Of a DNA stretch of 64,000 nucleotides, positions 1 to 64,000 are shown piece by piece. The stretch is from contig DAOVCJ010000002.1 of the NCBI GenBank assembly GCA_030670085.1, forward strand, positions 4,975-68,974, given 5' to 3'. Origin of the DNA: Candidatus Aenigmatarchaeota archaeon (lineage in GTDB: Archaea; Aenigmatarchaeota; Aenigmatarchaeia; QMZP01). The translations under genes were made by a program, and so were the position numbers. Position 1 is the first letter of the stretch; the number at the start of each line of letters is the position of its first letter. The notes under the pieces are model-generated. The model was not told the origin of the DNA, did not search any database, and saw only the letters and a program-made list of their open reading frames with translations.

Positions 1-382
1 CCCTTCCCTTTCCAGCGGAAACCCCTTCAACAACTCCTGGAATGTCCAGAACCTGGATCCTAGCTCCCCTGTATTCCAGAACACCCGGTATAACGTTAAG
101 CGTGGTGAAATCGTATTCCCCTATCTTTGAATCCGCCCTGGTTATCCTGTTTAGCAGGGTGGATTTTCCCACTGACGGGAACCCTACAAGCAGGACTGTC
201 GCATCACCTGCCTTCCTTATCCCGTATCCAAGGCCCACCTTCTTTGCGGTTTTTCTTTGCAGGTCCTGCCTGAGCTTTGCAAGCTTCGCTTTCAGTTTTC
301 CTATATGAAACTGCGTGGCCTTGTTGTAGGGGGTTTTCCTTATCTCCTCTTCTATTGCCTTTATCTCCTCTTGGATATCCAT
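1..382 (-). CDS. DRG-family (Obg-like) GTP-binding protein, N-terminal part; 3' end lies before the window start
   Basis: The reverse-complement translation from the ATG at 382 reads [39 protein letters not shown]...[19 protein letters not shown]...DIPGVVEG. It shows a G1 P-loop (GFPSVGKST) and the DRG N-terminal helix. There is no stop before position 1, so it is absent from the ORF track. Confidence 0.75.
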
Positions 383-438
383 TTTAATCACTCTGCTAAT
401 CTAATTAGTATTTAAATAAATTAAATGGTGTTTCAAGT

Positions 439-1188
439 ATGCAGAAGGACCAGCATTTTATGACGGATTTGGAGGCCATAAGAGGAATTGTATCAGCTTC
501 GGAAATCAAGAGGAATGAAACGGTTCTGGAGATTGGAGCCGGTAAGGGTTTCCTGACAAGGGAACTCGCGAAAAGAGCGAAAGTTATAGCAATAGAGATT
601 GACAAAGCGCTTGAGAAGGACCTGAAGAAAAATCTGCAGGGACTTGAGGCTGAACTGATTTTTGGTAATGCCCTGAAAATTCTGAAAAAAGAGGAGATAA
701 GGTTTGACAAAATAGTTTCGAACATCCCCTATGCAATATCCGAATCCCTGCTGCAGGAAATGGTTTTTCTAGACTTCAAATCCGCTGTCCTCACCCTTCC
801 AAAATCGTTTGTTGAAAGGTTAGAAGCGAGACCGGGAGACAAAAGATTCAGCAAACTCTCTATCCTTGCCAGGGAGTTTTTCGAGATAAAAACCCTCTTT
901 GCTATTCCAAGGGAAGCATTCCATCCAAAGCCAAAAACGAGATCTGTCGCTGTTTTTCTGAAATCAAGGGACAAAAAATCCCTTTTTTGCAGGGTATTTT
1001 TGCAGAGAAAAATGAAGCTGAAAAACGCTATCATGCGAGGCCTTTTTGAGACCAAAAAATACTCCAAAAACCAGGCAAGAAAACATATAAAAAGCTTAAA
1101 ATTCAATAATCTATTGGAAAAAAACATGTCAGAGATGGACACAGTGGAGCTCAAAACCGTGTGGAAGCGGCTTCAGAAGATACAGTAA
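439..1188 (+). CDS. ksgA: 16S rRNA adenine dimethyltransferase KsgA/Dim1
   Basis: Carries a SAM-binding LEIGAGKGFLTREL and the catalytic NIPY motif (VSNIPYAIS). Length 249 aa. Confidence 0.85.
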   Translation: MQKDQHFMTDLEAIRGIVSASEIKRNETVLEIGAGKGFLTRELAKRAKVIAIEIDKALEKDLKKNLQGLEAELIFGNALKILKKEEIRFDKIVSNIPYAISESLLQEMVFLDFKSAVLTLPKSFVERLEARPGDKRFSKLSILAREFFEIKTLFAIPREAFHPKPKTRSVAVFLKSRDKKSLFCRVFLQRKMKLKNAIMRGLFETKKYSKNQARKHIKSLKFNNLLEKNMSEMDTVELKTVWKRLQKIQ

Positions 1189-1277
1189 ATCTTTCGGAAA
1201 TCATCCGAAAAAGTTCTTCTGAAATTTGAATGAACTATTCCGAAAAACGTGACCCTGAAGCGTGATTGAATGCGAGA

Positions 1278-1307
1278 CCCGACTTGGGTAGACTGAATTA
1301 AGTCGGG
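1278..1307 (+). repeat. Hairpin element copy 1 (CCCGACTT-N14-AAGTCGGG) in the top6B leader
   Basis: Perfect 8-bp stem with a 14-nt loop gggtagactgaatt. The 3' stem runs straight into GGAGG. Confidence 0.8.
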
Positions 1308-1322
1308 AGGCGAAGATTGGAA

Positions 1323-1352
1323 GCCGGCTTGGGGCAATTGAACAAAGCCGGA
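1323..1352 (+). repeat. Hairpin element copy 2 (GCCGGCTT-N14-AAGCCGGa), in tandem 45 nt after copy 1
   Basis: Stem pairs 7 of 8 with a 14-nt loop ggggcaattgaaca. The 3' stem overlaps the GGAGG lying 9 nt before the top6B ATG at 1363. Confidence 0.75.
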
Positions 1353-1362
1353 GGTCGAAGGT

Positions 1363-2955
1363 ATGGAAAAGAGCGCAGAGGAAATGGCGAAAGAGCAGAA
1401 GGAGATTTCGATATCCCAATTTTTCGAGAAGAACCGCCATCTTTTGGGATACGATAACAAGATCAAGGCACTGCTAACTATAGTTAAGGAGGGTGTAGAC
1501 AACGCATTGGACGCAACAGAGGAAGCAGGGATACTTCCAGACATCTACGTCAAGGTTGAGGAGATCGAGAAGGAAAAATACAAGATAGTGATAAAGGATA
1601 ACGGGCCTGGAATAGTCAAGAAGCAGATACCAAACATATTCGGAAAGCTGCTTTACGGAAGCAAGTTTCACAGGCTCAAGCAAAACAGAGGACAGCAGGG
1701 TATTGGAATATCTGGTGGCGTTTTATACTCACAGCTGACAACAGGAAAACCCACCAAGATCATATCCTCAACAGGTGACGGGAAAGACCACAGATTTACC
1801 CTCAAGATAGATGTCAAGCACAATGAGCCAAAGATAGTGGAGAATGAGGTGGTTGAGAGCAAGGAGAAATGGCACGGTGTCCAGATAACCTTTGTTGCAG
1901 AGGGTATTTACAGGGGACACAAGCAATCAGTCATGGAGTACATGAAAGAAGTCGCGATCTCCAATCCCTACGCGAACATAATTTTTGATTCCCCAACAGG
2001 CAGGATAGAATTCGCGAGAGGGGTTGACAAACTCCCTCCCAAGGCAAAGGAGATAAAACCCCATCTTTACGGGATTGAGGTTGGCATACTGGAGAGGATG
2101 AGGAATGAGACCAAGGGCAGGACGGTTCTGACCTTCCTTATGTCAGAGTTCACAAGAGTAGGGAAACTCTCTGCAGAGGAGATATGCAAAAAGGCGGAAA
2201 TAGATTCCAAGATATCTCCCAGGAAGCTCACGCATGATGACGTGGTAAAGATTGTAAACGCAATAAAGGAAGTCAAACTCTCAAGACCGCCAACAGATTG
2301 TCTCTCACCACTAGGCAACACAGCAGTTGAAGAGGGGATGAAGAAGGAACTAAGCCCGGAATTCGTTTCATCGCTTTCAAGGCCCCCGAGTGTTTACAGG
2401 GGCTGGCCGTTCCAGGTTGAGGTCGGGATTGCGTATGGTGGGTTAATAACAGAACCGAATCTCATGAGGTTTGCAAACCGTGTTCCACTGCTTTACCAGT
2501 TAGGTGACTGCGCGATAGCAAAGGCGGTTTCCCAAGTAGACTGGAAGAGATACGGTGTGCCCGGGGACAAGATGCCTGATGCGCCTGTTGTGATATTCGT
2601 TCATTTCGCCTCTGTCTGGGTTCCCTTTACATCAGAATCCAAGGAGGCGATAGCGAACTATCCTGTGATAATAAAGGAGATAAAGCTCGCCCTGCAGGAC
2701 TGTGCAAGAAGACTTGGGTTGTATCTCTCTGGTGTGAGGAGGGCTGAGAGGATAGCTCAGAAGAAACAGATATTTGAAAGGTATGCAATAGACACGGCAA
2801 AGGCACTGGGGGAGCTGACAGGAGAGGCAGAGGAGAAAATCAAGGAAACGATTCTCAAGATTGTTGAAGAGAAATGGAGAGAAATAGTTGCAGAGGAAGG
2901 TGAGGAGAATGAAAAAGAAAACCAAAAAGAAAACAACTCCAAAGGGAAAGGATGA
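1363..2955 (+). CDS. top6B: DNA topoisomerase VI subunit B
   Basis: GHKL/Bergerat ATPase motifs ([11 protein letters not shown], GxxGxG-like GQQGIGISG) and a transducer domain. Length 530 aa, immediately followed by top6A. Confidence 0.9.
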
Positions 2956-4030
2956 GTCGAATGACAGGCTCGTAGGGTTTGGAACAGGTGTGTTGACCCA
3001 GATAAACAAGATGAAAAATCCAGACATAAAACTACCGATCAGAGCGCTTTCGAACATTTATTTCGATGAGAAGCATAAACTGATAAGGCTGGGAGACAAG
3101 GTAAGTCACAGAACGTACCTGAATGTTGCTCACACCAGGAAGTTCATGCAGACCCTGCTGGTAGCTTCTGAATGCAAGAAGATAATAAACCAGAACGTCA
3201 CCACATCCATCAGGGATCTTTATTACGCTCTGAAGCATACAATACCCGGAACGAATGAAAACACCTTTGAAGACCAGTCCGAGTCGGATCCCATACTGGA
3301 GGATTTGGAGGCAGCCCTGAACACCCTGAGAGAGGCCCTTCACCTTCAGGCAGACAGGAAGGGATATGTCGCAGGACATATCATGATAAATGACCGTGGA
3401 GACCGAATAGACTGCGCCAAGATGGGTTCCTCCGGCTGGGCTATCCCATCGAACGTTGAACCAGAGGTCATAAAGTTTGAAAAATGTACGGCAGATTTTG
3501 TTCTGGTGATAGAGAAAGACGCGGTCTGGCAGAGACTGAATGAGGACAAGTTCTGGAGAAAACAGAACTGCCTTATCCTGACCGGAAAGGGACAGCCTGC
3601 AAGGGGAACGAGAAGACTGATAAACAGGCTTCACAAGGAACTAAAGCTCCCAGTCTATGTCCTCACAGATGCAGACCCTTGGGGTTATTATATATACTCT
3701 GTTATAAAACAGGGCTCGATAAACCTGTCGTTCCTTTCTGACAGGCTCGGAACTCCTAATGCCAAGTTCATTGGACTGACTGTCCAGGATGTTGAGAAAT
3801 ACGGCATCACAGAGAACGTTACCATAAAGCTGAACCAGGGCGACGTCAAAAGAACGAATGAGATGCTTAAGTATGTCTGGTTTAAGCCAAAGGAGTGGCA
3901 GAAGGAACTGAGACACATGCTTGAGAAGGGATACAAGCTGGAGCTTGAGGCTCTGTCTTCAAAGGGGATAAAGTTCATAAGCGAGAAGTATCTACCTGAA
4001 AAGATAGCGAAAAAGGAATTCCTACCATGA
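2909..4030 (+). CDS. top6A: DNA topoisomerase VI subunit A (Spo11-like)
   Basis: Toprim/Spo11 motifs ([23 protein letters not shown]). The ATG at 2909 is preceded by GGTGAGGAG; the track ORF starts at TTG 2888. Overlaps top6B by 47 nt. Confidence 0.88.
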
Positions 4031-4280
4031 TATTAAACGGTTACGACTGCCCTGTCCTTGCAGAGTGGTTTATCGATGGTTTGGTCTGATACGTGTTTTT
4101 GCCTTAATTTACAGAAACCCAATATAATCTTTCCTTTCTGGTACTTATTCTCCTCCTTCGTGAAGTAGGGACATTTCTTACAACTAAAGACCATGTTTAA
4201 AAATTCTCCTCAAGATTTAAATTGGTTTTTTTGTGTTTTAAGCAAGGCTTTAATATTTATGCGTCTGCCTAATTTAATGT

Positions 4281-6398
4281 ATGGGTTACATCTTGATAAT
4301 ATCCGAGAAGCCGACTGCTGCCAAAAGGATAGCCCATGCCCTTTCAACCGGTGAGTTAAAGAAGCTCGGTAAAAAGGACGCTCCCTATTACAGGATAACC
4401 AGAAAGGGAAAGGATATTATGGTTGTCCCTGCTGTGGGGCACCTATTCGTTCTCGATGAGAAGGAGAAGGGCGCCAAATGGACGTATCCTGTTTTTTCAG
4501 TGGACTGGAAACCCACATTCCAGAAGAAGGAGAACCTATGGTCAAAGAAGTATTACCAGAACATAACCAGCCTTGCGAAAAAGGCGAATGAGTTCATTTC
4601 TGCATGCGATTATGATGTTGAGGGAAGCGTGATAGCGTACAACATACTGAGGTTTATTTGCGGTGTGAAAGATGGAAAACGAATGAAGTTCTCCACCCTC
4701 ACCCCACCGGACCTTGTGGAGGCGTATGAAAACGCTTCGCCACATCTGGACTTCCCGCAGATTGAAGCAGGAATCACAAGGCATTACATGGACTGGTATT
4801 TCGGGATAAACATGAGCAGGGCCCTTACACTGTCAGTGGAGCATGTGGGTGGTTTCTGGACCCTGTCAACCGGACGGGTTCAGGGCCCGACCCTGAATAT
4901 ACTAGAAGAAAGACAAAAAGAGATAATGAGATTCAAACCAGTCCCCTTCTGGCAGCTTGAGCTGCATGGCGTTCTTGATGGGAAGACTATTATAGCCCTT
5001 CACGAAAAAGACAAGTTCTGGAAAAAAGAGGAAGTAGAAAATGCAATGGAAAGATGTAAGGGCAAAGACGGGGTTGTTGACAAGGTTGAAAAAAGGGAGC
5101 ACAAACAATATCCACCGTTCCCATTCGACCTCACAACCCTGCAGAGGGAGTCCTACAACCATTTCGGCTACTCCCCCAAGCAGACCCTGGACATGGTTCA
5201 GGGACTCTACGAACATGCCCTGATATCCTACCCTAGAACATCTAGCCAGAAGCTTCCGGCAAAGATCGGTTACAAAAACATACTGAAAAAGCTGTCAGGC
5301 CAGAAAAGGTATGAAGAGTTGTGTGAAAAACTGCTGGGAAGGAAATTCCTAAGACCAAATGAGGGGAAGAAGGAGGATCCCGCGCACCCTGCAATATTCC
5401 CCACAGGGAACAAACCAAAGAGAATTAACCGATATCAAATGAAGGTTTACGACATGATTGTTAAAAGATTCCTTGCTGTCTTTGCTGATCCGGCGGTGAG
5501 GGAACAGGTAAGGGTGGAGATAAGGGTTGATGGTGAGATGTTTCTCGCGCATGGTATTAGGACTCTGAAATCAAACTGGATTGAGTTCTACAAGCCCTAC
5601 GCCATTTTCAAGGAGGAGATTCTCCCAGAGGTTTCAAAGGGCGACAAGGTTAAGGTTGATGAAATTCTGATGCTTGACAAGGAAACAGAACCCCCGAACA
5701 GATACAGCCAGGCATCGATTCTGAAGGAGATGGAGAACCTGAACCTGGGGACAAAGGCCACCAGAGCGCATATATTGCAAACGCTTTACGACAGGGGGTA
5801 TATAAGGGAGAGATCCATCCAGGTCACTGAGCTTGGCGAGGCTGTGGTTAGCGCATTGGGAAAATACTGCCCGGAAATCGTATCAGCGGATCTTACAAAG
5901 AAGTTCGAGAGTGATATGGAACTGGTTGAGAACGGTAAGAAGAAAAGGGCGGAGATTCTGGAGGATGTTGAGAAAGAGCTTGTCAAGATACTTTCCAATT
6001 TCAAGGAGCATGAGAAGCATATAGGTGAGGAGATACTTAAGGCGATAAAGGATTATGAAAGGGAGATTCACACCGTCGGGAAATGCGACAAGTGCGGCGG
6101 CGAACTCAGAATCATTCATTCCCACAGGACAGGCAAGAGATTCGTGGGCTGCTCCAGTTACCCGAAATGCACCAACTCGTTCCCACTGCCACAGCACGGT
6201 TATATTGAAGTCATATCTAGGAAATGTTCCAACTGCGGCCTGGGTCTAATCCAGGTTAAAGCAAAGGGAAAGAGACCCTGGAGGTTCTGCATAAAGTGCG
6301 GCTTCGAGAACAAGATCAAGAAAAAATCAGGCGGCAAGAAAAAAGAAGAGCTCAAGAAGGAACCTGAAAAAGACGTTAAAAAGAAAGAGGAGAAATAA
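4281..6398 (+). CDS. topA: Type IA DNA topoisomerase (archaeal TopA/Topo III-like) with C-terminal zinc ribbons
   Basis: N-terminal Toprim (ILIISEKPTAAKRIA, VPAVGHLF), a Topo IA core, and two C4 zinc-ribbon motifs (CDKCGG...CSSYPKC; CSNCG...CIKCG). K/E-rich tail. Confidence 0.85.
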   Translation: MGYILIISEKPTAAKRIAHALSTGELKKLGKKDAPYYRITRKGKDIMVVPAVGHLFVLDEKEKGAKWTYPVFSVDWKPTFQKKENLWSKKYYQNITSLAKKANEFISACDYDVEGSVIAYNILRFICGVKDGKRMKFSTLTPPDLVEAYENASPHLDFPQIEAGITRHYMDWYFGINMSRALTLSVEHVGGFWTLSTGRVQGPTLNILEERQKEIMRFKPVPFWQLELHGVLDGKTIIALHEKDKFWKKEEVENAMERCKGKDGVVDKVEKREHKQYPPFPFDLTTLQRESYNHFGYSPKQTLDMVQGLYEHALISYPRTSSQKLPAKIGYKNILKKLSGQKRYEELCEKLLGRKFLRPNEGKKEDPAHPAIFPTGNKPKRINRYQMKVYDMIVKRFLAVFADPAVREQVRVEIRVDGEMFLAHGIRTLKSNWIEFYKPYAIFKEEILPEVSKGDKVKVDEILMLDKETEPPNRYSQASILKEMENLNLGTKATRAHILQTLYDRGYIRERSIQVTELGEAVVSALGKYCPEIVSADLTKKFESDMELVENGKKKRAEILEDVEKELVKILSNFKEHEKHIGEEILKAIKDYEREIHTVGKCDKCGGELRIIHSHRTGKRFVGCSSYPKCTNSFPLPQHGYIEVISRKCSNCGLGLIQVKAKGKRPWRFCIKCGFENKIKKKSGGKKKEELKKEPEKDVKKKEEK

Positions 6399-6403
6399 TA
6401 ATT

Positions 6404-6787
6404 ATGGAAGAGGAAATCAGAAAGGAGGAACCCAGACCAGAAGAGAAAAAGGAAGAGCCAGAAGAAGCGAAAGAAGAAAAGAAAGAAGAGACCGAGGAAA
6501 AACCAAAGGAAGAAAAACCAAAAGAAATAGTGGAAAGGAAACCCTGGACAAGGTGGACGATGGAAGAGAGAAAAGAACACTTGAAGAAGAGGAGACATGG
6601 TCCAAGGGAAAGATGGTTTGTTCTGCTTTTCTTCTCAATCCTGTTCATTGTATTCCTATCAGCACTGTCCTATTCAATAGTTTACCAGATGGACCCATCC
6701 CTAATAGTAACACTGATTGCAGTCGTTGTTATAATATCCATAGTGGGTATTTTCTACACACAGAACATATGGTATAGAACAGAGTAA
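6404..6787 (+). CDS. Hypothetical protein with an E/K-rich N-terminus and a C-terminal transmembrane region
   Basis: ORF of 127 aa. Low-complexity EEK repeats are followed by two hydrophobic helices. No recognisable domain. Confidence 0.35.
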   Translation: MEEEIRKEEPRPEEKKEEPEEAKEEKKEETEEKPKEEKPKEIVERKPWTRWTMEERKEHLKKRRHGPRERWFVLLFFSILFIVFLSALSYSIVYQMDPSLIVTLIAVVVIISIVGIFYTQNIWYRTE

Positions 6788-6835
6788 TCAGGAATAAAAA
6801 ACTAGGGAATGAAGCGTTCCGCTATTCCGGTAGAA

Positions 6836-7822
6836 TCAGGCACCCTGCTGGGACTCAAGAAAGACTTCCTTTATTTCTATTGGTTCCACTTTCCTGGACC
6901 TGAGACCCTTCCTTATAATAACGAGCCTCTTCCTAGGACCTGGTACAGATCCCGAGAGGAGCAGGTAATCACCCTTTACCAAACCATAGTTCAGCCATCC
7001 ACCCTTGGGATTGATTCCTCCAGAGCCAGTCTTCATAACCATTTTGTTGAACTCCGTCCGGGTCTGGAAACCGAGCTGTCCTGCCATGGCTATCTTCCCA
7101 GGAAGCACCCTTGCCACTCCCCTCACACCGATAACACCGGTATGCCTTCTTTTCCCCTTGTTTTTCCTAGACCTTATTATAACTCCGAACCTCTTGACAG
7201 GGCCCTGGTAACCCTTTCCCTTGTCCACCGCAGAAACATCAATCCATTCCCCGTTCTTGAAGACATCAGAGACCCTTATCTCATCACCAAGCTTCTGCTT
7301 TGCATACTCCCATTTCTTTTTAACATCACCACCCAGACCTAGCTCAAACAACTCTAGTTTTTTCTTCCCTATGCCAGATTCTCTCGGCTGGGTGTGAACA
7401 AGCAACCTTATGTCCGCAACTTTTTCTATCTGCCCTTCAAGGGATTGAATCTTAGTTTTGGGGTCTGTCTTTTTAGGTACCTTTGTTTTCCTGTCAAGGT
7501 CTTTGGAAAGTTTCTCTGCCCAGATGGTCTCAATCCTTTTCAGACCCTCGGATTTTCTGTAAACATGTATTGCGCAAACCCTAAGTGAGGGACAATCCAG
7601 AACCGTTACAGGTTTGACAATCTCCTCACCCTCTGTTGTAGAATCCTTTCTCTGATTAACAAAAACGAGTCTGGTCATGCCTGCCTTGTAACCAGCAAAC
7701 GCCAACGGCAGGGCTTCCTCAATCTTTAATGCCCTGGTCTTGACCCTGGGATAGATTCTCTTGGCTCTCTTTTTTGGCCAGTATGCCCTTGAACCAGCAA
7801 CGGGTTTGTGATGCTTTGCCAT
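6836..7822 (-). CDS. rpl3: 50S ribosomal protein L3 (uL3)
   Basis: Typical archaeal L3 N-terminus MAKHHKPVAGSRAYWPKKRAKR. Length 328 aa. Confidence 0.9.
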   Translation of the reverse strand: MAKHHKPVAGSRAYWPKKRAKRIYPRVKTRALKIEEALPLAFAGYKAGMTRLVFVNQRKDSTTEGEEIVKPVTVLDCPSLRVCAIHVYRKSEGLKRIETIWAEKLSKDLDRKTKVPKKTDPKTKIQSLEGQIEKVADIRLLVHTQPRESGIGKKKLELFELGLGGDVKKKWEYAKQKLGDEIRVSDVFKNGEWIDVSAVDKGKGYQGPVKRFGVIIRSRKNKGKRRHTGVIGVRGVARVLPGKIAMAGQLGFQTRTEFNKMVMKTGSGGINPKGGWLNYGLVKGDYLLLSGSVPGPRKRLVIIRKGLRSRKVEPIEIKEVFLESQQGA

Positions 7823-7831
7823 GAGATCACC

Positions 7832-8242
7832 CTAAACCCTTCTCCCTCTCCTCCCACCTGGTTTTCTTGTCGTGTCGTGCGGGATCGGGGTTACATCCTC
7901 AATTTTCCCTATCCTGAGACCAGACCTTACCAGAGAACGTATGGCTGGCTGAACGCCCTGCCCGGGCATTTTCTTCTTGTGACCCCCTGGTGCTCGGATC
8001 TTCAGATGGACACCCACAAGACCCCTGGACAATGCCTCGGACGCGGCCCTTCTTGCAGCATGCATTGCAGGGAAGGGCATTCCCTTGTCCTTGTCTCTGT
8101 TGGTGACCATTCCACCGGAAAACCTGGCAATAGTCTCAGCTCCTGTTACGTCAGTGATGTGGATTATGGTGTTGTTCTCAGATGAATAGACATGAGCAAC
8201 ACCCCACATATCCCTTTTCCTCTGCATTTCTGAAGCCATCAT
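7832..8242 (-). CDS. rps11: 30S ribosomal protein S11 (uS11)
   Basis: S11 signature [13 protein letters not shown]...HLKIRAPGG. Confidence 0.9.
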
Positions 8243-8703
8243 TTACCACTCTCTTTACTCATCTTTATCCTCTTCTCCTCCTCTAAAGGAACAAGGTATG
8301 AAGGGAAAACAACCCTCCTCCCATCCACAGAAACATGACCATGAACAATCATTTGTCTGGCCTGATTTATCGACTTTGCCAATCCCTTTCTAAAAATAAC
8401 TGTCTGTAACCTCCTCTCAAGCACATCATTAACAGTTAATGCCAGGACATCATCAAGGTCCATTCTCTTTGAAAGGAAACCGAATCTTGAAAGCTTACCC
8501 AAAAGGACTCTCTCCTGATCCTCATCCTCTGATGCAATCAGGTCTCTGGCTCTCCTCCTGAAACCCCTCAGTGCCTCTTCTGCCTTCCAGAGTTCTCTTT
8601 TTCTCCTCAACCCATAGTTATTGAGTAGGGTTTTCTCATCCTTTATTCTAGCCAGATCCCAAGCCTTCTTCGGCCGCTTGAAGGTCTTTCTTATCCTTCT
8701 CAT
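8239..8703 (-). CDS. rps4: 30S ribosomal protein S4 (uS4)
   Basis: Start placed at the internal Met [16 protein letters not shown], just downstream of the S13 stop. Carries the S4 domain. Confidence 0.85.
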
Positions 8704-8707
8704 ACAA

Positions 8708-9253
8708 TCACTTCTTTTTGGATTTTGCAGGCTGCCTCTTCTTCTTTGAAACCCCAACTGTCTTTCCCCCGCTTCCGGAACCTGTTCTCTGGCCGCGGAC
8801 GGGTAGACCAAGTATGTGCCTTACCCCTCTGTAGGATTTCAGTTTCTTCATTTCATTTATGTCCATTTTGTGGGCAAGCTCCAGCTTGGATACGCTCAGG
8901 TGCATGTCCCTGCCTGTTACAGGGTCCCTCTTCCTGTTGTAAAGCCAGGAAGGTATTCCAAACTTCTCGGGATTTAGTATAATCTCCTCTAATCCCTGCA
9001 TCTCCTGTTCTGAGAGCTCTCCAAGCTTCTTGTCACCAAACCCGGTCATTTTTGAAACAGCGTTGCTGAACATGAAAGACACACCCCTTATACTTCTTAT
9101 CGCTACCTTTACTGGTTTTCCACCATCAAGGTTGGTTTCAACCAGCCTTATGATATCCTGCACCCTCTTCTCCTTTTTCTCAGCCTCCTCGGGCTTCTTA
9201 CCTTTGGGAATTTCTTTCCCCTTCTCTGCATGGGCATGCTTTTTCTTTTCCAT
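8708..9253 (-). CDS. rps13: 30S ribosomal protein S13 (uS13) with a K/E-rich N-terminal extension
   Basis: S13 core IIRLVETNLDGGKPVKVAIRSIRGV, preceded by an N-terminal extension of about 28 aa. Confidence 0.88.
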   Translation of the reverse strand: MEKKKHAHAEKGKEIPKGKKPEEAEKKEKRVQDIIRLVETNLDGGKPVKVAIRSIRGVSFMFSNAVSKMTGFGDKKLGELSEQEMQGLEEIILNPEKFGIPSWLYNRKRDPVTGRDMHLSVSKLELAHKMDINEMKKLKSYRGVRHILGLPVRGQRTGSGSGGKTVGVSKKKRQPAKSKKK

Positions 9254-9299
9254 GAAATCACTAATAGTTACTAGTATATGTAAAAGGTATTTAAATTAA

Positions 9300-10076
9300 T
9301 TAAAACTCGCCTCTTTTGCTGAAGAACTTCTCATATTCCAGCGCAGTTTTTTCATAATCCTGTATAAAATTCTCATAGCTCTTTATCATCTTCTGGTCAG
9401 TGAGTCTTGTGACTGGTTCTGATCTTAGCTTCTCAATCCTGTCCCTGAATTTTTTGATTATGCTTTCGCACATCTTTGTCTCGAATTCATAGATATTTCT
9501 TACAAGTCTGGATTTCCTTTTCCTCCAAGTAGAGATTAGAATCGAGTCTATCTCAGGCTCAGAACCAGGCTCATATGACTTTATCTTGATATCCGTTATG
9601 AGCTTCCTAAGTTTAAGCTTCTCCCTTTTGTTAAGTATCAGTTTTTTCGCTCTCTTCAGAGTAAGGGAATCAAAGTACGCGAAAAGCTCGCTCACTACAT
9701 CGAACCTGGTCATGACATACCAGAGCAGTCCCAGGAAGAAGATATAGTAGTTTATGTAAATGATGGAGTCTATTAGAAATTTCTCTATAAGAATATTGTA
9801 AGACCAAAGAACCAGGGTCATCCCTGATGTTAACACTGTTAGTAAGGCATGAGACACCATATACCCAGAAGACTGAATCACTACGAATTTCTTCATCTTC
9901 TTTTCCATAAACAATGCAACATACCAGCTTATTCCGGAATGCAGAATGTAGAACATTATGAAGTATAAGTAGTATGGGAACCCGAATATGATTGCTACTG
10001 TGAAGCTGAATATCCCCATGCAAAAATAGTAGTAATGGATTATCTGGAAATACTTAACACCAATATAGATGTTCAT
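9300..10076 (-). CDS. Hypothetical membrane protein, paralog A (four TM helices plus a C-terminal coiled soluble domain)
   Basis: 258 aa in a low-GC insert. About 75% amino-acid identity to the adjacent paralog B. Confidence 0.5.
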   Translation of the reverse strand: MNIYIGVKYFQIIHYYYFCMGIFSFTVAIIFGFPYYLYFIMFYILHSGISWYVALFMEKKMKKFVVIQSSGYMVSHALLTVLTSGMTLVLWSYNILIEKFLIDSIIYINYYIFFLGLLWYVMTRFDVVSELFAYFDSLTLKRAKKLILNKREKLKLRKLITDIKIKSYEPGSEPEIDSILISTWRKRKSRLVRNIYEFETKMCESIIKKFRDRIEKLRSEPVTRLTDQKMIKSYENFIQDYEKTALEYEKFFSKRGEF

Positions 10077-10102
10077 ATAATTTTATAGGGATTCCTGATT
10101 TA

Positions 10103-10876
10103 TCAATAGTTCTTTTTGCTGAAGAACTTTTCATATCCCAGCGCAGTCCTTTCATAATCCTGTATAAACTTTTCATAACTCTTTATCATCTTCTGGTCAG
10201 TGAGGGTCAGATCTGGTTTTGATCTTATTTTCTCAATACTCTCCCTGAATTTCTCGATTATCTTCTCGCACATCTTTGTCTCGAATTCATAGATATTTCT
10301 CTCGATGTTTGACTTTCTTTCCCTCCATGCAGATATCAGAATCGAGTCTATCTCAGGTTCAGAACCAGGTTCATAGGACTCTATTTTGAGATCAGTAATG
10401 AGCTTTCTAAGACCAAGCTCCTCCCTTTTGTTAAGTATCAGTTTTTTCGCTCTCTTCAGAGTAAGGGAATCAAAGTACTCGAAGAGTCCACCCACTAAAT
10501 TGAACTTGGTCATGGTATACCAGAGCAGTCCCAGGAAGAACACGAAGTAGTTTATCTGAATAATAGAGTCTATTAAAAACCTCTCTATAAATACCTGGTA
10601 ATACCACAGAAACAGGGTCAGCCCTGCTGTTAAGAATGTTAATAAAATATGGGACACCATATAGCTATTGGATTGTATCACCACGAATTTCTTCATCTTC
10701 CTTTCCATAAAATATGCGACGTACCAGCTTATTGCAGAATGGATGATGCAGAAGATTATGAAGAATATGGAGTAGGGGAACCCGAATATGATCGCTGCCG
10801 TGAAGCTGAATATCCCCATGCAGAAATAGTAGTAATGAATCATCTGAAAATACTCAACACCAATATAGAGACCCAT
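10103..10876 (-). CDS. Hypothetical membrane protein, paralog B (tandem duplicate of 9300..10076)
   Basis: 257 aa. Long identical DNA runs with paralog A, for example gttaagtatcagttttttcgctctcttcagagtaagggaatcaaagtac. Confidence 0.5.
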   Translation of the reverse strand: MGLYIGVEYFQMIHYYYFCMGIFSFTAAIIFGFPYSIFFIIFCIIHSAISWYVAYFMERKMKKFVVIQSNSYMVSHILLTFLTAGLTLFLWYYQVFIERFLIDSIIQINYFVFFLGLLWYTMTKFNLVGGLFEYFDSLTLKRAKKLILNKREELGLRKLITDLKIESYEPGSEPEIDSILISAWRERKSNIERNIYEFETKMCEKIIEKFRESIEKIRSKPDLTLTDQKMIKSYEKFIQDYERTALGYEKFFSKKNY

Positions 10877-11015
10877 ACAATTTTATAGGATTTCTGGGTT
10901 TATCAATACCAAAAGCAAGCCCACAAAAACCGCTTTATTAACCCGGAATAAACTTAAATATATTATGAATACAGTATATAGTTAATAATCACGGGAAAGC
11001 AACCAAAGAGTGTAT

Positions 11016-11045
11016 GACGGCTTGGACATACTGGGTTAAGCCGTC
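11016..11045 (+). repeat. Hairpin element copy 3 (GACGGCTT-N14-AAGCCGTC) in the leader of the L4 operon
   Basis: Perfect 8-bp stem with a 14-nt loop. Lies 16 nt upstream of the rpl4 ATG and downstream of AT-rich TATA-like sequence around 10953-10983. Confidence 0.8.
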
Positions 11046-11060
11046 CAACCGAGTGATGGT

Positions 11061-11858
11061 ATGAAAATACCGGTGTACAGCATGAACGGGAAAGTGAAGG
11101 GGAGCTTAAAGGTAGACAAAGCATTCTCCAACCCCGTTAGAAATGACCTGATTCAGAGGGCAGTCCTGGCAGAGCAGTCAAAGCTCATCCAGGCCTACGG
11201 AAGCGATCCCCAGGCAGGGAAAAGAACATCAGCCCATTACCATGGAAGAAGGGGAAGGAGGATGACCATGATGAACAGGGAGATGGCAAGGATGAAGAGG
11301 ATCCATGGTTCAGGTGGACTTCACATGAGGGCAAGGTTCGTTCCCCAGGCAGTCAAGGGAATGAAGGCCCACCCACCAAAGGCAGGAAAGAAATGGGCCA
11401 TAAAGATAAACAAAAAGGAGAGGATAAAAGCCCTGCTCTCTGCTGCATCAGCATCATCTAAAAAGGAGATGGTTGAGAAGAGAGGCCACATCCTGGATGG
11501 AGTGAAGCATGTCCCGCTGGTGATTGAGGACAAGATGCAGGACCTGAAAAAGGTCAAGGAGATCAAAGAGGTCCTGGAAAAGCTCGGCCTGAAAAAGGAA
11601 CTGGAAAGAGTGAAGGAAAGGAAGGTGAGAGCAGGCAGGGGAACTGCAAGGGGGAGGAAGTACAGAGTAAAGAAAGGACCCCTTCTTGTGGTAGGAAAAG
11701 ACGGAGGAATCACAAAGGCCGTTCGGAACCTGGCAGGGGTTGATATTGTTGAGGCGGACAACCTTAACGTCTCGATGCTTGCGCCCGGGACACAGCCGGG
11801 CAGATTATGCTTATGGACTGAATCAGCTGTAAAGAAGATGGAGACCCTGGGAGACTGA
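11061..11858 (+). CDS. rpl4: 50S ribosomal protein L4 (uL4/L1e)
   Basis: N-terminus MKIPVYSMNGKVKGSLKVDKAFSNPVRNDLIQRAV is typical archaeal L4. Confidence 0.9.
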   Translation: MKIPVYSMNGKVKGSLKVDKAFSNPVRNDLIQRAVLAEQSKLIQAYGSDPQAGKRTSAHYHGRRGRRMTMMNREMARMKRIHGSGGLHMRARFVPQAVKGMKAHPPKAGKKWAIKINKKERIKALLSAASASSKKEMVEKRGHILDGVKHVPLVIEDKMQDLKKVKEIKEVLEKLGLKKELERVKERKVRAGRGTARGRKYRVKKGPLLVVGKDGGITKAVRNLAGVDIVEADNLNVSMLAPGTQPGRLCLWTESAVKKMETLGD

Positions 11859-11859
11859 T

Positions 11860-12177
11860 ATGGCAGAAAAAAAGAAGGAAGTGAAAAGAGAGAAGGAGAA
11901 AGCGACGGAAGCGAAACAGGATCCCTGGAAGGTCCTGATGTATCCCCAGCTTGCAGAGAAATCCATGAACATGGTGGAACTCGAGAACAAGCTGGTTTTC
12001 ATAGTTAATAAGAATGCGAAAAAAGAACAGATAAAGGAAGCTGTCGAAAAACAGTTCAATGTAAGGGTTATCAAGATAAATGTTGAGATAACAAGGAAGG
12101 GTGAGAAGAAGGCCTACGTAAAACTCCATCCGGATGATTCAGCAGCGGACATAGCCTCAAGGATGGGAATGTTATAA
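11860..12177 (+). CDS. rpl23: 50S ribosomal protein L23 (uL23)
   Basis: DPWKVLMYPQLAEKSM...KLVFIVNKNAKKEQIKEAVEKQFNVRV. Confidence 0.9.
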   Translation: MAEKKKEVKREKEKATEAKQDPWKVLMYPQLAEKSMNMVELENKLVFIVNKNAKKEQIKEAVEKQFNVRVIKINVEITRKGEKKAYVKLHPDDSAADIASRMGML

Positions 12178-12193
12178 GCGAAGGTGAAAGAGT

Positions 12194-12862
12194 ATGGGAA
12201 AGAGAATCATACAGCAGAGGAGAGGAAAGGGTTCCCCAACTTACAGGGCACCCCCGTACAAGTTCAGACCCAGCCTTAAGTATAAGAACCAACTTGGAAG
12301 GGTTGTGGATATAGTTAATGATAGGATCAGGAATTCCCCCTTGGCAGAGATTAAGTATTCAGACAGGAGCAAGGGCTACATAATTGCTCCTGAGGGAATA
12401 AGGGTTGGGGATTCGATAGAAAGATTCGTAGTGCTGCTTTCCCGGGTAACAGAGGGGATGCAGATATCAGCAATAGAAACCTCTCCGAATTCAGGACCAA
12501 AGCTTTGCAGGACACCCGGATCATTCGCCACCATGGTATCCAGGGGAAAGAAGGAGTGCATAATCCAGCTCCCCTCCAAGAAAAAGAAAAAGCTGAATCC
12601 GAACTGCAGGGTTATTGTAGGGATTCCTGCAGGAGAGGGGAGAAGGGAGAAGCCGTTTGTGAAGGCAGGAAAGAAGTGGATTGCAATGCATGCGAGAGGA
12701 AAGCTCTACCCCAGAACATCAGGGGTAGCAATGAATGTTGTTGATCACCCGTTCGGTGGTGGTTACAGCGGTCTTGGAAAGCAAAAGACAGTGTCAAGGC
12801 ACACCCCACCAGGAAGGAAGGTGGGTTCGATATCACCAAGGAGAACCGGTAAAAAAAGATAG
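12194..12862 (+). CDS. rpl2: 50S ribosomal protein L2 (uL2)
   Basis: Begins GKRIIQQRRGKGSPTYRAP and carries the L2 C-terminal HPFGGG motif (VDHPFGGG). Confidence 0.9.
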   Translation: MGKRIIQQRRGKGSPTYRAPPYKFRPSLKYKNQLGRVVDIVNDRIRNSPLAEIKYSDRSKGYIIAPEGIRVGDSIERFVVLLSRVTEGMQISAIETSPNSGPKLCRTPGSFATMVSRGKKECIIQLPSKKKKKLNPNCRVIVGIPAGEGRREKPFVKAGKKWIAMHARGKLYPRTSGVAMNVVDHPFGGGYSGLGKQKTVSRHTPPGRKVGSISPRRTGKKR

Positions 12863-12877
12863 GAGAAAAGATTGTAA

Positions 12878-12953
12878 CCCGACTTGGAAAGTTGGATTGA
12901 CGGATTGGTTATATTGGTTCAATCCGTCGAATTGGAGGTTGATAAAAGTCGGG
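12878..12953 (+). repeat. Hairpin element copy 4, a nested variant in the L2-S19 intergenic leader
   Basis: Outer stem is CCCGACTT / AAGTCGGG. It encloses an inner 9-bp hairpin GACGGATTG...CAATCCGTC at 12899-12928. Three ATTGG motifs. The 3' stem abuts AGGAG and the rps19 ATG at 12965. Confidence 0.7.
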
Positions 12954-12964
12954 AGGAGTATGGT

Positions 12965-13345
12965 ATGGCAGAATTCAAGATGAGAGGAAAAGGCATGGAG
13001 GAAATAAAGGGAATGGGTCTGGATGAATTCAGGGATATCATTAGATCCAGGGAAAGAAGGGTCTTGAAGAGGGGACTGACAGAGTACCAGAAAAAACTGC
13101 TCAAGAAGATAAAGAGGGATCCCAAGAAGTTCCACAGAACGAAATGCAGGGACATGGTTATAATACCCGAGATGCTTGGAATAAAAATAGGGGTTTACAA
13201 CGGAAAGGAGTACAGAATATTGGAGATAATACCCGAGATGCTGGGACACAGACTGGGTGAATTCGCATTGACAAGGAAGCATGTTAAACACTCTGCTCCA
13301 GGTTTTGGTGCAACCAAGTCAAGCAAATTCGTTCCATTAAAGTAA
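12965..13345 (+). CDS. rps19: 30S ribosomal protein S19 (uS19)
   Basis: Start placed at the internal ATG MAEFKMRGKGMEE. The upstream part of the track ORF is the hairpin leader. Confidence 0.88.
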   Translation: MAEFKMRGKGMEEIKGMGLDEFRDIIRSRERRVLKRGLTEYQKKLLKKIKRDPKKFHRTKCRDMVIIPEMLGIKIGVYNGKEYRILEIIPEMLGHRLGEFALTRKHVKHSAPGFGATKSSKFVPLK

Positions 13346-13354
13346 GGTGATTAA

Positions 13355-13738
13355 ATGAATAGATATGCATATAATCCGGACCCGAAAAAGTCTGCAAAGG
13401 TATTTGGAAGAGGATCCAGGATATCCCAGAGGTCATCAAATGTAGTGTGCTCCAGGATAAGCGGAATGAGCCTGGACAAGGGCAGGAGTTTCCTGATGAA
13501 CCTTCTGATACAGAAGGAGAGTATTGGTGGCAAATACTACACCAATGTCACAAAGGAACTTCTGAACCTTCTGAGGTCTGCAGAAAGCAATGCAGAGTTC
13601 AAGGGCCTGGACCCTGGAAAACTCATGATCCATGCATCCGCTCACACCGGATTTACATTCTACAGGCCCAGGAACTGGAAGAGGAGAATGGAGAAGAGAA
13701 AGATCACGAACGTACAGCTCGTGCTGGAGGAGAGATGA
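13355..13738 (+). CDS. rpl22: 50S ribosomal protein L22 (uL22)
   Basis: Archaeal L22 pattern and position between S19 and S3. Confidence 0.85.
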   Translation: MNRYAYNPDPKKSAKVFGRGSRISQRSSNVVCSRISGMSLDKGRSFLMNLLIQKESIGGKYYTNVTKELLNLLRSAESNAEFKGLDPGKLMIHASAHTGFTFYRPRNWKRRMEKRKITNVQLVLEER

Positions 13739-13739
13739 T

Positions 13740-14558
13740 ATGTTGAAAGACTACTTCGTAAAGCAGGGGATAAAGGAAGTGGAGATAGAGAAGTTCATAA
13801 GGACACGGTTCCCTTACGGTGATTACTCCAAGACAGAACTTCAGAGAACGCCCCTCGGAATAAAAATCATAATATACACAAACAAGCCCGGAAGGATCAT
13901 AGGCCGCGGGGGTAAAAACATAAATGAGATAACAGAGATGATAAAGAAGAAGTTCGGTTTTGAGAACCCACAGATTGATGTCAAGGCAGTGAGGAATCCC
14001 AACCTTGACCCCAGGATAGTAGCGAAACAGATAGCCTCCGCACTTGAGAGGGGGTACAACTACAAGAAGATAGGAAACCTCTCCATGAAGAGGGTTATGG
14101 AGTCTGGAGCGATAGGAGTGGAGATAATTATATCCGGAAGGCTTGGTGGCGGTGGAGGAAAGAGCATGACAGGAAAATTCATTACCGGTTACCTGAAGCA
14201 CTGCGGGCAACCCGCGAAAGACCTGGTGGATTATGGGTTTGAGGAGGCCAACACAAAGCCCGGGAAGATAGGGATAAAAGTCAGGATAATGAAGGAATTC
14301 ATGGACATATCGGGTGAGATAAGGAAAACCTTGGAACCGGAAGAGGAGATAGAGAAACCGAAGGAAGAGGAGCCCGAAAAGAAGGAGGAAAAGAAACCCG
14401 AGAAAAAACCCACGAAAAAACCCGCAAAGAAACCAAAGAAGACTGAAAAGAAATCCACGAAGAAACCAAAGAAAACAGAAAAACCCAAGAAAGTGAAAAA
14501 ACCGAAGAAGAAAACCACAAAGAAACAAAAGCCCGGAAAGAGGGCAAAAAAGAAGTGA
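13740..14558 (+). CDS. rps3: 30S ribosomal protein S3 (uS3) with a K/P/E-rich C-terminal tail of about 70 aa
   Basis: Start at MLKDYFVKQGIKEVEIEKFI, where ATGA overlaps the L22 stop. Carries a KH domain (IIGRGGKNINEI). The tail is KPEKKPTKKPAKKPKK... Confidence 0.88.
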   Translation: MLKDYFVKQGIKEVEIEKFIRTRFPYGDYSKTELQRTPLGIKIIIYTNKPGRIIGRGGKNINEITEMIKKKFGFENPQIDVKAVRNPNLDPRIVAKQIASALERGYNYKKIGNLSMKRVMESGAIGVEIIISGRLGGGGGKSMTGKFITGYLKHCGQPAKDLVDYGFEEANTKPGKIGIKVRIMKEFMDISGEIRKTLEPEEEIEKPKEEEPEKKEEKKPEKKPTKKPAKKPKKTEKKSTKKPKKTEKPKKVKKPKKKTTKKQKPGKRAKKK

Positions 14559-14607
14559 CGTTTTAGAGATAAATTTAAATATAACCCATAAATAATAAAT
14601 CAAGCTT

Positions 14608-14817
14608 ATGGCTATTCTAAGATCCAAGGATATAAGGAAACTCAGTGAAAAGGAACTGGAAAAAAAGATGGATGAGCTGAGGTTGGAGCTTGCAAAGGAA
14701 AAGGCAAACATATCTATAGGCGCTTCGGTTACTTCTCCAGGCAGAATAAAGGAGATAAGAAAGACCATAGCAAGGATTCTAAGCGTGAAGAAGGAGAAAT
14801 CCAAAGGAGGAAGTTAA
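14608..14817 (+). CDS. rpl29: 50S ribosomal protein L29 (uL29)
   Basis: MAILRSKDIRKLSEKELEKKMDELRLELAKEKA. Confidence 0.85.
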   Translation: MAILRSKDIRKLSEKELEKKMDELRLELAKEKANISIGASVTSPGRIKEIRKTIARILSVKKEKSKGGS

Positions 14818-14821
14818 TATA

Positions 14822-15127
14822 ATGAATAAGATATGTGATAAGTGCGGGTTGCCCGAGTCTCTTTGTGTTTGTGAGACAATAGCAAAGGAAAAGGAAAAAA
14901 TAAGGGTATTGACCATAAGAAGAAGATATGGAAAGGTCATAACCCTGGTTGAGGGTATAGAAAAGGACGCAGACCCCAAATCGGTTCTTAAGGAATTGAA
15001 GACCAAGCTGGCCTGCGGGGGGACTATAAAGGAAAAGACAATAGAGCTGCAGGGCAATCATAAAGAAAGGGTAAAGGATATCCTCGTTAAGCTTGGATTC
15101 CCAGAAGACCAGATTGAGATTACCTAA
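14822..15127 (+). CDS. sui1: Translation initiation factor SUI1/eIF1 (aSUI1)
   Basis: CxxC..CxC at the N-terminus, followed by the SUI1 domain RRRYGKVITLVEG...GGTIKE. Confidence 0.85.
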   Translation: MNKICDKCGLPESLCVCETIAKEKEKIRVLTIRRRYGKVITLVEGIEKDADPKSVLKELKTKLACGGTIKEKTIELQGNHKERVKDILVKLGFPEDQIEIT

Positions 15128-15141
15128 ACCCGCACCGAATC

Positions 15142-15423
15142 ATGATGATAACCCCGGAGAACCTTGTCAGGCACGAGCTGATAGGTTTATCTGTAAAAAT
15201 CATAAAATCCACAGATCCGAGCAATGTAGGAATAGAGGGCAGGGTCGTGGACGAGACCCGAAACACGATAGTTATCGAAACGAAAAAAAGACGAAAAAGT
15301 TTCATAAAGGAAAAATGCGTTTTCTCTTTCCTGCTACCAACCGGGGAGAGAGTAAATGTTGACGGAAGGGTCCTGATTGCAAGACCCGAGGACAGAATAA
15401 AAAAGAAGCTGAAACAGTGGTAA
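15142..15423 (+). CDS. rnp1: RNase P protein component 1 (Rpp29/Pop4)
   Basis: LIGLSVKIIKSTDPSNVGIEGRVVDETRNTIVIE is typical of Rpp29. Conserved position between SUI1 and S17. Confidence 0.7.
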   Translation: MMITPENLVRHELIGLSVKIIKSTDPSNVGIEGRVVDETRNTIVIETKKRRKSFIKEKCVFSFLLPTGERVNVDGRVLIARPEDRIKKKLKQW

Positions 15424-15543
15424 AATAAAGTATTTAAAACCCACCTTTTATATAATTAACAAAGCTGAGTTACCCACTCCTCTGCTGCGGCAGGGGAAAG
15501 GTAGAGAGGCTGCGGTTTCTCTCGGGTAATTCGTCGTGATAGT

Positions 15544-15975
15544 ATGCCTAAGGAAAAATCCAGAAAAAAGACTGAAAGGGGAAGGAAAAAACCCACGGAA
15601 AAGCCCAGTGCGGAGAAGATAGAAAAGAAAGAAGTAAAGAAGAAGGGAGTGAAGACGATAGGACTGGAGATAACCCCCCCTGAGAAAACATGCGAGGATA
15701 TCAGGTGTCCCTGGCACGGGAAGATCTCGATAAGAGGCAGGGCATTCAAAGGCGTGGTAACGTCCGCAAAGGCTCATGCAACAGCGGTTGTTGAGTGGGG
15801 ATACCATCACTACTTCCCGAAGTACGAGAGGTACGAGAGGAGGAAATCCAGGGTGATTGCACACAACCCCCCATGCATACGTGCAAGGGAGGGTGACGAG
15901 GTAATGATCGCGGAGTGCAGACCTCTCTCGAAAACGAAACGCTTCGTGGTGGTAGGGCTACTGAAGAAGGGATGA
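15544..15975 (+). CDS. rps17: 30S ribosomal protein S17 (uS17) with a K-rich N-terminal extension
   Basis: S17 OB core FKGVVTSAKAHATAVVEWGYHHYFPKYERYERR, preceded by a basic extension of about 40 aa. Confidence 0.85.
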   Translation: MPKEKSRKKTERGRKKPTEKPSAEKIEKKEVKKKGVKTIGLEITPPEKTCEDIRCPWHGKISIRGRAFKGVVTSAKAHATAVVEWGYHHYFPKYERYERRKSRVIAHNPPCIRAREGDEVMIAECRPLSKTKRFVVVGLLKKG

Positions 15976-15979
15976 TATT

Positions 15980-16378
15980 ATGAAAGCGATACCAACCAAG
16001 ATCATAAAGGCGTTACCTGTCGGAGCGATAATAACCTGCGCTGACAACACCGGAGCCAAGGAGATCCAGATAATCTCTGTCAAGGGTTTCAAGGGAACCA
16101 GGAGGACCAAGCCCTGTGCAGGTGTTGCGGACTTCGTGACCTGCAGGGTCTACAAGGGAGACGAGAAGGTCAGGCACGAGATTCACAAGGCTGTCATAAT
16201 AAGGCAGAGGAAGGAATACAGGAGGCCAGACGGCATGAGGATAAGCTTTGAGGACAATGCTGCTGTCCTGGTCACTGACAAGGGCGAAGCAAGGGGAAGC
16301 ACCATAAAGGGGCCTGTTGCAAAGGAAGCGGTCCAGAGGTTTTCCACGATAGGTAAGATCGCAAAAATGGTGGTTTGA
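15980..16378 (+). CDS. rpl14: 50S ribosomal protein L14 (uL14)
   Basis: ITCADNTGAKEIQIISVKG...DNAAVLV. Confidence 0.9.
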   Translation: MKAIPTKIIKALPVGAIITCADNTGAKEIQIISVKGFKGTRRTKPCAGVADFVTCRVYKGDEKVRHEIHKAVIIRQRKEYRRPDGMRISFEDNAAVLVTDKGEARGSTIKGPVAKEAVQRFSTIGKIAKMVV

Positions 16379-16882
16379 GTGAAGAAGGATTGGTCAAGGA
16401 ACTGGGTGAAGTCGGTGCAGCCGAGGAAGCAGAGGAAGTACAGACACAACGCTCCATTACATGTAAGGCATAAGTTTTTGTCCGCGAATCTTTCCCCAGA
16501 ACTGAGGAGGAGGTTCGAAAAGAGATCGATGCCGGTCAGGAAGGGAGACGAGGTAGAGGTCATGAGGGGATCTTCCAAGGGATTGAGGGGAACGGTCAAC
16601 AGGGTTGATGTGAAGAAATGCAGGATTTATGTTGAAGAGATCAAGGTGAAAAAAGTTGATGGTTCCGAGATTATGAAGTCACTTCAGCCATCAAATCTCA
16701 GAATAGTAAAACTCAGTCTCGATGACAAGATGAGGCAGAGGGTTTTTGAAAGGACAGAAGAGAAACCGAAGGAAGAAAAGCCCGAAAAAAAGGAGGAAAA
16801 GAAACCCAAAAAGAAAGAAGAAAAAAAGGAGAAGAAAAAGAAAGAAAAGAAAAAGGAAAGGAGAAAGAAGGAGAAAAAGTGA
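16379..16882 (+). CDS. rpl24: 50S ribosomal protein L24 (uL24), GTG start, with a K/E-rich C-terminal tail
   Basis: KOW motif (VRKGDEVEVMRGSSKGLRGTV). The GTG start sits directly after the L14 stop. Tail EKPKEEKPEKKEEKKPKKKEEKK. Confidence 0.8.
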   Translation: MKKDWSRNWVKSVQPRKQRKYRHNAPLHVRHKFLSANLSPELRRRFEKRSMPVRKGDEVEVMRGSSKGLRGTVNRVDVKKCRIYVEEIKVKKVDGSEIMKSLQPSNLRIVKLSLDDKMRQRVFERTEEKPKEEKPEKKEEKKPKKKEEKKEKKKKEKKKERRKKEKK

Positions 16883-16886
16883 TAGC

Positions 16887-17564
16887 ATGCCGCATTTGAA
16901 AAGGTATTCGATGCCGAGATTTTGGCCCCTAGCAAAGAAGGGGAACATTTTCGCAATTAAACCAATGCCCGGGCCGCACCCGAAAGATAATTGCATACCG
17001 CTCCAGGTCATACTCAGGGATGTCCTTAGATACGCTGAAAATGCCAAAGAGGCAAGAAAGGTTCTAAGGGGTGGAAAAATTCTGGTTGACAAAAAGGTGA
17101 GAAAGGATCCCAAATTCCCTGTCGGCCTTATGGATGTTATCGAGATCCCTGAAGCAAAGCAATACTTCAGGATTACTGTCAACACAAGGGGCCTTTTACT
17201 GAAGGATATAACTGAGAAGGATGCGGACAAGAAGCTCTGCAGGATAAACGGGAAGGTCACTGTTAAGGGAGGCCTGTATCAGTTGAATCTGCACGACGGG
17301 AGAAACATACTGGTTAAAGAGGATGTTTACAATGTTGGCGATTCTGTTGTGATTTCAGTACCCGATCAGAAGGTTCTGAAACACTACAAGTTTGGGAAGG
17401 GTGAAAAAGCGATGGTTGTTGCTGGAAGGAACATTGGTGTAAAGGGAAAGATAAGGGACATCCGGGAGAAAAAGAACATGCTGGAAAAAGCGATGGTTGT
17501 ACTTGAAACCAAGGGAGGAGAAATTCAAACCCTGAGGGATTACCTCCTGATAGGCGAGGTATAA
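16887..17564 (+). CDS. rps4e: 30S ribosomal protein S4e (eS4)
   Basis: Start placed at MPHLKRYSMPRFWPLAKKG. The upstream part of the track ORF is the L24 tail read in another frame. Confidence 0.85.
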   Translation: MPHLKRYSMPRFWPLAKKGNIFAIKPMPGPHPKDNCIPLQVILRDVLRYAENAKEARKVLRGGKILVDKKVRKDPKFPVGLMDVIEIPEAKQYFRITVNTRGLLLKDITEKDADKKLCRINGKVTVKGGLYQLNLHDGRNILVKEDVYNVGDSVVISVPDQKVLKHYKFGKGEKAMVVAGRNIGVKGKIRDIREKKNMLEKAMVVLETKGGEIQTLRDYLLIGEV

Positions 17565-17602
17565 GGGGATAAAGTGAAAGCCCGCATCGGAATAACTTGA
17601 GA

Positions 17603-17632
17603 GGCGGCTTAATTCGATTAACTAAAGTCGCC
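17603..17632 (+). repeat. Hairpin element copy 5 (GGCGGCTT-N14-AAGTCGCC) in the S4e-L5 intergenic region
   Basis: 8-bp stem that includes one G.U pair, with a 14-nt loop aattcgattaacta. Nested inside an outer helix CCCGCAT (17581-87) / ATGCGGG (17651-57), which is followed by AGGTGATGAT and the ATG at 17668. Confidence 0.75.
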
Positions 17633-17667
17633 ATGCGATTCGTTGAACAAATGCGGGAGGTGATGAT

Positions 17668-18180
17668 ATGAACAAGATGAGAGAGATAAGGCTTGAGAAA
17701 CTGACCCTGAACATGGGGGCAGGGGAATCCGGTCCCAAGGTAGAGAAATCAAAAACAATAATGGAAAAGATCACAGGGAAAAGGGTTGTGATAACAAAGA
17801 CCCAGAAAAGAACGACATTTGGGATGGCACAGAAAAGAAACATAGGAATCAAGGTAACCCTTAGGGGGAAAGAAGCGAAGGATCTGCTCAAGAGACTTCT
17901 GGAAGCAGTGGAGAACAAACTCAAGCCGTCACAATTCGATTCCAGCGGGAATTTTTCCTTCGGCGTTCATGAGTACATACACATACCCGGGATTAAGTAT
18001 GATCCCGATGTCGGAATACTGGGAATGGATGTATGCGTTACCCTGGAGAGACCCGGCTTCAGGGTCAAGAGAAAAAGCATAAGGCCCGGTAAGGTTGGTA
18101 AAAAACACAGGATAACACCCGCTGAGTCAATGGAGTGGACTAAAAAGGAATTCGGGGTCGAGGTGAAAGAGGAGGAATAG
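17668..18180 (+). CDS. rpl5: 50S ribosomal protein L5 (uL5)
   Basis: Begins [22 protein letters not shown] and carries [15 protein letters not shown]. Confidence 0.9.
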
Positions 18181-18181
18181 T

Positions 18182-18403
18182 ATGTCGTACGAGAGGGTCA
18201 GAAAGCAGATAGAGGGAAAGCCAACCAAGCTTGCAAGATACGAGAAGTTCAACAAGTCCAAAGAGAGGAAGTTCGGAAAAGGAGTTCACAAGTGCAGGAA
18301 GTGCGGAAGGACAGGAGGCCTGATAAGGAAGTATGGTCTGCTGTACTGCAGGCAGTGTTTCAGGGAGGATGCAGAAAAACTCGGGTTTAGGAAATATTCC
18401 TAG
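18182..18403 (+). CDS. rps14: 30S ribosomal protein S14 type Z (uS14, zinc-binding)
   Basis: [25 protein letters not shown]. Confidence 0.85.
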
Positions 18404-18411
18404 GTGATAGA

Positions 18412-18798
18412 ATGAGACATGATTTGCTGGCTGATACATTTTCCATAATAAAGAACACCGAAGAAATAGGAAGGCACGTCTGCGTTACACCAGCCTCCAA
18501 ACTTATAGAGGGGGTTCTGAAGGTGATGCAGAGACACAAGTACATAGGAAATTATGAACTTATAGAAGATGGAAAGGGAGGAAAGTTCAAGGTTTACCTG
18601 CTCGGCAGAATAAATGACTGTGGGGTTTCAAAGCCGAGGTTTTCGATAGGTAGAAGAGATGTTACAAAATGGGAGAAGAAGTTCCTCCCGGCTGACAACA
18701 TAGGGATTCTCATACTGACAACCTCAAAGGGTGTCATGGACCAGAAAGAGGCGACAAAGAAGAATACAGGAGGGAAGCTTCTGGGATATGTTTACTAG
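18412..18798 (+). CDS. rps8: 30S ribosomal protein S8 (uS8)
   Basis: LADTFSIIKNTEEIGRHVCVT...ILILTTSKGVMDQKEA. Confidence 0.9.
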   Translation: MRHDLLADTFSIIKNTEEIGRHVCVTPASKLIEGVLKVMQRHKYIGNYELIEDGKGGKFKVYLLGRINDCGVSKPRFSIGRRDVTKWEKKFLPADNIGILILTTSKGVMDQKEATKKNTGGKLLGYVY

Positions 18799-19080
18799 GT
18801 GGTGCTAATGACTCTGAGCAAACAGATAAAGGATGCGATAAAAAACGAGAAACTAATAATAGGAAGCAGGACAGTACTCAAGAATCTGAAAAACGAAATG
18901 TTGGATTCCGTAGTCTACGCATCCAACTACCCTGGTGGGATGATAAAGGACCTGAATCATTACTCCAAGGTCTCGGGCGTAAAGCTTGAGGAGTTCAATG
19001 GAAATTCAGTCCAGCTAGGGGAACTCTGCGGTAAACCGTTCAGAATCCTGATAGTTGGAGTGAAGAAGGCTAAGAAATAA
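18799..19080 (+). CDS. rpl30e: 50S ribosomal protein L30e
   Basis: GNSVQLGELCGKPFRILIVGV matches the L30e/L7Ae-fold motif GTSVELGTLLGRPF. Sits directly after S8 where L6 normally lies. Confidence 0.8.
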   Translation: MVLMTLSKQIKDAIKNEKLIIGSRTVLKNLKNEMLDSVVYASNYPGGMIKDLNHYSKVSGVKLEEFNGNSVQLGELCGKPFRILIVGVKKAKK

Positions 19081-19143
19081 ATACTAAATGTGCAACAGTA
19101 ACATAAATAAAATCAGAACATAAATATAAACGAAGTTGATAAA

Positions 19144-19548
19144 ATGGCTGTAAAACTCGGGATTGAAAGTATAAGAACAATTGCACTATTCGAGAAGATA
19201 ACGAATGTGCATGCAAGGGACTGTCTGATTACAGAGGACTGTGTTTACTTCCTCGTGAAACCCGAGAAGATAGGTCTGGCCATAGGGAAAAACGGGGCAG
19301 TTATAAAGGGGGTAAGGAAAATCCTGGGAAGGCAGGTTAAGCTTTTCGGGTACTACGACAAACCCGAGGATATGATAAAAAACATGGTACCGAACATAAA
19401 GAACATGACTTTCAACGATGGTAATATGATAATATCAATACCGTCACAGGACAAGGTTGCTGTTATCGGCAAGAACGGAAGGAACATAAAGGCAATAAAA
19501 GAGATCATGAAAAGGCATTTTTCAATAAACTATTTGAAATTAAGGTAG
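19144..19548 (+). CDS. nusA: Archaeal NusA-like protein (two KH domains)
   Basis: Two KH GxxG motifs (AIGKNGAVIKG; VIGKNGRNIKA). Size and its position after L30e are as in archaea. Confidence 0.75.
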   Translation: MAVKLGIESIRTIALFEKITNVHARDCLITEDCVYFLVKPEKIGLAIGKNGAVIKGVRKILGRQVKLFGYYDKPEDMIKNMVPNIKNMTFNDGNMIISIPSQDKVAVIGKNGRNIKAIKEIMKRHFSINYLKLR

Positions 19549-20337
19549 GTGCGTGTTATGAAAATTAAGGTAATCAGGAAGAAGGGTGACGTGTTGACCT
19601 TTCTACTGAAGGATTCAACCCCTGCATTTGCGAATGCTCTCAGGAGGATAATGATATCCGAGGTTCCCACACTAGCGATAAAGTGGGTTGACTTCCATGA
19701 CAATTCCTCTGTCCTCTTCGATGAGATAATTGCACACAGGCTCGGCATGATTCCCTTGAAGTTTGACCCCAGCAAGTTCAACCTACCTGATGAGTGCAGG
19801 TGCGGCGGAAAGGGATGTCCCTTGTGCCAGGTTGTTTTTGCTCTTCAGAAGACAGGTCCTGGAGTGGCTCATTCAAGTGATCTTAAATCCTCAAACAGGT
19901 ATGTTAAACCAACGGATACCAGATTTCCCATTGTCGAGCTCCTCAAGGGACAGAACATAAAGTTTGAGGCCATTGCCCGTTTGAATACAGGGAAGAAGCA
20001 TGCGAAATGGCAGGCAGCAAACGCAAGCTACCAGTACTACCCTGATATAATTTCCGGGGACTGCAAGAATGCGAGCAAGGTTGTCTCCGAGTGCCCGACA
20101 GGAGCCCTGAAACTCAAATACAAAAAGGTTGATTTCAAGGACCCATTACTTTGCAACCTCTGCAAAAAGTGCGAGGAGGTCTGCAGCGGTAATCTGAAAA
20201 TCAGGGGAGACCCCACAAGGTTCTTGTTCAGGGTTGAAACTATATCCGGTCTGGAACCCGCGTACATTGTCCAAAAAGCCGCTGAAATTCTGGAGAAGAA
20301 GGCAGAAGAGTTTAAAAAGAGCGCGGGTAAATTATAA
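19549..20337 (+). CDS. rpoD: DNA-directed RNA polymerase subunit D (Rpo3) with a ferredoxin-like Cys cluster
   Basis: FANALRRIMISEVPTLAI...FDEIIAHRLGMIPL, plus CRCGGKGCPLC...CNLCKKCEEVC. Confidence 0.85.
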   Translation: MRVMKIKVIRKKGDVLTFLLKDSTPAFANALRRIMISEVPTLAIKWVDFHDNSSVLFDEIIAHRLGMIPLKFDPSKFNLPDECRCGGKGCPLCQVVFALQKTGPGVAHSSDLKSSNRYVKPTDTRFPIVELLKGQNIKFEAIARLNTGKKHAKWQAANASYQYYPDIISGDCKNASKVVSECPTGALKLKYKKVDFKDPLLCNLCKKCEEVCSGNLKIRGDPTRFLFRVETISGLEPAYIVQKAAEILEKKAEEFKKSAGKL

Positions 20338-20354
20338 AATAGAGCAACACGAGA

Positions 20355-20384
20355 CCCGACCTGGATCGATTGCATTAAGTCGGG
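20355..20384 (+). repeat. Hairpin element copy 6 (CCCGACcT-N14-AAGTCGGG) downstream of rpoD
   Basis: Stem pairs 7 of 8 with a 14-nt loop ggatcgattgcatt. Confidence 0.75.
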
Positions 20385-20405
20385 ATACGAAAAAAGGGGA
20401 TTGGA

Positions 20406-20600
20406 ATGAAATTGATAGGAACCTGGATTGTGGGCGGATTCTTTCTGCTCGCTGGAACCTGGATTGTGAACAACCTCAGGCTCGAAACCGGGGTTTCAGA
20501 AGTTTCATATGCCCTCGCACTCGTTATAGCGCTCATATTCTTTCTGATTGCAGGACTTTGCTGGATAAATGTATCGGTCGCAGCAAAGCACAGATTCTGA
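20406..20600 (+). CDS. Small hypothetical membrane protein (two TM helices)
   Basis: 64 aa and hydrophobic. Follows hairpin copy 6. Confidence 0.3.
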   Translation: MKLIGTWIVGGFFLLAGTWIVNNLRLETGVSEVSYALALVIALIFFLIAGLCWINVSVAAKHRF

Positions 20601-20668
20601 ACCCTCTTCTGAACAAACTTTTTAAACCTATTTAAATAATTATACAGATAAATCAGTAAAGGGAGAGC

Positions 20669-21091
20669 ATGGGAGAGTTTTCAGCAAGGGACATGAAGAG
20701 AAGAAGGAAAAAGTTCAGGTGGAAGTCTACTGCTCATAAGCGGAAATTCTTGAAGCTCTGGGAGAAGGACCCACTTGAGGGAGCCCCAATGGGCAGGGGA
20801 ATCGTATTGAAAAAGAAGGGCGTCGAGCAGAAGCAACCCCACTCCGGTATTATAAAGGTGGTAAGGGTCCAGATAGTCAAGAACGGGATCCAGGTAACCG
20901 CATTCGTCCCTGGAAACAATGCAATAAAGTTCATAGACGAGCACGACGAGGTCGAGATTGTAGGCGTAGGTGGTTCCCAGAGGGGAGCGGTTGGTTCAAT
21001 GCACGGGATAAAGTACAAGGTTGTCTCTGTTTCAGGCGTTTCCCTTTTAGAGCTCCTGAAGGGTAAGAAGGAGAAGCCAAAGGGTGCATAA
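20669..21091 (+). CDS. rps12: 30S ribosomal protein S12 (uS12)
   Basis: [43 protein letters not shown]. Confidence 0.9.
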
Positions 21092-21092
21092 G

Positions 21093-21695
21093 ATGCCAGA
21101 GAAATTATTACTTTTCAACAGATGGGATATGTCTGAGGTTAAGGTAGAAGATCCGGGATTGAAGAATCACATAAACCTTGATCCTATACTCATACCGAGA
21201 ACAGGGGGCAGGTTTGCTACCAAACCGTTCCAGAAGGACAAGGTAAGCATCGTGGAAAGATTAATGAACAAGCTCATGGTTTCAGGTCACAGGGGAAAGA
21301 AACACAAGCTTACCTCTGGGCACCAGGCTGGAAACATCCAGGCTTTGTACAAAATCATGAAAAAGGCCTTTGAGATAATCGAAAAAAGAACAAAGAAAAA
21401 CCCTGTTCAGGTCCTTGTAAACGCGATAGAGAACGCTGCCCTCCTTGAGGAAGTCGCTTCCTACAGGCTTGGAGGTATAATAGCAAGAAGCTCTGTGGTT
21501 GTTTCTCCACAGAGGCGGGTTGATCTTGCCCTGAGACACGTCTCTCAGGGAATCCAGAAAGCCAGCTTTAAGACAAAGAAATCCCTTGCAGAGGTAATAT
21601 CAGATGAGCTGATTTCTGCAAGCAACAACGACTCCAAATCCTTCGCAATCCAGGAAAGAAACAGAATAGAAAGGGAAGCAGAAGGCGCAAGGTAA
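21093..21695 (+). CDS. rps7: 30S ribosomal protein S7 (uS7)
   Basis: ATG at 21093 (MPEKLLLFNRWDMSEVKVEDPGL). The S7 fold motifs follow directly after S12. Confidence 0.88.
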   Translation: MPEKLLLFNRWDMSEVKVEDPGLKNHINLDPILIPRTGGRFATKPFQKDKVSIVERLMNKLMVSGHRGKKHKLTSGHQAGNIQALYKIMKKAFEIIEKRTKKNPVQVLVNAIENAALLEEVASYRLGGIIARSSVVVSPQRRVDLALRHVSQGIQKASFKTKKSLAEVISDELISASNNDSKSFAIQERNRIEREAEGAR

Positions 21696-21702
21696 GTTCT
21701 TT

Positions 21703-23712
21703 CTAAACACCTACCACCCTTGTAGGTTCATTAACCTCTTTATTTCTCTCCAGCTTGTAGAGGGATCCCAGGATCCCCTCAGAAACCCTCTCCTCATGTG
21801 TGATCAGGAAGACCTGCTCCACGAAGTTGTTTATATTTTCCCTCAGCATACTAGTGAACTGCTCTATTGCATTCACATCAAGGTTGTGAGTGGGCTCATC
21901 CAGTATCAACCACTTCAGATTGGGGACAAGTGCCATTGAGAACGCGACTCTAAGGGCAAGACTCGCGATGGATCTCTCCCCACCTGACGCTACCCCCTCA
22001 ACGGATACCCACCCCTCGCTTCCTCTTATCTGCAGAACATAGTCTTTATCAATCACCAGCCTGACCTCTGAAAAATCACCATAGGGATAGAGTTCATTCC
22101 ATATCATTCCCATAGAATGGTTAACATTCTTGAGGAATTCCTGCCTGAGCTGGTCCTGAGTGACCTTGAGAACCTTTACAAAGGTATTCAGCTTCTCAGC
22201 AATTATTTCATCCTTCTTTATACTCTCTTTGTATTTCTTGAGCATCTCTTCTCTCCCTCTCAGGTCCTGCAGGGATTCTCTCCTGTCCTCGATCTTTTCC
22301 TCCAGACCCGAGAGTCTCGCGAGAATCTCCCTTTCCCTTGCGACTCTTTCCTGGAGTTCCTCCCTCAGATCCTTGATGTCTACATCGCCTAGTCTCCTCC
22401 GGATATCTTCCAGCTCCATCTTAAGGGCAGCCCCGCTTTTTTCATAATCCCTTCTCCTATCCTCAATATCCTTTATGTAATCCAGATCCTCCATAAACGA
22501 ACTAAGTTTTTCTTTTCTCAAGACCCTTTCCTTCAGCTGCTCTTCAAGGAGTTTGATATGCTTTTTACCCCTTCCCATTTCCTTTGCGAGATTGTTTGCC
22601 TTGTTCCTGAGAACCATCTCCTTCCCCTTCCTAACATCAACGAGCTTCCTTCTCTTCCCCTCTGTTATCTGGGATTCGCACACAGGGCATTTGTCTCCCA
22701 ATCTTTCCATCTCGCTTATCTGGTCCTTGATGTTCTTTATCTCTGCATTGATGGATGCGATTTTCTCCCTGTCCTCCTCGAGATCCTCCTTGTTCTTCTC
22801 TGCTTCCTCTTCAAGCGTTTCTATCTCCTTCTCCAGCTTCTCCAACACCTTCGGAACATCCTCTGGTTCCATACCCTTCAGCTTCTTCCTTCTTACTTTC
22901 AGGTTCTCCTCTATCTCCTCCATACCTGTCCTCACTGACTTGATATCTACCTTGATTTTGTTGATTCTTTCATCCATCTCATCATAATCCGCCATCATCT
23001 CGGACATTTTTTCCTTCTCAGTCTTTATACCCCTCAATCCCTTCTCAAACTCCCTCCTTTTCTCTTCCAGTTCTCTAACATCCTCGGAAACCTTCTTTAT
23101 CCTCTCTCCCAGATTCTCCTCCTTTAGCTCTTCCAGAAGTTTCATTCGCTCCATCCTTCCCTGGCTTATCCTGTTCGCAAGGGATACTGAGTTTTCCCTG
23201 ACCTTCTCGAATCTGTCAAGCTTTAACATTCTGTCTATGTGCTGCATCCTCTGTCCCTTCGGAATAGTCAGGAAGTAATCGAGCCTGTTCTGCTCTGAAT
23301 AGACAGCCTTTGAAAAGAGATCATAATCCATCTGAAGAATATCCTGAACGAGTCTGTTCACACCCTGTGGGTTGACCTCAAGAAGTCTCCCATCCTCCCT
23401 TATCTCTGCATGAGTTGTTCCCTTCCCGAGCTCTATGACCCTCTTTATCGAATAATTCTTCCCGTCAATCTGGAAACCCAGGGAAACCTCTGCCTTGTTT
23501 TTCTTCTGCGGTTTCTTCATTATCAGGTCATCTAGTCCAATCTTTCTTGATTGTAGGGCAGGGAACGTCCCGAAGAGAGCGAATGTAAGCGCTTGAACAA
23601 TGCTTGTTTTCCCTGATCCCATGATCCCTATAATGGCGTTCACCCCCCTGCTAAAATCAAACTCGGAATCCAGATGGGATTTCCAGTTCTTGAGAGAAAT
23701 ACGGGTAATCAT
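21703..23712 (-). CDS. rad50: Rad50 ATPase (short, 669 aa) with a CxxC zinc hook
   Basis: N-terminal Walker A GIMGSGKTS, a long coiled coil, the hook KCPVCES, and a C-terminal signature plus Walker B LILDEPTHNLD. Confidence 0.75.
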   Translation of the reverse strand: MITRISLKNWKSHLDSEFDFSRGVNAIIGIMGSGKTSIVQALTFALFGTFPALQSRKIGLDDLIMKKPQKKNKAEVSLGFQIDGKNYSIKRVIELGKGTTHAEIREDGRLLEVNPQGVNRLVQDILQMDYDLFSKAVYSEQNRLDYFLTIPKGQRMQHIDRMLKLDRFEKVRENSVSLANRISQGRMERMKLLEELKEENLGERIKKVSEDVRELEEKRREFEKGLRGIKTEKEKMSEMMADYDEMDERINKIKVDIKSVRTGMEEIEENLKVRRKKLKGMEPEDVPKVLEKLEKEIETLEEEAEKNKEDLEEDREKIASINAEIKNIKDQISEMERLGDKCPVCESQITEGKRRKLVDVRKGKEMVLRNKANNLAKEMGRGKKHIKLLEEQLKERVLRKEKLSSFMEDLDYIKDIEDRRRDYEKSGAALKMELEDIRRRLGDVDIKDLREELQERVAREREILARLSGLEEKIEDRRESLQDLRGREEMLKKYKESIKKDEIIAEKLNTFVKVLKVTQDQLRQEFLKNVNHSMGMIWNELYPYGDFSEVRLVIDKDYVLQIRGSEGWVSVEGVASGGERSIASLALRVAFSMALVPNLKWLILDEPTHNLDVNAIEQFTSMLRENINNFVEQVFLITHEERVSEGILGSLYKLERNKEVNEPTRVVGV

Positions 23713-23819
23713 AAGTAGTATATAACTTTAAATTTTTTAAACAGAACCAGATCTTATACAGTGTGGGAAAGATAAGTGTTCTAAAAAACTTAAATTATAA
23801 GTTACACAAATATTAAACA

Positions 23820-24419
23820 ATGGCTAATAAGGAATTAGAGAACTACATAAAAAAACAGCTGAATTCTGGTTATTCTCCAGAACAGATCAAAGACGTGTTA
23901 ATAAAAAGAGGATGGCAGGAAACCCATGTTAGCGAAGCAATCAGTTCTCTTCAGCAAGAAACCGCCGGTATGAAGCTCCCTAAAAAAGGCTCGAACAAAA
24001 AACTGATTGCTGCTGTAATCATAATTGTGGTGGTTTGCCTGGTAGGTGTGCCCCTTTTCCTTGTTTTCTATCTGGGAATGTTCAACCAGGCAGGCTCTGA
24101 TTTTTCAATTGCTACAGGATTTGGTATATTTGGTAGACCCCTACTCGGTGATTGGGAATATTCAGGAAACGAGTTTAGTGTAGCTTTTCCCAGTGCTTTA
24201 TCATATGATATAACAATAACAGAGGCCACCGCTGATGACTGTAACCCGATTACAAACAAGGAAATACCGGCAGGGACTATTATAGACTTGGAATTTAGCA
24301 GCTGTGAACTTCTCTCTGCAGGAACCGTTTATACGGTTGAGGTTGAAATCAAATACATAAGATCCGATCAGCCCTTTGAAGTGGCAGAATTGGGAACGGT
24401 CTCCGGGAACGCACTCTAG
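23820..24419 (+). CDS. Hypothetical membrane-anchored protein with a predicted extracellular domain
   Basis: 199 aa with one TM helix (IAAVIIIVVVCLVGVPLFLVFYLGMF). No recognisable domain. Confidence 0.35.
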   Translation: MANKELENYIKKQLNSGYSPEQIKDVLIKRGWQETHVSEAISSLQQETAGMKLPKKGSNKKLIAAVIIIVVVCLVGVPLFLVFYLGMFNQAGSDFSIATGFGIFGRPLLGDWEYSGNEFSVAFPSALSYDITITEATADDCNPITNKEIPAGTIIDLEFSSCELLSAGTVYTVEVEIKYIRSDQPFEVAELGTVSGNAL

Positions 24420-25114
24420 ATTTTCTTTATCTTCCCGGGTGTCGGCTCATAGCATATACCCTCAGCAAGTATTTCATTCACAACAGACTCTATCTCAGTT
24501 TCTTTCCCCTTCACGTTCTCCAGAATCTGTCCATACTCCACACCATCTTCGCCGCTCTCGATGAACTTCAGTATCTCCTTCTTCAGCAGAATCTTGTCAT
24601 CACCTTTTTCTTCACCCTTCTTTTCCGGTTCTGGTTTTTTCTTTTCGCTCTCTCCTCGTTCCTGTTTTCCTGACTCTGATTTCCCTGGTTTTTTCACCAT
24701 CTCCAGCTTCCTGAGCAGCTCCTGGTTCGGGTCCTCGATCTTCCTTACTATCTCAGGGAGTATGTATATCTCCCCCAGGTATTCCCTGACCTTGCCTATA
24801 ACATCAACCAGGTTCCCAATCTCAAAATCATCCAGGGGCTTTGTTGTCTTGAAGGTCTTTAACCTTATGGTTTCTGTTGTGTCATCCAGGGTTATTGAAG
24901 CGAAATTCCCGTCATCCGCCAGAAATCTAGAGACTACGGTCCCCATTATCCTGGCCCTGGATATTTCCTCCCCGCTCGGGGCAACCACAAAACTAGGTTC
25001 CATTCCCTCCTTCTTTACCCAGTTCCCGTTAACAAGCTCAGAAATCCTAACCTTCTTGGCGGTCATCCTCTGGACAGGCATGGTATAGAATTCGGGTTTA
25101 GATTTAAAAAGCAA
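24416..25114 (-). CDS. OB-fold nucleic-acid-binding protein (RPA-like) with a charged linker and a C-terminal winged-helix-like domain
   Basis: N-terminal OB-like region (RISELVNGNWVKKEG...ARIMGTVVSRF), a K/E linker, and a C-terminal wH-like segment. Assignment is by pattern only. Confidence 0.4.
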   Translation of the reverse strand: MLFKSKPEFYTMPVQRMTAKKVRISELVNGNWVKKEGMEPSFVVAPSGEEISRARIMGTVVSRFLADDGNFASITLDDTTETIRLKTFKTTKPLDDFEIGNLVDVIGKVREYLGEIYILPEIVRKIEDPNQELLRKLEMVKKPGKSESGKQERGESEKKKPEPEKKGEEKGDDKILLKKEILKFIESGEDGVEYGQILENVKGKETEIESVVNEILAEGICYEPTPGKIKKI

Positions 25115-25125
25115 ACCTCTGGATG

Positions 25126-25155
25126 GGCGACTTTATTCAATTGCTCCAAGTCACC
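25126..25155 (+). repeat. Hairpin element copy 7 (GGCGACTT-N14-AAGTCaCC)
   Basis: Stem pairs 7 of 8 with a 14-nt loop tattcaattgctcc. Intergenic. Confidence 0.7.
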
Positions 25156-25173
25156 TTTCGATTCGTTTGGATG

Positions 25174-25203
25174 GATGGCTTGTTCTGATTGGCCCAAGCC
25201 ATC
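25174..25203 (+). repeat. Hairpin element copy 8 (GATGGCTT-N14-AAGCCATC), in tandem 48 nt after copy 7
   Basis: Perfect 8-bp stem with a 14-nt loop gttctgattggccc. Confidence 0.75.
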
Positions 25204-25307
25204 GTTCGAAACTATGGGAGGTGTGGGACTTGTGAACCAAAGTTTTATAAAGGCGTTAATCCAATTTCTTATTTAATACCATTTTCAATGGAGTTTTGAT
25301 AGAAATG

Positions 25308-25448
25308 GCATGTCATGACTGTGGAAAGCACGTTCCACTAAGAATTTGTGAAAAACACAACCCACCTCAAGCAAAGATATGCAAAGACTGCTGTATCTCT
25401 AAGATGAGCGGACACGGCTGCCGCTGGTTTGAGCTCTGCTGGAAATAA
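25308..25448 (+). CDS. Small Cys-rich zinc-ribbon protein (46 aa)
   Basis: MACHDCGKHVPLRICEKHNPPQAKICKDCC...HGCRWFELCWK. Below the track threshold. Follows the tandem hairpins. Confidence 0.3.
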   Translation, partial: ACHDCGKHVPLRICEKHNPPQAKICKDCCISKMSGHGCRWFELCWK

Positions 25449-25451
25449 TTC

Positions 25452-26069
25452 TTATTTCTTTTTATCTTTACCCTTTTCTTTCGCTTCTGACTCAGCCTTC
25501 TCTAGGTCCTTGACACCCATCTTCTCTTCCACTGGCTTTTCTTCGGGCTTTTTCTCTTCCTTCTCTGGCTTTTCCTTCGGTTCCTTCTCTTCGGTTTTTA
25601 TTTCCTCTTCCTTTTCGGGCTTCTTCGGCTCCTCTGGTTTTTTCTCTTCAACTTTCTTCGGCTTTTCCTTCACTCCGAGCAGTTTACCAAGGGAATCCTT
25701 CCCGTACGTTGTTACCTTCACATTCACCTGGGATATCTCAGAGGATATTGTATTCCCTCTCACTGATTTTCTTTTTCTCTGCCCCCTCAGCTTGGGATGG
25801 AAGCCCGGTGGCATGGAGAGAAGAACCCCCTTTCTCGCGAGGCCTTCCACATCCCTTCGCATGGGAAACCCCTGCCTGTCAGAGCCACCTGTTATCTCCA
25901 GTTCGTAGCCTGCAAGACCAAGGGAATTCCCAGAAACATTGTCACCGATCTTCTTTCCTATAAGTCCTGTCTGTTTCTGGTCAATCTCCTTCTGGTATGC
26001 CTTCTTGCTCTTTGGGTCCGATATCACTAGCTTGAAGTTCATAAAATTCACCCCCAGTTCTATACGCAC
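25452..26069 (-). CDS. rps6e: 30S ribosomal protein S6e (eS6) with a K/E-rich C-terminal tail
   Basis: KLVISDPKSKKAYQKEID...LAGYELEITGGSDRQGFPMRRDV...RKRKSVRGNTIS. Confidence 0.85.
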   Translation of the reverse strand: MRIELGVNFMNFKLVISDPKSKKAYQKEIDQKQTGLIGKKIGDNVSGNSLGLAGYELEITGGSDRQGFPMRRDVEGLARKGVLLSMPPGFHPKLRGQRKRKSVRGNTISSEISQVNVKVTTYGKDSLGKLLGVKEKPKKVEEKKPEEPKKPEKEEEIKTEEKEPKEKPEKEEKKPEEKPVEEKMGVKDLEKAESEAKEKGKDKKK

Positions 26070-26233
26070 CGACGCTGCCGGGTTTAATAAAGCTATTTGG
26101 GGGTATATATTTATAAATGTTCCTTTCTCTAAATTCTGAACTTTAATTAAAACAAAACCCTAATTTTTGGTTCAATTAGCCTTTATAAATTTAACATTCA
26201 AAAAAATTAAATTCAACAATTAAAGGTGATGGA

Positions 26234-26491
26234 ATGGGTAAAGAGAATCTGAAAATAAAAAGTGACTATTACAGTAGGATAGAGATGCCTTGGATTAAAG
26301 GAAAAAGCAGAAGCCCTCTTGAATCATATGACTTGACCCTAGAAGATTTGAAAAACTACTTAGAAAAAGGGAATCAAGGCATAAAAGGGATAAAGGTAGG
26401 GAGAAAGGACGATTCCATAATCGTAAAGTATAAAGGTAAAGAAATTAATCTAACACCTATTGAGGAATTTGTAGAGCTCCCAGTGGAATAA
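26234..26491 (+). CDS. Hypothetical protein (85 aa)
   Basis: ORF only. Sits in a low-GC stretch. Confidence 0.25.
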   Translation: MGKENLKIKSDYYSRIEMPWIKGKSRSPLESYDLTLEDLKNYLEKGNQGIKGIKVGRKDDSIIVKYKGKEINLTPIEEFVELPVE

Positions 26492-26566
26492 TCTCAAATT
26501 TAATTAAACCCTCTTGGATTATTTGAGCCCATGAGCACTATTTTTGCTCCGAAGAAATCCCAAGTT

Positions 26567-27922
26567 TTAAAGCCCGAACCAGAACAAGAAATTGATTATC
26601 AGGAGTGCGAGGGTCACGTAGCTGACTACGCTCATTATCTTCTTCCAATTCTTCTTGGCGATTTTCTTTACTACGATACCCCACATTCTTCCACCATCAA
26701 GGGGTCCGATTGGAAGAAGGTTGGCAGCACCCACACCGAAGTTTATAAGGAAGAGCCAGAACAGCAAACCCTGGATAAAGACAATCGGTCCTTCAAATCC
26801 CTCCAGACCCGGATTCAGTCCAACAAGGGTTGAAACACCACCTATCCCAATAAATCCAGGTCTTTTGTAATCACCAAGCTTTGACTCTAGGGTTAAAATC
26901 CTATCATCTGCTCTTTCTTCCAGTCCAGGGACGTTTTCCTTTACCCATCCCCACATGGATATCACATACTTTGTACTTGTCCAACCTTGTGGGTCACTGG
27001 TACCCATGAAGAAATCTATAGTCCCAATACCCCCACGTTCGTGTCCTGCGAGAAATGCGAAATACAGAGAGGGCTTGAAGACAGGGTCAGATTCCCCTGC
27101 TGTTGTCAGAACAAAGCTCTGCTTACTACTTTCGTTTTCTGTGAATATGGTTATGGTCTGGTTCTCTCCTATCTCCCCCAGTGTGCTCCTTAGATCGTAT
27201 ATATCCTTGATGGTGTAATCATTAATACCCACAATCGTTCCAGAGAGATTGACACCCTCTGCTGGGTATCCCTCTAGCAAACCAACATAGGTGACACCAC
27301 CGGAGTAAAACAATCCTGACATGGACGCGATAAGAAAGAGGGAGAGGCCAGCAAGCATGAAGTTAGCAAAGGAGCCGGAGGCAAATACCCTTAACTGGGA
27401 CAAGGCGGGTTTCTTTTCAAGCTGCTTCTCATCAGGCTCCACAAAGGCAAGGGGAATTATGATAAAGAGCCCCCAACCCATTGACTTTATTTTAATCTTT
27501 TCCATCGCTGCCATTATTCCATGCAGCCCCTCATGAACCACAACAAGAAGAGCGATTATGATTATCCAGTACCAGAAGGGAACGAGTATTGCTCCTGGAA
27601 CTATAACGGTTTCAGCCCCCAGCGCGGGCAGGACAAAGGAAATACCAGGAACGGTTTTCTCCACCAGAAAGTTGGTCCCTATGAGCTCCACCAAAAAGTA
27701 AACTATGTATATGGATATCATGAAACCGAATATAACCGCGACTATTCCGAGTCCCTTCCAGAAGCGCGGGAACCTCCTACCGAGATTTATGAGACCTTTT
27801 TTCCCTCTCTGCGTCCTCCTTATCAGAAGAATGGACTGCCTCTGAACATTCTTCCTGTCCTTGTAGAATATCACTGCCAGTATTACAATGAAAACCAGAA
27901 TCGAGATGGTATACCAGTCCAT
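26567..27922 (-). CDS. Site-2 protease (M50 family zinc metalloprotease) with a PDZ domain
   Basis: HExxH motif in a TM helix (VVHEGLHGIMAA), multiple TM helices, and a PDZ-like insert. Confidence 0.75.
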   Translation of the reverse strand: MDWYTISILVFIVILAVIFYKDRKNVQRQSILLIRRTQRGKKGLINLGRRFPRFWKGLGIVAVIFGFMISIYIVYFLVELIGTNFLVEKTVPGISFVLPALGAETVIVPGAILVPFWYWIIIIALLVVVHEGLHGIMAAMEKIKIKSMGWGLFIIIPLAFVEPDEKQLEKKPALSQLRVFASGSFANFMLAGLSLFLIASMSGLFYSGGVTYVGLLEGYPAEGVNLSGTIVGINDYTIKDIYDLRSTLGEIGENQTITIFTENESSKQSFVLTTAGESDPVFKPSLYFAFLAGHERGGIGTIDFFMGTSDPQGWTSTKYVISMWGWVKENVPGLEERADDRILTLESKLGDYKRPGFIGIGGVSTLVGLNPGLEGFEGPIVFIQGLLFWLFLINFGVGAANLLPIGPLDGGRMWGIVVKKIAKKNWKKIMSVVSYVTLALLIINFLFWFGL

Positions 27923-28014
27923 GGATTATAATTTGTCCCACTACCGATAAATATGTTTAAGAAACCTTGCGGTTTTAAACGAAGCGTTAAAAAACTTACT
28001 GCTAAGACAATGAA

Positions 28015-28668
28015 ATGAAAATACTAGGAAGGAGAGTATATTCCGTGGATCTTTCACCCGTTGTCAAAAACTCAATCAGGGTTAGCGTTGAACAGAAAGA
28101 TGGGGATTGTAAAAGGAAGATAGAACCATATTATGAATGCACGGAAAACTGTGACGGTCTCTTTATGTTTGCCGACTGTATATTTTCTGAAGAAAACCTT
28201 TCAGGAGAAGCATACATCTGGGCTAATGCCCTGACCAAGAAACGCGATTACATTGACCCGAGTCTTTTTTCTTTTTATGGTGTGGAAAGTTTCGAAGGAC
28301 TGGAAAAATTATATGAAGAATTAATGAAAAAAGGCGACAGATTCAAACTGGAGATAATACGCAAACCAGGAGATATAATATACAAGATAAACGGAGAAAT
28401 GGTAGCCAGGAAATCCGAATGTGGTCTGGTAAACGAAGAGCATGTCTTCAAGGGAGAGATCCTTGAAACCCTTGAGGCCATAGAAACAGATCTGCCTTAT
28501 TTTGTAAATAATAGTAGGAAGATGACACTCGAAGAGAAGATACGAGAGGTATCTGAGGTAGTCTTGGAAAAAACCGTAGCATGGGAAACAATAAAATACA
28601 TGTTCGAAGAAGACCAGGAGTTCATTTCAGCATTCGAGGAACACATGAGAAAAATAAGAAAAAACTAA
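28015..28668 (+). CDS. Hypothetical protein (217 aa)
   Basis: ORF only, with no recognisable motif. Confidence 0.3.
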   Translation: MKILGRRVYSVDLSPVVKNSIRVSVEQKDGDCKRKIEPYYECTENCDGLFMFADCIFSEENLSGEAYIWANALTKKRDYIDPSLFSFYGVESFEGLEKLYEELMKKGDRFKLEIIRKPGDIIYKINGEMVARKSECGLVNEEHVFKGEILETLEAIETDLPYFVNNSRKMTLEEKIREVSEVVLEKTVAWETIKYMFEEDQEFISAFEEHMRKIRKN

Positions 28669-28704
28669 CAACCCAAGTCCGACCCGTTTCTAATCTCAAT
28701 TAAC

Positions 28705-29151
28705 TTATCCATGGTCCTTAACTTCTTGACACTTTACTAGAAGCCTCGATGTTTTCACCTTAACCTCCTCAAACTTTACTAAAAACCTAGATGTTGTCTG
28801 GATGTCGTTTTTTTCATATGCTTTAAGCGCCCTAGCTAAAAGTGAATGAGAATATTCATTTGAATATTCTAATAAAAAAGAAGGCAGTACTTCATTGTTT
28901 CCTGAAAAATCCTCAAAAGCCTTTTCATAAATTTCTATACGCAGATCCATTAGAGAATCCGGGAATTCCCTGGCTGGTTTCTCTCCTACCCTTTCCTTCA
29001 ATTCCCTGTCCTTTCTCAATGCTATTTCTGCCTTTAATTTCAATATGTTCCATTTTCTGCCTATATTTTTGTAATTCGGATTTTCTTCTTCAAGTAATTT
29101 CCTAATGGTCCTGAAATACGATTTCTCTCCCAAACCTTCGTACTCACTCAT
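28705..29151 (-). CDS. Hypothetical protein (148 aa) with a C-terminal internal duplication
   Basis: TSRFLVKFEEVKVK / TSRLLVKCQEVK, from a tandem DNA duplication of about 30 nt at 28710-28800. Confidence 0.3.
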   Translation of the reverse strand: MSEYEGLGEKSYFRTIRKLLEEENPNYKNIGRKWNILKLKAEIALRKDRELKERVGEKPAREFPDSLMDLRIEIYEKAFEDFSGNNEVLPSFLLEYSNEYSHSLLARALKAYEKNDIQTTSRFLVKFEEVKVKTSRLLVKCQEVKDHG

Positions 29152-29299
29152 AATAACACCTAAATACCACCAATAAGTGATTAATAATAATGTTTATAAA
29201 CGTTGCGTTGAGCTCAGAATCCAAGTTTCGAGTGGCTGTTGTTTTTGGATCAGGGATTGTTTTAAAAATCAGCAAGTTGTATATTAGATAAGGAGTTTT

Positions 29300-29557
29300 A
29301 TGGAAGAAGAAAAGAAAAATGAAGTGGAAGAAGAAGAGAAAGAAGAAACAGAAGAAGAAAAAAAGGAAGAAGAGAAAGAAGAAGTGAAAAAAGATAGTGA
29401 GAAGGAACAGGAAAAGGACAGATTCGGAAGAACACTGTACACTGCAACGTGTTCTGATTGCGGAAAAGAGACAAAGGTCCCCTTCAAGCCGTCAGGAGAC
29501 AAACCTGTCTATTGCATGGAATGTTACCAAAAGCACAGACCGAAGAGAAGCTTTTAA
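29300..29557 (+). CDS. Small acidic protein with a C-terminal CxxC...CxxC zinc ribbon
   Basis: E/K-rich N-terminus, then CSDCGKETKVPFKPSGDKPVYCMECY. Confidence 0.4.
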   Translation: MEEEKKNEVEEEEKEETEEEKKEEEKEEVKKDSEKEQEKDRFGRTLYTATCSDCGKETKVPFKPSGDKPVYCMECYQKHRPKRSF

Positions 29558-29690
29558 TCTATTTGATATAGCGGTCTTTGATTCTTTGTTCTGATTTTCC
29601 TAGTTTTTACACTAAGGTTGTTTTTTGGTTCAGGAATCTCCATTGTTTAAAAGCCGGGGAGACAATAATTAGATTAAAGGAGGGATAAAA

Positions 29691-29936
29691 ATGATGACAG
29701 TTTTTGAGGAGATAAAGAAGCAGACCCTGACCTTAATGACAGCGGCTCTAGCTTTCGTTGCAGCGCTTATCTGGAAAGATGCGATATCCGCATGGCTGGC
29801 ACCATTGTACGGGAGTGCAGAGGGTGCATCGAGCCTTACGATAGCAGCCCTTGTAGTGACAGTGGTTGTTGTTATAGTAACCATAGTGCTGGCAAAACTA
29901 CTCGCACCAAAGGAAGCAAAAGAGGCATCCAAATAG
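29691..29936 (+). CDS. Small membrane protein (81 aa)
   Basis: Hydrophobic helices. Preceded by AAGGAGGG. Confidence 0.35.
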   Translation: MMTVFEEIKKQTLTLMTAALAFVAALIWKDAISAWLAPLYGSAEGASSLTIAALVVTVVVVIVTIVLAKLLAPKEAKEASK

Positions 29937-30078
29937 TAAAAAACATCTGAAGCGATTAATGCAGAATTCTGATAGTTCTGGTTACGATGCCCATAGAATT
30001 CGAATCAGGAAAAGGACTCAAAACATATTTAATTCAGAGAAACAAATAATACTTAATAATTTTTGATTCGGAGGTGGA

Positions 30079-30480
30079 TTGATGACGAAGAAGGCCAAAA
30101 AGACAGAAGCCAAGAAAGCAGAGAAAAAGGAAAAGCCAAAAGAAACGAAGGAAAGGTTCGCATTCCCAGAGGCGTGTATTGTAAGGATAATGAGGAAGCA
30201 CCTGGACAAGGAGAAGATGATAAAGAAGGACGTCAAGGTAGGGATGAACAAGTGGCTCGAGAAAGTTTGCTCGAACGTCGCGAAAACCATGAACAAGTTC
30301 CCCTACGTTATGATGACGAAGAGCGAGTTCAGCAGGGGAATAAAGGTTTATGAGACACTAGAAGAGTTCGATAAAGAGAAAGAAAGGATACTCGCTCATA
30401 TGGATGCAATGAAAAAGGACATAGAGAAACTCGAAAGGGATTTGGGCAAGACAGAGCAGGAAGTTCTGGAGATGAGTTAA
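30079..30480 (+). CDS. Histone-fold-like protein with an N-terminal Lys-rich tail and a C-terminal coiled-coil extension
   Basis: Tail MTKKAKKTEAKKAEKKEKPKETKE. The core FPEACIVRIMRKHL...KDVKVGMNKWLEKVCSNVAKTM aligns with HMfB/NF-YB helices 1 and 2 (LPIAPIGRIIK ... IASEAIKLA). This is pattern-level evidence only. Confidence 0.4.
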   Translation: MMTKKAKKTEAKKAEKKEKPKETKERFAFPEACIVRIMRKHLDKEKMIKKDVKVGMNKWLEKVCSNVAKTMNKFPYVMMTKSEFSRGIKVYETLEEFDKEKERILAHMDAMKKDIEKLERDLGKTEQEVLEMS

Positions 30481-30542
30481 ACCTCCTGGTTCTTTTAAAA
30501 TAAATAAAAACCATTTTACTATACCTAAGTATATAAGCGTAT

Positions 30543-30572
30543 GACGGCTTGACCATATCGGATTAAGCCGTC
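30543..30572 (+). repeat. Hairpin element copy 9 (GACGGCTT-N14-AAGCCGTC) in the tRNA 5' leader
   Basis: Perfect 8-bp stem with a 14-nt loop. Flanked by AAGCGTAT, as is copy 10. The AT-rich stretch ttttactatacctaagtatataag (30514-30537) just upstream may be the promoter. Confidence 0.8.
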
Positions 30573-30584
30573 TCTCAAAGGATC

Positions 30585-30788
30585 GCGGGGGTACCCAAGC
30601 GGTCAAAGCGTATGACGGCTTAAACAGATTGGATAAAGCCGTCTGTGACTAAAGGGGCTAGCCTAAGGAGCTAGTGGCTTAGAACCCTTTTCGTTCCAAA
30701 CACACAAAAGCGTTCGTGGAAAAGAAAGGGTGAGTAATGCCTTCCTGGGTTCGAACCTCGAAAACGAGCGAAAATCCCAGCCCCCGCA
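30585..30788 (+). tRNA. Putative class-II (Leu/Ser-like) tRNA gene with multiple non-canonical introns; anticodon unresolved
   Basis: 7 of 7 acceptor pairing GCGGGGG (30585-91) / CCCCCGC (30781-87) plus discriminator A. D-arm TACCCAAGCGGTCAAAG. T-arm CTGGG-TTCGAAC-[19-nt insert with CTCGaaaaCGAG]-CCCAG. Hairpin copy 10 (30614-30643) interrupts the D region. The 204 nt minus about 120 nt of inserts gives the size of a class-II tRNA. Candidate anticodon loops are CTTAGAA (UAG) at 30678-84 or CTAAGGA at 30663-69. Confidence 0.55.
30614..30643 (+). repeat. Hairpin element copy 10 (GACGGCTT-N14-AAGCCGTC) inside the putative tRNA (intron-like)
   Basis: Same flanks as copy 9, which lies 71 nt upstream. 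Loop aaacagattggata. Confidence 0.75.
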
Positions 30789-30795
30789 TAATTTC

Positions 30796-31641
30796 TTAGT
30801 AGTAAGTAAGGAACCTCAGGCCCCCATATACCATGGAACATCCCAGACCAAAGTTGCCTAAAAGTTTCCAGAACCCGTCCCATGTCCTGTTTTTTGAGAG
30901 AACATACCTTCTAAGCATCCCCTTTGCAACCCATGCCCTGGGCGGGGAGTAGTTCTGGTTTATGTAATTCATGACCTCCATGTAGGACCTTGCTAACCTC
31001 TTCTTTGCCCAGTCCATCAGAACAGAAAGGGACATGTAATCTGTCTGGAATTCCACCCTACCGGCTTTTATCTCCTTCAGGGCACTGTCAAGGTCATACG
31101 CATTCATTTCATTCACAGCCAGACCAAACATGTCCTCTGTATGGGAATCAGATCCCACCACCATGGGTTTTCCAAACTCCTCTGCCTTGTTAAAGGCTAG
31201 CCTGTTCGAGAGCCTGTCAAGGTTCATGGAATTGAACACCTCCACAGCATCCACGTAGTATATCCCGTTCTTAATCCCCTGCCCCCTCAGATCAAACGGG
31301 TGGGGGGCCATTACCAAACCGCCCTGCTCATGGATCTTTTCAACAGTCTCTTGTAAACCAAGGTCCCTGTCTATGTGTTCATTTAGACCCAGCCCAATTA
31401 GATGCCCCTTCCGTGTGCTTATCTCAATACCGGGTATGAAAACCAGTCCGTATTCCCTTGCTGCTCTCTTTGCCTCTTTCCATGCCCTGAAGTCATCATG
31501 ATCTGTTATTGCAACACCAAAAATTCCCCTGAGCCTGGCTGCCTTCATAATCTCCCTTGGAGACATGAACGCCTCCCAAGGTATCTTCTTTCCCAACGAG
31601 TAATGGGAGTGACAGTGGAGCTCGAATTTCATCACTTTCAC
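30796..31641 (-). CDS. PHP-domain metal-dependent phosphoesterase
   Basis: N-terminal HCHSHYS...ITDHDD motifs of the PHP family. Confidence 0.75.
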   Translation of the reverse strand: MKVMKFELHCHSHYSLGKKIPWEAFMSPREIMKAARLRGIFGVAITDHDDFRAWKEAKRAAREYGLVFIPGIEISTRKGHLIGLGLNEHIDRDLGLQETVEKIHEQGGLVMAPHPFDLRGQGIKNGIYYVDAVEVFNSMNLDRLSNRLAFNKAEEFGKPMVVGSDSHTEDMFGLAVNEMNAYDLDSALKEIKAGRVEFQTDYMSLSVLMDWAKKRLARSYMEVMNYINQNYSPPRAWVAKGMLRRYVLSKNRTWDGFWKLLGNFGLGCSMVYGGLRFLTYY

Positions 31642-31709
31642 CTAACACTTATTATTTAATAAACACAACAATTATAATATTAACCCATTATAAATGTTTA
31701 ATACTAATA

Positions 31710-32438
31710 GTGCAGATGGTGATTAATATCAAAGTACCTACCAGCTTGGGAATCATACCGGATGGAAACAGGAGATTCGCCAAGAGGCTTCTTGAGAACC
31801 CAGGAAAGGGACATGAATGGGGAATGAAAAAGATAGAGAAAATTATGGAGTGGTGCAGGGAGCTGAATATAAAGAATGTAACCTTCTATACACTCTCTCT
31901 TGAGAACCTGGACAGAAGGCCGAAGGAGGAGCTGGATTTTCTCTTTGCCCTTGCGAGAAACGAGCTCACTGATGTCATAAACAACCCCAACCACTGGGTC
32001 CATGAGACCAGGACAAGAATGAGTTTTTTCGGCCAGCTTCACAGGCTCCCGGAGGATCTGCAGGAAAGGGTAGAGAGGGCAAGGGAAAAGACAAAGAACT
32101 ACAAAGACTACAATCTGAATCTTGCGATAGCCTACGGAGGCAGGCAGGAGATACTGGATGCTGTTAGGAGAATAGCATCAGAGATTTCGGAGGGGAGGCT
32201 CTCACCCAATGATATCAATGAACTAGTCTTTAGGCATAACCTCTACACAGATGGAACACCTGACCCTGACCTGATAATAAGGACTGGTGGGGAGAAGAGG
32301 ACTTCTAATTTCCTGACCTTCCAGTCAACCTACTCTGAGCTCATATTCCTGGACACACTGTGGCCCGAGCTTGAGAAAGAGGAGTTTTTCAACGCTGTGA
32401 GGGAGTTTATGGAGAGGGAAAGGAGATTCGGAAGATAG
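31710..32438 (+). CDS. uppS: Isoprenyl transferase (cis-prenyltransferase, UppS family)
   Basis: IIPDGNRRFAKR, RTGGEKRTSNF and the conserved C-terminal RRFG. Confidence 0.8.
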   Translation: MQMVINIKVPTSLGIIPDGNRRFAKRLLENPGKGHEWGMKKIEKIMEWCRELNIKNVTFYTLSLENLDRRPKEELDFLFALARNELTDVINNPNHWVHETRTRMSFFGQLHRLPEDLQERVERAREKTKNYKDYNLNLAIAYGGRQEILDAVRRIASEISEGRLSPNDINELVFRHNLYTDGTPDPDLIIRTGGEKRTSNFLTFQSTYSELIFLDTLWPELEKEEFFNAVREFMERERRFGR

Positions 32439-32588
32439 GCGTATGATACTGATTTTCTGGTAAAAATGAGCCAAAAACCGCTAAAAAGAGCAAAACATTT
32501 ATATACTTGATGGTTAATCTAATATAATCCGGCCCTACGGGGTAAAATAAGGATTTAAATACCGGATTCAAAATTCAAAGGTTTGATG

Positions 32589-32633
32589 TTGAATCTTTGA
32601 TTCAACAGCTGTAAAACAACAAAGTTGTTTTAC
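32589..32633 (+). promoter_or_regulatory. Two stem-loops in the long tuf 5' leader
   Basis: TTGAATC-ttt-GATTCAA (32589-32605) and GTAAAACAAC-aaag-TTGTTTTAC (32611-32633). A TATA-like tttatatac lies near 32501. GGAGGTG sits 8 nt before the ATG. Confidence 0.4.
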
Positions 32634-32663
32634 ATTTGATATTCAATATGGAGGTGTATTAAC

Positions 32664-33932
32664 ATGGCAGATAAACCACATATCAACGTAATAACAGCAG
32701 GTCATGTAGACCACGGCAAATCAACCCTAATCGGAAGACTATTGTTCGATTCAGGTTCACTATCAGATCAGGAACTCAGGAAGCTCAAGGAGAAAGCGAA
32801 AGAACTGAAGAAGGAAACATTCGAGTTCGCTTTCGTTATGGATCAGCTGAAGGAGGAAAGAGAGAGGGGTTTGACCATAGACCTCATGTACAAACCAATA
32901 CAAACAGACAAGCTGTACATAACCATAATCGACTGCCCAGGACACAGGGATTTCATCAAGAACATGATAACGGGAGCGAGCCAGGCAGATGCAGCTATTC
33001 TAGTCGTATCAGCAAAGGATGGGGTACAGGAGCAGACAAAGGAGCACCTATACCTCGCAAAGGTTCTTGGAATCACACAGATAGTTGTAGCAGTTAACAA
33101 GATGGACACTGTGGATTACAAAGAAGACAAGTACAATGAGGTAAAGGAGCAGGTTGGCAAGATACTGACAACCCTTGGATACAAGATGGACGATGTACCA
33201 TTCATACCGGTTTCTGCATACGTTGGAGACAACGTGGTCAAGAAATCAGACAAGCTTGGGTGGTTCAAGGGACCGATTTTGATAGAAGCCCTTGACAAGA
33301 CATTCAAGGCACCAGAAAAGCCAGTGGACAAGCCCTTGAGGCTGCCTGTTCAGGATGTCTACACCATAACTGGTGTGGGAACCGTTCCTGTAGGAAGAGT
33401 TGAGACAGGCGTTATGAAGCCAGGAGACAAGATAGTCTTCATGCCAAGCGGCGCAAAGGGTGAAGTAAAGTCAATAGAGATGCACCACAAGCAGCTGGAA
33501 AAGGCAGAGCCAGGAGACAACGTTGGTTTCAACGTGAGAGGTGTAGCGAAAAACGAGATCAGAAGGGGAGATGTTGTCGGACATGACAAAAACCCACCAA
33601 CAGTCGCAAAAGAGTTCACTGGACAGATAATCGTGCTGCAGCATCCGACTGTGGTGACCAAGGGTTATACGCCAGTGTTCCACACCCACACAGCACACGT
33701 TGCATGCAAGATAACAGAGATAGTGAAGAAGATCGATCCGAAGTCAGGAGCAACCATACAGGAGAAACCAGACATGCTGAAATCCGGTGACGCAGCTATA
33801 ATCAAGGTGCAGCCAACACAACCACTCGCTGTAGAAAAGCAGTCAGACTTCCCACAGCTTGCAAAGTTTGCAATCAGGGACATGGGCAAGACAGTTGCCG
33901 CAGGTATCATAATAGACTTGGTAAAGGCTTAA
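32664..33932 (+). CDS. tuf: Translation elongation factor EF-1alpha
   Basis: [17 protein letters not shown] and NKMD GTPase motifs. Length 422 aa. Confidence 0.95.
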
Positions 33933-34033
33933 TTTAATCCTTTACCCTTTCTTTTTATTTTTGTTTTGTTAGTTCTTTTTCTAGCTGAATCGAGATAATC
34001 AGAATAAAAGCGCTGGGAGAGGGAAATTCGAGG

Positions 34034-34063
34034 GACGACTTTTTTCAATATACCCAAGTCGTC
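34034..34063 (+). repeat. Hairpin element copy 11 (GACGACTT-N14-AAGTCGTC) downstream of tuf
   Basis: Perfect 8-bp stem with a 14-nt loop ttttcaatataccc, followed by CATGCG as in copy 5. Confidence 0.8.
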
Positions 34064-34227
34064 ATGCGCTTTTCGAACCCCCATGCCCATACGGGCACAC
34101 GCTATTTATTCCCGTTTTTGCTCACCCGCTTTTTGTGAAAGCGGCGAGCTCCTGTAAAAAGCGGGTCTCCAAGCGTGCTCCTTAACCATTCGGACATCCC
34201 AGCACAATCAAGCCCTTATCGCTGTAA

Positions 34228-34422
34228 TCACTGCATAGGATTATGCTCTATTTTATTCTTTAAATCCTTCTTCTTTCCTGGTTTGATCTTTTCTGCACAA
34301 GCCCTACAAACACCGAGCTCATGGTCAAAACAGTTGTTGCAAACTATTGCCCCACACATCCTGCAGGAGTAAGCGGGACTCGCAAGGCCCTTACAGTGCA
34401 TGCAGATACCTGCTTTTTCCAT
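34228..34422 (-). CDS. Small Cys-rich protein with two CxxC pairs (zinc-ribbon/rubredoxin-like)
   Basis: CMHCKG...CRMCGAIVCNNC...CRAC. Length 64 aa. Confidence 0.4.
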   Translation of the reverse strand: MEKAGICMHCKGLASPAYSCRMCGAIVCNNCFDHELGVCRACAEKIKPGKKKDLKNKIEHNPMQ

Positions 34423-34457
34423 ATATATACTTCAGAATAAGTATATAAAATGATTAT

Positions 34458-35411
34458 ATGAAGACAATGATTCTCACCCATGCCGATTGCGATGGGATGT
34501 GCGCAGGAGCGATTGCCCTGGCAAGATTCCCTGATGCAAATGTATTCTTCACAAAGCCCGTTTCCCTATACCACGACCTCCAGAACACAGAGGCAGACAG
34601 AATAATAATAACTGATATAGCTCTGACAAAGCGGGATGCTCCAAACATATTAAAACTCTTCGGGGAAAAGAATGAGATTCTTTACTTCGATCACCACATA
34701 GTTCCCAGAACCATCAAAAAACAGGAGATAGGTAAGAAAGTCAAGGTCTTCATTCACGAACTGGACACGAGCTCCTCTGAGATAATATACAGGTATTACC
34801 AGAAGGATATTCCCAGGGAGAGAGTATGGATCGCGATTTACGGAGCGATAGGAGATTATTCAGATGATACTGAATTCGTGAAGGAAAGAATACTCAACTG
34901 GGACAGGAGGGCCCTGTTCTTTGAGGTCTCCACCATAGTATTGGGGATAAAGAACGATGAGTTCGAGGGTTATGATGCAAAGAGAAGGATAGTCAGGACC
35001 CTTGCAAGGGGTGAGAACCCTTCTGACGTTCCAGGCCTTGTGAAATCCGCAAAGGAGGCGGTGAACAGGGAGTTCGACCTGTACGAAATTATAAAAAGGA
35101 AAGCGAAAGTTTTTGGAAATATCGCCTACACCAAGGATTTACCATCATTTGGCTTCAGGGGTCCGTCTGCCCTTTTTGCTGCAACCACTAGGGGAAAGCC
35201 ATTAGGCCTTTACGTCCACACAAGGGAGAAATACATCGATATAACCATGAGAGCCAGAACCAAAAAACTCAGGCTGAACGAACTCGCAGAAGACGCGGCT
35301 GAGGCGGTTAAGGGGTCCGGTGGGGGGCACCCAGAAGCTGCGGGGGCAAAGATACCCGTAGGTAGCTTCAATATGTTTCTGAAGAATCTTAACAAACTGA
35401 TTCAGATATAA
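34458..35411 (+). CDS. DHH/DHHA1-family phosphoesterase (NrnA/RecJ-like)
   Basis: N-terminal DHH region LTHADCDGMC and a C-terminal DHHA1 GGGH motif (GSGGGHPEAAG). Confidence 0.7.
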   Translation: MKTMILTHADCDGMCAGAIALARFPDANVFFTKPVSLYHDLQNTEADRIIITDIALTKRDAPNILKLFGEKNEILYFDHHIVPRTIKKQEIGKKVKVFIHELDTSSSEIIYRYYQKDIPRERVWIAIYGAIGDYSDDTEFVKERILNWDRRALFFEVSTIVLGIKNDEFEGYDAKRRIVRTLARGENPSDVPGLVKSAKEAVNREFDLYEIIKRKAKVFGNIAYTKDLPSFGFRGPSALFAATTRGKPLGLYVHTREKYIDITMRARTKKLRLNELAEDAAEAVKGSGGGHPEAAGAKIPVGSFNMFLKNLNKLIQI

Positions 35412-37501
35412 TCCCTGCCCACGTATTCTACAACGTCACCCATACCCGAGGGTATGACCACCTGGAATTCATCAAGAGGGATTTGCTCTATTAGGCTCTT
35501 GTCTTCTGGCCTTGCCTTTATCAGTATCTTGCTCTTTATGTTTTTTGCCAGCTCCATGGACTTCTTGAACCCCGGTCTTATGGTTACAAAGTAATCCGAA
35601 TTCTTCCTGATCGCCATCACAGGCCCGGACAGAACATTTGCTACTCTCTCCTCCCTGTCTATCTTCACACCAACAGAGAGCTTGAGCTCCATGTTCCTGT
35701 ACCATTCCCTCTCCCCATGTATCATAAAGGAACCCTTTGGCAGGTACTGTCCTGAAGGAGGGGTTTTTGAAACCCGGTCCGGGTTCACAGAGAAGATATC
35801 CACGTTTCCCATCCCCCTTGCCCATGCCTTGGAGTTCGCAGCCGCGAATTCAGCGGCCTCCTTTTTCGTCTCCTCAGGGATGTCATGACCCTCTGACTTT
35901 ATGATCACGAACGCAGCTCCCGGAATGTCTGCATGAAAAACCTGGTCCTTGCCCTCGGTATGCTTCTTCAGCAGCGTCTCATTCTGACTCGCATTCCGTC
36001 CGGCCACGACCAGGAACCCCTGTGATGAACAGAACCACTTGAACTTCTCAAACCACTTTCTCCTGGGCCTCGGTTTGGCCTCCAGGGAGGTTTCCAAGGG
36101 GGTTTCCAGAACTGTTTCCTTCCATTCTGTTTCATTTTCTTCTATTGGTTTTGGCTCTTCCTCATATCCCCTTTTCTCAACAGGGAAAACCTCCTTCCTG
36201 AAATCCCTCTGCTCCTGCTCAATAACCTCCTTCTCTGCCCGCTCAAGCTTTCCCTCATGTTCTTCCTTTGCTTCCTCTGTTCCCCCAAACTTCTTCTTTG
36301 CCCACTTGGCATCCTCATAGTATTTCTGCGCGTTCTCCTCAGGACTCTTTCTAATATCTATCAGAACATCCTTTCCCCCGAGATCCAGTATCACAACACC
36401 ATCATTCTCCCTTATCTCTTTTATTGCTTCAGCCTCTGGCGTCCCTTCAGACTTTATTCTCTGCTTTATCTCATCCCAGGAAAGCCCAGAATCCTTCGCT
36501 TTTCTTATCCCATTCAATACACCCTCAACCGTTGAGTAGTTATTGTAAATCCTCTCAGCTGAATCTCTGGAATCCTTCTCAATCCTCTCCCATTTCTCCA
36601 ATGCTTCTTCCTGACGCTCAACTATCCTCTCCACCTTCTCCTTCTTCTCCTCAACCACCTCCTTGACCTTCTCCTTCGCTATTTCTATCTCCTGTCCAGA
36701 AAAGAACTCATCCAATGCTTCTGAAAAACTTCCGAAGGGTTTTGATTCCCTTTCCTTGAATATCTCCAGTGGGAATGGTGAAACAGTTTCATCATAAATC
36801 CTAGACTCCGGCTTCTCGTCACCTATGCCTGCAATCACCTCATGCAGTTTTAGTATGTCATTGAAATTCAGATCGTTTGTAAGCTTACCCTCATCAATTC
36901 TCGCTCTCGAGCAGATCTCTGATGCATACACAGAACCGAACCCGAGGTTTTTTGCAAGGTAAGCTATCGTTTTCTTCTCCACCCTCGCAAGCGAGCGTTT
37001 CAGGGAATCCAGGTCGAGCTCGAAGGGATTCGAGGGTTTTGGAGGATATTTATAAGGGCTCTTGGGTCTGATCTCCCTGTCCCTCCACCTCTGAACCTGC
37101 AAGGGCATTATAACCTCGTAGGATGTATCGCAAAGGATAACGTTTCCCGGCGACAACAGCTCAAAAATTAGGATGCTCTCAGCTGTGGATACCTCGACTA
37201 TTCTGTCAAAATCATGCTGCTTAACATCGAGAATCTTCTTACCCATCAGATGCTTCCTAAGGAACATGCAGAAGCTTGGCGGCTCTTGGGGTATTGCTTT
37301 CTTTCGCTTGGTAAGGAATATCTTCTTTCCGTCGGCGTACAGCCAGAACGCCCCCTTTGCGGGAACGAAGATCTCGAAGAGGAACTGCTTCGTTTTCCCC
37401 CCATACTGATAGATCTTCCTGAACATCCCCCCTGTTAAATTCTCCCTCAGTTCCTTTACCAGGAATTTCAAATCCAGAGAGGTTATTTCTGTTTTCTCCA
37501 T
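35402..37501 (-). CDS. NFACT-family protein (FbpA/Tae2/RqcH-like, ribosome quality control)
   Basis: NFACT-N at the N-terminus, a coiled coil, and an NFACT-R/DUF814 segment (GFLVVAGRNASQNETLLKKH...FHADIPGAAFVII). Confidence 0.7.
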   Translation of the reverse strand: MEKTEITSLDLKFLVKELRENLTGGMFRKIYQYGGKTKQFLFEIFVPAKGAFWLYADGKKIFLTKRKKAIPQEPPSFCMFLRKHLMGKKILDVKQHDFDRIVEVSTAESILIFELLSPGNVILCDTSYEVIMPLQVQRWRDREIRPKSPYKYPPKPSNPFELDLDSLKRSLARVEKKTIAYLAKNLGFGSVYASEICSRARIDEGKLTNDLNFNDILKLHEVIAGIGDEKPESRIYDETVSPFPLEIFKERESKPFGSFSEALDEFFSGQEIEIAKEKVKEVVEEKKEKVERIVERQEEALEKWERIEKDSRDSAERIYNNYSTVEGVLNGIRKAKDSGLSWDEIKQRIKSEGTPEAEAIKEIRENDGVVILDLGGKDVLIDIRKSPEENAQKYYEDAKWAKKKFGGTEEAKEEHEGKLERAEKEVIEQEQRDFRKEVFPVEKRGYEEEPKPIEENETEWKETVLETPLETSLEAKPRPRRKWFEKFKWFCSSQGFLVVAGRNASQNETLLKKHTEGKDQVFHADIPGAAFVIIKSEGHDIPEETKKEAAEFAAANSKAWARGMGNVDIFSVNPDRVSKTPPSGQYLPKGSFMIHGEREWYRNMELKLSVGVKIDREERVANVLSGPVMAIRKNSDYFVTIRPGFKKSMELAKNIKSKILIKARPEDKSLIEQIPLDEFQVVIPSGMGDVVEYVGRDYI

Positions 37502-37530
37502 GCTTAAGAATTGGTACCCGGAGATTAAAT

Positions 37531-38313
37531 TTATATGTTCAAGGAAAAGAATTTGATTGCATTTTTCCTAGCATGCTCTAGGACTTCTTCCTTCGAAATC
37601 TTCTTTATGTCAGCGATCTTTTCTGCAGATATCTTTATGTTCCATGGGTAGTTGGGTTCTGGCCTGTTAGGGGAAAGCCAGGGAGCATCTGTCTCCAGGA
37701 GAATCTTTTCCAAGGGTATAATCTTGACCAGTTTCTTGTGGTTCTTGGAAAAGCATACCTGTGTTGAGACAGATATCCAGAACCCATTGTCAAGGATATG
37801 CTGTGCAAGCTCCCTTGACCCAGAGAAGCAGTGAAAAACACACCTTAATCCCGAGTCCTTGACCATCTCAAAACAGTCCTGCTCAGCGTCCCATGAATGT
37901 ATGACCAGCGGGAGCTTCGTTTTCTTTGCGATGTCAATAAACTTCTGGAAGATTTTTTTCTGCTCTTCTCTCTTTTGAGGGTCCTTTTCCCAATGATAAT
38001 CCAAGCCACATTCCCCCACCCCGACTATCTTGTCGCGGTTTTTCTCAATGAGTTCTAAAACGCCTTCATGGTTTGTTCCCTCTGTCGGGTGGAAGCCAAG
38101 GGTGGGGAAGATGAATTTTTCGTTTTTCCCAGCCAGCTCCACGACCCTCAGACCCTCGTCATACCTTGCAGAAGACACGACGATACCAGCCATCTCCTTC
38201 TTCGCTTTTTCAACTACTTCATCCACACTCTTGTATGCTCCTGGAAAACAAAGGTGGCAGTGTATGTCAATCATAAGTTTATAATGAGCAAAGAATATAT
38301 TAAATGTTTTCAA
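37531..38313 (-). CDS. TatD-family metal-dependent hydrolase
   Basis: IDIHCHL near the N-terminus, GECGLDYHW, and the size of a TIM-barrel TatD. Confidence 0.85.
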   Translation of the reverse strand: MKTFNIFFAHYKLMIDIHCHLCFPGAYKSVDEVVEKAKKEMAGIVVSSARYDEGLRVVELAGKNEKFIFPTLGFHPTEGTNHEGVLELIEKNRDKIVGVGECGLDYHWEKDPQKREEQKKIFQKFIDIAKKTKLPLVIHSWDAEQDCFEMVKDSGLRCVFHCFSGSRELAQHILDNGFWISVSTQVCFSKNHKKLVKIIPLEKILLETDAPWLSPNRPEPNYPWNIKISAEKIADIKKISKEEVLEHARKNAIKFFSLNI

Positions 38314-38325
38314 ATAACTGGTATT

Positions 38326-38760
38326 ATGAAAATCGTAATCTGCGGCAGTGTGAATTTCCCGGAAAAGATAAGGGAAATCGAGAAGCAGCTTCTAGAGATG
38401 GGCCACGAGGTTGTGATACCCTATAGTATAATAAAACACAACCTAAAAAGCTACGAGGATGCCCAGAAAATAAAGGATAACAAAGAGTTTGTAAAGGCAA
38501 TAAAACCCGAACTAACCATAAGGCACTTCAATGAGATAAAGAAAGCCGATGCCATACTCGTGGTGAATGTGGAGAAGAATGGCATACCCGATTACATTGG
38601 CGGGGCAACCTTCGCCGAACTGATGTTCGCTTTCTACGAAAAGAAGAAGATATTTCTGCTGAATCCCATACCTGTTCATGAAAAAATAAGCATTCTCCAG
38701 GATGAGATAGAGGGAGTTCATCCTATTGTGATAAATGGTAATTTGGATTTGATAAAATAA
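38326..38760 (+). CDS. Nucleoside 2-deoxyribosyltransferase-like protein
   Basis: Start at MKIVICGS (ATG 38326); the upstream part of the track ORF overlaps tatD. Rossmann-like ICGS...EAD-type pattern. Weak assignment. Confidence 0.4.
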   Translation: MKIVICGSVNFPEKIREIEKQLLEMGHEVVIPYSIIKHNLKSYEDAQKIKDNKEFVKAIKPELTIRHFNEIKKADAILVVNVEKNGIPDYIGGATFAELMFAFYEKKKIFLLNPIPVHEKISILQDEIEGVHPIVINGNLDLIK

Positions 38761-38762
38761 TT

Positions 38763-39293
38763 CTAGCACACCTTTTCTCCCTGTTCTTCCATCAGGGTCT
38801 GGTTGACATAGATGGGGGTTGCTGTCCTGACTGCGATTGCAATTGCATCGCTTGGCCTTGAATCGAGATTCAGAATTCGAGTTCCCTGCACCAGAAACAG
38901 CCTTGAAAAATATGCGTTCTCCCTCATATCAGTAACCTTTACCATTATCGGCTTCATGTCAAAGGCATCGAGTATGTTTCTCATGATGTCATGGGATGTT
39001 GGTCTGAAATCCAGAACTCCCTCGAGACCATCCTTTATCGACTTCGTCTGGAACCCGTTCGTGATCATTGTCAGTCTCCTGCAGCCGGAAAAAAGGTATA
39101 TCTTGTCTTCATCCACATCAATGCTGGCCCTGGAAAATCCATCGATTGACAGTTGGGGTATCTTTATCAAATCTTCATAAGTCAGGTCCTGCTTTCCCTC
39201 ATAAATAACCATGCCTATAGGACTAAAACCTGCTATGTATATCCCAACCAACATTCCTATCAACAGTATCGCAATACCTACTAGTATTTTCAT
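38763..39293 (-). CDS. Membrane-anchored bifunctional nuclease (BFN/DUF151) domain protein
   Basis: N-terminal TM helix and the DUF151 motif RPSDAIAIAVR. Confidence 0.55.
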   Translation of the reverse strand: MKILVGIAILLIGMLVGIYIAGFSPIGMVIYEGKQDLTYEDLIKIPQLSIDGFSRASIDVDEDKIYLFSGCRRLTMITNGFQTKSIKDGLEGVLDFRPTSHDIMRNILDAFDMKPIMVKVTDMRENAYFSRLFLVQGTRILNLDSRPSDAIAIAVRTATPIYVNQTLMEEQGEKVC

Positions 39294-40042
39294 TTTTCAA
39301 CCAAAAAATACTCTAAGGCTTCCTCAATGGTTTGAACCTCTATGACATATATGCCGGCCTGCTCTGATATGTCAACCCTTTTCGGTATCTGCTCTATTGT
39401 GCATATCTGGCTCCATCCTATCTGTTCACAGTATTTTTCTGATTCGTAGGTGATCTGGGTTGACTGGGTCAAGGGAACAATGAAGAGATTCGCCCCGACT
39501 GATTTCGCGGCAGTTGCCTTTGCAAGGATCTCGCTCACAGGGCCTATTGTCCCGTCGTGGTTTATGGTCCCTGTCATCATTACGCTTGTGTTTATCCCAC
39601 TGTCCTCCAGAGCCGCGACAGTTGCGACCGTAAGGGATGCTCCTGCCGACGCCCCTTCAATAACCGTAGCATTCGCCTTTATGGTGTAGATCAGATCGTA
39701 ATTGGAAAGATTTACTCTAGTGATGTTCTCTGCAACGAACCTCGCCGTCCTTATTGAATTCTGGGTATCTGTCCAGAAGAGGAGCTTGTCTATGTTCGTA
39801 AGCGTCCTTCCGTAACCCCTGACAACCTGCACATCCAGTATGGTTGCAACACCCCTTCCGTTCTGGTCAACAGCAGGAACCATCACAGACGCGTAAGATA
39901 CGTTTGAACCCTCCAGACCCTCATAAGGTTTATATATGTAGGGGTAGTTCTCATATATGTAGATCGTCTGGGAGCTCAGAAACCCTCCAAGGTATGCCCC
40001 AACAGCCAGGCCTATTATCAGGGCAAGGATTCTAGTCTTCAC
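39290..40042 (-). CDS. Lon-like S16 serine protease domain protein (membrane-anchored or secreted)
   Basis: N-terminal TM or signal sequence plus the S16 proteolytic-domain motif IEGASAGASLTVATVAAL. Confidence 0.55.
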   Translation of the reverse strand: MKTRILALIIGLAVGAYLGGFLSSQTIYIYENYPYIYKPYEGLEGSNVSYASVMVPAVDQNGRGVATILDVQVVRGYGRTLTNIDKLLFWTDTQNSIRTARFVAENITRVNLSNYDLIYTIKANATVIEGASAGASLTVATVAALEDSGINTSVMMTGTINHDGTIGPVSEILAKATAAKSVGANLFIVPLTQSTQITYESEKYCEQIGWSQICTIEQIPKRVDISEQAGIYVIEVQTIEEALEYFLVEK

Positions 40043-40120
40043 AGAAACACCTTATACATTATTGACCGAGAAGAAATATATTATTTAAATTCTGAATCCA
40101 TGACAGATCTCTAGGAAAAC

Positions 40121-40129
40121 TTTTAAATA
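40121..40129 (+). promoter_or_regulatory. TATA-like box for the SRP RNA gene
   Basis: ttttaaata lies about 25 nt upstream of the predicted 5' end at 40149. Confidence 0.4.
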
Positions 40130-40148
40130 CCCTTTGCAAATCTTTAAT

Positions 40149-40433
40149 GCAGGGAGCCTCCAGTCACGGGGTTAGGCCTACCGTACCTTCGGGTGGCAAA
40201 TGGTCTATATGGCCGACTGTAGTCTATGGATGGCCTCATAGCATAAATGTAAGCCAGTTTACTGACTGAGAAGCCTTGTCCCACAGGAGTGTTTTCGTGG
40301 TGAACCGGGTCAGACCTTGACGGGAGCAGCCCTAAACTATGTTGGCGCTGCTTGTGGGGTCGCGGGGTGGAGAAAGTAGACCGGACAACTTGCGTCTGTG
40401 TTATGTTGTCTACCATAGACATGCTTCCTGCAC
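40149..40433 (+). ncRNA. ffs: Signal recognition particle RNA (7S/SRP RNA)
   Basis: Helix-8/domain-IV motif GGGUCAGACCUUGACGGGAGCAGCC (40308-40332) matches the universal 4.5S/7S core GUCAGGUCCGGAAGGAAGCAGCC. Terminal helix GCAGGGAGC (40149-57) / GCTTCCTGC (40423-31). An oligo-T terminator (ctcttttt) and an upstream TATA are present. Noncoding, GC-rich and about 285 nt. Confidence 0.75.
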
Positions 40434-40450
40434 TCTTTTTCAGAAAACGA

Positions 40451-41644
40451 TTAAAGCAGTTTCCTGGCAAGCTTTATCAGTTTAGGCTTCTTCATGAGAA
40501 TCTTTGCGAACTTGCCAAAGCCAGAAGACCTTGCGAACTCTATAAGGTCCTCACCCTTGAGATAATCAACTAACCAGTTCAGATCTTCGTCAGAGAAGGA
40601 TTCCATGACCTCCCTGAGCTTCACGAGTTTCTGCAGTTTGTTGCCTCTTTTCTCCCACCACAGTTTGTTGTACTTGCCTAGGAATTTCTTTGATAGATCG
40701 TTTGCCTTTATCGCCTCTGCAGCCATCTCCCCGGCAATCCTTCCACCGACCCAGGCTTCACCCATGCCACCCCCATGTATGGGATTGGCCTGGTGCGCTG
40801 CGTCTCCCACAACTATTAAGTTGTCAGTGACCATGTTCTCCATCAACCCCCCCACAGGAACTCCACCCGAGTTGACCTCGATTATAGAACCCTTCTTCAG
40901 ACCCGACCTGCTCTCAATAAATCTCTTCAGATAGTCTATTGCTTTCTCCTTTGCATATGGTTTCCTGACACCGATACCAATGTTCGCGATGTTCTCTCCC
41001 TTTGGGAATATCCACACATATCCTCCCGGAGCGATATCATTCCCGAAGTACATCTCTATCCTGTCAGGGTCTATGTCAACATTGGTCATCTCAAACTGCG
41101 CTCCTGATGCAATATCCACGAGCTTGAGAGTGGTATCAAGTCCAGCTTCCCTCGCGATTTTTGACTCAACACCGTCAGCAGCTATCACAATCTTCGCCTT
41201 TATCTCTTTCTTTTCCCCTTCAAACTCAACTTCAACACCGCAGACTTTACCATCCTCTTTAAGGAGCCTTGTGACCTCTGCTTTCGCAAGAACCTTTGCT
41301 CCTAACCCTGCTGCCTTCTCTGCAAGACATTTGTCAAAGACCTTCCTTTCTAAAATGTAACCCTCTGGTCCATCCTTGTAGTCAACCCCGATGTGCTCTC
41401 CATTGGGAGCATAGATTGTCGCACCTATTATCTCTCTTCTTATCCACAAATCATCCCTCTCAATCCCCATTCTTCCCATGGCGGACATGCTCAGACCCTC
41501 AGCGCACCTCTTCGGGGCTCCTATCTCCTGCCTTTTTTCCAGAAGAAGAACCTTCATTCCTTTTTTCGCTGCTGCGAGAGCTGCTCCGGAGCCTCCGGGG
41601 CCAGCACCTATAACTATAATATCATACTCCCTTTCGATGTTCAT
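40451..41644 (-). CDS. Geranylgeranyl reductase (FAD-dependent; digeranylgeranylglycerophospholipid reductase family)
   Basis: FAD fingerprint GAGPGGSGAALAAAKKG...LLEKR. Length 397 aa. Confidence 0.85.
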   Translation of the reverse strand: MNIEREYDIIVIGAGPGGSGAALAAAKKGMKVLLLEKRQEIGAPKRCAEGLSMSAMGRMGIERDDLWIRREIIGATIYAPNGEHIGVDYKDGPEGYILERKVFDKCLAEKAAGLGAKVLAKAEVTRLLKEDGKVCGVEVEFEGEKKEIKAKIVIAADGVESKIAREAGLDTTLKLVDIASGAQFEMTNVDIDPDRIEMYFGNDIAPGGYVWIFPKGENIANIGIGVRKPYAKEKAIDYLKRFIESRSGLKKGSIIEVNSGGVPVGGLMENMVTDNLIVVGDAAHQANPIHGGGMGEAWVGGRIAGEMAAEAIKANDLSKKFLGKYNKLWWEKRGNKLQKLVKLREVMESFSDEDLNWLVDYLKGEDLIEFARSSGFGKFAKILMKKPKLIKLARKLL

Positions 41645-41817
41645 TTCTCCACCATCCTTATCGCACCCACAGGACAGAAGTTAAGGCATATCCTGCAGTT
41701 GTTACACTTCTCACCATCACATTCTATACCATGCTCCCTGAGGGTGAGAGCTGACTGCGGACAGACCCCCACACATGCAGAACACCTCAGGCATTTCTTC
41801 TTGTCTGTCTCTATCAT
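41641..41817 (-). CDS. 2x[4Fe-4S] ferredoxin (59 aa), translationally coupled to the GGR gene
   Basis: Minus-strand translation is MIETDKKKCLRCSACVGVCPQSAL...CNNCRICLNFCPVGAI. Its TGA stop overlaps the ATG of the reductase (ATGA). Below the track threshold. Confidence 0.7.
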   Translation of the reverse strand: MIETDKKKCLRCSACVGVCPQSALTLREHGIECDGEKCNNCRICLNFCPVGAIRMVEK

Positions 41818-41888
41818 ACTATCCCTATCGATTTTAGTTTTAAATATTTATTATGATTGGTTTATAAAAACAGGACAAAATAATTTAT

Positions 41889-42815
41889 TTATTTTTTCCC
41901 GATACCTATCCAGTGATAACCTTCTGGTAAAAGATAGAGAGACATGTTATCTTTATCATATCCAGCTTTAATCATTAAATCTTCAAGGTATTGTTTACCC
42001 CTGTAATTTAACTTCCATCTACCAAAAAACTCCATCCAAAACCTCATCCACATATGCATATCCATATTGCTTGTAATAAGTGTTCCCTCCTCTCGTGATA
42101 CTTCTTTGGAATTCCTTAGTAAGTTTATACTTCTTTCATCATCAAGATAGTCCATTATCCCCTGTGTAATTACGATATCATAAGAATTACCGTTCTCGTA
42201 GTGATGCATCTTACCTATTTTTCCTCTCTTAAATGTTATATTTTTCAATCCTTTATTTTTTGCAATATTTGATCCCAATTCCATAGCATCCTTACATTTG
42301 TCTATGCAGGTAGCATAAACATCTATACCCTCCTCTTTAAGGAATTCTACAGCCTCTATAACATCTCTACCTGGACCAGAAGCCAAACTTAAAATATCAA
42401 CCTTTCCATTGTTTGACTCTGCATATTCTTTACCCAGTTTTTTCATCTGTTCAACATATTCGACAAACCTTGCCCTGGTAGCTCTTGCAGCCTTTGAATT
42501 GTAGAACATCTTGTCAGTCAGGTGCTCTGGAACAAAAGCAACGGTTTCTATCCCTTCTGGCTCATTCCCATATAAACGATCAAGAATCTTCCATGAGCCA
42601 GGGTTCTCAATGGTATCTCTTCCAATCTTGCTATGTTTATGAAGGTATTTTATAACTGCTCTTCTAGGTGATTTGAGAGGATGCTTCAAAAAATTTATTT
42701 TTAGTTTATCTATTGAAAATACTCTTTCTACTTCTTCTGGACTTATAAGATCTATGTAGCCTAGACGATTCACTGCCTCACCATTTACTCTCCCATTCGC
42801 AGTATGGAGAGCCAT
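41889..42815 (-). CDS. Class I SAM-dependent methyltransferase
   Basis: Motif I ILSLASGPGRDV. Low-GC island. Overlaps the V4R gene by 38 nt, and a GTG start at 42776 is an alternative. Confidence 0.6.
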   Translation of the reverse strand: MALHTANGRVNGEAVNRLGYIDLISPEEVERVFSIDKLKINFLKHPLKSPRRAVIKYLHKHSKIGRDTIENPGSWKILDRLYGNEPEGIETVAFVPEHLTDKMFYNSKAARATRARFVEYVEQMKKLGKEYAESNNGKVDILSLASGPGRDVIEAVEFLKEEGIDVYATCIDKCKDAMELGSNIAKNKGLKNITFKRGKIGKMHHYENGNSYDIVITQGIMDYLDDERSINLLRNSKEVSREEGTLITSNMDMHMWMRFWMEFFGRWKLNYRGKQYLEDLMIKAGYDKDNMSLYLLPEGYHWIGIGKK

Positions 42816-43320
42816 TTCTTATGCATTTAACCTCAACAAGTTTTGCATTTTTAACCCCAAGTTCAACCTCCCCGTGTGCGGCGTAAACTCCCATAAACCA
42901 GTCACATATCATAGATTTTTTCCCGTATAATTTTGCTCCATGCTCTATTACAGGGTTGTTGCGTACATGGATTATCATATGATGGTGTCCGTCTTTCTTT
43001 ATATCAGCTTTGATAAATTCGACCTTACCAAATCCTATAAAATCCAACAACGCCAAAACAATTTTCTGGGTAGCCCACCCACCCTTCAGTTTAGCTCCAG
43101 TACATTTAACTATTTCCTTACCAGCATCATATCCAGCTTCGTACCCAATTTTATATAGATAATCTTTACCCAATTTTTCCCCAACATTCTGTAAATTTAA
43201 AGCAAATGCCCTGGCAGGATATAACATCCAATCCATCCTTCCGTATAATCTGATCCTTCCCTTTTCGTTTGTAAATGCCCTGCCGATCAGCATTTTTTTC
43301 AGTACAGTTGATAAGACCAT
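42778..43320 (-). CDS. V4R-domain (4-vinyl reductase-like, small-molecule-binding) protein
   Basis: Size and pattern of a V4R domain, with conserved C-terminal Cys (KCIRNGSPYCEWE). Weak assignment. Confidence 0.45.
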   Translation of the reverse strand: MVLSTVLKKMLIGRAFTNEKGRIRLYGRMDWMLYPARAFALNLQNVGEKLGKDYLYKIGYEAGYDAGKEIVKCTGAKLKGGWATQKIVLALLDFIGFGKVEFIKADIKKDGHHHMIIHVRNNPVIEHGAKLYGKKSMICDWFMGVYAAHGEVELGVKNAKLVEVKCIRNGSPYCEWESKW

Positions 43321-43322
43321 TA

Positions 43323-43574
43323 TTAATCCACCTTCAACAGTTCGTATATCACTCTTAATTTTTCAATATCATGCGGCCAGGCAATCAAAGCCTTCCCTAT
43401 TCTTTTAGTTCTTATCCTCTCAGCTTTTTCAAGCTCCTTTATGTGGTAGCTTATCTTCTTGATGTTGCTGTTGTTCACTTCCAGTTCGAGGTTTCTGACA
43501 AGTTCCTTTATATGAACAGGCCAGTGGTGCTCAATATTTTCCATTACATTTTTTCTCAGTTCTTTCCCTCTCAT
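43323..43574 (-). CDS. Small winged-helix transcriptional regulator
   Basis: 83 aa with HTH-like IKELVRNLELEVNNSNIKKISYHIKELEKAERI. Lies 2 nt upstream of the V4R gene. Confidence 0.45.
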   Translation of the reverse strand: MRGKELRKNVMENIEHHWPVHIKELVRNLELEVNNSNIKKISYHIKELEKAERIRTKRIGKALIAWPHDIEKLRVIYELLKVD

Positions 43575-44008
43575 ACATTATTATATAAGTGAAAAAATTA
43601 TAAATAGATAAATTCACATATGTGAAAAAATAGTTTGATGTGAAGATTTCTTTAACTACTTAGGATAATCCAGATCCAGAGAAAGTTTTTGCTTATGATG
43701 CTTTCCACCGTAAATGTCACTCTCTAAAATTGATTCAGCCGCCTTGTCTCTTATATATTTATCCAAATGATGGCAACCTCTTTCAAAGCCTATTATTAAT
43801 GCAGCAGTAGCGAGAGCGTATATTACAGGTTTTTTAAGTTTCATTCCAGACTACCTACTATATTTTATTGTGTAAAAATTTAAATACCTATTACATAACG
43901 AATAAAGATATTCCTAGCGCAGTGGCTCTGACTAAAAAATAAAAAAAAAGAGAAAAAATGTTAAAAGGGCTAATTAAATGCGCCCCCTATTAAAAAAACC
44001 AAAAGGTT

Positions 44009-44374
44009 TTATACCACCGCGGGCTTTGCTGCTAGGTTGTAAACAGCCTTAAGGGAAACCACTAATGCTGCTGGTGCAACGAATGCTGCTATGTTGTTGA
44101 CCATTGCCTGGATTACCGATCCCAGCAATGGGATTATTGTGTCTATGGACGTCAGCTGTGCTATTGTTCCTACTAGTATCAATGCTATTGATGCAAGCAG
44201 GAAGTCGTGTATTTCCTTGGCGCCGATGTTAAGGAAGCCAACGATTAATCCCAGTACCACTAGTACCAGAAGTATCCATGGTGAATATCCTACTACCCAT
44301 CCACCGACCAGACCTGCTATTACTGCTATGACTACACCCAGTATAAAAGCCCATTTTCCAATACTTTCTGCCAT
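44009..44374 (-). CDS. Hypothetical integral membrane protein (121 aa)
   Basis: Four hydrophobic helices. Confidence 0.35.
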   Translation of the reverse strand: MAESIGKWAFILGVVIAVIAGLVGGWVVGYSPWILLVLVVLGLIVGFLNIGAKEIHDFLLASIALILVGTIAQLTSIDTIIPLLGSVIQAMVNNIAAFVAPAALVVSLKAVYNLAAKPAVV

Positions 44375-44481
44375 TTATAGCCACCTTACTTTATATAATG
44401 TCGCTAGCCGCTTATAAATGTTATTCGACAATGAACGATATTTTTTATGAATTTGATTGTGAAGTTATGAAGTTGCCGAAT

Positions 44482-45297
44482 TCAGAGATAGACCTCAACA
44501 AAGGCTCCCACAACAATCAGGACTATTGCCAGGGCAAGGAGTTTGAAAGAGTCAAAAAGGATAGTCTTAAGGACAGCGGATCTGTTCTTTCTAAGAACAG
44601 CTGCAGAGATGATGGAACCCGCAAGACCGGCGACTATGTATCCACCAATCTCAAGAATCCCGTGCGTCAAAAACAGGCTCCCTGCACCCGGTATGTGCCA
44701 TACGGTTTCCGATATCCTGGCTATAGCAACCCCCAGTATGGAGGCATTCCATACCAGGATGAAAACCGCACCCGCTCCAAAGAAGAGGGAAAACAAAAAC
44801 GCAAAGAGCATGACCTGAAAATTGTTTGCGAAGATTCTCTCGAAATCAACAAAGCTCCCCTTAGTCAATGCGCCTGACGCCCCTTGTATCCTGTTTATCA
44901 CCGTTTCCTGCACCTGGAAGAAATTCGGGTCCAAGAAGAAATGCCAAGCAGCAAACGCAATGGTAACCCCTGCAAAGAATACCAGAAACAGGAGCAGGTG
45001 GATGAAATGCTTTTCCCAGAAACTCTTTTTGTGGAAATCCTCTATATCCTTCTCCTCTATCCTCTCCTCCCTCTTGATAAGGACAGTCATCCAATAGGCA
45101 GAGGGTATGATCACGAAGAGGACAGAGAATATGCCAGACGTGTCAAAGAGCGTTCCGCCCAGCACAAACCTAACCGAAACCTGGGAGGCTATGAATATGG
45201 CTATGCTAGTTATCATCACAGCCCACACAAACATCCAGAGAAACATTCGCTCCGGTCTCTTGTCAAAATCCCTGAACCCCAGAATCGATTCAAACAT
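44482..45297 (-). CDS. SpoIIM/DUF95-family membrane protein
   Basis: Multi-TM with the motif HGILEIGGYIVAGLAG, resembling the DUF95 HGIFELPAI(I/L)LAG pattern. Confidence 0.45.
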   Translation of the reverse strand: MFESILGFRDFDKRPERMFLWMFVWAVMITSIAIFIASQVSVRFVLGGTLFDTSGIFSVLFVIIPSAYWMTVLIKREERIEEKDIEDFHKKSFWEKHFIHLLLFLVFFAGVTIAFAAWHFFLDPNFFQVQETVINRIQGASGALTKGSFVDFERIFANNFQVMLFAFLFSLFFGAGAVFILVWNASILGVAIARISETVWHIPGAGSLFLTHGILEIGGYIVAGLAGSIISAAVLRKNRSAVLKTILFDSFKLLALAIVLIVVGAFVEVYL

Positions 45298-45401
45298 ACT
45301 TAATTATTTGCATTCGGACCTTTATTTAATTTTCAGTGGCCGTTTTCAGACCCCTTCGGGAGAATGCATTTAAAACAATTTGCCAACAATAATATTATTA
45401 T

Positions 45402-47882
45402 ATGGTCAGACTGCAAAGAATTGCGATTCAGGGTTTCAAATCATTCAAGAGAAAGGTTTCTATACCATTCCCTCCTGGTTTTTCTGTGATAACAGGGCCC
45501 AATGGCTCGGGCAAGAGCAACCTGAGCGATGCAATATCCTTTGTTCTGGGCAGGACATCCTCCAGGACCCTGAGGGCGAAGAAAACACAGGAGCTTATCT
45601 TCCACGGCAGCAAGAAAAAGACAGGCTCTGATTTCGCAAAGGTGACGATCTACTTTGACAACTCAAAAAAGATTCTCCCACTAGAAGACGAATCCGTCTC
45701 GATAAGCAGAAGGATCAACAAGAAGGGTGTAAGCACCTACAGGCTCAATGGAAGGGTTATAACAAGGCAGCAGATAATCGATATCTTTTCTCAGGCAGAC
45801 ATTCACCCTGACGGGCACAACATAATACAGCAGGGGGATGTAAACCAGATGGTTGAGATGGATGCAGTGGAGAGAAGGGAAATCATAGATGAGATATCCG
45901 GGATAGCGGAGTACGATGATAAGAAGAGAAAGGCAGAGAAGGAACTGGAGCAGATTGATGGAAGGATAAGGGAGGCAGAGATTCTCCTGCAGGAAAAATA
46001 TCAAGTGATAGAGAAACTCAGAAAAGAGAGGGATGCCGCGCTCAGGTATAAAAAGTTTGATAAGGAGCTCAAGGATGTGAGGGCAGCACTCATATGGAAG
46101 GATTTCTCCGGAGCAAAAAAAGGGCTTGGTAACGCCAGTGAGAAACTGGGGGAAAAGGAAAAGCTGATGAAGAAGCTCGAGAAGGACATAAGGGATTATG
46201 ATGAGAAGATTGCGAAGGAGGAGGAGAGGCTCAATGGCCTGACCAAGCAGGCCCTGAAGGCATCAGAGCAGATAGAAGTGTCAAACAGGATAACAAAGCT
46301 CAGGTCAGAGCTTGAGATAAAGCAGAACAAGATAGACTCCAACAGGAGGGAGATAGAGGGGATGCAGAGCCTTATCGAGAGACTGAGCCAGATTGATACG
46401 AAGATAAGCCCTGCCTTCAAGTCTGTTGAAAGCCTTCAAGGCGTTTTCGGAACAGTTTTGAACCTGATAAATGTACCGGCAGAGTACCGGGTCGCTGTGG
46501 AAGTCGCAGGTGGAGGACATCTTAACGATATAGTGGTTGACACCACAAACAACGTAATCAGATGCGTAAAGCACCTGAAAGTGAATAAGATAGGAAGGGC
46601 AAGGTTCCTTCCCCTGGACAGGATAAGGGGCATGAAGAAACCACTGCCACCGGGCGCGATAAAGTGGCTCTCAGACCTTATCAGGTATGAACCCAGGTAC
46701 GAGCCGGTTATGAGTTATATTTTCGGATCAACGGCCCTGGTGAAGGATACTGACAGGGCAGGAGAGGTCGCAAAGAAACAGAGGGTAAGGATGGTAACCC
46801 TTGACGGAGACCTTTTCGAGGCATCAGGCGCAATCACAGGCGGGTTCTACAGGAAAAGGGGAGCAGGAGCCCTGAACGAGGTAAACAAATACCTTGAGGA
46901 CAAGAAAAAACTGGAGAACGAAATAGATGCTTTGTACGTTCAGATAAAGGACATAAACGATGACCTGGAGATACTGGCTGAAAAGGAGAAGAGGACCAAG
47001 ACAGCTGACCTGGAAAAGGAGAGGATAAGGCTTGACCAGAGACTGCATGAGTTCAGGGAAAATAGGAAGGAGGCGTATGATACAAGGGTTGAGCTCCAGC
47101 AGGACATATCAAAGCTCAACATACAGAAGGCAAAGCTTGAGGCAAAGTCCGATGATCTCAAATTCCAGTGGGATGAGAGAGAGGAGATAGAGGATGAGAT
47201 TCATGACTACATAAACATGAGCGTTGCAAAACTTAGGGAGCTCGAAACCAATGCGATAGAGGGGATCCAGACACTGGGGCCGGTCAACATGAAGGCGTTG
47301 GAGGAATTCGATATGATTAAAACCGAATTTGAGGACTTCAGGGAAAAGGTGGACAAGATAGTTGATGAAAAAAACTCCATAATGGATACTGTGAAAAAGA
47401 TAGAGAAAAAGAGAAAGGAGACCTTCATGTACACCATGAGCTCCATAGCCAACCATTTCAGGGAGGTTTACCTTGAACTCACTGAAGGGGAAGCTGACCT
47501 GGAGTTGGAGGATCCAGAGAATCTCGATTCAGGTCTTTTAATCAAGGCGCAGCCGCCTGGGAAAAAACTCCTGCACATAGATTCCATGTCCGGTGGAGAG
47601 AAAACCCTTACAGCCTTTGCATTTGTGTTCGCTGTTCAGAGGCACAAACCCACTCCATTCTACATACTTGACGAGGCTGATTCAACACTTGACAAGGAGA
47701 ACACGAGGAGGGTTGTAAATCTTATCAAGAAGCAGTCAAATCTTGCGCAGTTCATAGTCATATCCCACAATGACGCCCTGGTGAGGGAGGCAGACCAGAT
47801 ATACGGGGTTTCGATGGAGGACGGGGAATCCAAGATAGTCGGAATAGAGCTACCCCGGGTGGAAAAACAGAAAAATAACTGA
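45402..47882 (+). CDS. smc: Chromosome segregation protein SMC (short form, 826 aa)
   Basis: Walker A GPNGSGKSN, a hinge (GTVLNLINVPAEYRVAVEVAGGGHLNDIVV), and a C-terminal signature plus Walker B LSGGEKTLTA...YILDEADSTLD. Confidence 0.8.
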   Translation: MVRLQRIAIQGFKSFKRKVSIPFPPGFSVITGPNGSGKSNLSDAISFVLGRTSSRTLRAKKTQELIFHGSKKKTGSDFAKVTIYFDNSKKILPLEDESVSISRRINKKGVSTYRLNGRVITRQQIIDIFSQADIHPDGHNIIQQGDVNQMVEMDAVERREIIDEISGIAEYDDKKRKAEKELEQIDGRIREAEILLQEKYQVIEKLRKERDAALRYKKFDKELKDVRAALIWKDFSGAKKGLGNASEKLGEKEKLMKKLEKDIRDYDEKIAKEEERLNGLTKQALKASEQIEVSNRITKLRSELEIKQNKIDSNRREIEGMQSLIERLSQIDTKISPAFKSVESLQGVFGTVLNLINVPAEYRVAVEVAGGGHLNDIVVDTTNNVIRCVKHLKVNKIGRARFLPLDRIRGMKKPLPPGAIKWLSDLIRYEPRYEPVMSYIFGSTALVKDTDRAGEVAKKQRVRMVTLDGDLFEASGAITGGFYRKRGAGALNEVNKYLEDKKKLENEIDALYVQIKDINDDLEILAEKEKRTKTADLEKERIRLDQRLHEFRENRKEAYDTRVELQQDISKLNIQKAKLEAKSDDLKFQWDEREEIEDEIHDYINMSVAKLRELETNAIEGIQTLGPVNMKALEEFDMIKTEFEDFREKVDKIVDEKNSIMDTVKKIEKKRKETFMYTMSSIANHFREVYLELTEGEADLELEDPENLDSGLLIKAQPPGKKLLHIDSMSGGEKTLTAFAFVFAVQRHKPTPFYILDEADSTLDKENTRRVVNLIKKQSNLAQFIVISHNDALVREADQIYGVSMEDGESKIVGIELPRVEKQKNN

Positions 47883-47902
47883 GCTCTAAAACAGGAACTC
47901 GT

Positions 47903-48280
47903 TCATATAGTCTTTTTGAGATGCTTGATTTTTATCTCGATCTCTGTGAGCTTCTGCTCGTAATCCTGGGTTATCTTCTCGTAGTTTTCCCTAGATATCT
48001 TCTTTTTCAAGAACTTCTTTTCTAACGCGTCTTTTATTTCCTCTATCTCCTTTCTTTTCATTTCCAGGTCATCAACCACGTGCCTCCCAAGCCTCTCCAT
48101 GCCCCTGAAAACTACAAGAAAAGCGATAGCCAGACCAACGTAAAGGACAACGTATCCAAGAACCGCGAGAACCCCTATGATGGGGGTGAACCAGAATGCA
48201 AGGGCGAATATTATGCCTGACATGATGAATGTAACTGCCCAGAGCAACTGCAGCCTGTCCTCTCGTTTGAATACTGGCAT
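47903..48280 (-). CDS. Small membrane protein with a C-terminal coiled-coil segment
   Basis: Two TM helices followed by a K/E-rich helix. Confidence 0.3.
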   Translation of the reverse strand: MPVFKREDRLQLLWAVTFIMSGIIFALAFWFTPIIGVLAVLGYVVLYVGLAIAFLVVFRGMERLGRHVVDDLEMKRKEIEEIKDALEKKFLKKKISRENYEKITQDYEQKLTEIEIKIKHLKKTI

Positions 48281-48364
48281 ATTAATTAATTGTATTCTAG
48301 GAATAAAAACCTAAAATCTGCTAAATCTTATTAAACTTAAATTTATACTTTCTAAATATTCTCC

Positions 48365-49447
48365 ATGTCAAATAAGGGAGACGACTTGGACAGATTGGAC
48401 AAGGTCGTCCAACCAAAAGAATCGAATGACGACTTGGTCAAATCAGATAAAGTCGTTCAACCAAAGGAATGGCCTGTTGCAGAGGGAAGGTACAAAGTGG
48501 GAAATAAGGATTCCCCGATTGCAGTGTGTACAATGGCATCTGTTGAGATGAATATGCCCATGGACAAGATCGCAATCATTGGAAAATGTGTGACCGAGAA
48601 CTTAGGGGTAGAGAAGATAATAAAGAACACGATATCAAACCCGAAAATAAGATACTTGATATTCTGCGGCAAGGAATCGCACGGACATTTCGTGGGCCAG
48701 GCTATGAAGTCCCTGAAGGAAAACGGAGTAGACGGGGAGAAGAGAATCATCGGAGCAAAGGGAGGCATGCCTGTTCTAAAGAACCTTGAGATGGAGGAGA
48801 TAGAGAGGTTCAGGGAACAGGTAGAACCGATTGATATGGCAGACGAGACAGACACTGCAAAGATACTGGCAAAGGTTAATGAGCTGTTTGAAAGGAACCC
48901 AGGGCCATTCGAAGGAGGGAGTATGGAGACAGAAGAAGAGGTAAGGGAGACCAGGGCAGAGTTCCACCCTATCGCCGAATGGATGAAGGATCCAGAGGGC
49001 TTTTTCACAATATACCCAAATGCGGAGAGAGAGGAGATAGTTGCTGAACACCACGACAACGAAGGCAAGATGAAGAGCAGAATCTTTGGGAAATCAGCAG
49101 AAGACATATACCACCATATAATAAAAAACAACCTGGTTTCCAGGTATGACCACGCAGCCTACTTGGGAAGGGAGCTTGCAAAAGCAGAGCTTGCGATGAG
49201 AAACCAGCTGGACTATGAACAGGACGCTGATTTAAAAACCATGAAACAGAATAATGAACAAACAGAGCCAACGGTTCCCAGAGAGCCGGAAATTTCCAGA
49301 CCACTTCCCCCAAAACCAAAAAAACCGAAAGGTAGGTTTCTCACCTACATCAAGGGGGGAAGGGAGATCGCAGTGGAGGACTTTACAAGACAGGACAATG
49401 AATTCAGGGCTCTTCTCAGGGAAAGAGGAATGTCAAGAATATTTTAG
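48365..49447 (+). CDS. MtrA-like protein (tetrahydromethanopterin S-methyltransferase subunit A family homolog) with an extra C-terminal domain
   Basis: WPVAEGRYKVGN...IAVCT...IIGKCVTENLGVEKII...SNPKIRYLIFCGKESHGHFVGQA...ENGVDGEKRIIGAKGGMPVLKNLEMEEIERF follows the MtrA pattern (WP..GEY.VG..VAV.T..G.C.TEN.GIEK..SNP.IRYLI..G.E..GH..G). The N-terminal 32 aa are two in-frame hairpin elements. Confidence 0.55.
   Translation: MSNKGDDLDRLDKVVQPKESNDDLVKSDKVVQPKEWPVAEGRYKVGNKDSPIAVCTMASVEMNMPMDKIAIIGKCVTENLGVEKIIKNTISNPKIRYLIFCGKESHGHFVGQAMKSLKENGVDGEKRIIGAKGGMPVLKNLEMEEIERFREQVEPIDMADETDTAKILAKVNELFERNPGPFEGGSMETEEEVRETRAEFHPIAEWMKDPEGFFTIYPNAEREEIVAEHHDNEGKMKSRIFGKSAEDIYHHIIKNNLVSRYDHAAYLGRELAKAELAMRNQLDYEQDADLKTMKQNNEQTEPTVPREPEISRPLPPKPKKPKGRFLTYIKGGREIAVEDFTRQDNEFRALLRERGMSRIF
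48380..48409 (+). repeat. Hairpin element copy 12 (GACGACTT-N14-AgGTCGTC) inside the N-terminal coding region of the MtrA-like gene
   Basis: 8-bp stem including one U.G pair, with a 14-nt loop ggacagattggaca. Encodes DDLDRLDKVV. Confidence 0.7.
48428..48457 (+). repeat. Hairpin element copy 13 (GACGACTT-N14-AAGTCGTt), in tandem 48 nt (16 codons) after copy 12
   Basis: 14-nt loop ggtcaaatcagata. Encodes DDLVKSDKVV. Confidence 0.7.
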
Positions 49448-49478
49448 AGATTTGAATTGGAAATCAAGGGTGGTGAGA

Positions 49479-50273
49479 ATGGAGAATGAGAACAAGGAGA
49501 ATGCAAGTAAGAATCCTTATCAGCCCCTCATAGTCAGGGGTAAAAATCTAGGTGAGGCATGGGAGAATGCGGTAAGAGCAATGATGCAGAAGGGGTATGA
49601 CAGGTTCGTGAAGGCACCTGAATACCAGACATGGACAAAGGATTCCCCAATGTTCATAATGGTTTCGGATCCATTTGCAGATCCAAGATTCTCTCCAAAG
49701 GCCCCGCTCACGCAGGACATGGCGGATGAGTATGCAAGGAACCTGGTCAACGGGATGCCAAAGGAGAAAGAGAATTCGTTCGATTACACGTATTACTCAA
49801 GGCTGAGGCATTACCCGGACTGCCTGATAAGGGCGGGCATGCCTGCTGTCTCGGATGAGCATGAGATCAAGGACTATATAAGAAAGGTTTCAGGAGGCAA
49901 GTGCATTGTGCAGAGAATAGACCAGGTGGAGAAAGCGATCGAGATATTCAAGAAGGACCCGACCAGGAGGACAGTGGTAATGCATACTTGGATTCCCATG
50001 CGGGACCTGGCAAAGTTCACGCCAGAGAGGAAAGACACATCATCGCCCTGCCTTGTTCTGGCCCATCCGCAACTGGTTGAGGAAAAACTCCACCTCAACG
50101 TTGTGATGAAGACCAACGACCTCTATTCAGCCTGGCCTGGCAACGCCTATGCATTCACTGCTCTGCAGAAGTATATGGCAGACAAGATAGGTGTTGGGGT
50201 CGGTCACTACACACACTTCTCCATTGCCATGCAGGTGTACCAGGAAGTTTATGAAGCTGCAAAAATGGTTTAG
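49479..50273 (+). CDS. thyA: Thymidylate synthase ThyA (archaeal type)
   Basis: RRTVVMHTWIPMRDL...SPCLVLAHPQL...NDLYSAWPGNAYAFTALQ...GHYTHFSIAMQVY matches the ThyA motifs (RRxxxxAWNP, PCH, DxFLGxPFNIASYALL, GDAHIY). Start placed at MENENKE (ATG 49479). Confidence 0.75.
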   Translation: MENENKENASKNPYQPLIVRGKNLGEAWENAVRAMMQKGYDRFVKAPEYQTWTKDSPMFIMVSDPFADPRFSPKAPLTQDMADEYARNLVNGMPKEKENSFDYTYYSRLRHYPDCLIRAGMPAVSDEHEIKDYIRKVSGGKCIVQRIDQVEKAIEIFKKDPTRRTVVMHTWIPMRDLAKFTPERKDTSSPCLVLAHPQLVEEKLHLNVVMKTNDLYSAWPGNAYAFTALQKYMADKIGVGVGHYTHFSIAMQVYQEVYEAAKMV

Positions 50274-50282
50274 AGGGATGGA

Positions 50283-50846
50283 ATGATTTTACCAGACCAC
50301 GAGATCAGGAAACTGCTTAAAGAGGGAAGGATAGTCATAGAACCCCTGGACGAAGACGTTCAGATACAGCCTGCAGGTGTTGACCTGAGGCTCGGGAACG
50401 AGTTCAGGATTTTCAAGGCAACGTCCCTCCCCTACATAGACACCAGAAAGAAACCAGAGAACTATACCGATACCATAAAGATCAGTGATGACCAACCATT
50501 TATCATACACCCTGGAGAGTTCGTTCTTGGAACAGTTATGGAGTACATGAAGATACCCAGCGATCTCATGGGCTCTGTTGACGGAAGGTCATCTCTGGGA
50601 AGACTGGGGATAGCCATACATGCAACCTCGGCATCCATAAACCCGGGCTGGGAGGGAAGGTTCGTTCTGGAGATAACCAACATTGGAAGAGCGCCTGTCG
50701 CGATATACCCAGGCATGCGTATCGCCAAACTAACCCTCCACAAACTCTCCTCACCAGCAGAGAAACCATACGGCTCCGGAAGAAAGCATAAGTACCAGAA
50801 ACAGGAAGAAATCTCCCAGAGCAGAATTCATGAAGAAGGAGATTAA
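50283..50846 (+). CDS. dcd: dCTP deaminase (dUTPase superfamily)
   Basis: MILPDHEIRKLLKEGRIVIEP...GVDLRLGNEF...GRSSLGRLGI. Confidence 0.85.
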   Translation: MILPDHEIRKLLKEGRIVIEPLDEDVQIQPAGVDLRLGNEFRIFKATSLPYIDTRKKPENYTDTIKISDDQPFIIHPGEFVLGTVMEYMKIPSDLMGSVDGRSSLGRLGIAIHATSASINPGWEGRFVLEITNIGRAPVAIYPGMRIAKLTLHKLSSPAEKPYGSGRKHKYQKQEEISQSRIHEEGD

Positions 50847-50912
50847 GAGTCAATATCCTACATTTTTAAATACTTATTATATTAATTAACCAAATAAAGA
50901 AAGGGGATTGCT

Positions 50913-51434
50913 ATGGCATTGAGACCCGCGAAGTGCTACAAAAAACTGGAAAGGCCTTACACAAGGCAGAGCAGGAGAAAACCCAGAAGAGGCTATGTCA
51001 AGGGGGTTCCTGATTCAAAGATACGCAAGTTCGAGATGGGGGAAGCGAAAAAGGATTTCTCCTTGAAGGCATTCCTGGTTTCGAATCAGGGAGTCCAGAT
51101 AAGACACAATGCCCTCGAGGCCGCAAGGGTTACAGCGAACAAGTACCTGGACAACACCATTGGGAAGGAAAATTATTTCCTGAAAATTCTTGTTTATCCC
51201 CATCATGTTCTTAGAGAGAATAGGCTTGCAACAGGAGCGGGAGCGGATAGATTCCAGACAGGAATGAGGAAGGCCTTTGGAAAACCGATAGGAACAGCAG
51301 CAAGGGTAAGGCCCGGTCAGAACCTTATGGAGGTAAGGCTGGATTCCTCAAAGCAGAAATTCGCAAAGGATGCTCTCAGAAGGGCATCAGCCAAGTTCCC
51401 CACAACATGCAGAGTAATCTACGAAAAGATATAG
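50913..51434 (+). CDS. rpl10e: 50S ribosomal protein L10e (uL16)
   Basis: MALRPAKCYKKLERPYTRQSRRKPRRGYVKGVP. Confidence 0.9.
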   Translation: MALRPAKCYKKLERPYTRQSRRKPRRGYVKGVPDSKIRKFEMGEAKKDFSLKAFLVSNQGVQIRHNALEAARVTANKYLDNTIGKENYFLKILVYPHHVLRENRLATGAGADRFQTGMRKAFGKPIGTAARVRPGQNLMEVRLDSSKQKFAKDALRRASAKFPTTCRVIYEKI

Positions 51435-51465
51435 ATTCTTAATTCTTTCAGAACCAGCAAAGGGA

Positions 51466-51912
51466 TTAGCCAAAGCTGGGGATGAATCCCATCACAACAC
51501 CAGTCAGCAAAGGCAGGGCAAAGAATGATATCAGATAGAATATTATCCCAACCGCTATCGCATGCAGAATACTCAGTTCCCCAAAGAACGCCTTGATGAG
51601 CAATATCCATATTAGGAGCGGGAGAATCATGAGCAGGTAGGGGACTGGAGCTATGTAGGGTAGCAGAAAGCCCATTATCCCGAGATTGGTTATCAGGTTG
51701 ACCACAAGAACAGCCAGGAATGCGTTCCCTGGCCTCACGGGTTCCTTGAATTTCTTGCTGAAAATCTCCAGGATTACAATTAGGACTATTCCCCCTATTA
51801 TGGTTGCCAGGATGAGGTTTATGGCAAGTCCTATCCAGTAGGTGTATGCTTGGGACGTCGCAAGACCATAGATTGCCTCCAAGTCAAAGAAATTCGATGG
51901 GAATTCAACCAT
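51466..51912 (-). CDS. Hypothetical membrane protein (148 aa, four TM helices)
   Basis: Hydrophobic ORF. Confidence 0.35.
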   Translation of the reverse strand: MVEFPSNFFDLEAIYGLATSQAYTYWIGLAINLILATIIGGIVLIVILEIFSKKFKEPVRPGNAFLAVLVVNLITNLGIMGFLLPYIAPVPYLLMILPLLIWILLIKAFFGELSILHAIAVGIIFYLISFFALPLLTGVVMGFIPSFG

Positions 51913-51949
51913 ATTTATTTATTGTCCCTCTTCTCTTTTAAATGGACTT

Positions 51950-53140
51950 CTACGTTACATCCTTCTTTATTATATCTCCAGGCATGGTATTTTTTCCAGG
52001 CCATATCTTTCTTCCCGGATAAATAGATGTGTTTATTCCTGTGCGAACACCATCGCCTATAACAGTCCCGAACTTCTCCCTCTCTGTATCGATTAGCTCA
52101 TTCTTTACATGGGTTTTTACGCTTTCCCTGTCATGCTTCAGGTTTGCAGCCATGTTCCCTCCCCCAACGTTCACATCAAAACCCAGTATGGAGTCTCCGA
52201 AGTAGGAGAGGTGACCTATCTTTGTGTTGTCCATGATGATGCAGTTCTTTATCTCCACAGCGTTCCCTATTCTGCAGTTGTTCCCGATCGAAGTGAAAGG
52301 CCTTATGTAGCAGTTCGGTCCAATCGAACAGTTCTCCCCTATCACAACAGGACCCTCGATATAGGATCCGTTCTTTATCACAGTACCCTTCCCGATTGAG
52401 ACGCTCCCCTTTATGGTTGCATTCGGCTCAACTTCACCTTCGACGTGAGAAACATTCATCTCCTTGAGTAGCTTCTCGTTGACATCCAGAAGGTTCCAGG
52501 GGTACCCGATAGGTAGCCATTTCCCATTGGAAACCACGTAATTCACTTCTACTTCCTTTGCAAAGGAATTGACAGCTTCGTTGAACTCATACTCCCCTCT
52601 TTCTGATTTCTTGATCTTTTTTATCTCAGCAAATATTCTGTTGTCAACAACGTACAGGCCACAGTTCGCTATATCTGAGATGAACTTCTTTGGTTTCTCA
52701 GCAAAATCCTTGATTTTGTTGTCCTCAACAATCCATACACCAAACCTCGAAGGATCCTTCATCTTCTCAACGAGAAGGGAGTAATCATAATCCAGAACAT
52801 CCTTTATGTTGTCCTTGTGGTATATATCATCCCCGTTCATAACAAGGAACCTGCCCTTTACGTAATCCTCTGCAGGAAGAACAGCATGGCCTGTTCCCAG
52901 TTGATCCTTTTGCTCCACATAGGTCATCTTAATACCCTGAAACTTCTTTCCGAAATAATCTTCTATCATCTCTTTCCTGTACCCAACGATGATTATTGCC
53001 TCATCGATAAACCCCTTCAGGCTTTCCAGGTTGTGCTGAAGAATTGGCTTGTTGGCAACCGGTAGTAGAACCTTTGGCCTGGTCAAAGTCAAGGGATACG
53101 TCCTGGTCGATTTCCCAGCAGCAAGAATTACAGCCTGCAT
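51950..53140 (-). CDS. Bifunctional sugar-1-phosphate nucleotidyltransferase / left-handed beta-helix acetyltransferase (GlmU-like)
   Basis: N-terminal NTP-transferase motif ILAAGKSTR...P..LLPV and C-terminal hexapeptide repeats. Confidence 0.8.
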   Translation of the reverse strand: MQAVILAAGKSTRTYPLTLTRPKVLLPVANKPILQHNLESLKGFIDEAIIIVGYRKEMIEDYFGKKFQGIKMTYVEQKDQLGTGHAVLPAEDYVKGRFLVMNGDDIYHKDNIKDVLDYDYSLLVEKMKDPSRFGVWIVEDNKIKDFAEKPKKFISDIANCGLYVVDNRIFAEIKKIKKSERGEYEFNEAVNSFAKEVEVNYVVSNGKWLPIGYPWNLLDVNEKLLKEMNVSHVEGEVEPNATIKGSVSIGKGTVIKNGSYIEGPVVIGENCSIGPNCYIRPFTSIGNNCRIGNAVEIKNCIIMDNTKIGHLSYFGDSILGFDVNVGGGNMAANLKHDRESVKTHVKNELIDTEREKFGTVIGDGVRTGINTSIYPGRKIWPGKNTMPGDIIKKDVT

Positions 53141-53160
53141 AGAATCCTTTTAACCCCTCC

Positions 53161-54945
53161 TTATTTAACCGTTACGGATTTCGCAAGGTTCTTCGGATAA
53201 TCCGGGTTGCATCCCCTGAGGACTGCCAGGTGATAGGCAAGAATCTGAACAGGTATTATGTTAACAATCGGTGAAGCGTCTCCAACGTCAGGGACCCTTA
53301 TCCAGTAATCAAAAACCTCGTTGTTCTCCGGGGCAACACCTATTATATATCCGCCCCTGGATTTTATCTCCATTGCATTACTTATGACATCATTCTTGAC
53401 CTCGTCCTCTGCAACCAACGCTATACAGGGGGTTCCCTTGTCTATCAGAGCAAGGGGACCGTGTTTCAGTTCGCCGCCAGCAAAGCCCTGCGCGTGTATG
53501 TAGCTGACCTCCTGGATTTTTATCGCAGATTCCAGGGCCATCGGGTAGTTCAGGGACCTCCCTATTATGTATAAATTATCCTTCCTATGGATTTTCTTAG
53601 CCAGTCTTCTGATATGCTTTTCATACCTCGGGTTCAGCATATCATTTACCTTTGATGCGGTTTCTATGAGGAGGCGCTTGCCCTCATTAAGCTTCCCTGC
53701 GCATGCATATGCAAGGAGTGTAATGAGGGCAAGCTGAGAGGTAGCTGCCTTTGTAGAAGCAACCGCTTTTTCAGGACCGGCATTGATAAGGAACGAGTAG
53801 TCTGACTTTCTGTCGAGGGAGGACCCCATCACGTTAACCAGCGAAATAATCTTGACTCCTTTTTTCTTCGCTGACTCTATCGCTTCTAAAACATCAGCGG
53901 TCTCCCCTGACTGTGAGACCGCAATGAGCAGGGTCCTGTCTGTCAGAAAGTGATGATAATTAGGGAACTCCGAGGAAACGGTGAAGTTGATGTGCTTACC
54001 AGCGACTTTTGAGAAGATATATTCACCTGCCAGGCACACGTTCCCGGCTGTCCCGCATCCGGTGAAGAACGTCCCGAAGGCGTTGTTTATTTCCTTCGCC
54101 ATGCTCTCGATACTCTTCTCATCCTGGCTGAGTGCCCTCATTATCGTATCCTTCTGCTCCATTATCTCCTTCAGCATGAAATGCTCAAACCCGTTCTTCT
54201 CTGCCTGACCGGCTTCCCAGCCAATGTTTATCAACCGCTTCTCAACGTCTTCCTTCCCTTCAAGGTTGTGGAATTTTATACTCCTTTTGTTTTTGTCTAT
54301 AATAACCATCTCATCATCATCCAGGTACATAACGTTGTTGGTGTGATCCAGGAAAGCAGGTATGTCCGACGCCAAGAAATATTCTCTCTTATCAGAATCC
54401 TTTATCCCTACTATAAGTGGCGAACCTCTCCTTACCCCTATCATTTTATCAGAATTCCTACTCAAGGCAACTATCGCGTACCTTCCCTTCAATCTCCCTA
54501 CTGCTTCCTTGACCGCTTCCTCAAAACCCAGTTCTGCGAACTCCTCGATAAGGTGTGGAATTATCTCTGTGTCGGTATCGGATTTGAAAGTATGACCATT
54601 CCTTTTCAGCTCGCTTTTCAGCTCCTGATAGTTCTCTATTATACCATTGTGAACAACCAAGAAGTTTCCCTTACAGTCAAGATGGGGATGGGAGTTTTCT
54701 TCAGAAGGGATCCCATGGGTTGCCCATCTGGAATGTCCCACACCCATGAAACCGGGCAACATCTCGGGAAAGGATTCAAAACTCGCATCGCTTATCTTTC
54801 CCTTATCCTTTTTTACAAAGAACTCGTTGTTGTGAAGGGTAGCGAATCCGTAGGAATCGTATCCCCTGTACTCTAACCTCTTGAGAGATTCAAATATCAC
54901 AGGGGCAGCTACTGTGTCACCGATATAGCCAACAATACCGCACAT
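53161..54945 (-). CDS. glmS: Glutamine--fructose-6-phosphate aminotransferase
   Basis: N-terminal MCGIVGY nucleophile and two SIS domains. Length 594 aa. Confidence 0.9.
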   Translation of the reverse strand: MCGIVGYIGDTVAAPVIFESLKRLEYRGYDSYGFATLHNNEFFVKKDKGKISDASFESFPEMLPGFMGVGHSRWATHGIPSEENSHPHLDCKGNFLVVHNGIIENYQELKSELKRNGHTFKSDTDTEIIPHLIEEFAELGFEEAVKEAVGRLKGRYAIVALSRNSDKMIGVRRGSPLIVGIKDSDKREYFLASDIPAFLDHTNNVMYLDDDEMVIIDKNKRSIKFHNLEGKEDVEKRLINIGWEAGQAEKNGFEHFMLKEIMEQKDTIMRALSQDEKSIESMAKEINNAFGTFFTGCGTAGNVCLAGEYIFSKVAGKHINFTVSSEFPNYHHFLTDRTLLIAVSQSGETADVLEAIESAKKKGVKIISLVNVMGSSLDRKSDYSFLINAGPEKAVASTKAATSQLALITLLAYACAGKLNEGKRLLIETASKVNDMLNPRYEKHIRRLAKKIHRKDNLYIIGRSLNYPMALESAIKIQEVSYIHAQGFAGGELKHGPLALIDKGTPCIALVAEDEVKNDVISNAMEIKSRGGYIIGVAPENNEVFDYWIRVPDVGDASPIVNIIPVQILAYHLAVLRGCNPDYPKNLAKSVTVK

Positions 54946-55179
54946 GGATCATCCTGCTGAAGGTTTAACTTCTCCGAGTGTGACTCGCTCTTTCTGTCAC
55001 CACTCACTGAAGTAGTGTTCACTTAGTTTACTCTTCCCCTGTCCTATATAAACGCTTTATTGAGAATTTCATCAGAAACCTGCATGGGAATTCCCTCAAA
55101 GAGGGCATATACTTATAAATATTATTATGAAATTTATTATAATATTAAAATAAAATTAAAATCAAAATCCGGTGAATGC

Positions 55180-56121
55180 ATGGAAAAGGGAAAGGATTTT
55201 CTGCTGAGGAGCAATGGGAAGAGACATACCATGGTACCCATAAGGCTTTTCGATAAACCAGAGAACATGAAAGTTTTTTCAAGTCAGCTGGGGTGGAGGA
55301 TTTTCCAGAAGTTCTCTGAGCCCTCATGTCCAATAGATGTTGCAAGGGAGCTGGGCGTACATGAGCAGAAGGTTTACTACTACATAAACAAGTTCAAAAA
55401 TGCAAAACTCATAAAGGAAGTCAAGTCAGAGCCCAGGCACGGGACCATCGCAAAATTCTACCAGATAAAGGATTTCGCATTCGGTCTTAGGCTGGATAAT
55501 ATCCCGGCAGAGACCGAGTTGAAGATTCACTCCCCGGTTCATGTGAAGTCCCTGGAACCGTTCATAGTTGACGGGAACCTGAATGCGAAGATTATTGTTG
55601 GTTCACCCGATCCCCATGGTCCATGGAAAGCTCGCGCTTCAGATTCCTGCTGTGCGATAGATTTTGCACTCTTTATAGGGGCGTTTACCAGGGGAAAGCA
55701 GGTCCCGAACTATAAGCTGGATACTGAGATAAGGGAGAAGGATTTGAAGGGAAACCTCATACTCTTCGGTGGACCTACAGTAAACATGGTGACCAGGAAA
55801 ATAAACAAGGAACTTCCGATATTCTTTGAGATGAAGAGGGACCTTAGGAGAATAAGATCAGAGCTTTCTGGGAAAATCTACAGTGATGATGAGTGCGGTC
55901 TGATTGAGATAGCGGACAATCCGTGGGACAAGAAAGGAAAGGTTTTGATACTGGCAGGGAAGAGGTTCCATGGAACCAGGTCTGCTGTCCTCGCATGGGT
56001 AAAGCACATGGAAAAAATCATGAAGGGAAACAAATTCAACCCAAAGGTCATCGCGAAGGTTGTCAGGGGCTATGACATGAACGGTGATGGAATCATAGAT
56101 GATGTGGAAATATTGGAATAG
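55180..56121 (+). CDS. Winged-helix (ArsR-like) DNA-binding protein with a C-terminal EF-hand-like Ca-binding loop
   Basis: Start at MEKGKDF (ATG 55180, GGTGA RBS). HTH segment SSQLGWRIFQKFSEPSCPIDVARELGVHEQKVYYYINKFKNAKLI. The C-terminal DMNGDGIIDDVE matches DxNxDGxIDxxE. Confidence 0.4.
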   Translation: MEKGKDFLLRSNGKRHTMVPIRLFDKPENMKVFSSQLGWRIFQKFSEPSCPIDVARELGVHEQKVYYYINKFKNAKLIKEVKSEPRHGTIAKFYQIKDFAFGLRLDNIPAETELKIHSPVHVKSLEPFIVDGNLNAKIIVGSPDPHGPWKARASDSCCAIDFALFIGAFTRGKQVPNYKLDTEIREKDLKGNLILFGGPTVNMVTRKINKELPIFFEMKRDLRRIRSELSGKIYSDDECGLIEIADNPWDKKGKVLILAGKRFHGTRSAVLAWVKHMEKIMKGNKFNPKVIAKVVRGYDMNGDGIIDDVEILE

Positions 56122-56399
56122 ATGCCCATTTAGTGCCAATTTTACATATTTTTCTATTTTATTATAAAAATTAAAAATAAACTCTAAAAATGATTTTGGA
56201 ACAATTTAAAAAATAAATAGTATTTTATCTAATATTTCGGTAAGATCTGACATTATAAATATCTGTTCATGAAACTGTTTCACTATAGTTATATATACCA
56301 AGAGAGACTAACAATTGTATATCAATCGTCTCGGATGCCTAGGTATGTCCATGGCGTATTCTGGGTATTTGGGATGATGTTTTAAAATTGGAGGAAAAA

Positions 56400-58697
56400 A
56401 TGAATATAAGACAAATCTTGGCAGGAGGTTTAGCTGCCATAGCAGCAGGAGCAACAATAGCATTCGGAGCTTTCGGCGCTGGTCTTGGTGACTACGTAGT
56501 TACAGATACAGCACAGCTTTTGTCACCAATGATCGTGATCGGTGGAAGTGCAACAGCACCACCAAACGCAGCAGATGTGTTGGGTGGTATTGACGTCGGA
56601 GTCGCTGTCGCAGGATACGCAACCAAGCTGGTTACGGTCGCAGGCGCTGCTGGTGTACCTTCAGTGACTGATGGTGGATTAATCACCAGTGATCTGAACA
56701 AGACTTACATTGGAAAGACATGGGATCTGGTAAAGTCAACAGTAACAGACACTGAGTTGCCGGTGTTGCTGGCAACAGGTACATTCATTGACGTAAACAC
56801 ATCAGAGATTTCCTACCAGTCGCAGATTGAGCCTGGTTCAGGACTTACCGTATCTTATGGTACAACTGTAGATTTCCAGGAACCATTCCTTTACACCACA
56901 TTCGGTTCTGGAGGAAAATACAACACAACAGTCCTGTTCCTTGGTGGACTCGATCCAAGTGCGGTGGGCTCTGACTACAGCATAGAGCTTTACGGCAGTG
57001 ATTTCACTTTCGGACCAACATCAACCCAGGGACTTCAAAAGCTGACCCTGTATTCATCTGTGGGAGCACAGACTGTATCCCTCACTGTGGGCGGTTCGGT
57101 AGATGTAACAGTTGAAGGAAGCGCATACACAATAGAGATGTTTGCTTACCAAACATCGCCCGCTGGGGTTGCGCTGAAAATAAATGGAGCCTCAACAACA
57201 CCAACAGTATGGATAGAGGGCGGAACCTACTCACTACCCGGTTCAACAACAAAGATTCTGGTAAACGATGTGTCAGTGCTTCAGCAGGGTGGTGCACAGG
57301 GTGGAATGGTAACAGGATCGTGCCAGTTGTTCATCGGGACTAGCAAGATTGTATTCGAAGACGGAATGCAGATATACAAGAACGATGTCGTCTTGACAAA
57401 CACAAAGGTATCAATAGAAAACACATCCTCAAAGATAATAAAGCTTGAGGTTGAGATAGGACCTGACATGGATAACAATCTCAAGGACGGTGAGTCGTTC
57501 ACAGACCCGGTATGGGGAACATTCAAATGGAACTTAGGTGGCATGACACCCGGAATAACAAGCGACGTCAGGGAACAGATAAAGATTGACAGGGACGGTA
57601 GCAACAGGGTGAAGTTGACGTTCACCAACAGGGACGGCAACGAGAACGGCGTGGATGTATATTACGGTTCTGGTGCCGCATTCACACAGACAGTTGACGG
57701 GACCCATGCATTCCACACAAAACAACTCAACAGTTCAGAGTCAGGTTGGCAAAACATAGCAATAGGTGACTACTTCGTTGTCAACACGGACAAGAGAACA
57801 AGGATATTCAAGTACGACACATACTACCCAGCTTTAGGAAAGGAGTACGTGCAGTTCAGTGACATAGGAAGCGGAGTCATTTACAAGGTCTATTACAAGA
57901 CTGACTCATTCCTTAGGATTGGAACGCAGACACACAACGTGTCCTACGACTCCAGCACACACAGCGTAGCAGTCGATCTTTCCGGTGGTGACCCAACCTG
58001 GACTGCAAACGCAACAGTGAGTATGTACACAAGAGAAGAAGCAAGGATAGACCTAGAAAACCCATTCATAAACGTAACAGAATCACCGCTGTACACAATA
58101 GGTAACGACCCATTAGGAGAGGTAATATCCTTCCTAGCAAGTTACTCTGCATCAAACGGTGCTTTGTTCACAACAAATACAACAACCCATGACGTTGGAA
58201 CAACTTTCGAGGACAAGGCATTAACAAGCTACGGTACATTCATTGACTTGCTTGGTGACTCTGTAGGTATAAAGAACGTTGTGGTCTACTACCCAGGAAA
58301 GAGACCTGCATACGCTAATGTCGCTGTCGGAGCAAACCCATCAATAACAGTTGGTGAGGCAGCAGGCGGAACCGTTGAACAGGCAGTGAAGATTACCCAG
58401 CCGGTTGCAAAGTTCGCATCTGAAATATCAAGCCCATCAGGTATAACATCAGACTTGATCCTGATTGGTGGACCATGCGCGAACTCCTTGGTGGCAACAT
58501 TGATGAACACCACACTTGCAACCTGTTTCGCTGACTGGCAGGCATACGACGGTGGAATCACAGAAGGTATCATAAAGGAATTCACCGACGCATTCGGTTC
58601 TGGTCAGAAGGCACTGGTAGTCGCAGGTACGAACGCTGCAGACACAAGAACTATGGCTGCTAAGGTAATGCAAGGAACACTTAATTACCAGAACTAA
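56400..58697 (+). CDS. Large secreted surface protein (S-layer-like; T/S/G/V-rich) with an N-terminal signal/TM
   Basis: ATG 56400 follows GGAGG. Hydrophobic N-terminus ILAGGLAAIAAGATIAFGAFGAG. 766 aa. Preceded by an AT-rich leader of about 280 nt and followed by a hairpin plus T-run. Confidence 0.5.
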   Translation: MNIRQILAGGLAAIAAGATIAFGAFGAGLGDYVVTDTAQLLSPMIVIGGSATAPPNAADVLGGIDVGVAVAGYATKLVTVAGAAGVPSVTDGGLITSDLNKTYIGKTWDLVKSTVTDTELPVLLATGTFIDVNTSEISYQSQIEPGSGLTVSYGTTVDFQEPFLYTTFGSGGKYNTTVLFLGGLDPSAVGSDYSIELYGSDFTFGPTSTQGLQKLTLYSSVGAQTVSLTVGGSVDVTVEGSAYTIEMFAYQTSPAGVALKINGASTTPTVWIEGGTYSLPGSTTKILVNDVSVLQQGGAQGGMVTGSCQLFIGTSKIVFEDGMQIYKNDVVLTNTKVSIENTSSKIIKLEVEIGPDMDNNLKDGESFTDPVWGTFKWNLGGMTPGITSDVREQIKIDRDGSNRVKLTFTNRDGNENGVDVYYGSGAAFTQTVDGTHAFHTKQLNSSESGWQNIAIGDYFVVNTDKRTRIFKYDTYYPALGKEYVQFSDIGSGVIYKVYYKTDSFLRIGTQTHNVSYDSSTHSVAVDLSGGDPTWTANATVSMYTREEARIDLENPFINVTESPLYTIGNDPLGEVISFLASYSASNGALFTTNTTTHDVGTTFEDKALTSYGTFIDLLGDSVGIKNVVVYYPGKRPAYANVAVGANPSITVGEAAGGTVEQAVKITQPVAKFASEISSPSGITSDLILIGGPCANSLVATLMNTTLATCFADWQAYDGGITEGIIKEFTDAFGSGQKALVVAGTNAADTRTMAAKVMQGTLNYQN

Positions 58698-58711
58698 AGC
58701 CTCTATACGAT

Positions 58712-58748
58712 AGGGATTTATTAAAATCCCTCCCTTTTTTCTTTTTTT
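58712..58748 (+). terminator. Hairpin plus oligo-T terminator after the surface-protein gene
   Basis: AGGGATTT-atta-AAATCCCT followed by CCCTTTTTTCTTTTTTT. Confidence 0.55.
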
Positions 58749-58801
58749 AAGCTTTTTACAGGTAAGTATATCGCCAGCTAACTATAAATTTAAAGTGACC
58801 T

Positions 58802-59863
58802 TTAGAAGGGTCTCTGTTCCCTTCTGAGCCTCATGAGACTCGGTGTATTCCCTGCAAAACTGAGGATGTGGGAATAGAAGTTGTTTATTTCATTCTCAGA
58901 GAGCTTTGCCACGTTGTCGGCCTCTATCAGGGGAGCGGGCAGACCGTAACCTGAGTGGTGACCGGATATTGCGAGCAGGACAGATGCAATTCGATTTTCA
59001 TCTTTCCCTCGAAGGAAATCTACCTTTATGGGTCTGTCAAACTTTGCGGTCTTCAGATAGAATGAGAAGATATTCTTCCCCAAATCCCCGAAGTCCCTCA
59101 GAACAGGATGCTCCTCTGGCTTCTTTGAATAGGGGAACGTTTTGCTCTTCTCTCCCTTTTCCAGAACCCAGAAAAGAAGGTTGGTATCCCTTGTCTTTTC
59201 CAGAATACCCTCCAGTTCCGGGACGAGGTTATGCTTAACCTTCGCAAGGATATCTTCCCTTATCATTCTGCAGAAAGAATTCCCCCTCGAGTCCTCTATT
59301 ACGCCTAAAAGGCAGACATCGTTATCCTTCGCCCCCATATAGAGTTTTTTGCAATCTGAGATGAGTTCCTTGTAGTTCTCATAAACCGCAGAAGACCTGG
59401 ATGGTTTGTCTGAGTAATGGGGAACAATGGAACCGTCCATGAGCAGAAAATCCGGCTTGAATTTATCTATGCAATCCAGAGCGGTCTTGACTTCTAGCCT
59501 CTGCCTAGATATCGATGTGAAGTATGCCCAATCCATGTCAGACAAAGCCTCGATAATCTCAGGCTTTGGGAGAGGAATCCTTGAGGGAAGATAATCAACC
59601 TTCTCAATCTTCCCCTGTTTGTAATGGAAGCATGCCCCGGCTGCCCTTACCAGCATGCAGTCAAAACCATGCAGTGATTTCTTTGCAATCCCACCATCAA
59701 CTCCAACAACCTTTAAATCCTTCAATGGGTCAGGTTCCAGTCCATGGATAAGTCCAAAATCAGGGCCCATGTTCTTTAAGAAACCAGCAAGCCTCTTTCT
59801 CTTCTCCTCAGTTGAATTGATTTTCTGCGCGATTTCCTTTATCTTGGGTATCAGTCTCTCCAT
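58802..59863 (-). CDS. NurA-like nuclease domain protein
   Basis: Candidate NurA catalytic motifs VVGVDGG (about residue 56) and LLMDGSIVPH. Length 353 aa. Assignment is moderate. Confidence 0.45.
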   Translation of the reverse strand: MERLIPKIKEIAQKINSTEEKRKRLAGFLKNMGPDFGLIHGLEPDPLKDLKVVGVDGGIAKKSLHGFDCMLVRAAGACFHYKQGKIEKVDYLPSRIPLPKPEIIEALSDMDWAYFTSISRQRLEVKTALDCIDKFKPDFLLMDGSIVPHYSDKPSRSSAVYENYKELISDCKKLYMGAKDNDVCLLGVIEDSRGNSFCRMIREDILAKVKHNLVPELEGILEKTRDTNLLFWVLEKGEKSKTFPYSKKPEEHPVLRDFGDLGKNIFSFYLKTAKFDRPIKVDFLRGKDENRIASVLLAISGHHSGYGLPAPLIEADNVAKLSENEINNFYSHILSFAGNTPSLMRLRREQRPF

Positions 59864-59904
59864 GACAAAAGTATTGGGAAGAATATTAATAAATTAATCA
59901 GGGA

Positions 59905-62742
59905 TTACTTCTTCCTGAAACCTATCTTAACCTTTTCCTTCTCAAAAGTAAACTTACCCCTTTCGCTTTCCATCCTTCCCAGAGTAAGAGCTACAGACCC
60001 GGTTCCCAACATAATATCCTTTTCCCTCTTCCTCAGAGTATCCTCAACAGCTTTTCCAGATTTAACAAACAACTTTATCTTATCCCTTACGTGAAGTTTT
60101 TCTTTCTTCCTCAGGACCTGGACATGCCTGCTGAATTCCCTTATCAGTTTCTCATCAGAGAGGACCTTACCTAATGCGAGTTTACCACCATCAAACGCTT
60201 TTGTTCTTCCTGATATCCTCTTTACCCAGACAACCCCCTCAACATTGCAGATACCCTTTATCACACCCTCCAGGCTTCGAATCGGCTTCTCAATCCTTAT
60301 GAACATCTTGTCTATGGGCCACCTTAATTTTATCTTCTTCCCCTGCCTAAGGGAACCCGCAGCCTCAGATATCTTCTTTACGGTTTCCATGTTCCTTTCG
60401 AGCGATTTGTTTATTAACTTATTGTCCGGTTTGGGCCAGTCGCAGGCGTGAACGGATTTTCCAGAAAACAGATCCCTGTAAATATGATCCGTTATGAACG
60501 GTGATATTGGAGCTAAAGCCCTCAGAAGATTCTCCATAACCTCAAGAAGCGTGTATTGAGCGGATTTTCTATCACTCCCCTCGTAACTGGGAGAAACCCT
60601 GTCCCTGACTATCTTTATGTACCATCTGGAGAAATCATTAAGAATAAAATCCTCAATCCCCTTGGCAAACCTGTGTACTCTATATTCCCCCATCTCATTT
60701 CCTTTCTCCAAAAGCGTGTTCAGCCTGCTCAGTATCCATCTGTCCTCTATCTTCAGTTCTGGCTTATTCATTTGCTTTTTGGGGACATACGTATCAATGA
60801 ACTGATAAACATTCCAGAATATGTTGAAGATTCTGCTCGTATCCTTCGTGCCTTCCCAGTTGAAGTAGAAATCGTTCCATATGGCAGAGCTTACCAGGTA
60901 GAACCTGAGAACATCCCTTCCGTATTTATCCATAACCTCCTCTGGTGTGACCACGTTCCCCTTTGATTTCGACATCTTCAGTCCCTTGGCATCCAGCACA
61001 AAGCCGTGTAGAAGGATGTTCCTGAACGGCGACCTGTTAAAGGTCAGAACAGATGTAATCATCTGGGAGTTCCACCATCCCCTGAACTGGTCTGGCCCCT
61101 CGGTCTGGAAATCAGACGGCCACATCTTCTTGAAAAGGTTCTTCTTTCTCGGATAGCCCAGGGATGCCCACGTGCACACGCCGGAATCGAACCAAACGTC
61201 CAATACGTCTTTTACCCTTGTCATTTCCTTTCCGCACTTGCATTTTATTTTAACGTTGTCTATCTCTGGTCTGTGGAAATCTATCTCCTTCTTTAAGCCA
61301 GATTTTTTCTTCAACTCAGCAAAGGAGCCTATAACCTCTATCTCCCCACACTCACATTCCCATATGGGTAGAGGAATACCCCAGTACCTCTGCCTTGAAA
61401 CAGGCCAGTCAGAGAGATTTTCAAGCCAGTCCTTGAACCTTTCTCCTGCCCACTTGGGTATCCACTTTACCTTTTTGTTCTCCTGTAGGAGTTTTTTCCT
61501 TATCGCGGTTACCCTGAAGAACCACTGTGGAACATTTATCATTAGCAGCGGGGTATCACATCTCCAGCATATTGGATAATCATGGGTGTAAGGATGCTTG
61601 TACGCAAGCAGGCCAAGCTCCTCAAGATCCCTTACTATCTCCTGGTCCACCTCCCTTGCCCTCTTGCCTGCGTATTTGCCAGCCTCCTTTGTCATCAGAC
61701 CGCTTATCTCAACAGGACATACAACAGGAAGGCCATGCTTTGTTCCCTCATCAAAGTCCTCCTTACCATGACCAGGGGCGGTATGGACGAGACCAGTTCC
61801 CTCTTCAAGGTTCACATACCTCTCAGAAAGTATGATCCTGTACGCCTTCTTAAGACCCGGAAACTTGATATATTTCTCCAAGGGAGCAGTATACTGGAGG
61901 TCTTTCAGCTCCTTGCCTGGAAATTCCCTTAGAACCCTGTATCCAGCCTCTATGGACTCCATGAGTTCTTGGAATCTCTCCTTTGCAATTATCCATATCT
62001 CCCCGTTACCGAGCTGCACCTCCACGTACTTGAACTTGGGATGTACCATCACACCTGTATTTCCCGGAAGAGTCCATGGTGTCGTTGTCCATATTACAAG
62101 GAACTTGTTTTTCTCTCCCTTGACAGGGAATTTTACGTATATTGATGTATCCGTAAGCTTGGTGTAATCAACCTCGTTATACGCAACAACGGTTTCACAT
62201 CTCGGACAAACATGAACAGGATAACCACCCTTGTACAGGAAACCCCTTCCATGCGCTTTCTTGAATGTAAACCATACACCTTCGATGTAATCGTTTTTCA
62301 GGGTTAGGTAGGGGTTTTTCCAGTCCATCCACACCCCAAGATCAGCGAACTGATTAGACATCACGTCTATGTACTTGGTGGCGAACTGTCTGCACTTCTG
62401 AATGAATCTGGAAATTCCGTAGTTCTCAATATCCTTCTTGTTCTTGAATTTCAATTCTTTCTCAACCTGCAGCTCTATCGGGGTCCCATGCGTATCGTAA
62501 CCCGGCTGGTCCCATACATTGAATCCCCACATCCTCCAGAACCTGATGTAAACATCCTTTATTATCTTGTTCCATGCGGTTCCCATGTGGATAGAACCCG
62601 TCGCATACGGCGGACCATCAATGAAATAAAAAGGCTTCCTCCCCTTTCTAAGCTTCCTTACCTTCTCATAAATATTCTTATTTTTCCAGAATCTTATGAC
62701 CTCTTCTTCTATCCTTTTCGGATCGTACGGTTCCATGCTCAC
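59905..62742 (-). CDS. ileS: Isoleucine--tRNA ligase (class I aaRS)
   Basis: HIGH-type motif PYATGSIHMGTAWNK, then GYDTHGTPIE, and the KMSKS motif LKMSKSKGNVV. Length 945 aa. Confidence 0.75.
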   Translation of the reverse strand: MSMEPYDPKRIEEEVIRFWKNKNIYEKVRKLRKGRKPFYFIDGPPYATGSIHMGTAWNKIIKDVYIRFWRMWGFNVWDQPGYDTHGTPIELQVEKELKFKNKKDIENYGISRFIQKCRQFATKYIDVMSNQFADLGVWMDWKNPYLTLKNDYIEGVWFTFKKAHGRGFLYKGGYPVHVCPRCETVVAYNEVDYTKLTDTSIYVKFPVKGEKNKFLVIWTTTPWTLPGNTGVMVHPKFKYVEVQLGNGEIWIIAKERFQELMESIEAGYRVLREFPGKELKDLQYTAPLEKYIKFPGLKKAYRIILSERYVNLEEGTGLVHTAPGHGKEDFDEGTKHGLPVVCPVEISGLMTKEAGKYAGKRAREVDQEIVRDLEELGLLAYKHPYTHDYPICWRCDTPLLMINVPQWFFRVTAIRKKLLQENKKVKWIPKWAGERFKDWLENLSDWPVSRQRYWGIPLPIWECECGEIEVIGSFAELKKKSGLKKEIDFHRPEIDNVKIKCKCGKEMTRVKDVLDVWFDSGVCTWASLGYPRKKNLFKKMWPSDFQTEGPDQFRGWWNSQMITSVLTFNRSPFRNILLHGFVLDAKGLKMSKSKGNVVTPEEVMDKYGRDVLRFYLVSSAIWNDFYFNWEGTKDTSRIFNIFWNVYQFIDTYVPKKQMNKPELKIEDRWILSRLNTLLEKGNEMGEYRVHRFAKGIEDFILNDFSRWYIKIVRDRVSPSYEGSDRKSAQYTLLEVMENLLRALAPISPFITDHIYRDLFSGKSVHACDWPKPDNKLINKSLERNMETVKKISEAAGSLRQGKKIKLRWPIDKMFIRIEKPIRSLEGVIKGICNVEGVVWVKRISGRTKAFDGGKLALGKVLSDEKLIREFSRHVQVLRKKEKLHVRDKIKLFVKSGKAVEDTLRKREKDIMLGTGSVALTLGRMESERGKFTFEKEKVKIGFRKK

Positions 62743-62896
62743 CCCTATTCTATTATTTGGCCTCCATTATATATCAAATTTCTAACAGAAAACAGAACAA
62801 AGCAAGGGCTACGGAAATCATTTTCAGGCCCAGATCCGGTGTCCACCCTTCATCTAAATCACTTAGGTTATTATTAGAACAATCCTATTTAAATTT

Positions 62897-64000
62897 TTAT
62901 CCCAACTGATCTTCTGGAATGAATTCCTTTTTTACAGGATATTTTCCATTAAAGCATGCCTTACAGGTGTCAGTAAGACCTATCGCCTTGTCAAGGTCTT
63001 CCTCTGTCGGGTATAAGACAAAATCCAGACCCAGATCCTTGGCCACTTTCTTGCCTATCTCCTCAGCAGATCCCCTTAAGCCCAGGGCAGCAAATGTTTT
63101 GCCTCCAGGATCTTTGACGCATGCATGACTAAGCGGGGGACAGGATATTATTGCACCAAAGGTTTTCGCCCCTAATCTCTTTGCCTTGGGTGCCATGCCA
63201 TACTTGAAAACACTTCCCCTCACGATGCTGTCATCACCTGCACCGGATTTTTTACCCTTCAAAACATGCTCATTGAAATAAAATTTGGTCCGTGATGCTA
63301 TTTCTCTAAGTATGGGTTCCTCTATCTGGAAGGTTCTTGGGGCAGTTGGGTTTTTTTCAACAGCTTCTTCAAAAGGAACAAACGCATCCTGCAGATCGGA
63401 TTCCAGGTATTTTATAATTTCCTTCTTGTTTTTCATTCCCCTTGAGTTTTCTATAATATCTTGAAGTCTCCTACGGGTCAGGGCCTGCTGAAACCCAGTT
63501 GCAACACCCCTTCCTGAATCAGGGGAACATATTACCTGATCTGTGTCAACATCAGGGTATCTTTTTGCTAAGAACTCTCCAAGTTTTTTCCTGACCAGAT
63601 AGACGTTCTTCCCCTCTATATCAGACACAGGACTTGCAAAGTAGACCCATTCAAATGCGCAGTGGGCATGGTCTTGTCTCACCAAGACCCTATCCTTCAT
63701 TCCCTTCTTGGAAATCACTATCATCTCTCCTGGCTCCACATCCCTTACAAAATCAGCATCTATGTTCTGGAATATCTTACTCTCGGATGCTATAATATAT
63801 TTATTTTCCCTGCTTCCTATGCATAGCGGCTTAATACCTTTCGGGTCCCTGAAAGCAATGAGGTAATACTCACCATCTCTGTAATCCCTTATATTTACAA
63901 CAACGTTGTAGGGTCCTCTACCATCAAATTCTTCCATTATAAGCTCCCCTGCCTTAAAGAAGTCATCTGCTTCTGATAACGATTTAGAAACTATGGCCCT
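62897..64000 (-). CDS. purF: Amidophosphoribosyltransferase PurF, C-terminal part; the N-terminal part of the gene lies beyond the window end
   Basis: PurF motifs RDPKGIKPLCIG...IIASES, AHCAFEWVYFASPVS and DQVICSPDSG. The reading frame stays open past 63937 to the window edge. Confidence 0.75.
   Translation of the reverse strand, partial: RAIVSKSLSEADDFFKAGELIMEEFDGRGPYNVVVNIRDYRDGEYYLIAFRDPKGIKPLCIGSRENKYIIASESKIFQNIDADFVRDVEPGEMIVISKKGMKDRVLVRQDHAHCAFEWVYFASPVSDIEGKNVYLVRKKLGEFLAKRYPDVDTDQVICSPDSGRGVATGFQQALTRRRLQDIIENSRGMKNKKEIIKYLESDLQDAFVPFEEAVEKNPTAPRTFQIEEPILREIASRTKFYFNEHVLKGKKSGAGDDSIVRGSVFKYGMAPKAKRLGAKTFGAIISCPPLSHACVKDPGGKTFAALGLRGSAEEIGKKVAKDLGLDFVLYPTEEDLDKAIGLTDTCKACFNGKYPVKKEFIPEDQLG

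Follow-up and report, generated by a model that had tools for sequence, protein, structure and literature searches.

Up to three BHB introns per tRNA gene, at non-canonical positions, have been described in the Thermoproteales and in other Crenarchaeota and Thaumarchaeota (PMC8450103, PMC4090602), and the mechanism by which such introns transpose in the Thermoproteales is stated to be unknown (PMC4090602). DPANN lineages are reported to possess an alpha4 EndA with an L3 loop, or an epsilon2 EndA, and not the crenarchaeal (alpha-beta)2 enzyme (PMC5829648). The epsilon2 EndA of ARMAN-2 (PMC3239211) and the alpha4 form with the L3 loop (PMC5829648) are the broad-specificity endonucleases of disrupted DPANN tRNAs, and it has been explicitly predicted that new DPANN genomes contain disrupted tRNA genes still to be identified (PMC5829648). 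Gain of an intron via a mobile element has been reported for the tRNA-Thr of Caldiarchaeum subterraneum (PMC3293823). The window analysed here, a 64-kb stretch of DNA from a member of the Aenigmatarchaeota, carries an interrupted tRNA-Leu gene. We put at roughly 0.85 the probability that it is a functional chromosomal tRNA-Leu(AAG) gene with three protein-spliced introns, the one in the D-loop having been gained as a copy of a hairpin repeat.

The tRNA-Leu gene occupies positions 30585–30788 of the plus strand and is interrupted in the D-loop (46 nt), in the variable arm (55 nt) and at T-loop position 59/60 (19 nt). These three inserts account for the 120 nt or so of extra sequence that the first-pass annotation had noticed at three places. 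The wider span given at that time, 30514–30792, contains the gene proper, and its part from 30514 to 30584 belongs to the promoter and leader. Exon 1 (30585–30606) comprises the 5′ strand of the acceptor stem, GCGGGGG (30585–30591), followed by TA, the D-stem strand CCC and the D-loop sequence AAGCGGTCAA. Intron 1 (30607–30652) interrupts the D-loop towards its 3′ end, near position 21/22, and exon 2 (30653–30682) resumes with the last D-loop A, the D-stem strand GGG and G26, followed by the anticodon arm CTAGC-CTAAGGA-GCTAG, a T and the 5′ part of the variable arm, GGCTTAG. Intron 2 (30683–30737) is situated in the variable-arm loop. Exon 3 (30738–30755) contains the 3′ part of the variable arm (TGCC), TTC, the T-stem strand CTGGG and the T-loop TTCGAA up to position 59. 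Intron 3 (30756–30774) encloses the mini-hairpin CTCG-AAAA-CGAG. Exon 4 (30775–30788) supplies T60, the T-stem strand CCCAG, the 3′ acceptor strand CCCCCGC (30781–30787) and the discriminator A73 (30788). CCA is not encoded, and the trailer TAATTTCTT comes next. As read from the sequence, the acceptor stem, the D arm, the T arm and the mini-hairpin are all where they had been placed before, with one correction: the mature T-loop is TTCGAAT and not TTCGAAC, the C being the first base of intron 3. The four exons stand in order on one strand within 204 nt, and the gene is neither split nor permuted.

The unspliced sequence gives no match with ARAGORN or Rfam. In silico splicing at the sites set by the BHB rules yields an 84-nt class II product that ARAGORN calls as tRNA-Leu(aag). 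With the inserts removed, the product folds into a canonical cloverleaf with the conserved tRNA nucleotides, in which 23 of 23 stem pairs are standard in four orthologues. The ARAGORN call on the spliced product, together with gapless colinearity with an intronless orthologue, confirms that the locus is a real multi-intron class II tRNA-Leu gene, as had been proposed. Its surroundings are housekeeping genes and not a mobile element; an exact look-up of the neighbouring PHP protein returned no record, and that of EF1A returned a match. No EndA, RtcB or transposase was found among the approximately 45 open reading frames of the window scanned with Pfam.

Upstream of the gene, an A/T-rich box, TTTAAAATAAATAAAA, at 30494–30509 (plus strand) may represent an archaeal TATA/BRE promoter for the pre-tRNA. 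Transcription would start about 25 nt past this box, at the beginning of a hairpin element in the leader (30535–30580, plus strand). This element consists of the flank AAGCGTAT, the stem strand GACGGCTT (30543–30550), a 14-nt loop, the stem strand AAGCCGTC (30565–30572) and the tail TCTCAAAG. The D-loop intron is almost wholly one copy of the same dispersed RNA hairpin repeat, co-oriented with transcription, and its stem lies at 30614–30621 and 30636–30643.

The hairpin family numbers 13 copies in the 64 kb, against 0.36 expected. Its consensus is GACGRCUU-N14-AAGYCGUC, and a fuller form reads AAkCGnAU-GACGRCUU-N14-AAGYCGUC plus a tail; 99% of the stem cells pair, and five of the eight pairs covary. 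Exact matches to GACGGCTT-N14-AAGCCGTC are found at 11016, 30543 and 30614, where none is expected by chance. There are exactly two occurrences of the flank AAGCGTATGACGGCTT, at 30535 and, 71 nt further on, at 30606, which bears out the earlier remark that the D-loop insert and the upstream copy share their flank. The assignment of the insert to the family also holds, since it is a high-scoring member in a covariance model (44.6 bits, compared with 45.9 bits for the leader copy and 48.5 bits for the T-loop intron of a nearby tRNA-Ser). The leader copy and the D-loop intron are identical at 33 of 38 positions (z = 14.6), and the D-loop intron and the tRNA-Ser T-loop intron at 28 of 37 (z = 7.6). 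The leader and D-loop copies agree throughout the stem and flank but differ at 5 of the 14 loop positions, which argues for selection on the hairpin and against very recent copying.

Many copies of this short inverted-repeat hairpin lie in non-coding DNA, and the family is not confined to tRNA introns or split-tRNA leaders: ten of the 13 copies are located in mRNA 5′ untranslated regions (UTRs) or intercistronic spacers, and one in the leader of tRNA-Leu. The protein genes downstream of the copies are those for TopoVI-B, L4, S19 and L5, an OB-fold gene, an MtrA-like gene and a small open reading frame. This placement is relevant to the best-surviving alternative, according to which the hairpin is a functional RNA motif, not a selfish or mobile repeat, in a tRNA gene that still has three real introns. 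The motif could stabilise 5′ termini or be bound by an RNA-binding or processing protein peculiar to the lineage; in tRNA leaders and introns it could serve, for example, as a pre-tRNA folding chaperone, a processing mark or a released small RNA. Such roles agree with the orientation of the copies, which occupy non-coding transcribed sites just upstream of start codons or tRNAs and score best on the strand of the downstream gene or tRNA in the 12 of 13 cases with a clear strand call (the thirteenth, at 20350, scores about equally on both strands). They agree also with the G-U pairs of the stems, which occur on the transcribed strand only, with the conserved loop core A-U-U-G-R, with the likeness of the leader and D-loop copies in stem and 5′ flank while their loops have diverged, and with the recurrence of the same stem and a similar loop in organisms whose ribosomal proteins are 57–65% identical. 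At S19 and L5, the Shine-Dalgarno sequence is overlapped by stems within which copies of the hairpin are nested. An operator for a dimeric transcription factor at the DNA level was considered and rejected, because the arms covary (5/8 pairs) and the G-U pairs are restricted to the transcribed strand.

Other observations speak against a primarily functional motif. No copy of the family occurs in 40 related DPANN loci (413 kb in all), among them that of the closest relative (L001), and the position of the hairpin is not conserved in orthologous operons, differing among the S13-S4-L3 operons of L081, L125 and the window. Together with a D-loop that is empty in three tRNA-Leu orthologues, these comparisons demonstrate variable occupancy of orthologous sites. 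Tandem and nested copies are present and resemble repeat proliferation. Neither an Rfam family for the hairpin nor a candidate binding protein was identified, and a pseudoknot between the loop (UUGGR) and the 3′ flank (YCCAR), which can be drawn in 8 of 14 mRNA-type copies, does not in any single case beat shuffled flanks. On this balance, we consider it unlikely, though far from negligible, that the hairpin is primarily a functional motif. As to a repeat that spreads, no convincing target-site duplications were found, only short AAG/AAAG-like direct repeats beside some copies. A pattern scan of metagenomes returned mostly chance palindromes of GC-rich bacteria and about eight loci with true members; in other metagenomic archaea, members lie inside the D-loop intron of a tRNA-Ala (L166) and in a tRNA leader (L167). 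A viral origin was discarded, since none of the 11 pattern matches in IMG/VR exceeds 24 bits, whereas true members reach 36 bits or more, and these matches are attributable to chance.

The search for BHB motifs that had been suggested as a check was carried out, and it returned BHB-compatible motifs at all three introns of tRNA-Leu, strict in the T-loop and relaxed at the other two. Each pair of junctions lies in two 3-nt bulges around a 4-bp helix, or in the relaxed form of this arrangement, and strong candidates number two, against a mean of 0.09 in composition shuffles. The T-loop intron forms a strict hBHBh′ motif, with a 5-bp outer helix (CTGGG:CCCAG), a 4-bp central helix (TTCG:CGAA), AAC and AAT bulges, a 4-bp inner helix (CTCG:CGAG) and the loop AAAA (A=5, C=4, B=4 in the BHB scan); exactly this structure appears in the unconstrained minimum free energy (MFE) fold (z = −4.65). 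In the relaxed motif of the D-loop intron, for which the centroid fold is evidence alongside the BHB scan, the central helix pairs GGTC (30601–30604) with GACT (30647–30650), both bulges are AAA, and the 8-bp hairpin comes after an inner helix, GCG:TGT (A=1, C=4 and B=3 plus the hairpin). Within the A runs the exact cut can be shifted by ±1 with no change to the product. The hairpin is not itself the BHB: it supplies a helix internal to the intron, and the 3′ flank of the element pairs with the exon.

The central helix of the variable-arm intron pairs GCTT (30677–30680) with GAGT (30732–30735) through two Watson–Crick and two G-U pairs, with AGA and AAT bulges and an 8-bp inner helix, and lacks an outer exon-exon helix (A=0, C=4, B=8). 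The MFE fold of this region favours a continuous hairpin over the BHB conformer. The splice register is set by the product TGGCTTAGTGCCTTC, which is identical in the intronless L010 tRNA; the alternative register 30684–30736 gives a product that ARAGORN accepts, but it is 86 nt long and not colinear with the orthologues. As the D-loop and variable-arm motifs are without a proper outer helix (A = 1 and 0), they would need a broad-specificity endonuclease or sequential folding. No BHB was found in the scan between the leader hairpin and any part of the tRNA. A BHB around the mRNA-type hairpins was likewise rejected, their flanks forming symmetric internal loops or nothing and no staggered bulges.

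A second hidden tRNA, tRNA-Ser(GGA), is encoded at 34011–34203 on the minus strand and has two introns. One (34104–34166, 63 nt) is at the canonical position 37/38, and the other (34025–34071, 47 nt) is at T-loop position 59/60 and is the family member noted above, with a strict BHB (central helix TTCG:CGAA, outer helix GGGGG:CCCTC). An orthologue of this tRNA (L003) has introns at the same two positions, with an unrelated sequence in the T-loop intron. The variable-arm intron of tRNA-Leu and the canonical intron of tRNA-Ser are related only weakly (z = 2.9). The unspliced tRNA-Ser is also not picked up by ARAGORN or Rfam, and because both genes are missed, Aenigmatarchaeota genomes annotated in this way will look tRNA-poor. 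A scan for T arms and acceptor stems revealed no further hidden tRNAs in the window.

The spliced tRNA-Leu aligns without gaps, and with an identical variable arm, to the intronless tRNA-Leu(AAG) that lies near EF1A in another Aenigmatarchaeota genome (L010). An 84-column gapless alignment of the window, L010, L006 and L001 shows colinear exons, with pairing in 92 of 92 stem cells and compensatory changes, altered on both sides, in 9 of the 23 pairs, a result reached in none of 500 shuffles. The four genes form a series in intron content: L010 has none, L006 only the T-loop intron, L001 only the variable-arm intron, and the window all three. The T-loop intron of L006 is 85 nt long and shares the 59/60 position. 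In the anticodon comparison, the AAG orthologues of L006 and L010 are both described as intronless; L006 carries this T-loop intron. The variable-arm intron of L001 is at the same site, is 61 nt long and is related in sequence to that of the window (z = 5), and its central helix is kept through changes, with GGGC in place of GAGT. The three introns appear from these comparisons to have different histories. The variable-arm intron is probably old, as it is common to the closest relative; the T-loop position is used as a recurrent intron site; and the D-loop intron, missing from L010, L006 and L001, is best read as a lineage-specific gain. Its absence from these three orthologues, and the presence of the same family as the T-loop intron of tRNA-Ser, support the earlier suggestion that the element can act as, or be turned into, a tRNA intron.

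The anticodon of the tRNA-Leu is AAG (30665–30667), in the loop CTAAGGA. The first-pass annotation had left two candidate loops, CTAAGGA and CTTAGAA. The former is right, and the latter was ruled out because CTTAG is the loop of the variable arm, identical in intronless L010. AAG is conserved in three Aenigmatarchaeota genomes, including the L006 and L010 orthologues. A tRNA with A34 is encoded in no archaeal genome according to a published generalisation (PMC7668247), which the predicted and conserved tRNA-Leu(AAG) contradicts. If the reading is correct, an A34 tRNA (Leu-AAG) would be shown here for the first time in any archaeal group. As A34 is unexpected in Archaea, one may ask by what means CUC codons are decoded and whether A34 is deaminated.

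A decaying tRNA pseudogene, broken by the hairpin repeat and other junk and giving no functional tRNA, would accommodate the failure of standard detectors on the unspliced sequence, BHBs of the relaxed type at two of the three junctions and an anticodon atypical for Archaea (PMC7668247). It is very improbable, however, because 23 of 23 stem pairs remain once the introns are taken out, with changes between the gene and its orthologues that compensate one another, and because every insert has a 4-bp helix and two 3-nt bulges at its boundaries, all in register. The position and BHB pairing of the variable-arm intron are moreover conserved in L001, and AAG is common to the L006 and L010 orthologues. 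In an independent assembly (L212, 99.6% identical overall), both tRNA loci are without any difference, although the 7.3 kb contain 28 mismatches and a single 1-nt gap at other places.

Introns of tRNA-Trp in some Euryarchaeota encode a box C/D guide sRNA. The chance that the D-loop intron is likewise a box C/D guide sRNA or K-turn RNA, and the family a set of guide RNAs, is slimmer still: four copies start with AUGACGR, one or two mismatches from the C box (RUGAUGA), and some loops contain xUGA strings, but the motif is missing from the other copies, the 3′ end carries no D box (CUGA), neither a C′/D′ pair nor an Rfam sRNA family was found, and the AUGACGR bases are Watson–Crick paired in a covarying stem, so that the tandem sheared G-A pairs cannot form.

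For the three-intron gene with a gained D-loop intron, we infer a maturation pathway from the observed exon-intron anatomy, BHB geometry, cloverleaf and orthologue colinearity; expression, the enzymes and the order of steps are predicted. The gene would be transcribed with a leader of about 50 nt beginning at the hairpin element, and RNase P would take off this leader, presumably together with its hairpin copy. EndA would cut the paired 3-nt bulges of the strict T-loop motif and of the relaxed D-loop and variable-arm motifs, an RtcB-type ligase would join the four exons, and CCA would then be added. In the D-loop intron, the hairpin would act as a stable inner helix (h′) that closes the intron, and the 3′ tail of the element (GACU-AA) would form the 4-bp central helix with the D-loop exon GGUC.

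To our knowledge, the transposition of archaeal tRNA introns has been inferred and never explained. Here, the D-loop would have received a copy of the repeat by insertion or recombination, the leader element 71 nt upstream or a sibling being its most likely source, and the possibility of removing this copy as a BHB intron would have made it tolerable; a family copy may have entered a pre-existing T-loop intron of tRNA-Ser in the same way. More tentatively, we propose that a proliferating non-coding module, usually found at transcript 5′ ends, may found tRNA introns, and possibly rRNA insertions, where its flank makes a BHB, with the leader as the probable donor. If this is true, the D-loop intron would be a case, caught in the act, in which an archaeal tRNA gene gained an intron de novo from a source other than a tRNA, and would provide a concrete, testable mechanism for intron transposition. 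The tRNA-Leu of the window illustrates how a tRNA intron can arise, and as the newest intron appears to be a copy of a repeat mainly housed in mRNA 5′ UTRs and tRNA leaders, the origin of introns becomes open to experiment.

Compared with the described systems, the tRNA-Leu gene resembles the multi-intron tRNAs of the Thermoproteales type in its D-loop, variable-arm and T-loop 59/60 sites, its BHB or relaxed BHB motifs and its invisibility to standard finders. Unlike the crenarchaeal and TACK genes, it resides in a DPANN host. It shares with the transposed intron families of the Thermoproteales (PMC4090602) the occurrence of near-identical introns at different sites in different tRNAs (the D-loop of tRNA-Leu and the T-loop of tRNA-Ser), gain after species divergence and dependence on BHB compatibility at the new site. 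The family in the window, in contrast, reaches beyond tRNA genes, and its predominance at mRNA 5′ UTRs and spacers (10 of 13 copies, plus one in a tRNA leader) points to a non-tRNA reservoir for new introns. Disrupted tRNA genes of other DPANN archaea belong to the same superphylum and also have non-canonical and multiple introns, but the work on DPANN endonucleases covers no Aenigmatarchaeota tRNA sets and no intron family shared with mRNA leaders. As in the tRNA-Thr of Caldiarchaeum subterraneum, heterogeneity at the population or lineage level indicates a recent intron gain tied to a repeated element; there, a 1.8-kb element that encodes a recombinase is responsible and leaves a tRNA fragment behind, whereas the agent here would be a non-coding hairpin repeat of approximately 40–48 nt, with no recombinase found in the 64 kb.

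The closest parallel to the repeat itself is provided by the bacterial REP, Correia and ERIC sequences, which are likewise short imperfect-palindrome hairpins scattered over transcribed intergenic regions. In both, the stems change in a compensatory manner, some copies are tandem or nested, the distribution is limited to certain lineages, and orthologous sites are occupied in some relatives and empty in others. The scanned open reading frames of the window include no RAYT or IS200/IS605 transposase. The hairpins described here differ from the bacterial repeats in their archaeal host, in lying upstream and not downstream of genes, and in their strict co-orientation; unlike them, they can also reside within tRNA genes, a location made possible by their removal through BHB splicing. 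Multi-intron tRNAs are already known, and what is new is an intron seeded by a dispersed hairpin repeat.

The tRNA-Leu gene occupies 30585–30788 on the forward strand and comprises four exons separated by three inserts of 46, 55 and 19 nt. Exon 1 (30585–30606) reads GCGGGGG-TA-CCC-AAGCGGTCAA, exon 2 (30653–30682) A-GGG-G-CTAGC-CTAAGGA-GCTAG-T-GGCTTAG, exon 3 (30738–30755) TGCC-TTC-CTGGG-TTCGAA and exon 4 (30775–30788) T-CCCAG-CCCCCGC-A. All tRNA elements and inserts listed by the first-pass annotation can be read here from the sequence, and its proposal of a multi-intron class-II tRNA is borne out by junctions of bulge-helix-bulge (BHB) geometry at all three inserts, a spliced product called as tRNA-Leu, and colinear orthologs. 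The ARAGORN check it had suggested gave nothing on the unspliced window, with the intron option on or off; on the 84-nt product of the four joined exons, ARAGORN reports a tRNA-Leu(aag) whose D stem has 3 bp and whose variable arm is GGC/GCC. Rfam found no tRNA in the unspliced window at the gathering threshold, and an E-value scan of 30400–30900 returned only noise.

In the BHB rule applied, a central helix (C) lies between an outer helix (A), formed by exon with exon, and an inner helix (B) within the intron. The final six bases of the 5′ exon comprise four that pair with intron positions −6 to −3, followed by two bulge bases, and the base that opens the 3′ exon supplies the third position of the second bulge. 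The rule gives the textbook 37/38 case and was validated afterwards by the orthologs. The T-loop intron (30756–30774) has a strict motif (A CTGGG:CCCAG, C TTCG:CGAA, bulges AAC/AAT, B CTCG:CGAG), which is also seen in the unconstrained minimum free energy fold (−79.7 kcal/mol, z = −4.65). The D-loop intron (30607–30652) has C GGTC:GACT, bulges AAA/AAA and B GCG:TGT running into an 8-bp hairpin, with A of 1 bp, and the variable-arm intron (30683–30737) has C GCTT:GAGT (including two G-U pairs), bulges AGA/AAT and B of 8 bp, with A of 0 bp. The BHB search proposed earlier thus yields motifs at all three sites. Two strong candidates were observed, against a mean of 0.09 in composition shuffles.

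The EF1A gene lies 1.9 kb downstream of the tRNA-Leu gene; its best match is 87% identical and the next matches belong to named Aenigmatarchaeota MAGs, which places the organism in Candidatus Aenigmatarchaeota. Orthologous tRNA-Leu genes lie near EF1A in three related loci. That of L010 (3105–3188) is intronless and aligns without gaps to the spliced product, with an identical variable arm, TGGCTTAGTGCCTTC. The sole intron in L006 (2140–2223, minus strand) is 85 nt long at position 59/60, with the central helix TTCG:CGGA. The closest relative, L001 (2678–2823, minus strand), has a single 61-nt intron at exactly the variable-arm site of the window; the two sequences are related (z = 5), and the central helix is preserved by changes (GGGC for GAGT). 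Aligning the four genes places every one of the 92 stem cells in a standard pair, and 9 of the 23 pairs show changes on both sides, a result reached by none of 500 shuffles. The ortholog alignment and stem pairing fix the splice registers and resolve the anticodon.

Of the two anticodon loops previously left open, CTAAGGA (anticodon AAG at 30665–30667) is correct, and CTTAGAA falls away, its CTTAG being the variable-arm loop. The A34-containing loop is common to the window, L006 and L010, with covarying stems; the anticodon in L001 is GAG. This detail is unexpected: surveys find an A34 tRNA encoded by no archaeal genome (PMC7668247), and Archaea read pyrimidine-ending codons with G34 (PMC8450103). 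Both CUU (228) and CUC (177) are common in 24 window genes. CUC could be decoded through a separate Leu-GAG gene, through A-to-I editing, for which no deaminase candidate was seen within the window, or by unmodified A34.

Anatomy and comparative evidence together make a functional three-intron tRNA-Leu(AAG) gene, whose enzymes and expression we infer, about 85% probable. The precursor would be processed by RNase P, a splicing endonuclease would excise the three introns, and an RtcB-type ligase would join the exons before CCA addition. The observation of the tRNA is confirmed, and the first-pass interpretation is supported with these refinements.

A second hidden gene, tRNA-Ser(GGA) (34011–34203, minus strand), was reached through a fourth copy of the hairpin and is undetected by ARAGORN and Rfam. 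It has a 63-nt intron at the canonical 37/38 position (34104–34166) and a 47-nt intron at T-loop position 59/60 (34025–34071), the core of which is a hairpin-family member within a strict BHB (central helix TTCG:CGAA, outer helix GGGGG:CCCTC). The ortholog in the related locus L003 shares both intron positions: the canonical introns are homologous (z = 8.6), and the T-loop intron of L003 is of unrelated sequence and lacks the hairpin. The block of Zn-ribbon gene and tRNA-Ser is inverted in the window relative to L003. In L001, tRNA-Ser (7747–8003) has three introns (D-loop, 37/38 and an approximately 100-nt 59/60 intron), so multi-intron tRNAs unseen by ARAGORN appear routine in this Aenigmatarchaeota clade. 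None of the three contains the hairpin, and the T-loop intron is unrelated in sequence to that of the window. A second, independent assembly (ENA ERZ23498622) matches the window at 99.6% identity across 7.27 kb, and since none of the 29 differences lies inside either tRNA locus, the tRNA structure is not an assembly artefact.

The hairpin noted earlier, GACGGCTT-N14-AAGCCGTC, occurs three times, at 11016, 30543 and 30614, where chance alone predicts no match. A covariance model trained on 12 copies detects 13 in the window and no other match, with the consensus AAkCGnAU-GACGRCUU-GGnnAnAUUGRAnA-AAGYCGUC-CAwCCArA; no Rfam family is matched. In the 8-bp stem, 99% of cells are paired and five of the eight pairs covary. 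The best-scoring strand is that of the downstream gene in 12 of 13 copies, the exception (20350; hairpin 20355–20384) scoring about equally on both, and G-U pairs are restricted to the downstream gene's strand. One copy lies in the tRNA-Leu leader, two in tRNA introns and ten in 5′ UTRs or intercistronic spacers (1278–1307, 1323–1352, 11016–11045, 12899–12928, 17603–17632, 20355–20384, 25126–25155 and 25174–25203 on the minus strand, 48380–48409 and 48428–48457). These ten lie upstream of L4, S19, L5, a small ORF that follows RpoD, and the TopoVI-B, OB-fold and MtrA-like genes; each of the last three has a tandem pair (18-nt spacer CAwCCAAAmGAAUCGAAw). In primary-transcript contexts the hairpin starts approximately 25–30 nt past an A/T-rich box and, judging by this spacing, probably lies at the extreme 5′ end of the RNA. 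From the ATG at 48365, the long MtrA-like ORF (48365–48470 region) would turn the tandem hairpins into a peptide repeat (DDLxxxDKVVQPKE). As Pfam matches MtrA only from about 48467, the true start is uncertain, and the hairpins more probably belong to a 5′ UTR. The S19 (12878–12956) and L5 (17581–17664) copies are nested in outer stems (CCCGACUU/AAGUCGGG and CCCGCAU/AUGCGGG) whose 3′ strands overlap the Shine–Dalgarno GGGAGG, 8–10 nt before the start codon. Such stems could sequester the Shine–Dalgarno sequence or have arisen when one repeat inserted into another; at S19, where the outer stem also resembles the family, the arrangement looks like a nested insertion. The surrounding content is that of a housekeeping chromosome (topoisomerases, ribosomal proteins, EF1A, SMC, IleRS), and no transposase, EndA or RtcB was found within the 64 kb.

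Across 40 related DPANN loci totalling 413 kb, L001 among them, the hairpin model finds no copies; viral contigs gave only chance matches. A metagenome pattern scan returned mainly chance palindromes and about eight true members (35–45 bits). In L166 (minus strand, ~3150–3420), the 43-nt D-loop intron of a tRNA-Ala(CGC) contains the family hairpin; this gene also has a 76-nt 59/60 intron, and ARAGORN recognizes its spliced product. In L167 (minus strand), the hairpin lies in the 5′ leader of an apparent tRNA-Arg(TCT) 5′ part, together with a second hairpin, GAAGGCGUC/GACGCCUUC; since the 3′ part is not obvious downstream, this tRNA gene may be split or interrupted at length. Copies in L081, L102, L113 and L125 occupy 5′ UTRs or intercistronic spacers. 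The S13-S4-L3 cluster, common to L081, L125 and the window (57–65% amino-acid identity to the window), has the hairpin upstream of S13 in L081, and between S13 and S4 in L125; in the window, that operon has no copy. In a metagenomic archaeal 23S rRNA (L150; 1190–1250 and ~2553–2582), the hairpin lies within an insertion of 57 nt that replaces 18 nt of the Rfam model, scoring higher on the strand opposite the rRNA; it may represent a mini-intron, or a related repeat that has colonized the tip of an rRNA helix.

In its main habitat the hairpin could have an RNA-level role, for example as a 5′-end stabilizer or protein-binding site, as favoured by its co-orientation with downstream genes, stem covariation and conservation across lineages. 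It could also be a selfish REP-like repeat, in keeping with its patchy distribution, tandem and nested copies and varying site occupancy. The two readings are not exclusive.

Because the three orthologs lack it, the D-loop intron counts as a gain specific to this lineage. As the first-pass annotation held, it belongs to the hairpin family, being essentially one element (7-nt flank, 30-nt hairpin and 9-nt tail). Its hairpin forms the inner helix; the central helix and bulge come from the tail GACU-AA, set against GGUC-AA of the D-loop. The 3′ tail of tRNA-linked copies is the complement of nearby exon bases: GACU for the window's Leu D-loop, CGAA for the Ser T-loop and, opposite UUGG, CCAG in L166. 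The tail of mRNA-type copies is CAwCCArA or AUUCCAGAA. This complementarity favours the reading that a copy of the repeat came to lie in the D-loop and was kept because splicing could remove it as a BHB intron, which we consider somewhat better than an even bet if the three-intron gene is functional. The neighbouring leader copy, the nearest sequence (33 of 38 positions identical), is a plausible donor. The flank AAGCGTATGACGGCTT is, as previously noted, an exact repeat at 30535 and 30606, and the stems are also identical; 5 of the 14 loop positions differ between the two copies, which disfavours a very recent copy event and suggests selection acting on the hairpin itself.

Thermoproteales tRNA genes are well known to carry up to three BHB introns (PMC8450103), and in DPANN archaea disrupted tRNAs and unusual endonucleases are known, with further disrupted tRNA genes predicted to have escaped detection (PMC5829648, PMC3239211). 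The three-intron tRNA-Leu therefore adds a well-supported case, from a little-studied phylum, to a known phenomenon. Related introns at differing tRNA positions in Thermoproteales have been described as intron transposition, by a mechanism stated to be unknown (PMC4090602). What is new here is a tRNA intron derived from a hairpin repeat, which renders a hypothesis testable. The family resembles bacterial REP-type repeats and, unlike the tRNA-only intron families of Thermoproteales, is also found in mRNA 5′ UTRs and tRNA leaders.

Follow-up and report, generated by a model that had tools for sequence, protein, structure and literature searches.

Results

The MtrA-like gene and its start codon

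The window, a 64,000-nucleotide stretch of a contig from a Candidatus Aenigmatarchaeota archaeon, contains an MtrA-like gene which adjoins the genes for thymidylate synthase and dCTP deaminase. The following features lie at or near this gene.

48334..48349, + strand: A/T-rich promoter-like box AACTTAAATTTATACT, about 16-31 nt 5' of the ATG
48353..48355, + strand: in-frame TAA stop, read from the sequence, four codons 5' of ATG 48365
48365..48367, + strand: start codon ATG of the MtrA-like gene, kept in 12 orthologues
48365..49447, + strand: MtrA-like / DUF4346 gene, 360 aa (ORF list, Pfam)
48372..48419, + strand: element copy 12; hairpin 48380-48409, GACGACTT/AGGTCGTC; encodes KGDDLDRLDKVVQPKE
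48420..48467, + strand: element copy 13; hairpin 48428-48457, GACGACTT/AAGTCGTT; encodes SNDDLVKSDKVVQPKE
48908..48925, + strand: interdomain linker site TTCGAA-GGAGG-N4-ATG, empty in the window (codon comparison of 12 orthologues)

The encoded protein belongs to the MtrA family. Residues 33-190 match Pfam PF04208 above the gathering threshold (3e-54, 183.7 bits, cut-off 25), and residues 208-287 match PF14251 (3e-26, 92.4 bits); the PF04208 match does not imply the role of a methanogen methyltransferase subunit. There are 780 homologues of the protein, and W36 and P37 show no variation across 28 of them. A sequence-only reading of the locus had placed the conserved MtrA region right after the second of two hairpin units, and both the Pfam boundary at residue 33 and the invariant Trp-Pro agree with that placement.

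In the register of the element family, the two units are 48 nt each, 71% identical to one another and in frame, and each is built from an 8-bp stem with a 14-nt loop. The translation of the open reading frame begins MSNKG-DDLDRLDKVVQPKESN-DDLVKSDKVVQPKEWP-VAEGRY. When positions 48365-48484 were folded as RNA (z = -1.82), the predicted fold paired arms across both copies, a result that is neutral as to two separate hairpins. The 48-nt repeat was not reported by TRF at its thresholds.

Either the units are coding sequence, with their period keeping the frame, or translation starts at a non-ATG codon in or after copy 13 (TTG 48434) and the units form a 5' leader. Orthologous loci speak for the former. 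The box AACTTAAATT(A/T)AT..TTTCYAAWTATTCTYC and the ATG stand at constant spacing in 12 of 12 orthologous loci, and in three of the orthologues (L003, L004 and L012) the stretch from this ATG to the invariant Trp-Pro is free of hairpins. L004 reads ATG TCA AAT TCT GAA TGG and offers no other possible start before Trp-Pro. Because these three orthologues share the ATG and lack an N-terminal hairpin, the elements lie downstream of a conserved start and TTG 48434 is not needed to explain the gene. The TTG is in frame, it would leave a 12-residue lead-in to Trp-Pro similar to that of element-free orthologues, and elements of the same family do occupy the leaders of other genes in the window. However, it has no Shine-Dalgarno sequence upstream, it sits in a hairpin stem, and single-copy orthologues have no equivalent of it (L011, for example, has TCA instead). 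A start at TTG 48434, with the elements as leader, is thus very improbable. Judged by sequence comparison, ATG 48365 is the true start; the annotation of the MtrA-like gene is correct in this respect, and its odd N-terminal repeat is real sequence and not a mis-called start. By the general geometry of archaeal promoters, the box at 48334-48349 is a putative TATA/BRE element of a leaderless or short-leader mRNA.

A family of hairpin elements in the window

Thirteen copies of the element were found in the window, which fits the earlier numbering of the two units in the MtrA-like gene as copies 12 and 13. Three copies (25116-25163, 25164-25211 and 34024-34071) are on the minus strand. The copies outside coding sequence and tRNA genes are these.

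1270..1362, + strand: two tandem copies (1270-1317 and 1315-1362), 5' of the topoisomerase VI-B gene (ATG 1363)
11008..11055, + strand: family copy, leader of the ribosomal protein L4 gene
12891..12938, + strand: family copy between the L2 and S19 genes
17595..17642, + strand: family copy 5' of the L5 gene
20347..20394, + strand: family copy 5' of a 64-aa ORF and the S12/S7 genes
25116..25211, - strand: two tandem copies between apparently divergent promoters of an OB-fold gene (-) and a Zn-ribbon ORF (+)
30535..30582, + strand: family copy 5' of tRNA-Leu, in its flank or leader; 38.7 bits, E 2e-11 with model R3 (see below)

The window has 11 occurrences of the core pattern GNCTT-N14-AAGNC where 1.28 are expected, a number far above chance. 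The consensus stem, GACGRCTT/AAGYCGTC, has 8 bp and encloses a 14-nt loop, giving a hairpin of 30 nt which, together with a short head and tail, amounts to about 45-48 nt in the coding copies; the head is variable (TCGAAY, CGAGA or GCGYAT). Over 28 copies, 93.8% of the stem cells are paired and 19 cells have changed on both sides, and none of 500 shuffles reached the observed values for pairing and covariation. Of the element's reading frames a single one is open, and it is the one in which both mtrA copies lie. The two copies at 25116-25211 score higher on the minus strand (51.2 and 43.2 versus 22.2 and 32.5 bits). Mismatches of the G-U and A-C kinds number 13 and 10 in the stems, and the signature expected of a sense-strand RNA, an excess of G-U over A-C, failed on these counts. 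Box C/D sRNA, H/ACA sRNA, K-turn and mimicry of a tRNA anticodon arm were also considered; on inspection by eye they were dropped, since the required boxes and bulges do not recur consistently. Rfam returned no match in the window at gathering thresholds.

The covariance model R2 was made from 12 non-coding or tRNA copies, without any mtrA copy, so that the family membership of the mtrA copies could be assessed without circularity. R2 recognized copy 13 with 47.4 bits (E 1.9e-12) and copy 12 with 41.2 bits (E 2e-10), far above the antisense scores of 18.6 and 15.2 bits, respectively. The two tandem elements proposed for this N-terminus are therefore real members of the hairpin family of the window.

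These scores bear on the possibility that the units are an ordinary tandem repeat at the protein level, a low-complexity linker whose likeness to the non-coding hairpins is coincidental. The peptide xDGLxxxxKAVxPKE does recur at the N-terminus and in the linker of many orthologues, and the N-terminal and internal copies of one orthologue (L010) encode almost the same peptide. However, a nucleotide model free of coding copies finds the coding copies at E values of around 1e-10 to 1e-12, the amino acids covary as base pairing dictates (Asp..Val with Gly..Ala), and the peptide is missing in close orthologues and in more distant homologues. We regard a coincidental protein repeat as extremely improbable.

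Copies inside tRNA genes

Two members of the family lie within tRNA genes of the window. A second covariance model, R3, built without the copies at tRNA loci, scored the copies at these loci between 36 and 39.5 bits, and they belong to the family.

30606..30653, + strand: family copy in the D-loop of tRNA-Leu (gene 30585-30788); R3 36.3 bits
34024..34071, - strand: family copy in the T-loop (59/60) of tRNA-Ser(GGA) (gene about 34010-34203); R3 39.5 bits, E 1e-11

ARAGORN found no tRNA in the window, with the intron option on or off, before the elements were removed by hand. It called tRNA-Ser(GGA) only when 47 nt were removed, and tRNA-Leu only with both the D-loop copy and a 19-nt T-loop intron removed. 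In the relative L016 a family copy occupies the T-loop of tRNA-Leu, and here too the tRNA was called only after the copy had been taken out. Family copies in tRNA genes thus have to be removed for a functional tRNA, and tRNA genes of such genomes escape Rfam and the standard tRNA finders.

The flanks of these copies resemble the bulge-helix-bulge (BHB) motif of archaeal introns to differing degrees. The copy in tRNA-Ser has the full hBHBh' context, with an outer helix of 5 bp, the 4-bp helix TTCG/CGAA, an inner helix of 2 bp and bulges AAA/TTT. The D-loop copy of tRNA-Leu is near-canonical in the BHB scan (helix GTCA/TGAC, bulges AAG and TAA), and the T-loop copy of L016 has a relaxed motif only, with 3 of 4 helix pairs by eye.

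Coding copies in orthologues

Between the ATG and Trp-Pro, orthologues of the MtrA-like gene carry 0, 1 or 2 copies of the element; they do not all carry the same conserved peptide, as an ancient coding repeat would have it. Copy number differs even within sister pairs at 94% nucleotide identity (L004 has 0 and L011 has 1; L013 has 1 and L009 has 2). The window, with two copies, differs likewise from the closest relative, L001 (88% nucleotide identity over the domain), in which a single copy stands as far from the ATG as copy 12 does. Relative to copy 12, the copy of L001 shows a compensatory A-T to G-C change in the stem (GAC GGC..GCC GTC versus GAC GAC..GTC GTC). A scan of genome contigs gave a single locus, L005, whose N-terminus falls in an assembly gap, and a scan of metagenome contigs gave mostly the contig of L001.

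The interdomain linker is a second site of this kind. In five orthologues (L003, L008, L010, L012 and L014) one or two in-frame copies lie just 5' of the GGAGG-ATG site which is empty in the window. With R2, coding copies at eight orthologous loci reached 27-47 bits, two further coding copies (L010 and L014) reached 17-21 bits, and every hit on a coding copy of mtrA or its orthologues was sense. The indels measured among orthologues are 33, 45, 48 and 51 nt, each a multiple of three. In the reading frame of the element, none of 16 coding copies contains a stop, versus 6 of 12 non-coding copies (two of these in the last codon). The orthologue comparison thus supports the earlier view that the elements are coding sequence whose period keeps the frame.

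That the element must be excised from tRNAs raises the question of whether it is also excised from mRNA. In such a scheme the tRNA splicing endonuclease would remove the elements as BHB introns, and the protein would lack the 32 residues. The members in tRNA-Ser and tRNA-Leu have BHB-like contexts, as described above; DPANN endonucleases with extra loops are reported to go with more disrupted tRNA genes (PMC5829648); and BHB introns are known in archaeal protein-coding genes, cbf5 being one (PMC2738675). However, a scan for the motif (a 4-bp helix with two 3-nt bulges) found none placed tightly around the mtrA copies or any orthologous coding copy, and splicing requires neither a frame that is open in all coding copies nor indels in multiples of three. 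Splicing from the mRNA is accordingly quite improbable, and from their sequence both elements are most likely translated, as a floppy tail of 32 residues.

The structure predicted by AlphaFold2 is consistent with such a tail. Residues 1-33 of the MtrA-like protein have a pLDDT below 50 and no secondary structure, and the interdomain linker has a pLDDT of 60-75. Non-Watson-Crick pairs make up 17% of stem pairs in coding copies versus 5% in non-coding copies. Because of this predicted disorder and the larger share of broken stem pairs in coding copies, the N-terminal peptide looks tolerated rather than recruited for function. The sequence-only reading had spoken of an element domesticated into coding sequence; the coding part of that description holds, and for the same reasons "domesticated" is too strong.

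Filled and empty sites

Presence or absence of the element at orthologous sites is polymorphic at the N-terminus and linker of mtrA and at several places outside it. A copy lies in the leader of the L10e gene in L004 only, the other orthologous sites being empty. Two copies sit in the window's spacer 5' of the OB-fold gene; the orthologous spacer of L016 is empty. At tRNA-Leu, the window has a copy in the leader and another in the D-loop; L016 lacks these two, its D-loop being intact, and carries a copy in the T-loop. L016 has no tRNA-Ser adjoining EF-1alpha. The case of the MtrA-like gene was rightly taken to bear on mobility, and these other loci and the tRNA genes provide the stronger evidence for it.

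A clear target-site duplication was not found. Comparison of each copy's own flanks with those of other copies gave p = 0.015 for direct repeats over all copies, a value due to the tandem copies. Restricted to non-coding copies it gave p = 0.25, and their flanking repeats are thus not significantly site-specific.

In the approximately 190 kb examined (the window and 14 loci), coding copies occur in one gene family only, the MtrA-like genes, at two sites. If the element inserted freely, one might expect to meet it in further genes. A HMMER search with the peptide against 1.84 billion representatives yielded one unrelated repeat protein, P0121, and no other host, and a word-indexed search with a six-variant peptide query gave no matches at E of 10 or below.

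Nearly all copies are sense-oriented near translation starts, the internal GGAGG-ATG included. Such placement is not what a purely selfish element predicts.

Discussion

The best reading of these data is that the copies represent a small palindromic element of Aenigmarchaeota that is mobile or prone to indels, akin to the palindromic elements of Rickettsia and connected with the gain of tRNA introns. We give a probability of roughly 0.65 to the explanation as a whole, in which short palindromic insertion elements of this group are read through in mtrA. On this explanation, elements came to be placed inside the MtrA-like gene, 15 nt 3' of the conserved ATG 48365, and the mRNA probably has no leader or a very short one. 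With both copies set in the single open frame of the element, the ribosome would read through them and produce a hydrophilic, disordered tail of 32 residues before the WPxxEGRY core. Copies would persist because the N-terminus tolerates an insert of 16 residues, as the linker appears to do in other orthologues, and copy number would shift through insertion, tandem duplication and deletion of the palindrome. The family would be mobile and spread as DNA. Copies that reach a tRNA loop could turn into introns if their flanks and the target, which is the palindromic T-loop sequence TTCGAA, formed a bulge-helix-bulge.

The main competing explanation assigns the hairpin a function as an RNA motif near translation starts, in protein binding, in tuning of initiation or in stability of the 5' end; in a leaderless mRNA such a motif would have to lie inside the coding sequence, in frame. 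Orientation and position are in keeping with this. The element is sense at all clear loci (topoisomerase VI-B, L4, S19, L5, 20347, the L10e leader of L004, the tRNAs and the mtrA-like genes), most copies lie within 60 nt 5' of a Shine-Dalgarno sequence and start codon, the stem overlaps GGAGGT in 1315-1362 and in the L004 copy, and the internal copies of orthologues lie directly 5' of a conserved in-frame GGAGG-N4-6-ATG. The stems covary family-wide, and the compensatory change keeps the stem of the L001 coding copy paired relative to the window. Set against this, members sit in the D- and T-loops of tRNAs, where removal is their only fate; the pair of copies between promoters that seem to diverge may be untranscribed; gain or loss of copies separates genomes of 88-94% identity, and certain orthologues have no copy; stem pairs are more often broken in coding than in non-coding copies; the mismatches carry no sense-strand signature; and no Rfam family matches. 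We consider a functional RNA motif unlikely as the explanation of the family. The compensatory change between the window and L001, which lies in coding sequence, could mean that the hairpin itself is under selection and so may have a function.

A broader proposal would join the insertion-element explanation to the copies outside mtrA: a single family of approximately 30-48 nt would insert into transcribed, promoter-proximal DNA of Aenigmarchaeota, and the landing site would determine its fate. In a tRNA loop, above all at the palindromic TTCGAA of the T-loop, the flanks of the element would complete a bulge-helix-bulge and yield a new non-canonical intron; in a leader the element would remain a hairpin; and in a tolerant part of an open reading frame, set in its single open frame, it would add protein. 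We advance it tentatively, at somewhat less than even odds. If it is true, the same selfish element would be a direct, observable source of both tRNA-intron gain in archaea and new coding sequence. The question is testable, for one and the same element is met as a tRNA intron, as a hairpin in spacers or leaders and as an insert in a reading frame, and its orthologous sites are filled in some related genomes and empty in others.

Relation to known systems

The tRNA copies recall the transposing tRNA introns of Thermoproteales (Fujishima et al. 2010, as presented in PMC4090602). In that account, near-identical short sequences occupy different non-canonical positions of tRNAs, the D-loop and T-loop among them, with BHB junctions, and relatives differ in whether they have them, implying that introns were gained at the DNA level. 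Those introns are described there in tRNA genes, of Crenarchaeota, whereas the present elements belong to a DPANN archaeon and also occupy leaders, spacers and, with no splice motif, a gene in frame.

The introns of cbf5 (PMC2738675) are likewise extra segments in an archaeal open reading frame, gained or lost between lineages. The cbf5 intron has a BHB motif and is spliced; in contrast, the motif is lacking around the mtrA copies, through which the frame stays open.

REP elements and MITEs of bacteria and archaea (PMC3184786, PMC10969869) share with our family that they are multicopy, short, imperfect palindromes with covarying stems, located mostly in short intergenic regions, sometimes in tandem, and polymorphic in presence and absence, as the orthologous sites described above are. 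The present elements differ in being smaller than usual MITEs, in having a variable head rather than a conserved 5' GTAG-type one, in an orientation that is tied to the host gene, and in having copies within coding sequence and tRNAs. No RAYT or IS200-like gene was seen, with 10 of the ORFs of the window scanned against Pfam.

The copies in mtrA resemble the Rickettsia palindromic elements (RPEs; Ogata et al. 2000, 2002, as summarized in PMC10969869). By that summary, RPEs are short palindromes with one open frame that lie in frame inside genes and are read through as an extra peptide, at sites the protein tolerates; they have non-coding copies too, and their host, like the present one, has a small, reduced genome. 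The mtrA copies fit this description in being in-frame, stop-free palindromes 3' of a genuine start, in a region which the fold should tolerate (by its pLDDT, and with the Pfam domain beginning at residue 33). In the same summary RPEs measure roughly 100-150 bp and occur in dozens of unrelated genes of a bacterial host, whereas the Aenigmarchaeota elements measure about 30-48 nt and occur, in the archaeal sequence examined (approximately 190 kb, the window and 14 loci), in one host gene family and not in many unrelated protein-coding genes. RPEs and the elements described here have no sequence relationship. To our knowledge, the link to tRNA introns has no counterpart among RPEs. In the searchable literature we found no report of palindromic repeats read through as protein in archaea. 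Read-through palindromic repeats are best known from Rickettsia, and the elements in the MtrA-like gene would represent an archaeal case.

The mtrA-like gene is probably translated through two hairpin elements

The window derives from a DPANN archaeon (Aenigmarchaeota). Its open reading frame at 48365..49447 (+) encodes a 360-residue protein in which a Pfam scan matched residues 33-190 to MtrA (PF04208, 3e-54) and residues 208-287 to the pterin-binding DUF4346 domain (PF14251). The peptide that the sequence-only reading had given for two tandem 48-nt units at the 5' end was confirmed, residues 6-37 being DDLDRLDKVVQPKESN / DDLVKSDKVVQPKEWP. Identity between the units (48372-48419 and 48420-48467) is 71%, and each holds a 14-nt loop closed by 8 bp of stem, in which GACGACTT pairs with AAGTCGTC or a sequence close to it. 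AlphaFold2 predicted no structure for residues 1-33 (pLDDT <50).

That reading had offered two possibilities: the elements are part of the coding sequence, or translation starts at TTG 48434 and the elements are leader. We compared the window with 11 orthologues at the DNA level. In 12/12 loci the box AACTTAAATT(A/T)AT..TTTCYAAWTATTCTYC is followed directly by ATG at constant spacing, and an in-frame TAA (48353-48355) lies four codons 5' of the window ATG. Residues W36, P37, G41, R42 and Y43 are invariant across 28 homologues, so the translation start must lie upstream of 48470. The orthologue L004 begins ATG TCA AAT TCT GAA TGG CCT and has no alternative start; thus the conserved ATG is the start and the elements fall inside the predicted translated region. 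By these comparisons, ATG 48365 is the predicted start of the gene, and the first possibility was supported. The TTG codon fared poorly: it has no Shine-Dalgarno sequence, lies within a stem, and lacks a counterpart in several single-copy orthologues. Judged from promoter geometry, assigned by eye, the transcript probably has little or no leader.

The mtrA-like gene adjoins thymidylate synthase and dCTP deaminase genes in the window (48365-50846) and in L001, L003, L004, L008, L010, L014 and L015, with a MazG gene intervening in L003, L014 and L015. This conserved adjacency suggests that the gene serves dTMP synthesis linked to pterin or folate, and not methanogenesis. An SMC-like protein is encoded at 45402-47882 (+); its 826 aa (823-833 aa in orthologues), relative to about 1170 aa for a typical SMC, imply a shortened coiled coil.

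Copy number varies among orthologues

The comparison suggested earlier, of orthologues for presence or absence of the insert, showed that the N-terminal copy number is 0, 1 or 2 and that the peptide is not universal.

Hairpins between the ATG and the Trp-Pro codons of mtrA-like genes
0 hairpins: L003, L004, L012
1 hairpin: L001, L008, L010, L011, L013, L014, L015
2 hairpins: window, L009

The sisters L004 and L011, with 94% identity across the domain, are separated by a 51-nt indel; L013 and L009, also 94% identical, carry one and two N-terminal copies, respectively, and the window and L001, 88% identical, carry two and one. Where L013 reads AAC, a 33-nt hairpin and CCA AAG GAG, L012 reads AAC followed immediately by CCA AAA GAA, and it looks as if the palindrome alone was lost. 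All measured indels in the gene are multiples of three. Stops in the element reading frame occur in 0/16 coding copies versus 6/12 non-coding copies (2 of the 6 in the last codon). The amino acids follow the stem: GAC GAC..GTC GTC (Asp..Val) in the window corresponds to GAC GGC..GCC GTC (Gly..Ala) in L001. Across the ~190 kb of related sequence examined, coding copies are confined to this one gene family.

In five orthologues (L003, L008, L010, L012, L014) the interdomain linker contains one or two additional in-frame copies, just 5' of a conserved GGAGG-N4-6-ATG; the window site (48908-48925) is empty. This in-frame GGAGG, with ATG 4-6 nt on and the peptide EGGSME, is present in the window and 11 orthologues. 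It resembles a Shine-Dalgarno sequence and start codon: translation of the DUF4346 half may begin here internally, or two genes may once have fused at this point and left a scar.

The coding units belong to a dispersed hairpin family

Covariance-model searches found 13 family copies in the window.

Plus strand, hairpin family copies, starts: 1270, 1315, 11008, 12891, 17595, 20347, 30535, 30606, 48372, 48420
Minus strand, hairpin family copies, starts: 25116, 25164, 34024

The core GNCTT-N14-AAGNC occurs 11 times, against 1.28 expected. In a non-circular test, a model trained on 12 copies, all outside the mtrA-like gene, recovered the two coding units with 47.4 bits (E 1.9e-12) and 41.2 bits (E 2e-10), versus 18.6 and 15.2 bits antisense, and likewise recovered the orthologues' coding copies. 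Among 28 oriented copies, 93.8% of stem cells are paired and 19 cells show changes on both sides; 0/500 shuffles matched these values. Broken stem pairs make up 17% in coding copies versus 5% in non-coding copies. Literature searches, incomplete in coverage, returned no description of the family. Long purine-rich AAG/GAA tracts (6400-6530, 14350-14520, 16760-16880, 29300-29420), from which several proteins gain low-complexity tails rich in Lys and Glu, dominate repeat-finder output and hide it.

Family members interrupt tRNA genes

34024-34071 (-), hairpin copy within the T-loop of tRNA-Ser(GGA), gene 34010-34203 (-)
30606-30653 (+), hairpin copy within the D-loop of tRNA-Leu, gene 30585-30788 (+)

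Neither ARAGORN, with or without its intron option, nor Rfam matched the intact tRNA-Ser(GGA) gene; ARAGORN called it only once the 47-nt T-loop insert was removed, with a 63-nt canonical intron at 37/38. The insert junctions form a textbook hBHBh' motif, with the T-stem as outer helix, a 4-bp helix TTCG/CGAA, and bulges AAA and TTT. The neighboring EF-1alpha protein (32664-33932) is 100% identical to P0122.

The tRNA-Leu gene has three interruptions: the D-loop element (about 44-46 nt), a 60-nt insert at position 39 (ARAGORN), and, in the T-loop, a 19-nt intron (30756-30774). By eye this intron forms a perfect hBHBh' (TTCG/CGAA, bulges AAC/AAT, inner CTCG/CGAG); it may be what is left of a family member. 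ARAGORN called the gene only after the D-loop element was taken out, and gave the anticodon as AAG, which is unusual for archaea. In a leave-out test, a model trained on 23 mRNA-associated copies only gave scores of 36-39.5 bits to the three copies at tRNA loci.

The JGI contig Ga0452209_000007 (loci L003 and L016) carries tRNA-Leu at the same position with D-loop and leader intact. Its T-loop holds a 48-nt family member (L016 8051-8098; 23.3 bits, E 1.6e-5), removal of which yields a complete tRNA-Leu(GAG). The splice motif there is relaxed, with 3/4 helix pairs by eye and none in a strict scan; either the endonuclease tolerates relaxed motifs or the gene is inactive. A bulge-helix-bulge context was absent around every mtrA-like coding copy scanned in the window and orthologues.

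RNA motif or DNA element

Could the hairpin be a functional RNA motif? Nearly all copies are sense to the adjacent gene and lie near a translation start, the internal GGAGG-ATG among them, and one compensatory stem change between the window and L001 falls inside coding sequence. However, the stem shows no signature of a sense-strand RNA, as G-U (13) and A-C (10) mismatches are equally frequent, and for copies in tRNA loops removal is the only possible fate. Turnover is also fast among close relatives: the L10e leader has a copy in L004 only, and the spacer 25116-25211 holds two copies in the window and none in the genome of contig Ga0452209_000007. Those two spacer copies lie between apparently divergent promoters (by eye), since an unannotated-looking 50-aa cysteine-rich ORF (MIEMACHDCGKHVPLRICEKHNPPQAKICKDCC...; 25296-25448, +) diverges from the OB-fold gene. 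We therefore consider an RNA function unlikely. L016 may have a comparable cysteine-rich region at the equivalent place. Elsewhere in the window, adjacent paralogues at 9300-10076 (-) and 10103-10876 (-) encode membrane-like proteins of ~257 aa, and a 300-nt stretch occurs twice in the pair, 800 nt apart, the two versions being 84% identical.

These observations are most simply explained by a small palindromic element that genomes acquire, duplicate and lose at the DNA level. Such an element would persist wherever it is harmless: in short leaders and spacers, in tRNA loops where a splice motif can form, and in disordered parts of proteins when inserted in its single open frame. The TTCGAA of the T-loop is self-complementary, and CGAA is frequent in the family's 3' flank. 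DPANN lineages are reported to combine an extra loop in the splicing endonuclease with a greater number of disrupted tRNA genes (PMC5829648). For Thermoproteales, transposition of tRNA introns has been proposed (Fujishima 2010, as cited in PMC4090602), and the present account takes that idea further. In surviving where it does no harm, the proposed Aenigmarchaeota element resembles the Rickettsia palindromic elements of bacteria, which likewise persist at harmless sites (PMC10969869).
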